From the IMG/VR virus record IMGVR_UViG_2698536657_000019: a stretch of DNA of 8,788 nucleotides. The stretch is one strand, 5' to 3'. Of this stretch, positions 1 to 8,788 are shown one piece after another. Position 1 is the stretch's first letter, and each line of letters begins with the position of its first letter. A program made the translations under genes and the position numbers. Source of the stretch: a virus (taxonomy: Duplodnaviria > Heunggongvirae > Uroviricota > Caudoviricetes). The notes beneath the pieces were generated by a model. The model was not told the origin of the DNA. It saw nothing but the letters and a program-made list of their open reading frames with translations, and did no database searches.

Positions 1-297
1 GGCTTCAGATACCAGTGTTGGCGGATTTTCGTGTTTGTGCCGCGCCAGTTTTTCCAGCCTGATCCGACGCTCTTCGTCGTGGTAAAGATGCGAATTAATT
101 CGCTTCCCTTCGTCTGTGGTTGTCAGGAAGGCGACGGTTTCTTCATCCAGTCTGGCGTCAGTGCGAATATCCTCGTTGATGTAGCTCTGAATGGCCTGGC
201 GTAATGCGGTTGGCTGCGCTCTGCCGAACGTTTCAGGATCGATAACCGGTAGCGGGGCGTTCCACGGGTACGCCAGTTGTGCATTATGGTCGCTCAT
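1..297 (-). CDS. hypothetical protein, partial (start at 297, continues past the window start)
   Basis: ATG at 297..295 overlaps the TGA stop of the upstream gene (ATGA). The frame stays open for 99 codons to position 1. Not in the ORF track because no stop lies in the window. No recognisable motif. Confidence 0.45.
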   Translation of the reverse strand, partial: MSDHNAQLAYPWNAPLPVIDPETFGRAQPTALRQAIQSYINEDIRTDARLDEETVAFLTTTDEGKRINSHLYHDEERRIRLEKLARHKHENPPTLVSEA

Positions 298-710
298 GCG
301 TCGCACTCCCCGGCAGTCGCCGCCTGAAACGCCGCGCGGTACAGCACGAGAAGGCGCTGGTATTCACCGATAAAGTCTTCTGCGGTGTATATGCCTTTCA
401 TGGCCACGCTGTGCGTTGTCATTTCCAGAACAAGCGTCATCTCTGACGACGACCAGCTGATGGCGGTGCTGTCGGTTCCGTTGATGTGAAATAAACCAAA
501 ACCATCACCATCACCTTTCACGTCCACGCGGTAACGGTCGTCAACGGTGAAGGAGAAATCCCCGTATGTGGTGACGCGTCTGGCGGCCCGTTTACAGGCG
601 CGGCGGTAATAGTCGTGCCAGTCGTTCAGGCGGGAAGCCAGCCGGGGATCCACTGCCCACATCCAGTTAAAAAAATCCTGAATATCTGAAAGTCCCTTAA
701 CGTTCTTCAT
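294..710 (-). CDS. hypothetical protein, 138 aa
   Basis: ORF with SD GGAGG about 5 nt upstream of ATG 710. Its stop overlaps the next start (ATGA at 294..297). No recognisable motif. Confidence 0.6.
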   Translation of the reverse strand: MKNVKGLSDIQDFFNWMWAVDPRLASRLNDWHDYYRRACKRAARRVTTYGDFSFTVDDRYRVDVKGDGDGFGLFHINGTDSTAISWSSSEMTLVLEMTTHSVAMKGIYTAEDFIGEYQRLLVLYRAAFQAATAGECDA

Positions 711-778
711 GAGAACCTCCGGTAACAGACGTGCGGAAGCCTCCCGCGCACGGGTGCGGGATGGCTTCAGGATGTTGT

Positions 779-1006
779 TTAGTGGTGGTGTTGCTGGTTG
801 ATAAGGTCCTGCAGTTCTGCCAGGTCTTCGGCCAGATAGCTGAAGACTGCCGCGTAATACCCGGCAGCGATACCGTCGTTAAGTCGGTGTAATACGTTTG
901 ACTGCATGATGAAGGAGACAGATGCAGCCCGATGGAGTCTGCGGTTGATTTCAGTGCGGATGTGAAGACGCTCAGCGCGGGCGCGCTGTTGTTTGCGGTT
1001 TGCCAT
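779..1006 (-). CDS. hypothetical small protein, 75 aa, Arg-rich N-terminus and acidic C-terminus
   Basis: ORF with GAGG about 8 nt upstream of ATG 1006. First gene after the minus-strand terminator at about 1190. Confidence 0.5.
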   Translation of the reverse strand: MANRKQQRARAERLHIRTEINRRLHRAASVSFIMQSNVLHRLNDGIAAGYYAAVFSYLAEDLAELQDLINQQHHH

Positions 1007-1180
1007 GGTGTGGCCTCGTACGTAGTAAGTTCTGAAAACTCACCAACCCGAGGTTCCAAGCTCAGGGTGGCGAGACGTACAGGGTTGGAACTACCGGCTA
1101 CGCACGAACCCGGCCCGACCGAAGTCGGCCCCGTACGCCCCGCCATAATTCTGACGTGAAAAAGACGTGGCGATACAGTA

Positions 1181-1211
1181 CGCACAAAAAAACCGCTGGC
1201 GCGGTTGTGCG
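1181..1211 (-). terminator. candidate rho-independent terminator on the minus strand
   Basis: Minus strand reads AACCGC-GCCA-GCGGTT followed by a run of 7 T (plus strand A7 at 1186..1192). Flanking CGCAC/GTGCG extends the palindrome. The stem is short. Confidence 0.4.
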
Positions 1212-1389
1212 CGTGCATAGTCGGCGGGGTTCCAATCCCGGCACCTGTTTTATGAGGTGCGGGAAAACTGTAACCCGACCAGGCGAACGCTGGCAAGCGG
1301 TTTTTGTGTTGCGTGCTGATGTGGTTAGAATGTGGCGAATTAATATCACCTGGCAACTGGTGATTGTCTGCATACGCGGGGTGTTTCTG

Positions 1390-1854
1390 ATGAGTGATAA
1401 GCTCCCTTCTGATTACGACATTCTTTTTGACCTGTGGTACAGCTACTGGCTTGAACGTATTACATGTGTGTTTCACCGACGCGTTTCTGCTGCTCTGCGA
1501 ATCAGCGCCTTTCTGGTTGGTGTTGCGGCGTTTGTCCTGTGTGATTTTGTTGTGTTGGTACTCTTCAGTGTGGTTCTGTTTCTGCTTTGGCAGTGCATGG
1601 CTGCCAGTTTTGAACGCAGGGCTGAAAAGGCTGAATGGCAGGCAGTCAGTTACCAGCGCCTTATCAGTCAGCGCCATGTGATTAGTAAGGAATGCATGAT
1701 TGCGCGCCTCTCCTTTGTTGAGGAAAGTGACAGTCCCATCATGGAGTGCATGATTAATCTTGCCTGGAATAAAGCCTGTGAGGCGGTTGGCAGCTCTTCG
1801 CGCAATCATGTTTCGATCTCCGGTCGGTTACTCAGTCGCCTGTGCGGCTTTTGA
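1390..1854 (+). CDS. putative membrane protein, 154 aa, convergent with the early operon
   Basis: ATG at 1390. Hydrophobic stretch ISAFLVGVAAFVLCDFVVLVLFSVVLFLLW, CTG-dominated Leu codons. Possible promoter TAGAAT at 1326..1331. SD is weak (GGGG 9 nt upstream). Overlaps the 3' end of 1828..2178 by 27 nt. Competes with a minus-strand ORF starting at 1809 that has its own SD. Confidence 0.35.
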   Translation: MSDKLPSDYDILFDLWYSYWLERITCVFHRRVSAALRISAFLVGVAAFVLCDFVVLVLFSVVLFLLWQCMAASFERRAEKAEWQAVSYQRLISQRHVISKECMIARLSFVEESDSPIMECMINLAWNKACEAVGSSSRNHVSISGRLLSRLCGF

Positions 1855-2178
1855 TTTGCCAAGCAGCTGTGCGACAGTTTCGCCGGCCGCCCGATTTTCC
1901 GGGAATGACACCGGCATGTTCAGCTTGAGTGCCATTGCGTACTCAGCCCGTGCGCCAGCGGACTCTTCCCATCCATCCAGTAAGTAAATGGCATCGGCAC
2001 ACATGAGCATCGGAATACAAATGCTCATGTACTGCTGCTGGCTTAATCCGTCAGGCAGTACGGCAGGATTAAGAACAATGTTTCCGGCGTACCTAAGCTT
2101 CAGGTCCGCCAGGCAAAACTCCAGTCTGTTGTCGTCTTTGTATCCGGTCATGGGACCGGCGATATAAATCACGGCCAT
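1828..2178 (-). CDS. probable DUF4406 / nucleoside 2-deoxyribosyltransferase-like protein, 116 aa
   Basis: N-terminal MAVIYIAGPMTG and later LLDGWEES-GA--E resemble the DUF4406 / deoxyribosyltransferase-like family as I remember it. SD GGGAGGT about 6 nt upstream of ATG 2178. Confidence 0.55.
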   Translation of the reverse strand: MAVIYIAGPMTGYKDDNRLEFCLADLKLRYAGNIVLNPAVLPDGLSQQQYMSICIPMLMCADAIYLLDGWEESAGARAEYAMALKLNMPVSFPENRAAGETVAQLLGKSKAAQATE

Positions 2179-2387
2179 GCTTTACCTCCCGCGTTGCGTG
2201 TTGCTGTCAGCACGCGTACTTCTTCCATGTTCGTGGCGCAGAAGTGAGAACCGTTGATAAGGCGGATGTGATGCATCTCAGGATTGCGTGAATCCTGGCG
2301 TGTCATGCCCTGGTCAATCAGGCTTTCGTCGACTTCGTACTGGCGGCCGTTGGCTGTGAACCGGATGACGGTTGACTCCTGGATCAT
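2169..2387 (-). CDS. hypothetical protein, 72 aa
   Basis: ATG 2387 overlaps the stop of the upstream gene (ATGA). The 3' end overlaps the next start by 10 nt. Confidence 0.55.
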   Translation of the reverse strand: MIQESTVIRFTANGRQYEVDESLIDQGMTRQDSRNPEMHHIRLINGSHFCATNMEEVRVLTATRNAGGKAWP

Positions 2388-2620
2388 TGCTGACCCCTTT
2401 GTCCGGCAGATTTCTCGTTGAGCTGCTTTTTAAGGGCGGCGATTTCACTTTCCTGATCCTGAATCACCCGGATTGCTTCCATGGTGATCCCCAGTGAGAT
2501 CGAGGAAGATATAACGACCTTTGGTTTTCCAACGGCAGCCGCAACTTTGGCTGTTTCCTCGTGTGCATGGGCGATGTGACGTAACCCCCGCAAAAGTGCT
2601 TTGTTTCTTTCGCTATTCAT
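2384..2620 (-). CDS. hypothetical protein, 78 aa, coiled-coil-like C-terminus
   Basis: SD AGGAG about 7 nt upstream of ATG 2620. Lies 35 nt after the methylase stop. Confidence 0.55.
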   Translation of the reverse strand: MNSERNKALLRGLRHIAHAHEETAKVAAAVGKPKVVISSSISLGITMEAIRVIQDQESEIAALKKQLNEKSAGQRGQQ

Positions 2621-2655
2621 TTCCTGACTCCTGTGTTACTGATTCATCTGTTTAT

Positions 2656-3636
2656 TCACGTACTGGCAGGGGTAAACATCACGCAGTAAGTTGCATCTCC
2701 CGTTACCGGTCCGCAGTCCGGGCAGTAGCCACCGCCATAGTGACCGCAGGCGTCGCACTGTCTCAGGGTGGCGATAACTTCCGGTGCTGGTTCGCGGGTT
2801 CTTGCGCCAACGCTGCGTGGTGCCTGTATGCAGTTCATCCGGTAACCCTGATAAATGCGTCTGGTTTCCGGTGTGTCGGAATTGGAGATGGTGATGCTGG
2901 TCATGCCGCCCGTTTCCTGCGAAAGGCGGTCAAGTGCTGCCCTCAGGCGAACGTGCTCGTGTTCATCGAATGGTTTTCCGTAGGCGGTGAAATTGTCCCG
3001 GCCACTGAATTGCAGGTAAGGGGGATCGCAGTACACGCAAAGCGTGTTGCCCATGCCGAACAGGTGACTGGCAGAGTTCAGCGTATCCTTAAAATCTGCG
3101 TGGATAAGCAGCGTTCGGGTGCTGTTTGCCTTGTCTGCAAATGCGCGGATTTCATGCTCAGGGAAATAGGGCTTGCGGTAGCAGCCGAAAGGCACGTTAA
3201 AATCGCCTTTTCCGTTCACCCGGTACAGGCCATTAAAACAGTGCCGGTTGAGGTACAAAAACATGGCGGCCAGTCGCAGTTCACGGCGGTCGCTTATTCC
3301 CGTTCTGCTACTCAGGAAGGCATGATTCTCTGCGTTAAAGGTTTCGCGAATGATGAGATAGTCACCCCTGTTGTTGTGGTTCAGGAACAGGGTTTTCGCC
3401 TCGTCGATCAGACTGTCTGTGTTGTCCCGTGCTGCCCGCCAGAAATTAATCAGCGCACCATTGGAATCACCCAGGATGTAGCGTTTGTAACTGGTGTTCA
3501 TGAATACCGATGCGCCACCCACGAACGGTTCAACCAGGCAGTCAGCTTCTGGCAGATGCACCTTCAGTGTGTTCATGATGCGGCTTTTGCCACCCACCCA
3601 TTTCAGCGGTGTGCCGGATAACAGTTCTTTGCTCAT
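2656..3636 (-). CDS. Dam-family N6-adenine DNA methyltransferase with a C-terminal Cys-rich extension, 326 aa
   Basis: Motifs LKWVGGK, CLVEPFVGGASVF (SAM-binding FxGxG), FLYLNR--FNGLYR, FNVPFG-YRKPYFPE, catalytic DPPY (VYCDPPY), NFTAY. These line up with E. coli Dam from memory. C-terminus has CDACGHYGGGYCPDCG (C-x2-C-x7-C-x2-C). SD AGAGG upstream of ATG 3636. Confidence 0.85.
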   Translation of the reverse strand: MSKELLSGTPLKWVGGKSRIMNTLKVHLPEADCLVEPFVGGASVFMNTSYKRYILGDSNGALINFWRAARDNTDSLIDEAKTLFLNHNNRGDYLIIRETFNAENHAFLSSRTGISDRRELRLAAMFLYLNRHCFNGLYRVNGKGDFNVPFGCYRKPYFPEHEIRAFADKANSTRTLLIHADFKDTLNSASHLFGMGNTLCVYCDPPYLQFSGRDNFTAYGKPFDEHEHVRLRAALDRLSQETGGMTSITISNSDTPETRRIYQGYRMNCIQAPRSVGARTREPAPEVIATLRQCDACGHYGGGYCPDCGPVTGDATYCVMFTPAST

Positions 3637-3660
3637 AACGCGGCCTCTTTGTTATAGGTT

Positions 3661-3861
3661 TCATGCGTTAATAAATCCCATGACTTCCCGTTGTTCTTGC
3701 TGAGTAATCGCCAGCGAAAACCGATTCTTATCACCAGGTAGTTGTGGGGCTTTATGCGTGAAAAATTCCGCACACCGTTGCGGAATAAACGCAGCGATGC
3801 GCGGGCTTTTCTTTCCACGTTCAGGGGGGGGGCAGCAACACACATTCAGGATGGCGACCAT
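3661..3861 (-). CDS. hypothetical small protein, 66 aa; frame uncertain because of an internal C9 homopolymer
   Basis: SD GAGGTG 5-6 nt upstream of ATG 3861, directly after the exonuclease stop. Contains a C9 tract (plus strand G9 at 3824..3832) encoding CCCPPP. The overlapping 3633..3845 frame is also open. Confidence 0.45.
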   Translation of the reverse strand: MVAILNVCCCPPPERGKKSPRIAAFIPQRCAEFFTHKAPQLPGDKNRFSLAITQQEQREVMGFINA

Positions 3862-3869
3862 GCTTCACC

Positions 3870-4451
3870 TCATATGTTCAGGAATGGCGTTGTGAAGCGC
3901 TGCCAGATTTCTGACACGACCTTTGCCTGGTAAATGGCATCGCCCAGTGCAGTGTGAGCAATAGCCTCTTTTCCTGATCGGCCTGGCATTCTCCAGCCGG
4001 TTGATTCAGCCATGGCGATAAGCGGACGCATACAGCGCTCGTCCCAGTAACACCACGGAATACTTTTTTCTCCGGTTGTTCGCTTTATGGCGGATCTCAG
4101 GATTGGGAAATCGAAGGATGCGCCCTTGCACCATATGGTCAGTGAATTGCCCGGGCTTTCGTCATGCATATTGCGTGAAATGAACGCCAGAAATTCGGTC
4201 ACTGCTGCCAGCTCTGTTCCCTCTGCGTTGCGCAGGCAGGCCCTGGCCTCCACGGATTGTCCGGCCCACCATACAGCGGTTGTTGCACTGACGGTTCCGC
4301 CGTTGCGTTCTGAATCCACCGGGTCGATGAATTTCTCAAACTGCTTGCCCAGTTTTCCGGTGAACGGGTCGAAAAACACCGCGCCGATCGCGAATATGAC
4401 TGCGTCCGGTCCGTTACCCAGTGTTTCGGTGTCAATCATGAGATGGTTCAT
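3870..4451 (-). CDS. DnaQ-like DEDDh 3'-5' exonuclease, 193 aa
   Basis: Exo I motif MIDTETLG, Exo II region with FDFPIL, Exo III HTALGDAIYQA (H-x4-D). SD AGGAG about 7 nt upstream. ATG 4451 overlaps the upstream stop (ATGA). Confidence 0.8.
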   Translation of the reverse strand: MNHLMIDTETLGNGPDAVIFAIGAVFFDPFTGKLGKQFEKFIDPVDSERNGGTVSATTAVWWAGQSVEARACLRNAEGTELAAVTEFLAFISRNMHDESPGNSLTIWCKGASFDFPILRSAIKRTTGEKSIPWCYWDERCMRPLIAMAESTGWRMPGRSGKEAIAHTALGDAIYQAKVVSEIWQRFTTPFLNI

Positions 4452-4681
4452 TGTACGGGCTCCTTCGGTTCGTCCTGGCTGGTGAGCATTGCAATCAGTC
4501 GTTCAATGACTGAACAGGTTTCCAGCGGGGAGGTGTGTTTTTCTTTCGCTGTCTCGGTCAGCTCGCGCAGTAATTCGCAGATATGTGCACGCTCGGCTTT
4601 TCTTGCGGCCATGCTGATATGCGCATGATGGTTAGCTGGTCTGGCGGTTATTTCTCTGCCGGGTGATTCGGCTGTTCTCAT
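4448..4681 (-). CDS. hypothetical protein, 77 aa
   Basis: Start moved to ATG 4681 (MRTAESPG...) because SD AGGAG sits about 7 nt upstream. The ORF-track start at 4723 has no SD. Stop overlaps the exonuclease start. Confidence 0.55.
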   Translation of the reverse strand: MRTAESPGREITARPANHHAHISMAARKAERAHICELLRELTETAKEKHTSPLETCSVIERLIAMLTSQDEPKEPVQ

Positions 4682-4895
4682 TTGTTGACTCCTAAAAAAA
4701 AGACAAAGGGAACCCGAAGGCATGAATGCCTTAATTAATTGCTCGTGTGTTTTCTGGTGTTATTGCGTTCTTGTTTGCAGCTTCAGTTTATCCACAGATT
4801 TTCAGGGCTAACCAGGTGAGGTCACACACCATAAATATCACCCATACAGTGGCGATGGTGAGTATTGCTTTTACATTCTTCATAAAGTTTTTGCT

Positions 4896-5021
4896 TTATT
4901 TACGGCGTTTATCGCCGGTAAAGAATAATTCGATATCCTTCAGTGTGTGGATAATTCGCATAATGCCGATTGCCATAAGCACGGAGATAATCAGAATTAC
5001 CCATGAAAGGAATATGCTCAT
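4896..5021 (-). CDS. small single-pass membrane peptide, 41 aa (MSIFLSWVILIISVLMAIGIMRIIHTLKDIELFFTGDKRRK)
   Basis: Below the 60-aa cutoff of the ORF track; found by hand. ATG 5021 overlaps the TGA of 5018..5260 (ATGA at 5018..5021). Hydrophobic N-terminal helix, basic C-terminus. AT-rich region. Confidence 0.4.
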   Translation of the reverse strand: MSIFLSWVILIISVLMAIGIMRIIHTLKDIELFFTGDKRRK

Positions 5022-5260
5022 GCGGCTACCCCTGTGAAGTAAGGCTCGACAATTTCACCTTCAAACAGTTCTGTCATAATCGACTTTAATTCTTCCAGCG
5101 CTTCACGGTCATCGCTGCCCAGTGCGCAGTTGTATAGCCCCATAATTGCGCCGCGCAGTGAGTTACGAAGGCTTTCATCCTTAGTTACGCCCCGGTTTGC
5201 GAGTTCAAAGTGATAACGTTGCAACGCGTTATTGATAAGTATTTTGTAGGCTTCGATCAT
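5018..5260 (-). CDS. hypothetical protein, 80 aa
   Basis: SD AAGGA about 7 nt upstream of ATG 5260. Lies 18 nt after the stop of 5279..5614. Confidence 0.6.
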   Translation of the reverse strand: MIEAYKILINNALQRYHFELANRGVTKDESLRNSLRGAIMGLYNCALGSDDREALEELKSIMTELFEGEIVEPYFTGVAA

Positions 5261-5278
5261 GGCTGAATCCTTTATTTA

Positions 5279-5614
5279 TCAGTGCTTGCTTCCCGGATAT
5301 TGAAAACGCAGGCCGCTGATTAATCTGTCTGCCGTTCTTAAGGCTTCAAAAAATGTGAAGTCCTGTCCGAAGTAATCATCCCCGCGAGTCAGGGTGAAAT
5401 TAAATCGGCCAGTAACAGGGCTGCGAAAACTTTTGTGAATAACGATGCCAGTGTCGCCAATCGCCCAGGTGTGCTTTCCGGTTTGTTTTACCGGGTGACC
5501 GTCTGGTGTGGCATGGATTTCAGTGGTTACGGTCGCACTATTTTTACGGAAGTGCTGGCGTGCAACGTGGCGTTCGGTGTTGTTATTGATGCGTGCATTT
5601 CGTTGTTGCTTCAT
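5279..5614 (-). CDS. hypothetical protein, 111 aa
   Basis: ORF packed within the minus-strand early operon. No recognisable motif. Confidence 0.6.
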   Translation of the reverse strand: MKQQRNARINNNTERHVARQHFRKNSATVTTEIHATPDGHPVKQTGKHTWAIGDTGIVIHKSFRSPVTGRFNFTLTRGDDYFGQDFTFFEALRTADRLISGLRFQYPGSKH

Positions 5615-5639
5615 TCTTCACTCGGTCCTTATGCGATGA

Positions 5640-5834
5640 TTACAGTGATTCGTCTCTTGTCAGCCTAAAAATCACTTCAGCCATGACTTCGCTAATTACA
5701 TCGATCCCCTGATCGGTAAGGGCTTCTTTCCAGGCCTTGCTTGCACGTGTTGGATCCATCCTGCCTGATTGCTGTTGTATGATGATGAAGCGTAAATCGC
5801 TGTATAAGTCTTTTGTTTGAGTGGAGTCAGTCAT
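5640..5834 (-). CDS. hypothetical small protein, 64 aa
   Basis: SD GAAGG about 7 nt upstream of ATG 5834. Its start codon shares bases with the ATG of the plus-strand gene at 5833 (CATG), so one of the two starts may be wrong. Confidence 0.45.
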   Translation of the reverse strand: MTDSTQTKDLYSDLRFIIIQQQSGRMDPTRASKAWKEALTDQGIDVISEVMAEVIFRLTRDESL

Positions 5835-6270
5835 GTCAATACCTTCAAATCTTGATGTTTTTAATGAAACAGTTGGTAAAACTTTTGCGTTTCTTTATGA
5901 AACTTTTCCCCGCAAAGTAACTATTGATATTTGTGCCTTAACCGGTGTTTCAGAGCTGACTTTTGAAGAAGACCGATCCTCCAGGAGGCAACTAGTTGAA
6001 GCTCTTGAGCTTCGCCGTGACTCCATCGCATGGCTTGTTGATGCTGGTTATGTATCCGCTAAATCTTCTCCTCCGCATTACTTTTCTGATGCGGTTCTCA
6101 CGGCCAAAGGTCTTGAATTACTTAAGCTTGATCCAGAGTCACTTAAACAATCATTTGGCGACAAGCTTGTTGATGCAGCCAAGAGTGGTTCAATGGATGC
6201 GATAAAAAGCACCGCATCATCCGCTCTTACTACTGGGTTATCCTTTGCTTTCAAAAGTCTTCTTGGTTGA
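5833..6270 (+). CDS. hypothetical protein, 145 aa, AT-rich opposite-strand cargo gene
   Basis: ATG 5833 with SD GAGTGGAG about 6 nt upstream. The ORF-track GTG at 5821 has no SD. Visibly AT-rich, A/T-ending codons, opposite to the early operon. Followed by a perfect 8-bp hairpin. No recognisable catalytic motif; hydrophobic C-terminus SALTTGLSFAFKSLLG. Confidence 0.55.
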   Translation: MSIPSNLDVFNETVGKTFAFLYETFPRKVTIDICALTGVSELTFEEDRSSRRQLVEALELRRDSIAWLVDAGYVSAKSSPPHYFSDAVLTAKGLELLKLDPESLKQSFGDKLVDAAKSGSMDAIKSTASSALTTGLSFAFKSLLG

Positions 6271-6312
6271 TTGTTGCGCCCCCGCATAACACCAACGATT
6301 AGATTATTTACG

Positions 6313-6350
6313 GCGAAATCTCCTGTTGTGGATTTCGCTGTGTGTTTGAT
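6313..6350 (+). terminator. hairpin with U-rich tail, candidate terminator for the plus-strand gene
   Basis: Perfect 8-bp stem GCGAAATC / GATTTCGC (6313..6320 and 6331..6338), 10-nt loop, then TGTGTGTTTGAT. Confidence 0.4.
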
Positions 6351-6351
6351 A

Positions 6352-6777
6352 TTAAGCTGCTTTTTTACTGATACGTTTATTCCGTAAACCAGCTGCTGGC
6401 TTAAATAAAAAAAGTCGGTTTTCCCATTCGTGCCATTCTTGCGGTGCGTTTTCAGTGAGTCGATCGCAGGCTTCATCCCACGCTTTCCGGTTGATGTAGA
6501 GTTCGGCGTTTCCGCCAGGCTTGAGAGGGTCCGCCATGTACACAGCGGGTAATTTCCCTGCTTTTGCCATGCTCACGATGGCGTCAACGGTCTTGCCGAT
6601 ATACATCGCAAACCCTTCTTTTGACAGGAGATGAGAAGGGTTTTGTGAAAGCCTGATTTCCTGGCGTTCAGGGGCTTTGCGCCCGGTCTTTTGGTGTGCG
6701 GTTTCTGGCGCATCTGTCAACTGATCGCACTGTGTTTCGGCAGGCGATTCAGGCGCGTTTTGAGTGACTTCTTGCAT
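6352..6777 (-). CDS. cox: Cox-like excisionase / transcriptional regulator with an N-terminal extension, 141 aa
   Basis: C-terminal half (FAMYIGKTVDAIVSMAKAGKLPAVYMADP...AW) resembles P2 Cox (FAKLIGK...GKLPVIDMTDP...AW) from memory. Start set at ATG 6777 with strong SD GGAGGA about 7 nt upstream. Divergent from the repressor. Confidence 0.75.
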   Translation of the reverse strand: MQEVTQNAPESPAETQCDQLTDAPETAHQKTGRKAPERQEIRLSQNPSHLLSKEGFAMYIGKTVDAIVSMAKAGKLPAVYMADPLKPGGNAELYINRKAWDEACDRLTENAPQEWHEWENRLFLFKPAAGLRNKRISKKAA

Positions 6778-6884
6778 CTGGTATCCTCCGTTATTGGTGC
6801 TATTTCTATTTAGCACCAGTTAGAGCCGCCTAGATTGTCTCTAGGTGTGTTTGTTGATGTATAAACTAAGAGAGTTAACTCACT
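6778..6884. promoter_or_regulatory. immunity switch region between cox and the repressor, with operator-like repeats
   Basis: 107-bp intergenic region between divergent cox and C. Perfect inverted repeat TGGTGCTA-N8-TAGCACCA (6795..6818), CCTAGA-N5-TCTAGG (6829..6845), TAG motifs phased at about 10 bp (6811, 6821, 6831, 6842), and a -10-like TATAAA (6860..6865) upstream of C. Confidence 0.6.
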
Positions 6885-7184
6885 ATGTCAACTAACGTAG
6901 GTGAAAAAATTAGAATCATGCGTAAGTCTGAAATGCTTACACAAGAAAAAATGGCTGAAATTACAGGGCTCACGGTAGCGGCCCTGCGTCAATATGAACA
7001 GGGGAGAAATGAGCCAAATCTTGAATCCACAAAAAAGCTGCTCAAGTCTCCCGTCTTCCGTAAATACCGTGACTGGTTTTTGTTCGATGAGGTCGAACCA
7101 AAGGCCGGGCAGGTGGTACCGGCTCTCGCACACATTGGGCAAAGCGAAGCGGAATCATCCCACTCCGGCAAGAAGACTGGTTAA
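6885..7184 (+). CDS. C: P2 C-type immunity repressor (XRE-like HTH), 99 aa
   Basis: 99 aa, HTH segment LTQEKMAEITGLTVAALRQYEQG, C-terminus APALAHIGQSE...SHSGKKTG resembling P2 C as remembered. Lies immediately upstream of and co-oriented with int. Confidence 0.8.
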   Translation: MSTNVGEKIRIMRKSEMLTQEKMAEITGLTVAALRQYEQGRNEPNLESTKKLLKSPVFRKYRDWFLFDEVEPKAGQVVPALAHIGQSEAESSHSGKKTG

Positions 7185-7250
7185 CGGTCCATCTGGCCTT
7201 TATTTCTCAAAATTGTGATCAAGATGATGTTTTCATTGGGGGGCTTCCTT

Positions 7251-8246
7251 ATGTCGATTAAGAAGCTCGCTGATGGCAAATACTGTGTGGACGTGCGGCC
7301 TGCTGGATCTGAAGGAAGAAGATTTCGGCGGCGATTTCCTACCCGTGGTGAAGCGGCGATGTATGAACGCCATGTTCTGACGCATTATCACGATAAGGAC
7401 TGGGTCGAAAAACCTATTGAACGTAAAGCGTTAAGCGATCTTCTGGAACTGTGGTGGGTGTACCACGGTAAGAATCATCGTTATGGCGCGATGAATCGGG
7501 TCAGAATTGAAGCGGTTCTTCGTGATATGCAAGAGCTTGGTATTAACAGAAGTGACCACTTAACCCGAAAAAATATTATCAGATATCGCCTTGAATTAAT
7601 GAATCGCGGAATTAAGCAGTCAACGGTAAATCGTTATTGTGCAATGATGAGCGGTTTCTTTGAAAAGCTGATTGATGTTGAAGAGTTTGTGGGTGATAAC
7701 CCGTTTCACGAGATACGCAAGCTAACAATTAATCAGCCGGAAATGGCTTATCTTGCACATGATGATATTCCCAGGCTAACCGCACTTTTATCTGGCGATA
7801 ATCTTAAGGCTGTATTGTTAAGCCTGGCTACAGGCGGGCGCTGGGGTGAAGTTGCCAATATTAAAGGTGAACACATAATTGGTGGGAAGGTTATTTTCAT
7901 GGAGACAAAGAATGGATCGCGGCGGGTTATTCCTATAGCTAAAGATCTTGAATCTCTGATTAAAGTCAAAGCGACGGGAAGATTAATGAACCCCAGTTAT
8001 GCGATAGTCAGAAGTGCAATAAGGACTGTGCGGCCTGATTTACCAGTCGGTCAGTCTGTGCATGTTTTACGGCACACATTCGCAACTCATTTCATGATAA
8101 ATGGAGGGAACATTATTACCCTTCAGCGTATTTTAGGGCACAGCACAATTCAGCAGACAATGACCTATGCGCACTTTGCACCTGATTATCTCCAGGACGC
8201 GGTAAGGTTCAATCCGGTTGCGGAGTTGTCCAGATTTTGCCCATAA
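7251..8246 (+). CDS. int: P2-like tyrosine integrase, 331 aa
   Basis: N-terminus MSIKKLADGKYCVDVRPAG parallels P2 Int. Catalytic motifs TGGRWGE, HVLRHTFATHF, LGHSTIQQTMTYAHF (Tyr nucleophile). Start moved from the ORF-track GTG 7215 to ATG 7251. Confidence 0.9.
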   Translation: MSIKKLADGKYCVDVRPAGSEGRRFRRRFPTRGEAAMYERHVLTHYHDKDWVEKPIERKALSDLLELWWVYHGKNHRYGAMNRVRIEAVLRDMQELGINRSDHLTRKNIIRYRLELMNRGIKQSTVNRYCAMMSGFFEKLIDVEEFVGDNPFHEIRKLTINQPEMAYLAHDDIPRLTALLSGDNLKAVLLSLATGGRWGEVANIKGEHIIGGKVIFMETKNGSRRVIPIAKDLESLIKVKATGRLMNPSYAIVRSAIRTVRPDLPVGQSVHVLRHTFATHFMINGGNIITLQRILGHSTIQQTMTYAHFAPDYLQDAVRFNPVAELSRFCP

Positions 8247-8336
8247 ACGGGGACTAAATGGCACTATTCCGAACTACTTTGAACTCGTAACTATTTGATA
8301 TATAAAGGGGGATAGCGATACGCGCTACCCCCTTAT

Positions 8337-8363
8337 GCCACCTTCGGGTGGCGTTGTTTTATG
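8337..8363 (+). terminator. rho-independent terminator downstream of int
   Basis: GCCACC-TTCG-GGTGGC hairpin (8337..8352) followed by GTTGTTTTATG. Preceded by a second imperfect 12-bp hairpin at 8305..8334. Confidence 0.55.
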
Positions 8364-8494
8364 CGATGTATCTCGCGATTTTTTTTTGTAACTTTTCCAT
8401 CTTTTGCTTTTCTCTCCGAGCCGCTTTCCATATCTGCAATCGCATAAAAAACTCTGCTGGCGTTCACAAATGTGCAGGGGTAAAACGTTTCCTG

Positions 8495-8536
8495 TAGCAC
8501 CGTGAGTTATACTTTGTATAACTTAAGGAGGTGCAG
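8495..8536 (+). promoter_or_regulatory. chpS promoter/operator region with SD
   Basis: Perfect inverted repeat AGTTATAC-TTT-GTATAACT (8505..8523) overlapping a -10-like TATACT (8508..8513). SD AAGGAGG (8525..8531) 5 nt before ATG 8537. Confidence 0.4.
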
Positions 8537-8788
8537 ATGCGTATTACCATAAAAAGATGGGGGAACAGTGCAGGTATGGTCATTCCCAATATCGTAATGA
8601 AAGAACTTAACTTACAGCCGGGGCAGAGCGTGGAAGCGCAGGTGAGCAACAACCAACTGATTCTGACACCCATCTCCAGGCGCTACTCGCTTGATGAACT
8701 GCTGGCACAGTGTGACATGAACGCCGCGGAACTTAGCGAGCAGGATGTCTGGGGTAAATCCACCCCTGCGGGTGACGAAATATGGTAA
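8537..8788 (+). CDS. chpS: ChpS (ChpBI) antitoxin, MazE/AbrB-fold, 83 aa
   Basis: Translation MRITIKRWGNSAGMVIPNIVMKELNLQPGQ... matches E. coli ChpS as remembered. Its stop overlaps an ATG at 8783 (ATGGTAA) that would begin chpB (MV...), cut off by the window end. Confidence 0.9.
   Translation: MRITIKRWGNSAGMVIPNIVMKELNLQPGQSVEAQVSNNQLILTPISRRYSLDELLAQCDMNAAELSEQDVWGKSTPAGDEIW

Follow-up and report, generated by a model that had tools for sequence, protein, structure and literature searches.

We identified the minus strand of positions 1007-1296 as, very probably, an IsrK-C4 RNA immunity cassette of the P1/P7 immI and P4 type, carried by a P88-like, P2-family prophage of E. coli. The window, by which we mean the whole stretch of 8,788 nucleotides that was analysed, is the left arm of this prophage. 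The architecture of the cassette, the complementarities between its parts, the covariation of these parts in related loci and the position of one of the target boxes (a2) on a ribosome-binding site were all shown at the level of the nucleotide sequence. By analogy with the characterized systems, the cassette most likely holds the anti-repressor gene of the prophage off. The system as such is already known, and its presence here was found by existing models.

A promoter and two structured RNAs in place of a protein gene

A preliminary description of this DNA had recognized no convincing protein gene in positions 1007-1389. This holds, and two full-length Rfam families are found on the minus strand instead. 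The same description had proposed an Rfam scan; when applied to the whole window, the scan matched isrK and the C4 antisense RNA over the full length of both models and well above the curated thresholds. The region was also correctly described as GC rich, with 57.5-61% GC in 1001-1300 versus 46-57% in the adjoining stretches, and the 263 nt from 1262 to 1000 gave a folding z-score of -5.3 against shuffled sequence. In the closest complete E. coli genome, no gene is annotated by RefSeq over the equivalent of 1007-1329, and a tRNA/tmRNA scan returned no matches.

A sigma-70-like scan placed a putative promoter, P_isrK, at 1267..1296 on the minus strand. It has 9 of 12 consensus matches and consists of the -35 hexamer TTGCCA (1296..1291), an 18-nt spacer and the -10 hexamer TACAGT (1272..1267), with an A-tract upstream. 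Transcription from P_isrK is predicted to start at about 1260, which is the first base of isrK. In 12 related loci, the -35 hexamer was invariant and the -10 hexamer was either TACAGT or TACATT. A similar pair, TTGCCT / TATAGT, stands at the equivalent place before the seqA element of P4 and corresponds to the P4 promoter P_LE. Inspection by eye of the surroundings of the promoter and of the spacer described below did not reveal a LexA box (CTGT-N8-ACAG).

The IsrK sRNA itself (RF01394; 1186..1260, minus strand), which corresponds to the seqA element of P4 and the a1b1 element of P1, was matched with 67.1 bits against a threshold of 50 (E = 5e-13) and over model positions 1-77 of 77. Its minimum free energy (MFE) fold contains three hairpins and is only modestly better than that of shuffled sequences (z = -1.82). 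Downstream of a 5' hairpin (1260..1241), box b1, UUGGAAC (1235..1229), occupies the loop of the second hairpin, and box a1, CUAUGCACG (1220..1212), lies 3' of the b1 hairpin. The element ends in an intrinsic terminator detected by a terminator scan, with a stem at 1206..1191 and a U-run that extends to 1186. This isrK terminator is the minus-strand terminator that had been noticed previously; it is flanked by CGCACAA/TTGTGCG at 1181-1187 and 1205-1211. Both the promoter and the terminator of isrK are conserved in relatives at the sequence level.

A second Rfam model for this kind of element, c4-a1b1 (RF03163), matched at 1273..1221, overlapping the 5' half of isrK, with a score of 26.3 bits that is below the threshold of 46.7. 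The b1 hairpin of this model is present, and the 5' part of the model lands on the promoter. The upstream element is better described by the isrK model than by the c4-a1b1 model. The c4-a1b1 score of P4, 44.1, likewise falls just short of 46.7.

The isrK terminator is separated from C4 by a 35-nt spacer (1151..1185, minus strand), which would be transcribed only upon read-through of the terminator. The spacer is nearly invariant among the P88-like relatives, and a promoter scan did not detect any convincing separate C4 promoter within it.

The C4 antisense RNA, a homologue of the CI RNA of P4 (RF01695; 1063..1150, minus strand), was matched with 82.6 bits against a threshold of 45 (E = 1.4e-15), over model positions 1-87 of 87, and has a GC content of 66%. 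It is built from a 17-bp closing stem around a UUCG hairpin (1128..1115) plus a second hairpin with a large loop (stem 1114..1110 / 1097..1093). The loop of the second hairpin displays box a', CGUGCGUAG (1106..1098), and box b', GUUCCAA (1091..1085), is single-stranded and located 3' of this hairpin. When C4 was folded alone, the MFE structure was identical to the Rfam consensus, with an energy of -48.5 kcal/mol and a z-score of -3.95 versus shuffles. In a set of 15 distinct relatives, every one of its internal helices was 100% paired, and some of the changes in them were compensatory.

Two inverted repeats that the preliminary description had pointed out can now be assigned. The GTTCCAA/TTGGAAC repeat is present at 1053-1059 and 1085-1091 and represents target box b2 together with b' of C4. 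The CCGAC-CGAA-GTCGG hairpin also exists on the plus strand and is the UUCG hairpin of C4 read from the opposite strand, but it lies at 1115-1128, so that its earlier placement at about 1111..1125 was off by about 4 nt. Finally, the region had been suggested to be an sRNA, a regulatory leader or a promoter; we find all three together, in the form of a promoter, a terminated IsrK, an antisense C4 and a regulated leader.

The regulated leader and the operon behind it

The leader of the downstream operon (1007..1062, minus strand) contains b2, a second site complementary to C4, and a2. Box b2, UUGGAAC (1059..1053), is situated in a hairpin loop and is predicted to pair with b' of C4. The motif GGGUUGG (1049..1043) is complementary to CCAACCC of C4. 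Box a2, CUACGUACGAG (1025..1015), covers the Shine-Dalgarno sequence GAGG (1017..1014) and ends 8 nt ahead of the start codon ATG at 1006. The separation of b2 and a2 is 27 nt, versus 8 nt for b1 and a1, and the two complexes would therefore differ in geometry.

The first regulated gene (779..1006, minus strand) encodes a 75-aa protein of the P4 epsilon family that database sources label "derepression protein." It matched phrog_3688 with E = 2.8e-32, and a BLASTP comparison with P4 epsilon gave 36% identity over 50 aa (E = 4e-9). The Pfam match to PF25738 was marginal, with 29.1 bits versus a cut-off of 27; the P88 orthologue scored 31.8 bits and P4 epsilon 170 bits with the same family. The epsilon (E) protein of P4 binds and inactivates the C repressor of P2 (PMC2995052). 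On the basis of these similarities, the 75-aa protein is a putative anti-repressor of the P2 C-type repressor of the prophage.

The second gene of the operon (294..710, minus strand) encodes a 138-aa protein that belongs to phrog_3237 (E = 7e-52), a family with no function assigned, and that had no Pfam, NCBIfam or PADLOC match; PADLOC and NCBIfam searches with the neighbouring proteins did not give any matches either. The third gene (1..297, minus strand) is cut by the window edge, and its 5' end was assigned to a replication endonuclease of the P2 gpA family. Where contigs carry an identical module, the end of the 138-aa gene is overlapped by a gene for an 837-aa product that has the Pfam domain Phage_GPA; RefSeq gives this gene the name "replication endonuclease." This gpA gene has the same orientation as the cassette, and the gene junctions are short or overlapping.

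On the other side of the cassette, a convergent plus-strand gene (1390..1854; phrog_6315) lies between the cassette and the early operon, which includes DUF4761, DUF4754, an exonuclease, a ParE-like gene and a Dam methylase. The remainder of the window contains Cox (6352..6816, minus strand), a 99-aa helix-turn-helix (HTH) repressor of the P2 C family (6885..7184, plus strand) and an integrase (7215..8246, plus strand). The 99-aa repressor shares 92% identity with its P88 counterpart and 44-47% with the C proteins of WPhi and other P2-like phages. At the DNA level, the module has about 85% identity to P88-like phages of the genus Xuanwuvirus, and copies identical to that of the window are present in two E. 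coli assemblies, GCA_017727275.1 and GCA_014327545.1.

Covariation of the boxes in related loci

The preliminary description had also called for a covariation analysis across related prophages, and in related phage loci we observed that a' and b' co-vary with the upstream as well as the downstream copies of their targets. A search of genome contigs with the 75-aa protein alone recovered 2 loci; the comparative set was built instead from a degenerate C4 pattern, in which a' and b' were left free and which was searched in viral contigs. This search yielded 120 loci, of which 92 were distinct and which represented 57 different combinations of a' and b' alleles. With few exceptions among these combinations, a' and b' were complementary to sites in both flanks. 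The mean best runs of cognate pairs were 8.4 and 9.3 for the a boxes and 7.2 and 6.9 for the b boxes, versus 5.1-6.2 for non-cognate pairs. An a2 box with a nearby ATG could be located in 54 of the 57 allele types, and its end preceded the ATG by 1-11 nt, or by 4-11 nt if a single type is set aside.

The downstream gene of the window was found in 36 of the loci, which comprise 34 distinct P88-like sequences. Variation in these 34 sequences was concentrated in b1, a1, a', b', b2 and a2, and the backbone was almost invariant. Formal pair counts were made on an alignment of 16 sequences (A1). Double-sided changes occurred at 7 of 9 positions for the a1-a' pairing, with 100% of cells paired, and at 7 of 9 positions for a'-a2, with 97.8% paired. 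For the b boxes, double-sided changes were found at 4 of 7 positions both in b1-b' (100% paired) and in b'-b2 (97.1% paired). A slid control, in which the 3' partners were moved by 1-3 columns, gave 38-46% paired, a comparison that is somewhat favourable because the structure was taken from the window sequence. The number of distinct compensated pair types, which reached five per position, is independent of the origin of the structure.

Duplex prediction with RNAduplex gave -31.7 kcal/mol for the C4 segment of the window with its own leader, versus -13 to -21 kcal/mol with eleven other alleles. The 49 nt spanning a' and b' of the window were found at 100% identity in only one of 5426 complete E. 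coli genomes, and all four target boxes match this rare allele. Since the four boxes still fit the rare a'/b' allele, ongoing selection on the pairing is indicated. Two contigs encode a 138-aa downstream protein identical to that of the window and carry a different a/b allele. The a'/b' allele of the window is also present in E. coli strain Bongo (NZ_CM153263.1). Another allele, TTCGCAG / CTAGCAAAG, is carried by locus L002, and the duplex energies predict that it and the allele of the window would not cross-repress.

Relation to the immunity systems of P4, P1/P7 and Gifsy-1

An "IsrK-C4 immunity system," in which IsrK equals seqA and C4 equals the CI RNA, has been described for P4, P1, P7, N15 and lambdoid prophages (PMC3632133; also PMC4825925 and PMC10111431). 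At least one GenBank phage record annotates an isrK-C4 tandem (LC710660.1). The layout of P4, P_LE - seqA - CI RNA - seqC ... epsilon ... alpha, agrees with that of the window in its parts and their order, and the order and roles of the boxes are equal. In the P4 genome, Rfam matched isrK at 8692..8615 (60.8 bits) and C4 at 8507..8420 (74.9 bits). The P4 boxes are b1, GTGAGAA, and a1, TTCACAGG, in the isrK element, and a', CCTGTGAA, and b', TTCTCAC, in C4; b2 of P4 lies in a hairpin loop, and its a2, ATTCACAGGAGG, lies on an AGGAGG Shine-Dalgarno sequence. P4 and the window also share an epsilon-family gene (PF25738) and a replication gene in the operon behind the cassette.

However, several differences from P4 were observed. 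In P4, another small ORF comes first after a2 and epsilon starts about 245 nt after C4, whereas in the window the epsilon-like gene is the first one behind a2. For replication, P4 has the alpha primase gene and the window the gpA endonuclease gene, and the box sequences differ between the two. Moreover, P4 is a satellite, whereas the cassette of the window resides in a P2-family phage that is of the helper type and encodes a C repressor of its own.

The immI region of P1/P7 (a1 b1 - c4 - a2 b2 - icd - ant) is similar to the window in having targets on both sides and in belonging to the same Rfam C4 family. PMC8198154, which cites Citron & Schuster 1990, describes an antisense RNA that arises by processing of the leader of the very operon under its control, a downstream target that covers the start of the first ORF and a regulated product that is an anti-repressor of the main repressor. 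The stable C4 RNA of P1/P7 is processed by RNase P and acts in trans to confer immunity (PMC11143913, which cites Hartmann 1995). The anti-repressors themselves are unrelated, being Ant1/2 in P1/P7 and the epsilon-like 75-aa protein in the window. In contrast to P1/P7, no icd-like gene was identified in the window, and the upstream element carries its own strong isrK-type terminator and reaches only 26.3 bits with c4-a1b1.

The isrK - orf45 - anrP arrangement of Salmonella Gifsy-1 is comparable to that of the window in that an isrK-type element precedes a C4-like segment and an anti-repressor gene lies downstream. In Gifsy-1, a single promoter gives rise to a terminated IsrK as well as to a read-through isoform, and the middle hairpin of IsrK is complementary to the C4-like segment (PMC4825925). 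The short ORF orf45 of Gifsy-1 starts from a conserved AUG in the C4-like segment and is translationally coupled to anrP, whereas the frame in the window has no stop ahead of the next gene and runs 149 codons to position 697. The families of the anti-repressors also differ between Gifsy-1 and the window. Descriptions of the role of IsrK are themselves divergent, as it is needed for lysogeny in P4 and is an activator in Gifsy-1 (PMC4825925 for Gifsy-1).

Proposed mode of action and competing functional readings

From P1, P4 and Gifsy-1 we infer that some of the transcripts initiated at P_isrK would end at the isrK terminator and yield IsrK, and that read-through transcripts would be processed to give stable C4, as is done by RNase P in P1 (PMC4825925 and PMC11143913). 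C4 would then pair with b2 and a2 and prevent the epsilon-like 75-aa protein from being translated. Expression of the 138-aa gene and of gpA would in turn be lowered, either by polarity or by premature termination. As long as the anti-repressor was kept off, the C repressor of the prophage would go unchallenged; otherwise, it might be inactivated in the way that P2 C is inactivated by the E protein of P4. IsrK has the boxes of the target and may therefore be able to compete with it for C4, which is its role in Gifsy-1 (PMC4825925). Alternatively, IsrK could represent an upstream pairing site, like seqA in P4. The sequences of the a and b boxes would set the immunity type of each phage and thus the specificity of the system.

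There is a real but minor chance that the same cassette works mainly by C4-dependent premature transcription termination, in the mode of P4, and that its main role is the shut-off of gpA and not the control of the anti-repressor. The layout is co-linear with that of P4, in which pairing of CI with seqA and seqC halts transcription before the replication genes (PMC4825925). The downstream position of gpA, its shared orientation and the short or overlapping junctions would also suit this mode. However, nearly all allele types, that of P4 included, have a2 placed on the Shine-Dalgarno sequence, which argues that a translational step comes first. Furthermore, a scan of the minus strand from 1062 to 700 did not find any intrinsic terminator. 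Translation block and termination are not mutually exclusive modes, and in P1, the block of translation leads to Rho-dependent termination.

It is quite improbable that IsrK acts mainly in trans, as an Hfq-binding sRNA on host mRNAs, and that its proximity to C4 is incidental. Such a role would be in line with the description of isrK as an Hfq-binding RNA in Rfam, with its U-rich 3' end and with its own terminator; Hfq binding and a read-through isoform carrying the target were shown for the IsrK of Gifsy-1 only (PMC4825925). However, b1 and a1 co-vary perfectly with b' and a' of C4, and both boxes vary between near-identical prophages, which fits a phage-internal partner and not a conserved host target.

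Consequences for annotation and possible helper-satellite relations

The main value of the finding lies in annotation, since the region is blank in RefSeq for the closest complete E. coli genome, is called "ash family protein" or "transcriptional regulator" in other records and is really made up of two RNA genes and their targets. The cassette explains the probable gating of an epsilon-like anti-repressor and of a replication gene in P88-like P2-family prophages. Moreover, the six co-varying boxes provide a clean natural case of an antisense system that switches its specificity. The current understanding of the IsrK-C4 system is unchanged by the finding.

The co-linearity with P4 hints at an exchange of modules between helper and satellite. 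A further proposal, which we consider a long shot, is that, in P2-family phages of the helper type, the hypervariable a and b boxes constitute an "immunity type" layer made of RNA that P4-like satellites have in common with them, and that the isrK-C4-epsilon block has moved between lineages. If this were true, the CI RNA of a satellite with a matching allele could silence the anti-repressor/gpA operon of the helper, or the C4 of the helper could silence the satellite, and the cassette would be a weapon in helper-satellite conflict. In the sample examined, none of the loci outside the P88-like group had an a' loop in common with this group.

Open frames across the cassette

The preliminary description had reported a 370-codon open frame on the minus strand (697..1809) and had doubted that it encodes a protein. 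The frame exists, and the doubt was justified, as the frame does not represent a conserved gene. We regard it as extremely unlikely that this frame, or an "Ash family / transcriptional regulator" protein running through 1002..1272, is a real gene. In favour of such a gene, besides the openness of the frame, residues 164-286 match PHROG "transcriptional regulator/repressor" families (E = 3e-19 to 9e-11), and residues 180-269 weakly match the Pfam family Phage_ASH (PF10554). In addition, a 326-aa product across the region was predicted by one gene caller on an identical contig, and the names "ash family protein" and "transcriptional regulator" are given to the region in some GenBank as well as RefSeq records.

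However, the Phage_ASH score of 19.8 bits is below the cut-off of 26, and the matched stretch (nt 1272..1002) is exactly isrK, C4 and the leader in translation, with no family matches outside residues 164-286. The family is defined by a P4 ORF formerly called "cI protein," which scores 59.7 bits with Phage_ASH and shares its DNA with the CI RNA. The immunity of P4 was shown to be RNA-based. CI is described as an RNA in PMC4825925 and PMC3632133. Substitutions in the region preserve RNA pairing yet change the boxes radically. The upstream two-thirds of the 370-aa frame contain many stops in relatives with other upstream DNA and are antisense to a plus-strand gene with its own family support, and the frame overlaps the 75-aa gene out of frame. 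A frame beginning at the AUG of C4 ends at scattered stops across the wider family. We conclude that the 370-codon frame is an artefact and not a gene.

Equally unlikely is the reading of the region as only a promoter and a terminator between operons, with the RNA-family matches as decayed relics, since both Rfam matches are full length and far above threshold, all helices are intact and the four target boxes still fit the rare a'/b' allele.

We also considered an upstream ORF of the orf45 type starting from the C4 AUG (1146), and rejected it as a conserved ORF on account of the scattered stops in the wider family and of the shuffling result given below. In the checked P88-like relatives, this frame (1146 to 697, 149 codons) is open to +441..447 in all but one (L061, with a stop at +429). 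Synonymous-codon shuffles of the 75-aa gene left the frame open in 2-68% of trials, so that its openness is not significant. In several lineages, the end of the frame and the beginning of the next gene overlap by ATGA.

Protein families and annotations overlapping the RNA module

The minus-strand region that holds isrK, the C4 antisense RNA and the leader (window 1002-1272) was compared, in translation, with protein family collections. We observed matches to the Pfam family Phage_ASH (PF10554) and to PHROGs 995, 821 and 6928, which are described as "transcriptional regulator/repressor". In P4, the member of these families is the obsolete "cI protein" ORF (L129, 8168-8584), which overlaps the CI RNA, the P4 counterpart of C4. 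Conserved RNA genes appear to underlie PF10554 and the three PHROGs as "protein families". PF10554 served as the epsilon marker in one satellite survey (PMC8628076), whereas the family that P4 epsilon itself matches is PF25738.

Two further annotations over the module look like artefacts. One is a 326-aa gene-caller product that spans isrK, C4 and the 75-aa gene (L125, 2034-3014) in a public assembly whose module is identical; the other, in the record of P88 itself, is a 63-aa "hypothetical protein" encoded antisense to the RNA module (L001, 4132-4320).

A 149-codon frame opens at a conserved AUG inside C4 (window 697-1146, minus strand), crosses the 75-aa gene (779-1006, minus strand) out of frame and ends just beyond the start of the 138-aa gene (294-710, minus strand). 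It recalls the translated orf45 of the Salmonella Gifsy-1 isrK locus. The frame was free of stops in all P88-like relatives checked but one, and in several lineages its end forms an ATGA overlap with the start of the next gene. Since synonymous shuffles kept it open in 2-68% of trials, the frame is probably open by chance.

Variation of the boxes and an inverted repeat at the promoter

Two contigs, L127 and L128, encode a 138-aa downstream protein exactly identical to that of the window and yet differ from window 1007-1262 in the a/b allele at all six boxes (b, TTTCCAC; a, AACCAAAG). The boxes are thus swapped between loci or diversify at a higher rate than the flanking genes.

We also found a 17-nt inverted repeat with 88% complementarity (window 1184-1200 versus 1293-1309): the A-tract plus CCGC that immediately precedes the -35 hexamer is complementary to the isrK terminator in its 3' half. 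The P88-like relatives all share the A-tract-CCGC-TTGCC string unchanged, whereas P4 lacks it. The string may be a UP element; alternatively, it could serve as an anti-terminator on transcripts that enter the region from upstream.

Neighboring genes

Immediately upstream of the cassette, and convergent with the early operon, lies a plus-strand phrog_6315 gene (1390-1854, start possibly at 1330). Its hydrophobic 154-aa product (174 aa from the earlier ATG) had no match in PADLOC, Pfam or NCBIfam. Because different genes occupy this position in P88, it may be a variable cargo site.

A contig labeled Vagococcus sp., a Gram-positive genus (L003, NZ_JBQPOM010000071.1), encodes a homologue of the enterobacterial derepression protein (75 aa) at 64% identity; this may reflect contamination or mislabeling.

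In the early operon, a minus-strand gene for a 70-aa protein with a ParE-like toxin domain (3633-3845) lies directly upstream of, and overlaps, the Dam-type methylase gene (2656-3636, minus strand).

Follow-up and report, generated by a model that had tools for sequence, protein, structure and literature searches.

Selection tests and codon usage show that the plus-strand open reading frame (ORF) at 1390..1854 of the window, i.e. the whole 8,788-nt stretch of DNA analysed here, is a genuine gene, and that the minus-strand frame lying across it is held free of stops by selection on synonymous codon choice in that same gene. The plus strand encodes a selected protein, while the minus frame corresponds to a non-conserved protein and yet is actively held open. 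The original prediction had left undecided which strand is coding; the answer falls into two parts, with a plus-strand protein under purifying selection and a stop-free minus frame whose amino acids evolve neutrally. We propose, with a probability of roughly 0.55, that the locus is made of a genuine backwards membrane-protein gene, an antisense ORF serving as a translational bridge, and a DUF4406 gene whose presence is incidental.

Early region of the prophage

The window covers the early region of a P2-like E. coli prophage related to P88/Xuanwuvirus. The membrane-protein gene (1390..1854, plus strand, 154 aa, phrog_6315) points against the early lytic operon and shares a strand with the C repressor and the integrase. 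On the minus strand it meets an early gene of the DUF4406 type (nucleoside 2-deoxyribosyltransferase-like; 1828..2178, 116 aa, Pfam PF14359, phrog_355). As had been noted before, the 3' ends of these convergent genes share 27 nt (1828..1854, both strands), where the DUF4406 stop TAA is read on the plus strand as the codon TTA (1828-1830) and only 1 of the 27 positions is variable among nine related loci. The DUF4406 gene had also been described as the final gene of the operon, which is not the case. The minus strand continues with an isrK-like RNA (1186..1273; Rfam RF01394, 67.1 bits with a gathering score of 50, E=5e-13) and a full-length C4 antisense RNA, the immunity RNA of P1/P7/P4 type (1063..1150; Rfam RF01695, 82.6 bits with a gathering score of 45, E=1.4e-15). 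Downstream, in the same transcription direction, lie a derepression protein gene (779..1006; Pfam PF25738 'Derepression', 8.5e-7, 29.1 bits with a cut-off of 27), whose counterpart in the relatives is named 'derepression protein' by PGAP, then orf138 (294..710, phrog_3237) and the start of the gene for the replication endonuclease gpA (1..297). Overlapping the isrK-like RNA is a weaker match, to the C4 RNA target a1/b1 (RF03163, 26.3 bits, under the gathering score), and isrK/C4 correspond to seqA/CI of phage P4 (PMC3632133).

A minus-strand ORF of 370 codons, hereafter the bridge ORF (1809 to 697), runs in frame with DUF4406 through this region. The good SD claimed for a rival ORF starting at 1809 is indeed there, in the order TAA of DUF4406 (1830-1828), ccgacc, GGAGA, tcgaaac and ATG (1809), which places the ATG 18 nt past the DUF4406 stop. 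The stop of the bridge ORF sits 11 nt beyond the ATG of orf138, and the two ORFs overlap at this point. Translating the bridge ORF of the window would mean passing through the structured isrK and C4 RNAs and, out of frame, through the derepression gene, which is awkward.

The membrane gene had been credited with a candidate promoter of its own. A weak sigma-70 consensus, read by eye, can be proposed at 1304..1331 on the plus strand (TTGTGT-16-TAGAAT), although it falls below the promoter-scan threshold; positions 1290-1400 are nearly invariant among nine loci. Divergent from the membrane gene, a promoter-like site on the minus strand (TTGCCA-18-TACAGT, 1267..1296) would start transcription at about 1260, the 5' end of the isrK match. 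A terminator-like hairpin with a T-run spans the stop codon of the membrane gene (1834..1849, plus strand), being weak since it has only 6 pairs, and across loci the promoter and terminator matches for this gene are weak as well.

Selection on the two strands

The variable sites of nine E. coli-type loci within 1390-1827 are distributed 27/16/48 over the three plus-strand codon positions. When the window is compared with the related locus L002 (NG86), the membrane gene has a dS of 0.82 and a dN of 0.145, with an omega of 0.18, and the minus frame has an omega of 1.1-1.2 by the same method. The pN/pS of the membrane gene is around 0.2 and its pS resembles that of neighbouring genes, while pS is close to pN for the antisense ORF in five genome pairs. 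The signal extends over the whole family, with differences of 17/6/90, 102/69/254 and 1964/1366/3803 by plus codon position and with third positions the most variable in every divergence bin among 26 family members. The plus-strand protein is also far better conserved than the antisense translation (mean identity, for example, of 0.66 vs 0.39). Past the membrane gene, the tail of the bridge ORF shows no signature, its codon positions giving 22/22/28.

The minus frame has no stops in any of the nine E. coli-type loci, and the antisense frame is entirely stop-free in 13 of 16 lineages. The 370 codons of the bridge ORF are far above chance, a length that is partly owed to position, since the frame is the codon-aligned antisense of a real gene. 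Codon usage was therefore compared by codon family over the first 140 codons of the membrane gene in 15 divergent loci, which are phylogenetically related and whose synonymous sites are near saturation between lineages, using called neighbouring genes as the control. TTA and CTA account for 1 of 206 Leu codons in the membrane gene against 241 of 867 in the neighbours (Fisher 1.8e-24), and TCA for 2 of 182 Ser codons against 112 of 612 (Fisher 1.2e-11), so that these three reverse complements of stops make up 3 of 388 Leu/Ser codons vs 353 of 1479 in neighbouring genes. The usage of GTA, GCA, ACA, CCA, GGA, ATA and CGA/AGA equals that of the neighbours (p 0.35-1). TTA/CTA/TCA are used freely by homologues placed beside Tn7-like genes (7/160), between Q and holin (11/146) and in the leftward operon of a lambdoid phage (10/148). 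P values from a single locus are over-optimistic because other genes are sometimes poor in these codons, as is Dam, with 1 TTA/CTA/TCA in 326 codons (P=4e-4).

The antisense ORFs vary in length and end point, from 175 to 370 codons, and those outside the E. coli lineage terminate earlier. In L018 and L019 the antisense ORF has an ATGA stop/start overlap with the upstream gene, and in L016 and L018 with the replication gene. In Serratia and Yersinia it ends 115-230 nt short of the next gene, so translational coupling is not universal. Nor is a bridge obligatory for every backwards gene, since the second one of the same operon (5821..6270, phrog_2266) contains 12 TTA/CTA/TCA in 149 codons and has no full bridge ORF. 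In a PHROG search, seven antisense ORFs of other loci had no match and that of the window was matched only across the isrK-C4 RNAs, the part antisense to the membrane gene having none.

The membrane-protein family and its DUF4406 neighbour

The product of 1390..1854 had been predicted as a membrane protein, and its 154 aa include one long hydrophobic block (residues ~31-75) with a Kyte-Doolittle 19-residue maximum of 3.02. The AF2 model built from the family alignment (pLDDT 86, pTM 0.79) contains a long helical hairpin, formed by H8-50 and H54-93, and three short helices. The model suggests an inner-membrane hairpin with two transmembrane (TM) helices, and both termini are probably in the cytoplasm. 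The protein matches phrog_6315 with E=2e-54 (residues 6-154 align with positions 2-149 of the 152 in the profile), as do all of its 114 aligned relatives. A profile search recovered about 226 cluster representatives at E<=1e-3, nearly all of 150-165 aa, which defines an uncharacterised membrane-protein family. Distant homologues with 27-35% identity are found in Brenneria, Serratia, Yersinia, Salmonella Fels-2, Vibrio and others, and in relatives PGAP annotates the gene as a hypothetical protein. Relatives also have a small Pro-rich ORF upstream of it. A third homologue search, with a 114-sequence profile, added few new sequences and brought in no Pfam-annotated periphery. No matches were obtained when the Vibrio-type protein was used to scan IMG/VR loci or in a profile search of PDB sequences with the membrane protein. 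Against Pfam, NCBIfam and PADLOC the membrane protein gave nothing significant, with only generic TM-hairpin noise such as ATP-synt_I, HemY_N and Mlo. A literature search for STM2734/STM2733.1, the Fels-2 locus, found nothing.

Two other starts of the membrane gene were considered. GTG 1156 was rejected because the codon positions of 1156-1389 show no signature (10/16/9) and the distant homologues align from ATG 1390. ATG 1330, used by PGAP in some relatives, is compatible with conservation and would fall within the candidate -10 element.

All phage loci examined have the membrane gene turned against the lytic operon around it. Wherever a marker is recognised, it is opposite to gpA, Dam, exonuclease, cox or an O-type replication gene. 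It lies on the repressor/integrase strand in all 31 loci where either is recognised, which represent about 15 lineages, with some contigs counted twice. This counter-orientation recurs at four or more different operon positions, and in the lambdoid relatives the gene stands between cro/cII-like genes and the replication gene, facing against them. Its 3' overlap with the upstream early gene amounts to 27 nt in the window and 53 nt in Fels-2, and in several loci the two genes do not overlap but lie 30-110 nt apart. L016 has a strong plus-strand terminator within the 3' end of its upstream gene.

The DUF4406 assignment made earlier for 1828..2178 is well founded, as the 116-aa product matches Pfam PF14359 with E=8e-33 and 113.2 bits (cut-off 22), over residues 3-91 on profile positions 2-90 of 91, and phrog_355 'nucleoside 2-deoxyribosyltransferase' with 2.7e-38. 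Its pN/pS against relatives is around 0.3. The single-sequence AF2 model was too poor to use (pLDDT 45), no related solved structure was found by sequence, and in the literature DUF4406 is mentioned by three papers, in no title or abstract among them. The protein contains the motif GWEESAGARAEY, whose Glu residues we take to be candidates for the transferase-nucleophile position. DUF4406 is a real early gene which neighbours the membrane gene without being its partner. Only this E. coli lineage, with the window and every E. coli P88-like locus, has it beside the membrane gene; no DUF4406 was present near the relatives of that gene in Brenneria, Serratia, Yersinia, Salmonella Fels-2, the Vibrio-type, Providencia and EKP1. 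The adjacency thus looks incidental.

The membrane protein resembles the SLATT and other two-TM effectors of CBASS and DRT defence in its size (~150 aa) and in having an N-terminal helix that leads into a TM hairpin and then cytoplasmic helices, and the AF2 model shows the two TM helices with flanking cytoplasmic helices of the SLATT architecture. The PADLOC models '2TM effector' and 'RTasSLATT' gave weak matches in 8 of 114 family members (best E 7.6e-5), while the protein of the window itself matched no PADLOC model. Pfam SLATT profiles gave no significant match (SLATT_3 with E=0.64 in 1 of 16 members, SLATT_fungal with E=0.005 in 1 of 114), and Foldseek against BFVD returned weak fold matches (E 0.015-0.4), several of them to SLATT proteins. 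In the contexts with Pfam-annotated genes, no cyclase, SLOG, TIR or reverse-transcriptase partner was found beside the membrane gene, which, unlike the genes of SLATT systems, stands alone. The SLATT resemblance is weak. The protein of the window had no match in Pfam, NCBIfam or PADLOC to exclusion or abortive-infection families of SieB, Imm or RexB type. Because it adjoins the lysis-lysogeny switch of P2-like and lambdoid phages, the family may reasonably be proposed as an exclusion or abortive-infection factor.

Two further comparisons concern the position of the gene. Like the prophage morons that lie antisense to lytic genes (PMC7067206), it is a single gene set against a lytic operon, probably with its own promoter, and in most loci it is on the strand of the repressor. 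Morons, however, are usually variable cargo, whereas the membrane gene is conserved in the early region of both P2-like and lambdoid phages. With lambda OOP it shares the lambdoid position (between a cII-like gene and a replication gene), the orientation, and a 3' end that converges on the upstream gene and sometimes overlaps it, but OOP is a 77-nt non-coding RNA, whereas the membrane gene encodes a 154-aa protein under purifying selection.

The bridge proposal and its alternatives

We suggest that the membrane gene is an accessory gene which, from its own promoter, would be transcribed while the lytic operon is silent, and that its product may act at the membrane in the lysogen. Our best guess for this action is the exclusion or abortive killing of an incoming phage, in the manner of the two-TM defence effectors. 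During lytic growth, ribosomes would trail the RNA polymerase over the antisense of the membrane gene by means of the bridge ORF, which would then hand translation on to orf138 and gpA. In this way the early transcript would be neither untranslated over ~0.5-1.1 kb nor open to Rho-dependent termination, Rho being known to target untranslated nascent RNA as a general principle (PMC5909445, PMC12360218). A Rho loading site should show C>G skew, but on the minus-strand RNA this skew was inconsistent across loci and is not used as evidence for Rho loading. The proposal shares the principle of Rho ending untranslated RNA with Rho polarity protection and with the immunity of P1 (c4-icd-ant) and P4 (CI RNA). 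P1 c4-icd-ant and P4 CI RNA are cases of translation-controlled immunity, and in the window the bridge ORF extends into a C4/isrK module of this type. The wider claim, that temperate phages carry an old and widespread sense/antisense pair in which a backwards two-TM gene is coupled to an ORF selected only for its openness, as a translational bridge, is more tentative, and we hold it at slightly less than even odds.

Antisense overlapping genes have been described in E. coli O157:H7, Pseudomonas aeruginosa and, as asp, in HIV-1 (PMC9927249, PMC8850804, PMC10846101, PMC6188560). They also consist of a long ORF embedded antisense to an annotated gene, and they share the frame in which stops are read as TTA/CTA/TCA and the recognition by an excess depletion of these codons. 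Unlike them, the bridge ORF is without purifying selection on its amino acids and abuts or overlaps its neighbours in the window and in three lambdoid loci, and its pattern is found again in some 15 divergent phage lineages and vanishes in other contexts. The lack of amino-acid selection, the recurrence and the context dependence therefore look like selection for translation and not for the product. We know of no described ORF that is kept open only over the antisense of a backwards gene.

True dual coding, with the minus ORF as a functional early protein, probably hydrophilic, disordered and tolerant of almost any sequence, in an ancient overlapping pair, is in our view unlikely. The family-wide and context-dependent avoidance of stops is compatible with it, and so are the start codon and SD found directly after the upstream gene and the GenBank record of Fels-2, where the minus ORF (STM2733.1) is annotated in place of the plus ORF. 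The hydrophilic pattern of the antisense product would also agree, being conserved automatically because the middle codon positions are shared by both frames. A functional minus product is made less likely, however, by the near equality of pS and pN in the five genome pairs, by a synonymous divergence of the plus gene that is not below that of its neighbours, by the lack of a codon-position signature in the non-overlapping tail, by the variation of length and end (175-370 codons) and by the PHROG results, with the seven ORFs of other loci unmatched and that of the window matched only over the isrK-C4 RNAs. The same Fels-2 annotation could be cited for the opposite extreme, in which only the minus ORF is real and the supposed membrane protein an artefact of reading the gene for a hydrophilic protein in antisense, where hydrophilic NAN codons become hydrophobic NTN codons. 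We give this next to no chance, as every comparison of codon-position variability and of dN/dS points to the plus frame, the AF2 model from the family alignment is confident, and the plus ORF is constant at ~150-160 aa while the minus ORF is variable. It is also highly improbable that the open minus frame is a functionless by-product of the codon-aligned antisense tendency, of gene-specific codon bias and of shared ancestry. The window does have other long antisense ORFs, such as that at 2521-3621 (plus strand) antisense to Dam with its single TTA/CTA/TCA, and the loci are not fully independent, but the depletion is confined to the three stop-complement codons with seven other A-ending groups normal, recurs among lineages near synonymous saturation and is lifted in the three homologues of other contexts, and the ORF junctions abut neighbouring genes both in the window and in three lambdoid loci (L016, L018, L019).

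The remaining alternatives concern the plus gene and its neighbour. It could act mainly as a transcript which, like lambda OOP, would damp early lytic expression and aid lysogeny, the protein being secondary. This would agree with the oop position of the gene in the lambdoid relatives, opposite to cro/cII-like and replication genes (PMC7067206 for OOP), with its overlaps of 27 nt here and 53 nt in Fels-2 with the upstream early gene, and with the strong terminator of L016 within the 3' end of that gene. We regard it as quite unlikely given the clear purifying selection on the protein across at least 15 lineages and 226 clusters, and the loci where 30-110 nt separate the two genes. Another possibility is that DUF4406 and the membrane protein form one module, in which a two-TM effector works with, for example, a nucleotide-processing sensor or enzyme, as in SLOG/SMODS-SLATT conflict systems. 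The window and every E. coli P88-like locus have the two genes side by side and overlapping, and some family members weakly match 2TM or SLATT models; comparative genomics by Burroughs et al. 2015 is said to tie the fold of DUF4406 to nucleotide signalling. Such a module is hardly credible, since the convergent genes fall under opposite transcription programmes, other lineages have no DUF4406 nearby, and the divergence between the same genomes differs (dS of 0.82 for the membrane gene vs 0.38 for DUF4406).

If the translational bridge is true, it would explain how a backwards accessory gene can reside inside an essential operon without loss of the downstream replication genes, and it could amount to a general design rule for backwards accessory genes in operons. 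It would also point to a class of ORFs that have a function although their products have none, and provide a testable example of selection for translation itself. In annotated genomes, one of two overlapping ORFs is retained and the other is dropped, and the comparisons of sequences made here suggest that both frames matter, for different reasons. PGAP, Prodigal-type callers and the GenBank record of Fels-2 differ on which of the overlapping ORFs to retain.

Gene map of the prophage early region

From the ORF listing, matches to Pfam and PHROG, and BLAST searches of E. coli genomes, the window was identified as the early region of a prophage of the P2-like type. The closest match is E. coli JNEC-KY203 (94.6% identity by BLAST), and the nearest named relatives are P88/Xuanwuvirus phages, whose match is confined to positions 1000-1326. 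On the plus strand lie a C-type repressor (6885-7184, HTH_3), the integrase (7215-8246) and, beyond the prophage end on the integrase side at the right end of the window, a MazE-family antitoxin (8531-8788, Pfam 1.4e-11), which we take to be E. coli ChpS. The early lytic operon runs on the minus strand, from a Cox-like regulator (6352-6816) through several small genes, a 3'-5' exonuclease (3870-4451), Dam methylase (2656-3636) and two small genes to the DUF4406 gene (1828-2178), with a ParE-like toxin-domain ORF between Dam and the exonuclease (3633-3845, minus strand, Pfam 9.7e-19) that has no obvious antitoxin. The DUF4406-like assignment of the original prediction holds (Pfam 8e-33), the protein being an ordinary member of a known, poorly studied family. 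It is not the last gene of the operon as proposed there, since the same strand continues past the flagged stretch into an isrK-like RNA (1186-1260, Rfam; a weaker overlapping a1/b1 match reaches 1273), a C4 RNA (1063-1150, Rfam), a derepression protein gene (779-1006), orf138 (294-710) and the first part of gpA, which encodes the replication endonuclease (1-297).

Upstream of gpA, this P2-like early operon thus carries an immunity module of the P1/P4 RNA type (1063-1273 and 779-1006, minus strand), in the order isrK-like RNA, C4 antisense RNA and "derepression protein". Transcription from a promoter-like site at 1296-1267 would start exactly at the isrK 5' end. When translated, the isrK-C4 region (1006-1320, minus strand; residues 164-286 of the long minus-strand ORF described below) matches Pfam Phage_ASH (E=0.0011) and the "transcriptional regulator/repressor" families phrog_995 (3e-19), 821, 6928 and 3960. 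At least part of what these families contain may be translated RNA genes; alternatively, the frame over C4/isrK may be open in many phages for another reason.

Coding strand at 1390-1854

As predicted, the plus-strand ORF 1390-1854 converges on the DUF4406 gene, with 27 nt in common, and its product has the strongly hydrophobic block of a membrane protein (residues 31-75). The proposed minus-strand start is also there: after TAA, the stop codon of DUF4406, the minus strand reads ccgacc-GGAGA-tcgaaac-ATG, with the ATG at 1809. What had been missed is that this ATG shares its frame with DUF4406 and opens an ORF of 370 codons ending at 697, 11 nt past the orf138 ATG.

Selection was compared on both strands. 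Among nine E. coli-type loci, with two main alleles of the membrane gene, plus-strand codon positions 1/2/3 hold 27/16/48 variable sites in 1390-1827. Between the window and the related locus L002 (Nei-Gojobori), the plus frame gives dS 0.82, dN 0.145 and omega 0.18, and the minus frame dS 0.21, dN 0.256 and omega 1.2. In a 26-member codon alignment, third positions of the plus frame are the most variable in all divergence bins (17/6/90, 102/69/254, 1964/1366/3803 and 6514/4571/10763), and the plus protein is better conserved than the antisense translation (e.g. 0.84 vs 0.68, 0.66 vs 0.39). In six genome pairs the pS of the plus gene is similar to that of neighboring genes; its pN/pS is about 0.1-0.35 in the five pairs where it is called from the true start, and pS is close to pN for the minus ORF in the five pairs compared. 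Codon-position variability, dN/dS and pN/pS together show that the plus ORF is a genuine protein gene, whereas the minus ORF does not encode a conserved protein. In favour of the start at 1390, distant homologues align from there, and codon-position variability over 1156-1389 carries no coding signature. The same strand question appears in public annotation: GenBank Fels-2 from Salmonella (NC_010463) has the minus ORF STM2733.1 (3414-3959) and not the plus membrane gene (3501-3959), which other pipelines call.

The segment 1274-1450, which includes the divergent promoter region and codons 1-20 of the membrane gene, is almost invariant: the nine loci have 1 variable site in every 50 nt here and 15-20 in the flanks. 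This points to either strong constraint or a boundary left by recent recombination.

The membrane protein family and its context

An initial homologue search found E. coli proteins only. A genome scan revealed a Brenneria homologue (29% identity) with relatives in Pectobacterium, Yersinia, Serratia, Enterobacter and Sodalis, and an exhaustive profile search extended the family to 226 cluster representatives (E<=1e-3), nearly all of 150-165 aa. The AF2 model on the family alignment (pLDDT 86, pTM 0.79) is a long helical hairpin (H8-50 and H54-93) followed by three short helices. Both termini are probably cytoplasmic, because basic residues flank the hydrophobic block and the inter-helix loop has about three residues. 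A conserved C-terminal motif in the Enterobacterales alignment, EEFDS...NPARN, would then face the cytoplasm.

No Pfam, NCBIfam or PDB family matches the protein, PDB fold searches return only generic hairpins, and the PHROG families matched (6315, 11791 and 23697) are all annotated as unknown function; the gene belongs to an uncharacterised PHROG family. The PADLOC "2TM effector" and "RTasSLATT" models match 8 of 114 members weakly (best 7.6e-5), the window protein itself having no match to such models, and BFVD matches include several SLATT proteins (E 0.015-0.4). These are weak hints that the family may be related to two-TM defence effectors; SLATT is a resemblance, not a membership.

Wherever a marker was recognised in the locus survey, the membrane gene lies opposite gpA, Dam, the exonuclease, Cox or an O-type replication gene, and it shares the strand of the repressor or integrase in all 31 loci with either recognised (about 15 lineages, some contigs being included twice). 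Its position varies: directly upstream of the repressor gene in the Brenneria type, a few genes into the early operon in Serratia and Yersinia, between fil and STM2733 in Fels-2, adjoining the C4 module in E. coli, and between cro/cII-like genes and the replication gene in lambdoid prophages, the site of lambda oop. Two phages break the strand rule, Providencia PSTNGR2lys (gene in a leftward operon) and Elizabethkingia EKP1 (between Q and holin), although both genes still face against the surrounding lytic operon. A module of DUF4406 and membrane protein was rejected, since the two adjoin only in the E. coli P88-like lineage. From its orientation, its conservation beside the lysis-lysogeny switch and the two-TM hairpin with its C-terminal motif, our best guess, one we consider more probably wrong than right, is that the protein is made from the prophage and acts at the membrane to exclude or abort superinfecting phage.

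In most relatives, a small plus-strand ORF (27-48 aa) ends 5-10 nt before the membrane gene (L010 2879-2992, L012 4899-4994, L036 4896-4979, Fels-2 3411-3491, L016 5889-5990, L047 2847-2993 and L048 2875-2991, all related loci). A Pro-rich motif is conserved in it (FHVLHKPAPPEE..., RPAPAPKPEP, TPPPPS), and in P2-like phages it has an acidic tail. The E. coli loci, the window among them, lack this ORF, which may encode a stalling leader peptide or else a small protein partner. In lambdoid loci a 90-nt block upstream of the membrane gene (L016 5790-5880 and its L018 equivalent) is conserved at the DNA level with no coding signature; its repeated TCTATTGGT motifs could be operators or iterons. 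Just past the integrase (~7760-10260), the Serratia relatives L011-L014 bear differing defence-like cargo (Pfam AAA_15/AAA_21, NACHT, Peptidase_U49, DUF2971) in what looks like a variable hotspot, and L012 has an SduA_C gene at the opposite end, beyond gpA.

The open antisense frame

The minus ORF is stop-free in 9/9 E. coli-type loci, and antisense ORFs of 175-250 codons span the membrane gene in Brenneria, Serratia, Yersinia, Fels-2 and lambdoid loci. In this antisense frame, which is aligned with the sense codons, a stop arises wherever the membrane gene uses TTA, CTA or TCA. Over codons 1-140 of the membrane gene in 15 loci, TTA and CTA make up 1/206 Leu codons vs 241/867 in neighboring called genes (Fisher 1.8e-24), and TCA 2/182 Ser codons vs 112/612 (Fisher 1.2e-11). 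The avoidance is context-dependent and not a property of the protein family, because homologues in three other contexts use these codons freely: beside Tn7-like genes (7/160), between Q and holin (11/146) and in a leftward operon (10/148). The junctions are also consistent with a translated minus ORF. In the window, the SD and ATG lie 18 nt past the DUF4406 stop and the ORF stops inside the orf138 start; ATGA overlaps occur with the upstream gene in the lambdoid loci L018 and L019, and with the replication gene in L016 and L018.

Selection thus keeps stops out of the minus frame while leaving its product unconserved, and the simplest reading is that translation of the frame itself matters. Rho acts on untranslated nascent RNA (PMC5909445, PMC12360218). 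An untranslated stretch of at least 0.5 kb within the polycistronic early transcript would invite Rho-dependent termination, and would also disrupt translational coupling to the replication genes. However, several points stand against this bridging role. A second backwards gene (5821-6270, plus strand) has 12 TTA/CTA/TCA codons and no complete bridge, the Serratia and Yersinia ORFs end 115-230 nt short of the next gene, a C>G skew, as a Rho loading site would show, is not general, and ribosomes on the window ORF would need to read through the isrK and C4 RNAs.

Three less likely explanations can be weighed against the same data. The open frame could be a by-product of codon bias, but usage of GTA, GCA, ACA, CCA, GGA, ATA and CGA/AGA in the 15 loci equals that of the neighbors (p 0.35-1). 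The minus ORF could encode a functional but unconstrained antisense protein, for which the junctions would serve equally; the tail that extends past the membrane gene, however, lacks any codon-position signature (22/22/28). Finally, the plus transcript could have an OOP-like role, as its lambdoid position would allow, although the plus ORF itself has the signature of a protein gene. Antisense overlapping ORFs found via stop depletion are already known (PMC9927249, PMC8850804, PMC10846101, PMC6188560). Compared with these, the present case is family-wide and context-dependent, the ORF abuts or overlaps neighboring genes in several loci, and it is embedded without amino-acid constraint; our literature search returned no described case combining these features.

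Located in a patch of low GC (42-45%) in the early operon, the second backwards gene is flanked by the Cox-like gene and the early gene that comes next. Its 149-aa product belongs to phrog_2266 (unknown function), and the gap opposite it is partly covered by shorter minus-strand ORFs (6476-6078 and 6026-5895). The Yersinia, Serratia and Fels-2 loci share a GC-rich hairpin (GCGCCGGGC...CCCGGCAC) situated just past the antisense ORF end and upstream of the cassette formed by the small ORF and the membrane gene (L015 4766-4796, L011 ~4700-4810, L046 ~3330-3370); it scores as a plus-strand terminator in L015. Dam (2656-3636, minus strand) has a single TTA/CTA/TCA codon in 326 (P=4e-4), leaving a 366-codon antisense ORF (2521-3621, plus strand); Serratia Dam (L011 3139-4005) has one in 288 and Yersinia Dam 9 in 274, which could reflect codon bias or another maintained antisense frame.

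What the first reader, a model, noticed from the sequence alone, without database searches (positions are those of the whole stretch)
3824..3832. G9 homopolymer at a frame junction upstream of the methylase
A run of 9 G (C9 on the coding strand) lies inside the small ORF 3661..3861, and two overlapping frames are open across it. Losing one C would fuse the N-terminus starting at 3861 to the other frame, which ends in a TGA overlapping the Dam ATG at 3636 (ATGA coupling). The current frame stops 25 nt before Dam. The tract may be a homopolymer sequencing error or a slippage-prone phase-variable site affecting Dam expression.
Basis: partly seen in the sequence, partly recalled or inferred. Interest (0 to 1): 0.5.

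Follow-up and report, generated by a model that had tools for sequence, protein, structure and literature searches.

The report
Variable poly-C tract frameshifting a prophage gene
The run of nine G (nine C on the coding strand) is real and sits in a small conserved gene of a P2-like E. coli prophage; it is one C longer than the intact gene, so the gene is frameshifted here, and the same tract varies from 6 to 12 C among near-identical prophages, a mutation hot spot rather than a shown regulator of the neighbouring Dam methylase.

Summary
G9 at 3824-3832 is C9 on the coding (minus) strand.

The frame ending in ATGA on the Dam start is a real gene: Pfam PF24732 "ParE-like", phrog_1525, pN/pS 0.24. 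The 66-aa ORF 3661..3861 is a frameshift by-product with no family match and pN/pS 2.2.

The intact gene is 75 codons. It starts at ATG 3861 behind a strong SD and needs C8. That length is conserved in Klebsiella, Salmonella, Enterobacter and Pantoea homologues, none of which has a C run. The window (first 8788 nt of LOGS01000089.1) carries one extra C.

Among 50 related loci read directly, I found C7 x6, C8 x33, C9 x8, C10 x1 and 2 interrupted tracts. Protein records imply C6 and C12 as well. A flank tree needs at least 14 independent length changes. Five groups have identical 1-kb flanks but different tract lengths. C9 on the window's exact background recurs in an independent Logan assembly, so a one-off assembly error is unlikely.

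No effect on Dam is shown. Dam has its own SD, and no RNA structure masks it. Reversible, adaptive phase variation remains untested.

The parts
3824..3832 (-). Poly-C tract (C9 here; C8 in the intact gene). It covers codons 10-13 of the small gene (TGC CCC CCC CCT here; TGC CCC CCC CTG when C8).
   Evidence: Length polymorphism among relatives.
3866..3871 (-). Shine-Dalgarno GAGGTG, 4 nt upstream of ATG 3861. It overlaps the exonuclease stop codon TGA 3872-3870.
   Evidence: Read. Conserved in nearly all relatives with a 5-nt spacer (one, L011, has an insertion within it); the window lineage has a 1-nt shorter spacer.
3859..3861 (-). ATG start of the conserved 75-codon gene. It is in frame with the ParE-like domain only when the tract is C8 (or C8 plus or minus 3).
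   Evidence: 75 aa is the conserved length in other genera. The phrog_1525 profile is 75 positions long and matches residues 4-73.
3661..3861 (-). Frame A ORF (66 aa), read from the SD-ATG in the C9 state. It is a frameshift product, not a gene.
   Evidence: No Pfam or NCBIfam match. pN/pS is 2.2 in this frame against 0.24 in frame B.
3633..3845 (-). Frame B ORF (70 aa from ATG 3845, which has no SD). It holds the ParE-like domain, and its TGA overlaps the Dam ATG (ATGA).
   Evidence: PF24732 E 1.2e-18. phrog_1525 E 6.7e-28. PGAP names the relatives 'ParE family toxin-like protein'.
3816..3823 (-). TGAACGTG. In C7 and C10 alleles the SD-ATG frame stops at this TGA after 12-13 codons. The GTG 2 nt later is in the ParE-like frame, so it is a possible restart codon (inference).
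   Evidence: PGAP used this GTG as the start in one C8 genome.
3644..3650 (-). Dam's own Shine-Dalgarno sequence AAAGAGG, 7 nt upstream of ATG 3636.
   Evidence: Read. No stable local RNA structure is predicted.
2656..3636 (-). Dam-family N6-adenine DNA methylase with a C-terminal CxxC...CxxC module.
   Evidence: TIGR00571 E 3e-67, PF02086 E 1.6e-53. Orphan MTase model in PADLOC.
3870..4451 (-). Rv2179c-like 3'-5' exonuclease, the gene upstream of the small gene.
   Evidence: PF16473 E 2.5e-50. phrog_255.

Best explanation
The tract lies near the 5' end of a conserved 75-codon early gene of a P2-like prophage. The gene belongs to phrog_1525 and Pfam PF24732 'ParE-like'; its function is unknown. 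It sits between an Rv2179c-like exonuclease gene and a Dam-family methylase gene. With eight C, translation starts at ATG 3861 behind a strong SD and runs to the TGA that overlaps the Dam ATG. The window has nine C. Ribosomes starting at 3861 therefore read a non-coding frame for 66 codons and stop 25 nt before Dam. The ParE-like domain can then be reached only from ATG 3845, which has no SD. The window thus carries a frameshifted allele in which the small protein is off or strongly reduced. The cause is replication slippage in a G/C homopolymer. The tract is a mutation hot spot that has changed length many times independently in this prophage family, while C8 remains the ancestral and majority state. 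Shown here: the tract, the frames, the conserved 75-aa gene, purifying selection on frame B, and recurrent length polymorphism on identical backgrounds. Inferred: that ATG 3861 is the start used, that C9 lowers the small protein, that Dam output is little changed in C9, and that C7 and C10 (early stop about 185 nt upstream of Dam) could matter more. I take the off alleles to be recurrent, mostly short-lived mutations and not a tuned regulatory switch. The data cannot separate these two readings.
For: The tract and frames were read directly. Frame B matches PF24732 (E 1.2e-18) and phrog_1525 over residues 4-73 of a 75-position profile. Homologues in Klebsiella, Enterobacter, Salmonella, Citrobacter and Pantoea are nearly all 75 aa with a conserved N-terminus, MxxxLSVxCSAPL. 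Their DNA has no C run. pN/pS is 0.24 in frame B and 2.2 in frame A over 11 alleles. Fifty related loci were read directly: C7 x6, C8 x33, C9 x8, C10 x1, interrupted CCCCACCC x2. Unbiased subsets give similar proportions. Pattern scans of viral and metagenome contigs gave C7 x3, C8 x14, C9 x3, C10 x1. Twenty-two complete E. coli genomes gave C7 x3, C8 x14, C9 x3, interrupted x2. Protein records imply C6, C7 and C12 alleles as well. On an NJ tree of 2 x 500-nt flanks for 38 loci, parsimony needs at least 14 changes from a C8 root, and five groups have identical flanks but different tract lengths. Five contigs with 0, 0, 0, 1 and 9 mismatches to the window over 3.2-4 kb each differ from it by a single gap, C8 against C9. 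C9 on a 100% identical background also occurs in Logan ERR14085510. Contig counts of exact products: in the window lineage, C8 on 68 contigs and C9 on 2 + 3; in the common lineage, C8 on at least 1000 contigs and C9 on 31 (70-aa) and 201 (69-aa). In E. coli, indel rates rise exponentially with run length, and 8-bp G.C runs are outliers (PMC8510543).
Against: No reads were available, so some length differences could be homopolymer errors, especially the C7 calls in long-read assemblies. Three clonal sets of complete genomes (8 genomes) are uniformly C8, so switching is not fast on that scale. Which start codon is used has not been measured, and ATG 3845 or slippage could give some protein in C9. 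The tract uses the rarest Pro codon twice (CCC is 11 of 79 Pro codons elsewhere in the window). It is kept uninterrupted in several diverged alleles. That retention could mean selection for mutability and not mere accident.
Confidence: 0.75

Rival explanations
1. The tract is an adaptive contingency locus (true phase variation). It is kept because reversible C8 to C7/C9 switching gives phage or lysogen subpopulations with and without the ParE-like protein. Through the ATGA overlap, these subpopulations would also have different Dam output.
For: Length polymorphism occurs on identical backgrounds, and off alleles sit mostly at the tips of the tree. The tract is built from the rarest Pro codon and kept in two diverged allele lineages, TGCTGC+C8 and TGCCGC+C8. 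The ATGA overlap with the next gene is conserved across genera. About 30% of loci are out of frame.
Against: Homologues in other genera do without the tract. One E. coli lineage has interrupted it and keeps the gene intact. Clonal sets are uniform. Dam has its own SD and no masking structure. The genes lie in the Cox-side early operon of a P2-like prophage, which is expected to be repressed in lysogens (established knowledge of P2). That leaves little opportunity for a lysogen phenotype. No literature on this locus was found.
Confidence: 0.15
2. The extra C is an assembly or sequencing error in this draft genome, and the true sequence is C8.
For: Homopolymers are error-prone. All five closest relatives first retrieved are C8 and differ from the window only at this base. 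Some contigs break near the tract.
Against: The same C9 on a 100% identical 3.2-kb background was assembled independently from run ERR14085510. One search read 4 contigs with the 66-aa product, and one search lists it on 3. C9 alleles of other lineages are on record on 31 and 201 contigs from several sources, including short-read pathogen-surveillance assemblies.
Confidence: 0.07
3. The tract is a programmed recoding site. C9 would be the functional state, and transcriptional slippage or +1 ribosomal frameshifting on CCC CCC CCU would make both a 66-aa and a 75-aa product.
For: CCC-C sequences and long homopolymers are known slippage sites (established knowledge). Both frames are open across the tract.
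Against: The in-frame C8 state is the majority and the inferred ancestor. Distant homologues have neither the tract nor a second frame. Frame A shows no coding constraint (pN/pS 2.2) and has no family match. No stimulatory RNA structure is predicted (z +1.55). Low-level slippage may still leak some full-length protein from C9.
Confidence: 0.03

Closest known systems
Simple-sequence-repeat contingency loci (poly-G/C tracts inside ORFs of Neisseria, Haemophilus, Campylobacter and Bordetella; e.g. PMC5084427, PMC1891110)
   Same: A G/C homopolymer lies near the 5' end of an ORF. One-base length changes move the start codon in and out of frame with the functional domain. Tract length differs between otherwise identical strains.
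   Different: The host is mismatch-repair-proficient E. coli. The tract is short (8). The gene is a phage early gene of unknown function. No within-culture switching, reversibility or phenotype has been measured. Clonal genome sets are uniform.
Homopolymer indel hot spots in E. coli mutation-accumulation experiments (8-bp G.C runs in leu tRNA genes; PMC8510543)
   Same: G.C runs of 8 or more are rare outliers in E. coli. Indel rates rise exponentially with run length, which is enough to explain recurrent changes at this site.
   Different: Those data come from laboratory lines, mostly repair-defective. Here the evidence is natural polymorphism across prophage copies.
Phasevarions (phase-variable DNA methyltransferase genes)
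   Same: A slippage-prone repeat lies close to a DNA methylase gene.
   Different: The repeat is in the upstream gene, not in the methylase or its promoter. Dam keeps its own ribosome-binding site. No change in methylation is shown.
Programmed frameshift or transcriptional-slippage genes (dnaX, IS1 insAB', Shigella mxiE)
   Same: A homopolymer lies at a junction of two open frames.
   Different: Here the in-frame arrangement is the conserved one, and the second frame is not under coding constraint.
ParE/RelE-type toxins of type II toxin-antitoxin systems
   Same: The product matches Pfam PF24732 'ParE-like toxin domain' and has a RelE-like C-terminal sequence pattern (YLVIRIGxRWRLLSK...W.L.THETYN).
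   Different: It is only 75 aa. No adjacent antitoxin gene is present. The structure model is poor and no significant fold match was found. Toxicity is unknown.

Membership tests
SSR contingency (phase-variable) locus | Homopolymer or short repeat inside the ORF or promoter | tested here: met
   C9 at 3824-3832, at codons 10-13 of the gene.
SSR contingency (phase-variable) locus | Repeat length differs between closely related strains with identical flanks | tested here: met
   Five groups have identical 1-kb flanks but different lengths, and at least 14 changes are needed on the flank tree. C8 against C9 occurs on backgrounds with 0-1 mismatch over 3-4 kb.
SSR contingency (phase-variable) locus | Length changes switch the functional reading frame on and off | tested here: met
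   C8 gives 75 aa. C9 gives a 66-69 aa out-of-frame product. C7 and C10 stop after 12-13 codons. This is shown by sequence only; expression was not measured.
SSR contingency (phase-variable) locus | Reversible, high-frequency switching within a clonal population | not testable with these tools
   No reads were available. Three clonal sets of complete genomes (8 genomes) are all C8, which argues against very fast switching.
SSR contingency (phase-variable) locus | Switching changes a selectable phenotype | not testable with these tools
   The function of phrog_1525 is unknown.
Phasevarion | Repeat lies within the methyltransferase gene or its promoter, so that methylation switches | tested here: not met
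   The tract is 188 nt upstream of the Dam ATG, in another gene. Dam has its own SD, and no masking structure is predicted.
Translationally coupled gene pair | Stop codon of the upstream gene overlaps the start codon of the downstream gene | tested here: met
   ATGA at 3636-3633. The ATGA overlap is kept in 10 of 12 homologous loci of other species, and in 5 of them the downstream gene is the same Dam.
Translationally coupled gene pair | Downstream translation depends on upstream translation | tested here: inconclusive
   Dam has SD AAAGAGG with a 7-nt spacer, and the fold z-score is +1.2. This suggests independence, but no expression data exist.
Programmed frameshift or slippage gene | Out-of-frame arrangement conserved among homologues | tested here: not met
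   The majority of close relatives and the inferred ancestor are in frame at C8. Distant homologues are single ORFs with no tract.
Programmed frameshift or slippage gene | Both frames under coding constraint | tested here: not met
   pN/pS is 2.2 in frame A and 0.24 in frame B.
ParE/RelE toxin (type II TA) | Sequence match to a family model | tested here: met
   PF24732 scores 67.3 bits against a cutoff of 24.4. There is no NCBIfam match.
ParE/RelE toxin (type II TA) | RelE/ParE fold | tested here: inconclusive
   The AlphaFold model has mean pLDDT 60. The best Foldseek PDB E-value is 0.32, and RelE/HigB chains appear only at E above 3. No PDB sequence match was found.
ParE/RelE toxin (type II TA) | Adjacent cognate antitoxin gene | tested here: not met
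   The neighbours are an exonuclease and Dam in the window, and in 5 of 10 distant loci. No small antitoxin-like ORF is present.

The most novel reading that the evidence does not exclude
The tract is a phage-borne contingency switch in E. coli. P2-like prophages would keep a C8 tract so that a fraction of genomes make no, or an N-terminally different, ParE-like early protein. Through the conserved ATGA coupling, those genomes would also express phage Dam differently. This would give heterogeneous phage populations, for example with different methylation-dependent escape from restriction or different host takeover.
Probability: 0.12. Interest if true: 0.65.

Novelty: new member of a known kind. 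Interest (0 to 1): 0.38.

Why it matters
It corrects the gene model. The real gene is the 75-codon ParE-like gene, the 66-aa ORF is an artefact of a frameshift, and annotation pipelines currently call at least five different products at this locus. It also gives a documented natural example of a G/C homopolymer that changes length repeatedly in mismatch-repair-proficient E. coli. Repeat-driven variation is thought to be uncommon there. If switching proved reversible and consequential, it would be a rare phage-encoded contingency locus next to a DNA methylase. As it stands, it is a mutation hot spot in a gene of unknown function.

Tried and rejected
The following led nowhere or were rejected.
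- Megablast of 700 nt against the phage collection found no match. Only protein-level hits at about 60% identity appeared, in Salmonella and Klebsiella P2-like phages.
- NCBIfam gave nothing for the small protein, and PADLOC gave nothing.
- The structure prediction was low confidence (pLDDT 60). Foldseek against PDB gave no significant match, and a PDB profile search gave none. The 'ParE-like' label therefore rests on the Pfam match only.
- RNA folds around the Dam start and around the tract showed no structure beyond shuffles.
- The promoter and terminator scan found nothing between the genes.
- Three literature searches found no paper on this locus, and one query was malformed.
- The E. coli ED1a product P0061 looked like an off allele from a finished genome. 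Its sequence shows it is a mis-called third-frame ORF on a C8 allele, and it is not on record for a contig look-up.
- P0055 is likewise a mis-called ORF on a C8 allele.
- The shorter CDS in strain SW07163 looked like within-clone variation. The DNA is identical to its siblings, and only the annotated start differs.
- L052 is not independent evidence, because it is the window's own record.
- A lipoprotein signal in the Cys-rich N-terminus was considered and rejected by eye: there is no hydrophobic region and no lipobox.

Full report
**Observation.** The + strand carries exactly nine G at 3824-3832, which is C9 on the minus strand where all the local genes lie. It is the only G or C run of 7 or more in the 8788-nt window. 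Base composition predicts 0.05 runs of 9 or more.

Two minus-strand ORFs are open across the tract:
- Frame A, 3661..3861, 66 aa.
- Frame B, 3633..3845, 70 aa.

Frame A starts at ATG 3861, four bases after a strong Shine-Dalgarno sequence (GAGGTG, 3871-3866), and stops at TGA 3663-3661. Frame B ends in a TGA that overlaps the Dam ATG (ATGA, 3636-3633). That ATG has no SD, and it lies 16 nt inside the ORF that starts at 3861.

**Which frame is the gene.**
- Frame B matches Pfam PF24732 'ParE-like toxin domain' (E 1.2e-18).
- Joined to the 3861 start, frame B matches phage family phrog_1525 over residues 4-73 of a 75-position profile (E 6.7e-28).
- Frame A matches nothing.
- Over 11 distinct E. 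coli alleles, pN/pS is 0.24 in frame B and 2.2 in frame A.
- A search of 5.8 billion proteins found 37 relatives. Nearly all are exactly 75 aa, in Klebsiella, Enterobacter, Salmonella, Citrobacter and Pantoea, with a conserved N-terminus MxxxLSVxCSAPL.
- PGAP annotates the 75-aa form in E. coli as 'ParE family toxin-like protein'.

The real gene is therefore 75 codons, starts at the SD-ATG, and needs eight C. The window has one C too many.

**Setting.** The window is the first 8788 nt of contig LOGS01000089.1 of E. coli assembly GCA_001608155.1. It covers the integrase end of a P2-like prophage inserted next to chpS. The prophage genes are:
- an integrase;
- a C-type HTH repressor;
- Cox (PF10743);
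- an early operon on the minus strand with DUF4761, DUF4754, an Rv2179c-like 3'-5' exonuclease, the small gene, a Dam-family methylase and DUF4406.

In a complete relative the replication endonuclease and portal genes follow. Homologues at about 60% identity lie next to Dam in Salmonella phages SW3, SW5 and SI7 and in Klebsiella P2-like phages.

I read the tract directly in 50 related loci. These came from complete E. coli genomes, IMG/VR contigs, metagenome contigs and draft assemblies. The gap between conserved flanks was always pure C, except in two genomes with CCCCACCC. The counts are C7 x6, C8 x33, C9 x8, C10 x1 and interrupted x2.

Two subsets were not chosen by tract state, and they give similar proportions:

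| Subset | C7 | C8 | C9 | C10 | Interrupted |
|---|---|---|---|---|---|
| Pattern scans (21 loci) | 3 | 14 | 3 | 1 | 0 |
| Complete genomes (22 read) | 3 | 14 | 3 | 0 | 2 |

Product sequences on record also imply C6, C7 and C12 alleles.

The consequences of each length are as follows:
- C8 gives the 75-aa protein.
- C9 gives a 66-69 aa out-of-frame product.
- C7 and C10 stop at the TGA directly after the tract, after 12-13 codons.

**Recurrence.** I built a neighbour-joining tree from 500 nt on each side of the tract for 38 loci. Parsimony needs at least 14 independent changes of tract state from a C8 root. Five groups have 100% identical 1-kb flanks but different tract lengths. A second allele lineage (TGCCGC + C run, 'MRCRPP') also shows C7, C8 and C9.

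Homologues in 12 other species have no C run. They encode CSAPL as, for example, TGC AGC GCG CCA TTG. The tract is therefore a feature of the E. coli lineage. It is built from CCC, the rarest proline codon in the other window genes (11 of 79).

**Is the window's C9 an error?** Contigs encoding the identical exonuclease and Dam proteins were retrieved. Five have 0, 0, 0, 1 and 9 mismatches to the window over 3.2-4 kb, and each has a single gap relative to it: C8 against C9. However, the window's 66-aa frame-A product is also on record from Logan assemblies. Contig ERR14085510_74 is 100% identical to the window over 3201 nt, including C9. One search read 4 contigs carrying that product, and one search lists it on 3.

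Counts of contigs carrying exact products:

| Lineage | C8 (75-aa) | C9 |
|---|---|---|
| Window lineage | 68 | 2 (70-aa) + 3 (66-aa) |
| Common lineage | at least 1000 | 31 (70-aa) and 201 (69-aa) |

A one-off assembly error is therefore unlikely. Without reads it cannot be excluded, and some C7 calls in long-read assemblies may be errors. Three clonal sets of complete genomes (SW0716xx x3, UCPROB x2, G1/2-G6/7-G8 x3) are all C8, so switching is not rapid on that scale.

**Dam.**
- Dam (TIGR00571 E 3e-67) has its own SD, AAAGAGG, 7 nt upstream of its ATG.
- The 125 nt around its start fold less well than shuffled sequence (z +1.2).
- No promoter-like or terminator-like site lies between the two genes.
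- In the C9 state, ribosomes from ATG 3861 still translate to within 25 nt of the Dam start.
- In C7 and C10, about 185 nt would be left untranslated. A GTG (3818-3816) two bases after the stop is in the ParE-like frame and could allow restart; this is inference.
- The ATGA overlap with the next gene is kept in 10 of 12 homologous loci of other species. In five of them the next gene is the same zinc-ribbon Dam.

A functional link between the two genes is plausible. Nothing tested indicates that tract length controls Dam.

**The small protein.** The name 'ParE-like' rests on the Pfam match. The AlphaFold model is poor (pLDDT 60). Foldseek against PDB has no significant hit; RelE/HigB chains appear only at E above 3. 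A PDB profile search is empty, and there is no adjacent antitoxin gene. The function is unknown.

**Verdict.** The tract is a real, recurrently length-variable homopolymer, and the window holds a +1 frameshift allele of a conserved 75-codon phage gene. Replication slippage in a G/C run is a sufficient mechanism: E. coli indel rates rise exponentially with run length, and 8-bp G.C runs are outliers (PMC8510543). Whether the variation is used, as reversible phase variation with a phenotype or an effect on Dam, is untested, and I rate it unlikely (about 0.12-0.15). It is a new example of a known kind of feature. It is useful for annotation and as a natural homopolymer hot spot in E. coli, and of moderate interest.

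Noticed in passing
window 1063-1150 (-) and 1186-1260 (-): Rfam finds a C4 antisense RNA (RF01695, 82.6 bits) and isrK (RF01394, 67.1 bits). Both lie inside the long mechanical ORF 697..1809 (-), which some pipelines call as a 326-aa gene and which is therefore probably not coding. The opposite-strand ORF 1156..1854 (+) matches phrog_6315 over its last 149 residues.
   Followed up: partly
window 3862-3865 (-): The window lineage has a 1-nt shorter spacer between SD and ATG (GAGGTGAAGC-ATG) than every other lineage (GAAGCC or GAAGCT).
   Followed up: no
window 3661-3663 (-): Frame A ends three codons earlier in the window lineage than elsewhere because of a C-to-T change (GCACGA to GCATGA). This change is synonymous in the ParE-like frame.
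   Followed up: no
window 2656-2770 (-), Dam residues 290-322: The C-terminal CxxC...CxxC module of Dam matches a segment of the RecE/exonuclease VIII model NF007259 and of phrog_20376 (exonuclease). It is a shared zinc-ribbon module and is also present in the Dam homologues of other genera.
   Followed up: no
L054 (GCA_053434895.1 contig end); P0056 and P0057 'partial' products: Several draft-assembly contigs end within about 12 nt of the tract. This could reflect read heterogeneity or poor coverage at the homopolymer.
   Followed up: no
L056-L058 (SW071611, SW071619, SW07163) and other relatives: Annotation of the small gene is inconsistent on identical DNA. Calls include 228-nt and 186-nt (GTG start) CDSs, 70-aa, 53-aa and 46-aa versions, spurious third-frame ORFs (ED1a ECED1_0913, P0055), or no gene at all.
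   Followed up: yes
window 8379-8387 (+) and 4694-4701 (+): A T9 run lies between the integrase gene and chpS (near the prophage end), and there is an A8 run at 4694. These are the other long homopolymers in the window.
   Followed up: no
window 5821-6270 (+): A 149-aa gene (phrog_2266, unknown function) lies on the opposite strand, inside the Cox-side early region. There is no Pfam or PADLOC match. It may be a moron.
   Followed up: no
cluster 1: The 90%-identity protein cluster holding the 75-aa ParE-like proteins has a 193-aa exonuclease as its representative and mixes both proteins. This looks like a clustering artefact in the database.
   Followed up: no

Follow-up and report, generated by a model that had tools for sequence, protein, structure and literature searches.

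Why should a short AT-rich stretch (positions 4682 to 5021) lie within an otherwise packed phage operon, and what does it encode? The window, by which we mean the whole 8,788-nt stretch of viral DNA that was analysed, carries on its minus strand the early operon of a P88-like prophage of E. coli (Xuanwuvirus, P2-related), as indicated by its genes for Cox, the C repressor, integrase, DUF4761, DUF4754, an exonuclease and Dam, and by its similarity to P88. A megablast search of phage records returned no match, and the link to P88-like phages came only from distant blastn and tblastn similarity. With confidence a little better than even, we lean towards reading the AT-rich island as coding sequence plus a regulatory leader, inside the Pe-driven early lytic operon of this P88-like prophage. 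The first-pass annotation, all of whose coordinates agreed with the sequence, had described a low-GC stretch interrupting the operon. The low GC was borne out, but the interruption shrank to a true non-coding leader of 106 nt (4682..4787), the sole one in the operon, and the rest of the island is coding.

The interval has a GC content of 0.394 where the window as a whole has 0.498, and a value this low or lower occurs in only 0.02% of all 340-nt segments. Two minus-strand ORFs occupy most of it, here called ORF1 and ORF2, and their third codon positions (GC3 of 0.50 and 0.53) are similar to those of neighbouring genes, while GC1 and GC2 range from 0.29 to 0.38. The GC deficit thus falls at codon positions 1 and 2, i.e. 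on hydrophobic residues, and it is the amino-acid composition of the peptides that makes the stretch AT-rich, rather than non-coding or foreign DNA.

ORF1 (4896..5021, minus strand) encodes a 41-aa peptide, MSIFLSWVILIISVLMAIGIMRIIHTLKDIELFFTGDKRRK, directly after the DUF4754 gene (5018..5260, minus strand), which specifies an 80-aa protein predicted to be a three-helix bundle (Pfam PF15946, E 1e-15; three helices in AlphaFold2, pLDDT 88); a fold search of DUF4754 against the PDB gave no match, with E-values all >1. The ATG of ORF1 (5021..5019) overlaps the DUF4754 TGA (5020..5018) to form ATGA, which agrees with the original description of a single-helix peptide coupled to the upstream gene, as does the AlphaFold2 model, a single helix spanning residues 2-38. 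A transmembrane helix was predicted at about residues 3-21 (Kyte-Doolittle mean 2.75), in agreement with the modelled helix, and the C-terminal tail is predicted to be amphipathic and positively charged (muH 0.72 for residues 20-30). By tblastn, ORF1 matched P88 gp07 and other Xuanwuvirus phages (68% identity over residues 1-41, E 2e-10). P88 gp07 (YP_009113050.1, 37 aa, annotated 'membrane protein', with RefSeq homologues such as WP_000021704.1 and WP_000021656.1) is similar to ORF1 over the full length of the latter, and shares with it its position after DUF4754, the ATGA overlap, and the arrangement of a transmembrane helix followed by an amphipathic tail. The window type differs in being 41 aa long, with an extra KRRK tail, and P88 differs further in that it has no ORF2 and holds a different hairpin in the next spacer.

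Judged by comparison of homologous sequences, ORF1 is a genuine gene, belongs to the P88 gp07 family and is under purifying selection. Pooled pN/pS was 0.28 over 46 unique sequences, and between the window and P88 synonymous differences (19/24.5) far outnumber non-synonymous ones (14/83.5) in proportion to sites (p=2e-8). One antisense frame of ORF1 also gave a lowish pN/pS of 0.37, which is expected where wobble positions are common to both frames. A small hydrophobic ORF followed DUF4754 in 107/107 loci, even where DUF4754 identity had fallen to 28-31%, and the ATGA overlap was present in every one of the 53 unique DUF4754/peptide pairs (107 loci, window included). The ORF1 gene is carried by 466 of 5426 complete E. 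coli genomes (~9%), and its exact sequence is present on 956 E. coli contigs; one strain with a prophage of this type is E. coli S1-CAM-02-A (NZ_CP145707). Translation of ORF1 would be coupled to that of DUF4754 and aided by a weak AGGGG Shine-Dalgarno sequence, and the peptide would sit N-out/C-in across the inner membrane, the positive, amphipathic tail facing the cytoplasm. Near-identical ORF1 alleles were also found behind DUF4754 alleles only 28-29% identical to that of the window, so the two genes may be linked by ATGA for the sake of their expression and not as physical partners. An argument for specific co-evolution of DUF4754 and ORF1 was weakened by a recombination breakpoint exactly at the junction of the two genes.

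At its other end the island runs into a 77-aa gene (4448..4681, minus strand; phrog_22206, function unknown, PHROG match at E 1e-42), the stop of which overlaps the start of the 3'-5' exonuclease gene (3870..4451). The start of the 77-aa gene is at 4681, not at the ATG at 4723 given by the ORF finder, and PGAP starts its homologue at the equivalent ATG. The leader of this gene (4682..4764, minus strand) contains, in order, a AAUAACACCAGAAAACA block, AAUUAAUU, a hairpin, a U8 tract and an AGGAG Shine-Dalgarno sequence. The hairpin is formed by the inverted repeat AAGGCATGAATGCCTT (4717..4732), which as minus-strand RNA reads AAGGCA-UUCA-UGCCUU, with 6 bp, a tetraloop and a delta-G of -5.8 kcal/mol; next to it is the palindrome AATTAATT (4733..4740). 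The U8 tract (4694..4701, minus strand; A8 on the plus strand) lies directly 5' of the Shine-Dalgarno sequence (4689..4693). The repeat, the palindrome and the A8 run had been located correctly in the earlier annotation, but its suggestion of a terminator or antisense unit serving the peptides was not supported, as both the repeat and the A-run are part of the conserved leader that precedes the 77-aa gene.

The leader, of about 82 nt, is 90-98% identical between lineages as against 75-91% for the 77-aa gene after it, in a comparison for which several loci were retrieved using the hairpin itself as the search pattern. It is also common to loci L003 and L106, whose upstream peptide differs. About 18% of shuffled versions of the interval contained a perfect 7+7 inverted repeat, and 10 such repeats occur in the window, so the repeat is not unusual by chance and owes its significance to conservation only. 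Among relatives the stem is invariant, the loop varies between U and C, and the U tract ranges from T6 to T8. Folding of the whole leader plus the ORF2 region was no better than that of shuffled sequences (z-scores of +0.3 to +1.1), and only the small hairpin by itself was robust. At the equivalent position P88-type loci form another tetraloop hairpin, of 5 bp and without any U-tract; it is 99% paired and shows a compensatory change (C-G to U-A) as well as two wobble changes consistent with a sense-strand RNA. A 14-codon micro-ORF across the P88-type hairpin was rejected as a gene, its start codon being unconserved (GTA, CTG, CAA, CAG, ATT). The hairpin may work at the RNA level, through stability, processing or pausing, to set how the distal early genes are expressed, and the U-tract could enhance translation of the uncoupled 77-aa gene as an S1-type element.

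It is possible, though doubtful, that the hairpin and the U-rich tail (4694..4732) act as a weak intrinsic terminator or an attenuator, comparable to phage 186 tR1, which would split the early operon into a proximal part (cox to the peptides) and a distal part (the 77-aa gene, exonuclease, Dam and replication) that needs read-through. The early lytic region of 186 is laid out like the window, with a repressor/Cox-type switch, small host-directed genes, an AT-rich stretch with a hairpin, a Shine-Dalgarno sequence, a gene of about 77 aa and then a 3'-5' exonuclease, and tR1 occupies the same relative position, after fil/dhr and TTAATTAATTAA and before the Shine-Dalgarno sequence and the 77-aa gene. 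The 186 record labels tR1 'one of a number of transcription terminators ... anti-terminated during early lytic' development. Conservation of the leader above that of the gene and the retention of a hairpin in this slot by other lineages would also suit such a role. The two regions have no sequence similarity, however, neither Fil (75 aa) nor Dhr (66 aa), the products of the 186 genes, is a transmembrane peptide, and tR1 function is documented in 186 only. With 6 bp and 3 G-C pairs, the stem in the window lies marginally within the form of an intrinsic terminator (at least 5 bp, G+C-rich), but it reaches only -5.8 kcal/mol, and CGGGUUCCCUUUGUC intervenes before the U8 tract, which begins 15 nt past the stem instead of directly adjoining its 3' side. 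A terminator scan also made no call at the site, and the P88-type hairpin has no U-tract.

Between ORF1 and the leader lies ORF2 (4788..4883 including the stop, minus strand), which encodes a hydrophobic 31-aa peptide, MKNVKAILTIATVWVIFMVCDLTWLALKICG, with a predicted transmembrane segment at about residues 7-25. The sequence 5' of it, AGCAAAAACTTT, has no Shine-Dalgarno sequence, in keeping with the earlier description of a possible second peptide, and neither does the A/U-rich 12-nt spacer AGCAAAAACUUU (4884..4895, minus strand) that separates the ORF1 stop from the ORF2 start. For want of a Shine-Dalgarno sequence, ORF2 would probably be made by re-initiation, by ribosomes that end at the ORF1 stop. 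Insertion of the peptide in the membrane is probably N-in.

ORF2 is carried by an insertion of about 130 nt (4765..4895, minus strand) relative to the layout of sister lineages, in which peptide, spacer, hairpin and gene follow one another. Homology to L003-type loci starts at about 4763, P88-type loci have no ORF2, and the body of ORF2 showed no similarity to anything else found. The insertion is restricted to one narrow sub-lineage and is missing from most P88-like phages. An origin of ORF2 de novo from the P88-type spacer was considered and rejected, the similarity being limited to 21 A-rich nt and significant for some pairs but not for others; an insertion describes the locus better. A hairpin predicted within ORF2 (4837..4856) was likewise set aside, as it is not conserved in relatives (read by eye).

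ORF2 is probably a real gene under purifying selection, a view that comes from patterns of substitution among its variants. The frame was open in 7/7 protein variants (30 loci) despite 10-20 substitutions; a 3-nt indel in one variant keeps the frame, and a 1-nt indel at the end merely lengthens the tail. From these seven variants, which are not independent, pN/pS was 0.38 in the frame of ORF2 only, against 0.85 or more in each of the other five, and the deepest pair differed at 8/19 synonymous as against 5/65 non-synonymous sites (p=0.001). Hydrophobic character is kept among the variants, and the spacing from ORF1 is exactly 12 nt in 9/9 loci compared. A few submitters have annotated the gene (KGM81220.1, DAU42316.1), and PGAP left it unannotated in four RefSeq genomes.

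This omission, together with the missing Shine-Dalgarno sequence, the absence of ORF2 from most P88-like phages, the small number of variants and a probability of about 12% that a 31-codon frame would stay open by chance at this composition, could be explained if only ORF1 were a gene and ORF2 a chance open frame in a lineage-specific untranslated spacer before the next gene. That explanation seems unlikely given a frame kept open through substitutions and an in-frame indel, a frame-specific pN/pS with an excess of synonymous change, conserved hydrophobicity and a fixed spacing, and we continue to treat ORF2 as a probable second gene.

That the peptides are dedicated toxins, either type I toxins with an antisense RNA at about 4690..4740 or Kil-like inhibitors of division or the membrane, appears quite improbable. 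The first-pass annotation had raised both kinds of toxin while recognising no family, and indeed neither ORF1 nor ORF2 matched a toxin, Kil or defence family in Pfam, PHROGs, NCBIfam or PADLOC; a TatA match at E 0.11 was non-significant and was discarded. The resemblance to type I toxins such as Hok, TisB, Ldr and Ibs is one of size and form: the group (Hok/Gef, TisB, Ldr, Ibs, ShoB, DinQ, ZorO) consists of proteins of 20-50 aa with one hydrophobic helix, and ORF1 and ORF2 are small hydrophobic peptides with one predicted transmembrane helix each. Translation of hok goes through the upstream ORF mok, an arrangement echoed by the proposed dependence of ORF2 on an upstream ORF. The architecture of a type I locus, however, was not found. 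ORF1 overlaps DUF4754 by ATGA and so is not an independent transcription unit, ORF2 follows 12 nt after ORF1 in the same polycistronic operon, and neither peptide has a promoter of its own or a long structured 5' UTR; known families (Hok, Ldr, TisB, Ibs, ShoB and others) were not matched in Pfam, NCBIfam or PADLOC, and no Rfam antisense family was detected in 4400..5300, even at E<=1. Promoter-like and terminator-like sites did not exceed shuffled expectation and none was conserved on the plus strand, where the sole promoter-like site overlaps ORF1 coding sequence and has a -35-like hexamer that is not kept in P88 (by eye). The hairpin and U-tract go with the downstream gene, not with the peptides.

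The case for a Kil-like function draws on the early lytic operon, a place occupied in phage 186 by fil and dhr, toxic genes directed at the host. Lambda Kil, Rac KilR, P1 Icd and SPO1 gp56 are likewise small proteins made early in the lytic cycle that hit host targets, and SPO1 gp56 is membrane-anchored. These division inhibitors have no homology to ORF1 or ORF2, with no Kil-like match in Pfam, PHROG or NCBIfam, and most of them are not single-helix membrane peptides; 186 Fil is also unlike either peptide by eye. A toxin-antitoxin pair is not supported, as no evidence for one was found.

We consider it very unlikely that the island is a moron acquired horizontally with a foreign base composition, such as a cassette for lysogenic conversion or superinfection exclusion that the prophage expresses. 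Its GC content is the lowest of any 340-nt stretch in the window and ORF2 does sit on an insertion, but GC3 of both ORFs is in line with that of the flanking genes and the deficit lies at codon positions 1 and 2. No flanking promoter or terminator rose above chance, ORF1 is an ancestral, invariant partner of DUF4754, and the genes lie in an operon that the C repressor silences in the lysogen. The plus-strand ORF 4747..5037 (96 aa), named in the first-pass annotation as a potential challenge to the peptides, can practically be dismissed as the real gene with the peptides as its antisense shadows: the frame exists in the window and the antisense frame of ORF1 gave the lowish pN/pS noted above, but the ORF has no homologues (no Pfam or PHROG match), runs into stop codons in the closest relatives (L001, L091 and L094, with a longest stop-free stretch of 38-39 codons) and opposes a tightly packed minus-strand operon.

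Under the preferred reading, of coding sequence plus a regulatory leader, the peptides would be early-lytic accessory factors at the host inner membrane, likely growth-inhibitory when over-expressed, and would fill a slot equivalent to that of the 186 host-takeover genes fil and dhr without constituting a toxin-antitoxin system. A more speculative extension, to which we give rather little weight, is that the hairpin slot behind the peptide gene, filled by two unrelated hairpins across lineages, is a conserved RNA checkpoint that times the distal early genes, and that DUF4754 and its peptide form a two-part early takeover module of P88-like phages with ORF2 as a second peptide. Such a module would be obligate, a soluble three-helix protein being delivered with, or tethered to, an ATGA-coupled inner-membrane peptide that targets a host envelope or division protein. 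In that case ORF2 might have been captured recently as a second peptide, which would lie in the membrane with the opposite topology and pair there with ORF1. No functional information came from a search of the literature on DUF4754, Xuanwuvirus, P88 and the peptide sequences.

Small phage membrane peptides are under-annotated and mostly uncharacterised, and this locus adds a family present in about 9% of complete E. coli genomes, in an invariant ATGA-coupled pair with DUF4754, a protein of unknown function. Beside ORF1 it adds what is probably a second peptide gene, overlooked by RefSeq annotation, and after them an intercistronic leader and hairpin that are more constrained than the protein encoded next to them. 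Should the peptides have a target in the host membrane, they may provide compact tools or leads for the study of the envelope or of division; otherwise the gain would be a modest one in annotation.

The window corresponds to the immunity and early region of a P88-type prophage (Xuanwuvirus, Peduoviridae) related to P2. An integrase (7215..8246, plus strand) and an HTH C-type repressor (6885..7184, plus strand) face a minus-strand early operon that runs from Cox (6352..6816) through DUF4761 (5279..5614), DUF4754 (5018..5260), two small ORFs, a 77-aa gene (4448..4681), an Rv2179c-like 3'-5' exonuclease (3870..4451) and a 70-aa ParE-like ORF (3633..3845; PF24732 toxin domain, E 1e-18) to a Dam methylase (2656..3636). 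Megablast of the window against phage records returned no match, and distant blastn with tblastn linked the ORF1 region to P88, P884B11, 520873, PhiR44_2 and Citrobacter phage Shae_phiSM. The nearest complete E. coli genomes show about 95% identity, with the same gene order, adjoining dmsA. Rfam searches placed a C4 antisense RNA (RF01695, 82.6 bits) at 1063..1150 and an isrK Hfq-binding RNA (RF01394, 67.1 bits) at 1186..1260, both on the minus strand, with a weak c4-a1b1 target match in 1063..1273 (minus strand); these RNAs lie within or beside a 370-aa ORF (697..1809) with an Ash/regulator-like domain, suggesting a P1/P7-type c4/ant-like or IsrK/anti-Q-like module on the same early strand. 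Between cox and the remaining early operon is a low-GC (0.37-0.46) stretch of ~470 nt, missing from the closest E. coli relative (L001), which holds a 149-aa ORF on the opposite strand (5821..6270, plus; phrog_2266, E 2e-31) that resembles a moron oriented against the early transcript.

The observation of an AT-rich island at 4682-5021 was confirmed, and its interpretation was partly supported. GC content is 0.394 in this interval and 0.498 in the whole window, in effect the window's lowest value over 340 nt (values this low occur in only 0.02% of 340-nt windows), and re-reading the sequence reproduced the positions of every feature reported there, including the inverted repeat (4717..4732), AATTAATT (4733..4740) and the A8 run (4694..4701). 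Only one other A/T homopolymer run of at least 8 occurs in the window, at 8379. GC at third codon positions is 0.50 in ORF1 and 0.53 in ORF2, with 0.48-0.60 in neighboring genes, and GC at positions 1 and 2 of the two ORFs is 0.29-0.38; the low GC of the island is thus explained by amino-acid composition, since peptides rich in Ile, Leu, Phe, Val, Met and Lys place the deficit at codon positions 1 and 2.

ORF1 (4896..5021, minus strand) is almost certainly a gene. Its ATG overlaps the TGA of DUF4754, bearing out the ATGA coupling proposed in the first-pass annotation; it appears as a hypothetical protein in PGAP annotation, and its 37-aa homologue as a membrane protein in the P88 record. Of 5426 complete E. 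coli genomes, 466 had a distant blastn match to 4660..5030, in almost every case to its ORF1 portion, and each ORF1 match sampled in these genomes lay at a DUF4754 gene. A set of 107 loci, drawn from E. coli genomes, IMG/VR and metagenomes, gave 53 unique DUF4754/peptide pairs with 24 distinct DUF4754 proteins, and all 53 pairs, across the 107 loci, had a short hydrophobic ORF whose start lies in the ATGA overlap, even at ~30% DUF4754 identity. The peptide after DUF4754 is 48 aa in one divergent locus (L111) and 34 aa in two others (L003 and L106), with an 'SW' helix motif common to all. The 34-aa ORF, MSSTLIIIASWVILLASFVVSYFVVKLLTQYLNL (L003 1521..1725, minus strand, and L106), is ATGA-coupled to DUF4754 in E. 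coli JNEC-KY179, is unannotated in RefSeq, and is probably a divergent ORF1 homologue. Pooled pN/pS in the ORF1 frame was 0.28 (46 unique nucleotide sequences); four other frames gave values above 1, and the antisense frame with shared wobble positions gave 0.37. Between the window and P88, synonymous changes numbered 19 over 24.5 sites and non-synonymous changes 14 over 83.5 (p=2e-8). The ORF1 peptide has a strongly hydrophobic stretch at residues 3-21 (Kyte-Doolittle mean 2.75), an amphipathic one at residues 20-34 and a tail with positive charge; AlphaFold2 predicted a single continuous helix over residues 2-38 (pLDDT 84). The family is narrow: a set of 1.84 billion proteins contained only 14 cluster representatives of it, and tblastn matched Xuanwuvirus phages only. 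A contig labeled Vagococcus sp. WN89Y (L006) has a DUF4754/peptide locus of the P88 type that is almost identical to those of E. coli, probably through contamination or mislabeling.

DUF4754 is a predicted three-helix bundle for which a fold search found no informative structural neighbors. The invariant ATGA cassette suggests co-expression of DUF4754 and the peptide. Nearly identical ORF1 alleles are found behind DUF4754 alleles only 28-29% identical to that of the window: in several E. coli prophages, similarity to the window extends from 4400 as far as 5026, where such an allele takes over, a mosaic breakpoint (~5021..5026) that falls exactly at the DUF4754/ORF1 junction. This arrangement suggests that the link between the two may be translational rather than a specific protein-protein pairing.

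We consider ORF2 (4788..4883 including the stop, minus strand) likely to be a gene as well, and probably a recent and rare one. It is confined to one sub-lineage; the 4660..5030 query (ORF1, ORF2 and the leader of the 77-aa gene) was covered to 80% or more in 21 complete E. coli genomes. It was unannotated in 4 of 4 RefSeq records inspected and has been called by a few submitters (KGM81220.1, DAU42316.1, DAY48760.1). Thirty loci yielded 7 protein variants, all open and always starting exactly 12 nt past the ORF1 stop; one carries three extra nucleotides in frame, and a single-nucleotide insertion close to the end changes only the final residues and adds two codons (33 rather than 31 aa). Although the variants are few and not independent of one another, the ORF2 frame had a pooled pN/pS of 0.38, against 0.85-2.05 for the five other frames, and the deepest pair of loci (L092 vs L091) differed at 8 of 19 synonymous and 5 of 65 non-synonymous sites (p=0.001). 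Substitutions mostly exchange one hydrophobic residue for another, and a mid-helix polar residue is kept (Q18; D21 in the window). The chance of a 31-codon open frame at this composition is ~12%. As reported earlier, ORF2 has no Shine-Dalgarno; because of this and the fixed 12-nt gap, termination and re-initiation after ORF1 would be the most economical mechanism for its translation. In sister lineages the peptide stop is followed by an A-rich spacer with AACACCAGA, a short tetraloop hairpin, ~20 nt, a Shine-Dalgarno and the next gene. Homology of the window to L003-type loci starts at ~4763, and the interval from ~4765 to 4895 had no match elsewhere in complete E. coli genomes by distant blastn, so ORF2 is carried on an apparent insertion of ~130 nt. 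We do not claim de novo birth, as a 21-nt likeness of the ORF2 start to the P88 spacer is A-rich and not reproducible across variants.

The inverted repeat, taken alone, is within chance expectation (a perfect 7+7 repeat occurs in ~18% of shuffles; the window total is 10). Together with the palindrome and the A-run it is part of the leader of the 77-aa gene, which on the sense strand reads AAUAACACCAGAAAACA..AAUUAAUU, the hairpin AAGGCA-UUCA-UGCCUU, CGGGUUCCCUUUGUC, U8, AGGAG, 7 nt and AUG at 4681. This 82-nt leader is 90-98% identical between lineages whose 77-aa gene is only 75-91% identical, and is shared with L003/L106, where the upstream peptide differs; some leader loci were found with the hairpin as search pattern, and four (L001, L003, L012, L013) were found otherwise. 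The T-run before the Shine-Dalgarno (4694..4701) is T6, T7 or T8 among relatives. The hairpin is weak (-5.8 kcal/mol), the leader region as a whole folded no better than shuffles, and a canonical intrinsic terminator was rejected because the U-tract begins 15 nt past the stem. From leader conservation and established knowledge of intercistronic hairpins and U-rich enhancers, we infer that the hairpin may act at the RNA level to control how the distal early genes are expressed, whether by stability, processing, pausing or weak attenuation, and that the U-tract beside the Shine-Dalgarno may be an S1-type translational enhancer for the 77-aa gene, which, unlike its neighbors, has no translational coupling.

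In P88-type phages the slot of the leader hairpin is taken by an unrelated one, UCCGY-NNNN-RCGGA. This is 99.2% paired over 26 distinct sequences; three of them show a compensatory change from C-G to U-A, and there are two wobble changes tolerated only in sense-strand RNA. The longer form AUCCGY-NNNN-RCGGAGGUAUUCGCA occurs at 2985..3025 (minus strand) of L002 and in about 70 other P88-type loci, and is missing from the window; it lies 3' of the small-peptide gene whichever gene comes next, and is kept at 30% DUF4754 identity (L111). A 14-codon micro-ORF over this hairpin at many loci (MKTIRINGGIRTRK-like, ending AAA TAA; e.g., the L019, L020 and L111 spacers) is probably not a gene, because its start reads GTA, CTG, CAA, CAG or ATT in other loci. 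At the analogous place, phage 186 has tR1, which the 186 record lists as 'one of a number of transcription terminators ... anti-terminated during early lytic' development. This terminator comes after fil and dhr, with TTAATTAATTAA before it, and downstream are a Shine-Dalgarno, a 77-aa gene and, further on, an exonuclease gene.

The suggestion that the peptides are type I toxin-like holds for size and hydrophobicity, but a type I toxin-antitoxin system is not supported: ORF1 and ORF2 have no promoter of their own and overlap or abut upstream ORFs, Rfam detected no antisense RNA family in 4400..5300 at E up to 1, promoter and terminator matches were at chance level, and Pfam, NCBIfam and PADLOC gave no toxin family match. 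A Kil-like function found no sequence support in Pfam, PHROG, NCBIfam or a comparison with 186 Fil. The island as a foreign moron is contradicted by normal GC3 and absent flanking signals. A plus-strand gene at 4747..5037, to which the region might have been antisense and which the first-pass annotation had itself named as a refuting case, was rejected, as this ORF has no homologues in Pfam or PHROG and contains stop codons in the closest relatives.

We tentatively propose, as the most likely role, that the peptides would have an accessory action on the host inner membrane, because they occupy an early lytic operon slot (fil and dhr in 186) and combine a bitopic helix with an amphipathic tail next to the membrane. 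Such an action might target the envelope or the division or transport machinery, and toxicity on over-expression is plausible. ORF1 is an already catalogued hypothetical protein, and ORF2 and the conservation of the leader are small additions; the finding adds, with modest reach, to the small membrane peptides of phages.

Follow-up and report, generated by a model that had tools for sequence, protein, structure and literature searches.

The window, by which we mean the whole stretch of viral DNA that was analyzed (8,788 nucleotides; IMG/VR record IMGVR_UViG_2698536657_000019), covers the end of a P2-like Escherichia coli prophage at which immunity and early replication are encoded, with chpS-chpB adjoining, and its layout parallels that of P2. 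On the plus strand, HMM and PGAP assigned a C-like helix-turn-helix (HTH) repressor gene of the C type (positions 6885 to 7184) and a tyrosine integrase gene, int (7215 to 8246). The minus strand carries cox (6352 to 6816; Pfam Phage_Cox, E value of 1e-27; also a PGAP coding sequence, or CDS), the first gene of the early (Pe) operon, and, toward gene A, the early genes for DUF4761, DUF4754, a 3'-5' exonuclease, Dam, and DUF4406. Two further genes are the subject of this analysis. The larger, here called T, encodes 145 amino acids on the plus strand, from an ATG at 5833 to a TGA at 6270, and so shares its strand with the repressor gene and int and is opposed to cox and the early genes. The smaller, here called sB, encodes 64 amino acids on the minus strand (5640 to 5834) and is co-oriented with cox and the early operon.

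An initial annotation of this DNA had reported a 145-amino-acid opposite-strand ORF between cox and the early genes, and the PGAP CDS is identical to it. RefSeq/PGAP gives the same 438-nucleotide (nt) CDS as WP_016237679.1 in an E. coli prophage that is 99.5% identical, and blastn against complete E. coli genomes found a prophage of strain DETEC-S792 with 99.5% identity across the T gene. In the P2 record, cox is followed by Orf78 and B, all in the same direction, which bears out the earlier statement that this interval of P2 holds only small co-oriented early ORFs.

Translation signals, hairpin, and base composition of T

T is preceded by a Shine-Dalgarno (SD) sequence, GGAG, at 5823 to 5826 on the plus strand, 6 nt before the ATG and within codons 3 and 4 (D-S) of sB; this is the SD of its own with which T had been credited. 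An SD-like motif lies 5' of T in 58 of 72 nonredundant loci. Downstream, and ahead of the 3' end of cox, is a hairpin at 6309 to 6342 (plus strand) with 11-nt arms of 91% complementarity; its ΔG is -18.2 kcal/mol on the plus-strand RNA and -12.1 kcal/mol on the minus-strand RNA. It is followed by TGTTTGAT, and it is terminator-like on the plus strand only, the minus strand having no T-run. The hairpin terminator named in the initial annotation is thus present, with a weak U-tract. A terminator-like site followed T in 12 of 72 family loci versus about 5 expected from shuffled sequences, and among these 72 loci a hairpin or terminator was not found as a family-wide feature of T.

No gene in the window has a lower GC content than T, at 0.420 (whole window, 0.498; sB, 0.446), and this value differs from that of the flanking cox (0.505) and DUF4761 (0.491) genes. 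T had been described as visibly more AT-rich than its flanks, and the difference is real but modest. Comparably AT-rich DNA was also seen at int (GC of 0.448) and in the gap from 4724 to 5017 (GC of 0.395).

T belongs to a large uncharacterized protein family

T matched PHROG 2266, a phage protein family of unknown function, over its full length (E value of 1.4e-31; residues 5 to 140 on profile positions 3 to 143 of 144). Homologues with 30 to 99% identity were found in E. coli, Yersinia, Serratia, and Pseudomonas, and the dN/dS of T against three homologues was 0.21 to 0.26. A family profile built from 17 members retrieved 1,483 clusters at 50% identity with an E value of ≤1e-3, and 719 at ≤1e-10. 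The best 150 of the 1,483 clusters are nearly all single-domain proteins of 135 to 160 amino acids, and the family is full length across several phyla. The initial annotation had recognized no motif in the protein; likewise, T had no match in Pfam (E value of ≤0.01) or NCBIfam (E value of ≤1), and neither T nor sB matched a PADLOC-DB v2 family at an E value of ≤1. Searches of 50,697 phage genomes gave no match by megablast of the T region and only 11 to 13 distant homologues, all "hypothetical," by tblastn of T, which is present in the isolated phages Midge, FSL SP-004, and PhiKM. No literature was found for the accession, the PHROG identifier, or the architecture, and a review of the P2 regulatory region does not mention such a gene.

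These data bear on whether T might be a chance or decaying ORF in a region that does no more than separate genes or serve the early operon as an antisense leader. The rarity of T in E. coli, its loss from relatives in which stubs remain, and the failure to find a T promoter (see below) would each fit such an origin. The dN/dS of about 0.2, the spread of a full-length family of 1,483 clusters over several phyla, the confident fold prediction, and the conserved SD all contradict it, as does Rfam, which placed no noncoding RNA family in the T interval and had its hits elsewhere in the window. Because T is conserved family-wide, this explanation is refuted for practical purposes and has a negligible probability. 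Judged by its conservation, T is a real gene under selection, with an uncharacterized function.

T is a variable insert among related prophages

The body of T was found in 3 of 5,426 complete E. coli genomes, sensitive blastn included. The order cox-T-sB occurs in the window and in two other E. coli genomes, and sB occurs in 18 E. coli genomes, 15 of which are without T. In strains LZSFT34 and SCU-106, sB directly follows cox with no T body between them; in EC2, sB adjoins a different immunity region, again with no T body. All that is left of T in these three strains is a 5' stub of 35 to 38 nt. The pattern extends to the 15 genomes with sB alone: sB there abuts cox or a different immunity region, and the initial 35 to 38 nt are all that remains of T. 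The homology breakpoint lies at 5867 to 5870 (both strands); relatives without T match the window to this point and then diverge, as seen in the compared loci L120, L121, and L003. What is kept at the empty sites is sB, the SD of sB, and approximately the first 12 codons of T. The stubs read MSTPSNLDVFNETFSS and MSTPSNPDALNDPGLF, each ending at a stop, with the pattern MSTPSN... and then the stop codon, and they coincide with the segment that bears the ribosome-binding site of sB.

The alignment to related P2-like prophages, with its clean empty sites, agrees with the earlier view of T as an inserted gene. Some P2/186-like prophages also carry T at this position, with no early function known for it, and in phage genomes it occupies other sites as well. 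As is typical of morons, T is present or absent between the same flanking genes in close relatives, differs in base composition, and has its own terminator in the hairpin at 6309 to 6342. By these comparisons, T is an accessory ("moron") gene of the P2-like prophage.

T and sB share a start site

The ATG of T (5833 to 5835, plus strand) and the ATG of sB (5834 to 5832, minus strand) overlap by 2 nt in a CATG that serves both strands (5832 to 5835). Since the start codons overlap, there is no T-sB intergenic region. The SD of sB, AAGG at 5842 to 5845 on the minus strand, is the complement of codons 4 and 5 of T. The SD of each gene is therefore located within codons 3 to 5 of its partner, which means that the T and sB mRNAs must overlap, antisense to each other, where translation of each begins. 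An SD-like motif for sB was found in 33 of 36 nonredundant pairs; these are mostly GGAG, from the complement of conserved Ser-Asn codons of T.

The CATG overlap was found in 64 of 73 loci with sB versus 10 of 41 loci without sB, the latter being the chance level, and in 36 of 39 nonredundant T-sB pairs. Independent annotations show the same 2-nt overlap in Yersinia and Serratia prophages, in Janthinobacterium and P. yamanorum, and, with protein identity down at about 26 to 28%, in E. coli phage Midge and Klebsiella phage ST147-VIM1phi7.1. sB lies immediately upstream of T, and divergent from it, in 72 of 117 fetched loci. Pairing was seen in 40 of 73 nonredundant group-context entries, and the pairs span Enterobacteria, Pseudomonas, Janthinobacterium, and a Phycisphaerae metagenome-assembled genome. 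About 45% of nonredundant groups have T but no sB, and sB occurs without T in Providencia as well as in the 15 E. coli genomes mentioned above. Since each gene is found without its partner, neither strictly needs the other. Across pairs, the divergence of T is correlated with that of sB (r = 0.82), the pattern expected if both genes are inherited and relocated as one unit. On the evidence of these pairs, T and sB are a mobile two-gene cassette. The conservation of the 2-nt overlap may, perhaps in part, reflect evolutionary lock-in rather than regulation, because any shift harms two genes together.

sB is itself a conserved family in which Q21 is invariant, W35 and L39 are invariant or nearly so, and D27 and R30 are nearly invariant. 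Its dN/dS is 0.20. The protein is confidently predicted to be a three-helix bundle (pLDDT of 89), with structural neighbors that are generic only, and it matched no Pfam family. tblastn of sB against the 50,697 phage records gave no match. On the basis of that blank search and an hhalign probability of 0.6%, sB was rejected as a homologue of P2 Orf78. The initial annotation had taken the gene beside T to be simply the next early gene. Its co-orientation with the early operon upholds that reading in part, but sB is the conserved partner of T, with an overlapping start codon.

The cassette occupies several phage positions, with T opposed to the flanking operon

The cassette, or T alone, was found in at least five kinds of phage position. 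These are P2-type and 186-type early operons, in the latter case after cII; lambda-like head regions of Pseudomonas, between the large terminase gene (terL) and gpW/portal; myovirus tail regions, either between the tail tube/sheath and chaperone/tape-measure (TMP) genes or after gpD; sites beside holin and endolysin (lysis) genes; and the P2 gpA-gpQ hotspot (ST147-VIM1phi7.1 and Midge). In all classified contexts, T is opposed to the flanking phage operon, and sB runs along with it. Global counts gave opposed neighbors at 54 of 69 downstream and 44 of 71 upstream positions, figures that are noisy because of crude ORF calling, which is worst in GC-rich genomes.

This orientation is relevant to the idea that T is a counter-defense protein or host-factor inhibitor of the infection phase, one that, like T7 gp5.5 or Ocr, would sequester, e.g., a nucleoid protein or a defense sensor. 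A gene for such a protein would be expected to be read during infection, yet T is opposed to every host lytic operon. The Midge record does cite HHpred similarity (91%) to a T7 5.5/5.7 fusion protein, but the gp5.5 similarity was not reproduced in our comparisons. T is small and acidic, as such an inhibitor might be, and its presence in the isolated phages Midge, FSL SP-004, and PhiKM is also in line with the idea. Taking both sides together, we consider an inhibitor of this kind, proposed by analogy, to be improbable.

Some of these positions are associated with defense genes. The gpA-gpQ interval of P2 is an accessory and defense hotspot (Rousset 2022, PMC9122126), and the int-primase interval is a minor hotspot that holds 8% of P2 defense systems (PMC13586616). 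One T homologue in the gpA-gpQ hotspot adjoins a reverse transcriptase gene and an XRE gene, SIR2-HerA is found directly downstream of T in two Pseudomonas-type loci, and one variable neighbor matches PD-Lambda-5 (PD-Lambda-5_A). Among the families listed for 145 variable neighbor proteins, HerA, PD-Lambda-5_A, and methyltransferases are the only defense-like ones. Guilt by association is weak, because just two clearly recognizable defense systems (SIR2-HerA and PD-Lambda-5) are among the families listed. The defense association of T is thus suggestive but thin.

Transcription signals around T

Within the window, the DNA 5' of T gave no consensus-grade sigma-70 promoter. The strongest candidate for a -10 element, TATAAG at 5803 to 5808 (plus strand), is weak, has a poor -35 element, and lies within sB; it is semiconserved in enterobacterial copies but overlaps conserved (L/I)Y codons of sB. 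When the family was scanned for sites scoring at least 9/12, such sites were present at 0 of 39 paired loci and 2 of 33 unpaired loci, with the antisense-strand control no worse; weak or activator-dependent promoters may escape such a scan. A promoter-like site on the minus strand, TCCACA-18-AATAAT (6303 to 6332), scored 9/12 and is directed leftward through antisense T into sB. Before it arrives at sB and the replication genes, the cox transcript must pass through T in the antisense direction, and no terminator-like site was found on the minus strand from cox to sB. Pe transcripts should therefore cross T in antisense.

Acidity and a variable recognition helix argue against operator binding by T

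AlphaFold2 was run with the family alignment and predicted residues 1 to 100 of T to be a winged-helix domain with confidence (pLDDT of about 90). Residues 101 to 145 were predicted to be low-confidence helices and yet are conserved (P101, L104, G109, K117, and G135), as one would expect if this segment becomes folded upon contact with a partner or a membrane. This tail is weakly basic and amphipathic. As a separate matter, a transmembrane anchor in the tail was considered and rejected: the highest Kyte-Doolittle average over 18 residues has a family median of 1.17, and a value of 1.6 is attained by only 1% of members. The family is uniformly acidic, with a median pI of 4.8 and a median net charge of -6 for the N-domain (range, -12 to -1). 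The recognition-helix segment is the least conserved part of T and is Glu-rich in many members, e.g., those of Pseudomonas; the N-terminal half of helix 3 is variable and Glu-rich and contains indels. In a profile search of the PDB, T found only AspA, at an E value of 0.18.

The predicted winged-helix fold is one that MarR/PadR-like regulators have, and it raises the question of whether T could be a conventional DNA-binding regulator of this type, with sB as its anti-repressor and with one of the following as its target: the cassette, the prophage switch, a neighboring defense operon, or host genes. The basic, conserved recognition helix and wing of such regulators were not found in T. T differs from MarR/PadR regulators in its strong acidity, in a recognition helix that is not conserved, and in giving no match to any family HMM. 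The acidity of T, together with its variable, Glu-rich recognition helix, argues for protein binding and not operator binding. It is more likely that T binds a protein or membrane than an operator, T is unlikely to be a classical repressor, and we assign the regulator hypothesis a low probability.

Which gene is the effector?

The roles could also be reversed, as in a toxin-antitoxin or immunity pair, so that sB would be a lytic host-takeover or toxic protein and T an antidote made by the lysogen. The tail of T is then proposed to fold onto sB, as in type II antitoxins, and the lysogen would be protected from leaky expression of the operon. The layout of T is antitoxin-like, with a winged-HTH N-domain, a conserved low-confidence C-tail, and an acidic composition; moreover, sB is always sense within lytic operons, where the mutual antisense overlap of the starts would silence leaky sB mRNA. 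Orphan copies of either partner occur, as they do with toxin-antitoxin (TA) and immunity genes, but prophages with sB and no T are frequent and seem to be stable, accounting for 15 of the 18 E. coli genomes that have sB. The two genes are also divergent rather than co-transcribed, and sB, a simple bundle of three helices, gave no match resembling a toxin. We regard the reversed arrangement as unlikely.

The explanation that we prefer, and that we hold tentatively as plausible though short of probable, is that T is a lysogen-expressed accessory protein that is silenced, and perhaps neutralized by sB, once lytic transcription fires. T would be made while the lytic operon is silent, i.e., in the lysogen, and would act on a protein or membrane rather than on DNA, to the benefit of the lysogen; the leading guess for its action is interference with incoming phages. 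Upon induction, Pe-driven transcription would meet T head-on and silence it by transcriptional interference, and antisense RNA over the ribosome-binding site of T would add to the silencing. The same Pe transcript would express sB, which may bind and neutralize leftover T. The lytic cycle of the resident prophage would thereby be spared. We count the selection on T, its variable presence, the conserved partner with its correlated divergence, the orientation rule for T and sB, the start overlap, the lack of a minus-strand terminator between cox and sB, the acidic fold, the conserved tail, and the hotspot positions in favor of this explanation. Against it we count the lack of a sigma-70 promoter, the scarcity of terminators, the lack of a PADLOC, Pfam, or NCBIfam match, the thin defense association, the unpaired copies, and the possible lock-in of the overlap.

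The most plausible payoff of the cassette would be in conflict between phages, and the T-sB pair, which many temperate phages carry, is a reasonable candidate, though as yet an unproven one, for a module of phage-versus-phage conflict. A more specific proposal, which we consider doubtful, is that the module is self-gated: an acidic winged-helix effector would block competing phages only while the lytic operon is silent, and sB, transcribed only as part of that operon, would provide a double off-switch that renders the resident prophage immune. By a double off-switch we mean antisense RNA and transcriptional interference combined with neutralization by the sB protein.

Significance of the cassette

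Prophage morons and accessory hotspots are known, but the family, the partner, the shared-ATG architecture, and the orientation rule were not found in the literature searched or in curated libraries. If our preferred explanation is true, this is a compact and very widespread module, with at least 1,483 clusters at 50% identity in Proteobacteria and beyond. A prophage would carry a factor that harms phages and that is disarmed automatically at the onset of the prophage's own lytic cycle, and this gating would need only gene orientation and a shared start site. The cassette would also add a defense or self-immunity family that is invisible to PADLOC and Pfam, and it would be a natural case of two protein genes with mutually antisense ribosome-binding sites. 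Whatever the function proves to be, the orientation rule and the sharing of CATG are directly testable, and through them the adjacent "early gene" of these P2-like prophages becomes interpretable.

Comparison with known systems

T resembles type II antitoxins in its domain layout, its acidity, its small adjacent partner, and its orphan copies. In contrast to type II TA pairs, however, T and sB are divergent rather than operonic, and sB resembles no toxin; the comparison turned up neither a co-transcribed operon nor a match to a known toxin or antitoxin family.

Convergent or antisense arrangements are found in temperate switches, including the face-to-face promoters pR/pL of 186 and Pe/Pc of P2 and the sar RNA of P22 immI. 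The face-to-face layout of Pe and Pc was seen in the P2 record. The T-sB locus is like these switches in having opposed units with overlapping transcripts, such that lytic transcription can interfere. It differs in that the overlap covers both translation starts, through the CATG and the SDs within the partner ORFs, and interference is a predicted effect here.

The prophage defenses sieB-esc of lambda and P22 and BstA-aba have a self-immunity element inside the defense gene, either as an in-frame product or as a DNA site. The logic that we propose for the cassette would be similar, with an anti-phage factor expressed in the lysogen and a linked element that spares the prophage itself. In the cassette, by contrast, the putative sparing element is a separate, divergent protein gene that is read with the lytic operon, and no homology to these systems was found.

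The P2 genes old, tin, and fun(Z) are lysogenic-conversion and exclusion genes. Like these genes and those of the gpA-gpQ hotspot, T is a small accessory gene that is variable in close relatives and has a lower GC content. With respect to the defense intervals of P2-like phages, T occupies the int-primase interval in the window and the gpA-gpQ interval in ST147-VIM1phi7.1 and Midge. It differs from the P2 exclusion genes in being without PADLOC similarity, in having a partner with an overlapping start, and in occurring also among the head, tail, and lysis genes of non-P2 phages.

The two genes of the cassette occur apart as well as together in other genomes

The cassette, which consists of T (145 amino acids [aa]) and its small partner gene sB (64 aa), was also found at the immunity switch of Yersinia enterocolitica elements, where it lies between the C repressor gene and cox (L004 to L006, 4268-7059). 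With the cassette placed there, sB would be the first open reading frame (ORF) of the early transcript. The same interval also holds a 155-aa ORF on the plus strand and an 86-aa ORF on the minus strand, and the C-cox region is unusually expanded in these loci. In two Providencia loci (L123 and L124, 3551-7603), an orphan sB without T follows cox, so sB alone also circulates in early operons outside E. coli. The replication gene of this Providencia element encodes a Toprim primase, not gpA.

The products of several sB copies (L007, L021, L037, L051, L064, L105, and L109) have Cys-rich C-terminal tails, such as PRCQCHCCRHC, CPCCRNH, and SPCCCKR. Copies with such tails are mostly those in tail modules, and the enterobacterial and terL-portal copies are without them. 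The tails may be metal-binding or modification motifs.

T was also found without sB. In two Pseudomonas-type genomes (L030 and L031, about 7500-10450, plus strand), T lies directly upstream of SIR2-like and HerA (DUF87) genes, and all three genes are on one strand. Since PADLOC matches the HerA gene with an E value of 7e-166, the downstream pair is identified by sequence match as the known SIR2-HerA defence system.

The early operon has a long cox gene and a candidate internal promoter

The cox ORF (6352-6816, minus strand) is long; translation from the first start codon gives 154 aa, and the PGAP call has 141 aa. Of the product, only residues 53 to 133 fall in the Pfam Cox domain. The N-terminal extension is acidic and rich in Gln, Thr, and Pro and varies among relatives (95 to 174 aa). 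In the hairpin region that separates cox from the 3' end of T, there is a promoter-like site, TCCACA-18-AATAAT (6303-6332, minus strand; score, 9/12), which may serve the early operon as an internal promoter. It is directed through the T region, read antisense, towards sB.

Accessory genes, integration site, and putative antisense RNAs

A second opposite-strand gene (1390-1857, plus strand; 155 aa) corresponds to WP_271290490.1, annotated by PGAP in a near-identical genome. It may be a membrane-protein moron, with DUF4406 on one side and the genes that lie upstream of A on the other. Its product contains a strongly hydrophobic stretch, FLVGVAAFVLCDFVVLVLFSVVLFLLW, and AT skew is strongly negative in this region. 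Between Dam and the 3'-5' exonuclease, a small ORF (~3633-3861, minus strand) is annotated in related prophages as "ParE family toxin-like protein," with no obvious adjoining antitoxin partner in the annotation. The highest-AT stretch of the window (4724-5017; GC, 0.395) contains only one annotated ORF, of 41 aa, and lies between the exonuclease block and DUF4754.

At its right end, the window carries chpS (8531-8788, plus strand), the antitoxin gene of the chpSB pair; int, separated from chpS by 8247-8530, therefore adjoins the chpS-chpB-ppa locus. Since no tRNA gene is present, the attachment site of the prophage is not a tRNA.

Two minus-strand Rfam matches at gathering level, to the C4 antisense RNA (RF01695; 1063-1150; 82.6 bits) and the Hfq-binding small RNA isrK (RF01394; 1186-1260; 67.1 bits), lie upstream of small minus-strand ORFs that precede gene A. 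These matches suggest that this P2-like prophage carries an antisense control element, either c4/immI-like, as in P1 and P7, or of the IsrK type.

Follow-up and report, generated by a model that had tools for sequence, protein, structure and literature searches.

The DNA analysed here, referred to as the window, is the whole stretch of 8,788 nucleotides of IMGVR_UViG_2698536657_000019, read on one strand, and corresponds to the int-C-cox (right-hand) end of a P88-like (Xuanwuvirus) P2-family prophage adjoining chpS. The genes of Cox and of the C immunity repressor are encoded divergently (Table 1), the cox start being the CAT at 6775-6777 (minus strand) and the C start the ATG at 6885, and these start codons confirm the 107-bp gap between both genes given in an earlier note on this DNA. 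The cox product is recognized by Pfam Phage_Cox (E 1e-27, residues 40-120) and by PDB 4LHF, P2 Cox (E 1.2e-5), and shares 35% identity with P2 Cox over 68 aa; an identical 141-aa ORF is present in the RefSeq annotation. C and P2 C have equal length and 45% identity across 99/99 residues, and the match of C to PDB 2L49/2XCJ has an E of 1.6e-26. Hence, a C homologue of about 100 aa and a Cox-family gene are found in divergent arrangement, as in a P2-type switch. The gene of a tyrosine integrase, whose start was taken from the RefSeq annotation of identical prophages, lies downstream of C and is followed by the host gene chpS.

Some other elements of the window deserve mention. The first 39 codons of cox (6661-6777) encode the variable, acidic N-terminal extension of the long-Cox family, which is missing from P2 Cox. 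The first six codons, together with the ribosome-binding site upstream, are conserved as DNA, which may reflect an overlapping promoter. An ORF of 149 aa without Pfam match (5821-6270, plus strand) opposes the early operon between cox and a DUF4761 gene; two near-identical prophages have it annotated, P88 and E. coli O22:H8 strain 154 lack it, and it may be an inserted cargo gene. Within 1063-1273 of the minus strand, Rfam models match a C4 antisense RNA (1063-1150, 82.6 bits), an isrK-like sRNA (1186-1260, 67.1 bits) and, weakly, the C4 a1/b1 target (1221-1273), that is, a P1/P7-type antisense immunity module in the early region, besides the C/Cox switch.

Among named phages, Escherichia phage P88 (Xuanwuvirus) comes nearest: the DNA identity over cox-C is 82%, and the proteins are 84% (Cox) and 92% (C) identical, P88 C having one conservative change (V31L) within the helix-turn-helix segment. 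A 99% identical copy is present in four complete E. coli genomes, and the three examined all adjoin chpS. Relatives were collected by three IMG/VR scans, which gave 79 distinct switch regions, and 80 of the 181 long-Cox loci in IMG/VR were retrieved; a profile search of genome contigs with the C alignment returned only four distant, irrelevant loci. The long-Cox family is formed by Cox proteins of 116-141 aa with the motif KEGFA, and 41 members entered the regressions described below. The 79 regions are mosaic, one Cox being found with various C proteins and vice versa. The locus of E. coli JNEC-KY202 (L171, 1905-2045) has the cox side and the chpS locus of the window and differs from it in the C gene and the right half of the gap; since the identity stops within the left arm of the inverted repeat IR1 (see below), the switch appears to recombine as two modules. 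Two IMG/VR contigs, 3300028453_000033 (L009) and 3300029722_000178 (L010), carry two tandem C genes at about 1250-1800. A window-type cox and a switch are followed there by a C of another immunity, two bases and a remnant of the cox start and ribosome-binding site, and onward by an IR1-like repeat, boxes, Pe, a C 100% identical to that of the window, and int. The arrangement looks like that of a prophage with two immunity repressors.

Table 1. Features of the window considered in the text; promoters and protein-binding sites are predictions
Feature	Position	Strand	Description
cox	6352..6777	-	141 aa; Cox family winged-helix, 39-aa N-terminal extension
Pc, best candidate	6760..6787	+	TTGAGT (6760-6765), 16 nt, TATCCT (6782-6787); consensus match
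IR1 left arm	6795..6802	-	minus-strand reading TAGCACCA; putative inverted Cox box; score 8.3
Box 1 (IR1 right arm)	6811..6818	+	TAGCACCA; exact TRGNACYA; first of phased array
Box 2	6821..6828	+	TAGAGCCG, degenerate; 10 bp past box 1
IR2	6829..6845	.	CCTAGA-N5-TCTAGG; by-product of two adjacent CTAG boxes, no element itself
Box 3	6831..6838	+	TAGATTGT, degenerate; 10 bp past box 2; CTAG is core of IR2 left arm
Box 4	6842..6849	+	TAGGTGTG, degenerate; 11 bp past box 3; CTAG is core of IR2 right arm
Probable C operator region	6845..6882	.	flanks Pe -10; by analogy with P2, W-phi and P2 Hy dis operators
Early promoter Pe (predicted)	6863..6891	-	TTGACA (6891..6886), 17 nt, TAGTTT (6868..6863)
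C immunity repressor	6885..7184	+	99 aa; Pfam HTH_3
Tyrosine integrase (int)	7251..8246	+	Pfam Int_N and Phage_integrase
Second array, att arm past int stop	8249..8293	+	GGGGACTA 8249, TGGCACTA 8259, CCGAACTA 8269
Second array, continued	8279-8293	+	TTGAACTC 8279; CGTAACTA 8286, out of phase
IHF consensus match	8288..8300	-	TATCAAATAGTTA; att arm; only match in window

The earlier note singled out in the gap a perfect 8-bp inverted repeat with an 8-bp spacer, a second inverted repeat of 6 bp and TAG motifs about one helical turn apart, and all three stand. The first repeat, IR1, is built by TGGTGCTA (6795-6802), 8 nt and TAGCACCA (6811-6818), 100% complementary; the second, IR2, by CCTAGA (6829-6834), 5 nt and TCTAGG (6840-6845); and the TAG motifs begin at 6811, 6821, 6831 and 6842, in steps of 10, 10 and 11. 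How often such features arise by chance was gauged with 3000 dinucleotide-preserving shuffles of this 107-bp sequence. The four-TAG chain at 10/11-bp steps has a P of about 0.0017, and an inverted repeat with arms of at least 8 and a spacer of up to 15 a P of about 0.02; a 6-bp arm is common, about 27% of the shuffles reaching 6 or more, and two or more repeats of at least 6 appear in about 9% of them, an approximate value as nested registers are counted separately. By these values, chance accounts least well for the phasing, IR1 is unusual to a moderate degree, and IR2 taken by itself is not remarkable; the palindromes are less informative than the TAG phasing, which is the strongest signal. 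Two features are additional to the earlier note, a perfect 10-bp palindrome, GAGTTAACTC (6872-6881), and an early promoter beside the C start.

Chains of a 3-mer with at least four copies in 10/11-bp steps are found only twice in the 8788-bp window, 0.36 being expected per shuffled window: TAG at 6811-6842, and ACT at 8253, 8263, 8273 and 8283, the latter beginning seven bases past the int stop. A single 8-mer, TRGNACYA, describes both arrays when they are read on the C-sense strand. With a matrix trained solely on the switch boxes of relatives, box 1 obtains the top score of the window on both strands (14.5), the att box at 8259, an exact consensus match, is third, and the inverted copy at 6795-6802 fifth. 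Boxes 2-4 of the window are poor matches, progressively degenerate and with little kept beyond TAG; at the position of box 2 the relatives have TAGAACTA or TGGAACCA, and box 4 reads TGG in two near-identical prophages, by which TRG is still satisfied. The switch boxes of P88, TAGCACCA, TAGAACTA and TAGCGCAA, are better copies than those of the window, and its att boxes read TAGGACTA, TAAGCCCA and TAAGACTA. Relatives with the 135-aa type of Cox present CGGAACCA/TGGAACCA and TAGAACTA/TAGAACCA at the switch, and TAGCACTA and TAGAACGA/TAGAACTA at att. Phased boxes of the same type exist in at least five different att arms, and the P88, L034/L107/L109, L124 and L160 types of arm have this kind of box. 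On the C-sense strand, TRGNACYA reaches a density of 10.4 per kb in the switch gaps (53 distinct) and 13.8 per kb in the att arms (13 distinct), compared with 0.18 per kb in the flanking genes (126 kb), counts in which many of the sequences are related; since the consensus was derived from the switch gaps, only the enrichment at the att arms is independent. When one mismatch is allowed the 8-mer is not enriched in the whole window (29 found vs 35 expected). The TRGNACYA signal is one of location and phasing, not of number.

In P2, Cox represses Pc and directs excision. A Cox site is annotated in the P2 record in the segment from the attP core to the int 3′ end; in the switch, P2 Cox binds phased boxes that cover Pc (PMC3936717). 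As the TAG and ACT chains sit at these two places, Cox is favoured as the protein that would bind them. The Cox site, which the earlier note had offered as one of several options, gains support from the fact that the TAG repeats and the right arm of IR1 fall within one phased box array, and from the recurrence of the box family beside int in the att arm, the second known place of P2 Cox. We consider it probable that the gap is a P2-type lysis/lysogeny switch and that the palindromes and phased TAG motifs form its Cox side; with features that are most likely Cox boxes, the switch looks ordinary for the P2 type, with a box sequence of its own. In a control, the published P2 box, TTAAA(G/C)NC(A/C), finds the switch and the annotated att Cox site of P2 itself. 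Neither box is found in the sites of the other phage: that of P2, with up to one mismatch, has no match in 6778-6884 or 8240-8330 of the window, and TRGNACYA has none in the 1.2-kb switch locus or the 371-bp att locus of P2. In the alignments, R29 and R30 of the recognition helix of P2 Cox correspond to V68 and S69 here, a replacement from which a changed box specificity would plausibly be expected. The box next to IR1 is constant (GGAACCA) for one Cox type paired with three C types. The similarity of the left half of the gap follows Cox identity weakly (beta 0.16) and C identity somewhat more (0.33), which by itself does not support Cox as the binder; as the Cox core is highly conserved in the long-Cox family, such covariation is not to be expected. 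Short-Cox relatives have an inverted repeat, GGCGCT-TTAT-AGCGCC, that is better read as direct P2-like boxes, GCGCTTTAT and GCGCCTTAA, 10 bp apart.

The IHF consensus match lies between the phased att boxes and the host-DNA junction, overlapping the out-of-phase fifth box, and supports the assignment of 8247-8330 as a recombination arm. The sequence TGTCCAGA (8227-8234), within the int 3′ end, resembles a P2-type Int arm site (TGTGGACA on the other strand); the P2 Int arm site is likewise annotated inside the int 3′ end. Regarding the switch, the earlier note had also thought of a host-factor site, and the location of the sole IHF match of the window, outside the switch, speaks against it. That the switch motifs serve a host factor such as IHF, or that IR2 is an intrinsic terminator, is extremely improbable. 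IR2 and the T-rich run following it were flagged as terminator-like on the plus strand by a motif scan; however, instead of the conserved GC-rich stem with a T run that characterizes such a terminator, IR2 has a stem that is broken in the nearest relatives, and IR1 has no T run following it on either strand. IR2 exists only because boxes 3 and 4 begin with the self-complementary CTAG: a pair of CTAG spaced by 11 bp is in itself an inverted repeat of 4 bp, to which chance would add the two flanking pairs once in 16 cases. The conservation that the earlier note expected of functional palindromes fails for IR2: of the four near-identical E. coli prophages, two, JNEC-KY204 and O22:H8 154, have a broken repeat (TCTGGG), as have L009/L010 (TATAGG), and P88 lacks it. 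For IR1 the arms remain recognizable among relatives, whereas the perfect 8/8 repeat, common to three near-identical E. coli prophages, is present in no other distinct family sequence compared.

Promoters were sought with a sigma-70 weight matrix whose values are good for ranking only. In the P2 control, the annotated Pe came out at the top and the annotated Pc -10 second, and the true Pc scored poorly; a standard promoter scan, demanding at least 4/6 per hexamer, gave none in the region. The predicted Pe (score 12.0) takes first rank, at a constant position, in the window and in all nine relatives scanned, as the annotated Pe does in P2. Its -35 overlaps the C start codon, and transcription would start at about 6856, towards cox. 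In both P2 and the window, the TGTCAA right after the A of the ATG is a perfect TTGACA on the opposite strand, and Pe of P2 is TTGACA-17-TAGTAT with its -35 just inside the C coding start. From this shared layout at the C start, Pe would be placed against the C gene, reading towards cox as in P2.

The best candidate for Pc has the highest score on the plus strand (10.2) and a constant position in P88, L020, L027 and L109; its -10 runs into the cox ribosome-binding site, and the whole family retains T-A-N-N-C-T. Its start would be at about 6794-6797, the first bases of IR1, and its transcript would overlap that of Pe by about 60 nt; the overlap amounts to about 35 nt in P2 and 82 nt in W-phi (PMC1904263). 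If this candidate is right, the opposed box at 6795-6802 would coincide with the Pc start, and the array would occupy the stretch from there to the Pe start. With TTTAGC-16-TAGATT (6809-6836), a weaker candidate, the boxes would come to lie over Pc, but this one is not conserved. Two further candidates were rejected: the left-arm TTGGTG as a Pc -35, which has no -10-like hexamer 16-18 bp downstream in the window nor consistently in relatives, and a back-to-back Pc by the C gene, TTGATG-16-TAACTC/T, which would begin transcription no earlier than the C start codon. In the transcript predicted from Pc, the start codon of C would be occluded by a pairing that is possible between GUUGAUGU (about 6853-6860) and AUGUCAAC at that codon (region 6853-6893).

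IR1 is two facing copies of the best box, TAGCACCA, the right one of which begins the array. The left copy, 16 bp (about 1.5 turns) from box 1, is by this offset out of phase with the array. Among 42 members of the family, 22 (52%) have an inverted box with up to one mismatch at nt 17-18 past the cox ATG, compared with about 10% of shuffles, and the distance from the left element to box 1 varies between 13 and 22 bp. In 33 distinct arm pairs, 61% of the positions are complementary, and position 5, the unconstrained position of the box, is mismatched in 14 of them. Such variable spacing, with arms that do not covary, indicates that IR1 is neither a rigid operator or dimer site nor a selected hairpin; its symmetry would be mostly the product of two opposed consensus boxes.

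The symmetry could instead have no function, the right arm being a box and the left arm being retained for another reason, as the Pc start region or for the distance of the cox 5′ leader to its ribosome-binding site, and matching by chance. The left element is indeed fixed with respect to the cox start and variable with respect to box 1, always starts with TTGG whatever comes after, and the chance P of about 0.02 is not extreme. Yet the excess of inverted boxes over shuffles, and the identity of the left element of the window with box 1 at 8/8 positions, make this rather improbable, and we hold to two opposed boxes. In the first switch of L010, the Cox of which is the same as that of the window, both arms are changed in a compensatory manner (TGGCCCCT/AGGGACCA, 7/8 paired), which hints at some selection for symmetry itself, and an inverted repeat, TTAGTGC-N10-GCACTAA, is also present in P2 where the transcripts from its two start sites overlap. 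For these two reasons, pure symmetry and a role as RNA are kept as minor rivals.

As RNA, IR1 would be the 5′ stem-loop of the C-int (Pc) transcript or part of the cox leader upstream of the ribosome-binding site, and the stem would stabilize the message or tune translation. Both strands fold into hairpins (z about -3.8), the Pc candidate would start its transcript at the first IR1 base, the P2 repeat occupies the corresponding overlap, hairpins tolerate loops as variable as the offsets seen here, and mismatches compatible with G-U are more frequent on the plus strand (27) than on the minus strand (17). However, the fold z-scores merely restate the repeats, and the pairing that exists follows from both arms fitting the box consensus, without covariation at the free position, where it would be possible. 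Furthermore, among the sequences compared, the perfect stem of the window recurs only in the three near-identical prophages, L010 provides the one compensatory case, and no Rfam family matches at IR1. A stem-loop function is thus quite unlikely, and the opposed boxes are retained as the preferred explanation of IR1.

The operator of C is most likely located at Pe, beside the C start codon, as in P2. In P2, W-phi and P2 Hy dis, from which the three mapped C operators come, the operator consists of direct repeats located at Pe (PMC1904268), those of P2 being two copies of ATCTAAAC, 22 bp apart, that flank the Pe -10. The palindromes of the earlier note lie towards the opposite, cox-proximal end of the gap. 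Among 41 relatives, the similarity of the 45 bp adjoining the C start varies with the identity of C (standardised beta 0.75) and not with that of Cox (-0.16). By this conservation and the P2 analogy, the C operator would be placed in 6845-6884. The candidate half-sites are GAGAGTTAA (6870-6878) with GTGTGTTTG (6845-6853), 25 bp apart, or alternatively TTAACTCA (6875-6882) with TTGATGTA (6854-6861), 21 bp apart; they match at only 4-5 of 8-9 positions, which makes the assignment uncertain. The direct repeats at the Pe -10 of P88 (GTGTGTTAA/GTGAGTTAA, 8/9, 25 bp), those of L019 (GCTAACGCA/GTTAACGCA, 8/9, 21 bp) and those of the MDIPQ-type C (CATATGTGG twice, 21 bp apart) are more alike. The palindrome GAGTTAACTC lies in the Pe spacer, beside the C ribosome-binding site. 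In DETEC-S792, L009 and P88 it shrinks to 8 bp by a C to T change at 6881, and some other C types have at that place a palindrome with both arms changed (TGGAG-aa-CTCCA vs TTGAG-aa-CTCAA). Pe-spacer palindromes with arms of at least 5 are found in 8 of 46 C-proximal regions vs about 7% of shuffles, a mild enrichment. As the palindrome of the window loses a pair in the closest relatives, it is not claimed as operator.

The earlier note had suggested that the perfect palindromes might mean a C operator of a design different from that of P2, and IR1 would in such a case be a palindromic operator for dimeric C, perhaps for autoregulation of Pc. P2 C is a symmetric dimer structurally similar to proteins that bind palindromes (PMC2995052) and reportedly regulates its own promoter (PMC3448106), and IR1 is perfect, with the low chance probability given above. 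Nevertheless, the mapped operators of the P2 group are direct repeats at Pe, and it is the 45 C-proximal bp, not the IR1 region, that track C identity. Nor does IR1 behave as the operators of lambda CI or 186 CI type, with fixed arm spacing and arms that follow repressor specificity: (i) its arm offset varies and the box next to it is unchanged across three C types; (ii) prophage-like contigs with a 100% identical C show a 7-nt spacer and one mutated arm; (iii) P88, with its closely similar C, has 7-bp arms and an 11-nt spacer; (iv) the left arm is retained in contigs with the same cox side and different C genes, and (v) the half-sites of IR1 resemble nothing near Pe. A palindromic operator at IR1 is very unlikely, and the different design is not borne out.

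For the P2-type switch that we favour, we propose a model in which Cox most likely recognizes the 8-mer TRGNACYA, unlike the TTAAA(G/C)NC(A/C) of P2. Four boxes in the same direction, one turn apart, would be available in the gap, together with a fifth copy of TAGCACCA in the opposed direction. By analogy with P2, Cox would polymerize from one phased box to the next, wrapping the DNA that separates the facing promoters. The opposed box, which keeps a distance of 17-18 nt to the cox start and coincides with the predicted start of Pc, could guide Cox to bind over Pc, and the boxes of the att arm beside int would serve excision. C would bind elsewhere, to two half-sites flanking the Pe -10, less than 40 bp from its own start codon. 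A bolder version, which we regard as unlikely, makes of IR1 a two-way nucleation point for Cox, from identical boxes facing apart by 1.5 turns. One filament would grow rightward along the phased boxes towards Pe, and the other leftward over the Pc start and the cox ribosome-binding site, so that a single protein, acting at one symmetric site, would silence the lysogenic promoter and restrain its own operon. The crystal structure study of P2 Cox is said to have proposed that the filament grows solely in the direction in which the boxes point. The opposed identical boxes would offer a handy substrate, and a natural test, for whether box orientation sets the direction of the Cox filament. If the proposed model is right, it provides a testable recognition sequence for a widespread, unstudied branch of Cox proteins (long Cox, P88-like prophages, E. 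coli and relatives) and extends to it the logic of P2, in which one small protein acts via phased boxes at the switch and at att; the general picture of how P2-type switches work is left unchanged.

Compared with other members of the group, the heteroimmune P2 relative W-phi also has a Cox that uses its own repeat, not the P2 cox-boxes, and a different promoter spacing, as seen in the longer transcript overlap (PMC5009727, PMC1904263). Its Cox reportedly recognizes a 12-nt direct repeat, and no opposed pair is described; the comparison is by description. In 186, the repressor is CI, of another type, which binds inverted repeats (PMC1904268, PMC1904263). Its Apl, likened here by description, is a small recombination-directionality factor that acts on helically spaced direct repeats located between the convergent early promoters and at att (PMC7498355). 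For P88, a literature search found no study of the switch, and the paper on this phage apparently deals with host range (PMC5285337). P88 and the E. coli prophages at the chpS/ppa locus are the closest relatives of the window. P88 shares with it the gene order, the integration region, Pe, the IR1 arms (7 bp) and the phased boxes, and differs in a longer IR1 spacer, the absence of IR2 and better boxes 2 and 3 (TAGAACTA, TAGCGCAA).

In both P2 and the window, cox and C diverge from a gap of around 110 bp (114 in P2, 107 in the window), the Pe -35 is a TTGACA over the C start with a 17-nt spacer, and boxes about 10 bp apart occupy the cox-side part of the gap and recur in the segment from int to the att core (PMC3936717). 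There are also differences: the Pe -35 of P2 starts one base inside the coding sequence whereas that of the window overlaps the ATG; the C half-sites of the window show no obvious perfect repeats, unlike those of P2; and an opposed box makes a perfect palindrome in the window, compared with P2. Finally, the P2 boxes cover the -10 and -35 of Pc, whereas in the window, with a Pc candidate placed partly inside cox, the boxes may lie downstream of the Pc start.

Follow-up and report, generated by a model that had tools for sequence, protein, structure and literature searches.

Evidence for an attR of a P88-like Peduoviridae prophage in the ytfP terminator hairpin of Escherichia coli

The window, a stretch of 8,788 nucleotides from the virus record IMGVR_UViG_2698536657_000019, holds a phage lysogeny module at its right-hand side, followed by the antitoxin gene chpS. 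The module comprises a Cox-like excisionase/repressor gene on the minus strand (6352..6816; mechanical ORF; Pfam PF10743 Phage_Cox, E 1.4e-27) and, divergent from it, the plus-strand genes of a C-type immunity repressor with a helix-turn-helix domain (6885..7184; Pfam HTH_3, E 3.7e-9), in a position matching that of the ‘C protein’ of phage P88, and of an intact tyrosine integrase of 331 residues (7251..8246; Pfam Int_N and Phage_integrase). Annotations of related prophages place a ‘Cox family DNA-binding protein’ at the equivalent position; since these annotated homologues comprise 141 residues, the true start of the Cox-like frame is probably internal to 6352..6816. The repressor gene is the first of the C-int operon, whose transcription is directed at the prophage-host junction. 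The arrangement cox (−), C (+), int (+) and attachment core (8337..8353), with int adjoining the attachment site, is that of a P2-type lysogeny module, and gene order and Pfam matches fit the P2 family. Between int and chpS lies an intergenic stretch of 290 bp (8247..8536), and a recomputation of this interval returned all the features that the preliminary description had listed there. The chpS gene (8537..8788, plus strand) is 100% identical in DNA sequence to the annotated chpS/chpB of E. coli MY1-8, and its end is overlapped by the chpB start codon at 8782. Much further to the left, in the prophage early region, Rfam recognised two RNAs above the gathering score on the minus strand of 1063..1260, a C4 antisense RNA (1063..1150, 82.6 bits) and the Hfq-binding RNA isrK (1186..1260, 67.1 bits). 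Both fall within a mechanical frame of 370 codons (697..1809, minus strand) without a Pfam match; the frame is probably a false call, and the position is likely to be that of a C4/isrK-type antisense control module.

The integrase runs at full length from the ATG at 7251 to the stop codon at 8246 and matches PF00589 and PF24624. Its sequence agrees completely (100%) with that of the integrase encoded by a complete prophage of E. coli O22:H8 strain 154; it is 80% identical to the enzyme of the inducible phage P88 and 58% to P2-group integrases. Residues R197, K220, H271, R274, H297 and Y306 are all found and are invariant with respect to P88 Int; we take them to have the roles of the R-K-H-R-H-Y residues of lambda and P2 Int, by analogy with these enzymes. 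Together with the N-terminal arm-/core-binding region, this catalytic set marks a P2-type integrase. The preliminary description had left room for int being a remnant without a cognate attachment site; its full length, its catalytic residues and its complete identity to the integrase of a prophage flanked by 17-bp repeats speak otherwise.

The transition from phage to host DNA could be read from unoccupied genomes. In a megablast of 8200..8788 against 5426 complete E. coli genomes, thousands of genomes matched only from position 8334/8337 onwards. The unoccupied locus of E. coli MY1-8 has the order tamB-ytfP-chpS-chpB-ppa without an insert, with the ytfP stop codon followed by aataaaagcacGCCACCTTCGGGTGGCGttgttttatgcg; window positions 8337..8788 are identical to it throughout (452/452), base 8336 differs, and there is no identity further to the left. 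The prophage boundary is 8336|8337. It thus lies inside the interval in which the preliminary description had expected the junction and the attachment site, and the rest of the interval to the right is host DNA. A boundary at the first hairpin downstream of int, or further to the right, is incompatible with the empty-site alignment.

The extent of the core follows from strain 154, in which a complete P2-type prophage of ~33 kb is located between ytfP and ppa. Its attL reads cacGCCACCTTCGGGTGGCGcgaaaat (longer extract aaagcacGCCACCTTCGGGTGGCGcgaaaattgatg) and its attR tatGCCACCTTCGGGTGGCGttgtttt (longer extract cccttatGCCACCTTCGGGTGGCGttgttttatg); the two share 17 bp, and therefore the common core is GCCACCTTCGGGTGGCG, at 8337..8353 of the window. 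The identical core was seen as a direct repeat at both ends in relatives, and it is also found in the empty attB. Junctions from nine lysogens (strain 154 and eight more) and the P88 phage record were combined into one consistent table. P88-type phages (attP catGTCACCTTCGGGTGGCAcgaaaa) and the host have different bases at positions 2 and 17 of the core. In the corresponding lysogens, position 2 is the host C in attL and the phage T in attR, and position 17 is the phage A in attL and the host G in attR. From this sorting of the mismatches it follows that the exchange takes place inside CACCTTCGGGTGGC (8339..8352). Since the left end of the window prophage lies outside the window, about 25 kb beyond its start, and the collection, whose best match to the full window is 94.7% identical, lacks the source genome, we infer the attL of the window prophage, its completeness and its excision from these relatives.

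The following course of events is most likely. The phage tyrosine integrase recombined attP with a host attB that consists of the stem-loop of the Rho-independent terminator just 3' of ytfP. Strand exchange occurred inside 8339..8352, leaving the phage P arm to the left of the core and unaltered host DNA to its right, and the attP of the excised circle would read ...cccttatGCCACCTTCGGGTGGCGcgaaaa.... The core being the hairpin, integration duplicates it. The interval 8247..8536 is, with high confidence, the attR of a P2-family (Peduoviridae), P88-like prophage inserted in the ytfP terminator hairpin, that is, an ordinary attR of a known kind of temperate phage.

The core hairpin (stem 8335..8354, −13.0 kcal/mol, z −3.0) consists of eight pairs closed by a loop of four nucleotides (TTCG) and is followed by the tail TGTTTTATGC, which together make up the pattern of an intrinsic terminator. 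At the empty site it sits 12 bp after the ytfP stop codon and is called terminator-like there too. Because the window is identical to the empty site from 8337 onwards, this second hairpin is the host ytfP terminator hairpin, and the first hairpin after int (8305..8334, z −4.5) is phage DNA. Both of the tandem hairpins named in the preliminary description fold, but they do not form an equivalent pair, as the second is the attachment core, with host sequence from 8337 rightwards. In the window, core hairpin and host U-tract TTGTTTTAT form a rebuilt intrinsic terminator (8335..8364, plus strand, terminator-like call), which is now positioned 3' of int; with the host U-tract kept at attR, C-int transcripts would meet the terminator formerly met by tamAB-ytfP transcripts, the group tamA-tamB-ytfP ending with ytfP. 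At attL, GCGAAAA comes next to the ytfP hairpin and the U-tract is lost; the plus-strand terminator call is gone and only a minus-strand one is found, while the plus-strand call remains at attR. In one host allele, both strands of the empty-site hairpin are terminator-like; the other allele lacks the minus-strand tail.

A second terminator-like hairpin of the host (8362..8387, plus strand) follows, with its stem-loop at 8362..8377 and the T9 run (8379..8387) as its tail. The preliminary description had pointed out the T9 run, which is plain host sequence identical in unoccupied strains; its list lacked the small hairpin in front of it, as well as the 45-bp palindrome described below. The other host allele has a changed stem at this place (GCGAG-ACGA-CTCGC), keeping the hairpin without the T9 run. 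Over 6700..8788, five terminator-like sites were counted versus 1.8 ± 1.2 in shuffled sequences, and the terminator functions proposed here are read from such patterns.

Three blocks between int and the core are conserved in both integrase lineages at this site (window type and P88 type), namely an arm-site block, an IHF block and the first hairpin, and their proposed roles are predictions. The first block, GAGTTGTCCAGAT(T/A)TTGCCCATAAA, is invariant across both lineages and contains TTGTCCAGATTTTGCC (8226..8241, plus strand), a candidate arm-type Int-binding site on the P arm that overlaps the last int codons. It includes TGTCCAGA, the reverse complement of TCTGGACA, which agrees in 7/8 positions with the P2-type arm consensus tgTGGaCa (PMC3448106). 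A direct repeat of the site (15/16, TTGTCCACATTTTGCC) is found on the P' arm in the attL of relatives. One 16-bp repeat per arm is accordingly seen, at 8226..8241 in the window and in the relatives' attL, and a second arm-type repeat was recognised neither on the P arm of the window nor on the relatives' P' arm; P2 and 186 carry two or more per side (PMC3448106). The P' arm-type site, TGTGGACA, is also a −35-like hexamer within a weak promoter-like match directed at the core (TGGACA-18-TATTTT, 9/12), which recurs in three lineages (L003 7924..7953; L010 625..654; L006 35265..35294).

Between arm site and core lies a predicted IHF site, TATCAAATAGTTA (8288..8300, minus strand), the only match to the IHF consensus WATCAANNNNTTR in the window. 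The match count alone is not significant, with 0.40 matches expected by chance and at least one in 66/200 shuffles; the IHF block GTAACTATTTGATATAT is nearly invariant in both phage lineages. The phage-borne first hairpin (8305..8334), 2 nt from the core and missing at the empty site, folds with −19.9 kcal/mol, and none of 200 shuffles was equally good. CTTTATATAT comes after it on the minus strand, where the pattern scan calls it terminator-like. A hairpin with another stem sequence occupies this place in JNEC-type and P88-type phages; the stems by lineage are GGGGG.TAGCG, GGGGTGGT and GGGAGGCC, and the position of the hairpin is kept. These variants were folded independently, MAFFT placing the two stem types two columns out of register, and the equivalents of the JNEC-type and DETEC-type gave weak folds (z −1.5 and −1.8). 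Because int, running rightward, and the tail/hok genes, running leftward, converge on attP in the circular phage, the hairpin is probably a two-way terminator of the phage, at the place where int transcription and leftward late/cargo transcription would meet.

Among known systems, Escherichia phage P88 (Xuanwuvirus P88, Peduoviridae) comes closest; it shares gene order and core with the window phage, and its sequence record begins exactly at the core. P88 was described as mitomycin-inducible and plaque-forming, with a 14-bp attP GCCACCCGAAGGTG (Chen et al., PMC5285337), which is the reverse complement of window positions 8339..8352. The two phages differ in that their C-int DNA is only ~77% identical and the sequence of the first hairpin is another one; the core of the window phage matches the host over 17 bp, that of P88 over 14, with C in the window phage versus T in P88 at core position 2, and G in relatives of the window phage versus A in P88 at position 17. 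The available text of the P88 paper (PMC5285337) holds no statement that the site is the ytfP terminator, and a search of the literature for a prophage site at ytfP/chpS yielded nothing specific and no paper naming the ytfP terminator as an attachment site. By analogy with the inducible P88, and given that several phage variants are found at the site in more than one host allele, the system may be active in integration and excision. PhiSM, a Citrobacter relative of P88, integrates at another site, pdxB, which means that attachment specificity varies within the group and that PhiSM does not extend the ytfP family.

With the P2 system of Int, Cox and IHF, the window phage shares a Cox homologue, a candidate arm-type motif resembling the P2 consensus and an intergenic, non-tRNA target, as P2-type integrases typically target intergenic sites (PMC3448106). 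Core sequence and host site differ from those of P2, and one arm repeat per arm is recognised. A further comparison is offered by phage 186, by Fels-2 and by PhiNP at ssrA, which integrate into the stem-loops of tRNA or tmRNA genes (PMC3448106, PMC6456863). Like these, the window phage has a short palindromic core, and its copy rebuilds a host element on one side; unlike these, it targets a terminator hairpin and not an RNA gene, and only the attR copy regains the U-tract.

Among the 5426 complete E. coli genomes, a related int was found at this junction in 35, in several host alleles, and the contiguous empty site in 5199 (about 96%), K-12 derivatives included. The host spacer occurs as a T9 allele and a ATTCTGTTTT allele. 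The two integrase lineages, 80% identical, are each found in both spacer alleles, with or without chpSB, which speaks for repeated, independent integration. chpSB is missing from strain 154, UMNF18 and ETEC1732, where the prophage is flanked by ytfP and ppa; in UPEC132 the gene downstream of the prophage is licT. Since integration also occurs in chpSB-less strains, the target is the ytfP terminator and chpSB a bystander, and an insertion targeted at chpSB is ruled out by these lysogens. In ETEC1732 (L019 1..552), the integrase of a related prophage at the same attachment site is truncated by an IS66-family element, so decayed copies do exist at the ytfP/chpS locus.

Just inside attL, the relatives carry variable cargo (L006 33984..35180; L010/L012/L014/L016 748..1070; L003 8166..8838), which includes one or two Hok/Gef toxin genes. 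In eight of the nine lysogens examined, the first gene has the same orientation as ytfP; it encodes a BRCT-domain protein in strain 154, hypothetical proteins in JNEC-KY202, UPEC132 and ETEC1732, and, in the P88-type prophages of CFIAFB20190157, UMNF18, BEC1-S17 and RM8082, a DUF4177 protein together with a YidD-like protein. In DETEC-S792 the first annotated gene is hok/gef, in opposite orientation to ytfP.

Two rival readings have to be weighed. According to one of them, raised by the preliminary description, which saw the insertion as directly upstream of a toxin-antitoxin promoter, the prophage rewires chpSB, read-through from the C-int operon or the loss of upstream elements changing its expression. 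It is true that int is transcribed towards chpS and that the junction lies only 200 bp upstream of the chpS ATG. However, the sequence from the terminator stem to chpS is the same as in unoccupied strains, two terminator-like hairpins and the phage hairpin stand between int and chpS, DNA specific to chpSB begins only at 8488, 134 bp past the attR terminator, and is unaltered, and the same integration is found in strains that have no chpSB. ‘Directly upstream’ is thus too strong, the insertion being separated from chpS by the rebuilt terminator, a second hairpin and 200 bp of native DNA; with terminator and native DNA in place, an effect on chpSB appears unlikely, we infer that integration leaves its expression unaffected, and the rewiring as such is highly improbable. 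The other reading regards the element as a defective remnant, its int and junction being relics without a cognate left end or the capacity to excise. The left end indeed lies outside the window, decayed copies such as that of ETEC1732 are known at the site, and tail-fibre pseudogenes are annotated in related prophages. Against this stand the full-length integrase with its catalytic residues, uninterrupted Cox-like and C-type repressor frames with strong Pfam matches, an uninterrupted early region in the window, the perfect 17-bp core, and closest relatives of ~33 kb in which both attachment sites are present, so that a remnant is quite unlikely, and a prophage with a genuine attR is the preferred reading.

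A third reading concerns the choice of a terminator hairpin as core, for which a regulatory use may be envisaged in three parts. The two-way host terminator could be split such that each prophage end keeps a terminator facing outward, which is possible but rather doubtful; if true, the split terminator would insulate ytfP and chpSB or ppa from phage transcription, an advantage that is itself speculative and not to be expected. Transcription of tamAB-ytfP, deprived of the U-tract, could extend into the cargo gene that lies in the same orientation at the left end, again an unlikely event on balance, even if gene co-orientation and the lost U-tract suggest a host-driven expression of this gene. 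Finally, int could gain a U-tract terminator only when integrated, amounting to a retroregulation like that by lambda sib; this, too, we hold with little confidence, and the same small credence applies to its corollary that the 3' end of the int mRNA would depend on the integration state, as with sib. In support of such a use one may cite the hairpin of the empty site, which in one host allele is terminator-like for either strand, the minus-strand call alone kept at attL and the plus-strand call at attR, and the co-orientation of the first attL gene with ytfP in most of the lysogens. The argument is drawn from pattern scans throughout, however; the second host allele lacks the minus-strand tail, and in P88-type phages the core is separated from the cargo gene by an additional terminator-like hairpin. 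Dyad symmetry of the core would be expected for any tyrosine recombinase site and calls for no regulatory reason.

The assignment of the attR fixes the prophage end at 8336|8337 and the core at 8337..8353, which permits a clean annotation and the design of PCRs for attP and attB, and it removes the suggestion that chpSB is targeted or disturbed. It leaves current understanding unchallenged, adding to the literature only that the 14-bp attP of P88 coincides with the loop and the inner part of the stem in the ytfP terminator hairpin, and that a second integrase lineage uses the P88 site with a 17-bp match. The ytfP site could serve as a landing site, as about 96% of complete E. coli genomes, K-12 among them, have it intact.

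To the right of the core, positions 8354..8487 constitute the spacer downstream of ytfP that is common to E. coli with and without chpSB, as matches in chpSB-less genomes stop at 8487. A small gene or structured RNA in this spacer was considered and rejected, its folding being ordinary on the two strands (z −0.7 and −0.25) and no Rfam match being found; a minus-strand frame of 55 codons (8333..8500) is treated as spurious because it runs through the terminator hairpin. The spacer also holds a perfect 11-bp inverted repeat (TTTTATGCGAT/ATCGCATAAAA, 8357..8367 and 8439..8449, 71 nt apart), which is not conserved in the other host allele, lies in a region folding with z −0.7, and may be due to chance.

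The chpSB-specific upstream region (8488..8536, plus strand), found only in chpSB-plus strains, contains the Shine-Dalgarno sequence AAGGAGG and presumably promoter and operator. The preliminary description had proposed a chpS promoter with a perfect 8-bp inverted repeat. The repeat stands (AGTTATAC/GTATAACT, 8505..8512 and 8516..8523), as plain host sequence, and forms the centre of a 45-bp imperfect palindrome (8492..8536, with 21-nt arms 8492..8512 and 8516..8536). The promoter fared less well: a scan of 8354..8536 returned no site resembling the sigma-70 consensus and no mapped promoter was found, which leaves ‘promoter’ a presumption. Type II toxin-antitoxin loci, to which chpSB (chpBIK) belongs, are generally autoregulated, and by analogy the palindrome is presumed to be the chpS operator; both the antitoxin-toxin overlap and the upstream palindrome of such loci are found at 8492..8788. 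As RNA (8488..8540), the leader palindrome would draw the Shine-Dalgarno sequence into a paired hairpin of −19.8 kcal/mol (z −4.1), which could act as a translational element as well as an operator. In E. coli, chpSB behaves as a presence/absence module: in strains without it, position 8487 is followed by ~130 bp, after which the common sequence resumes just past the chpB stop codon. This ~130-bp segment (L006, minus strand ~2090..1950) includes 66 bp that are 80% identical to part of chpB, and the arrangement looks like a decayed or deleted chpSB.
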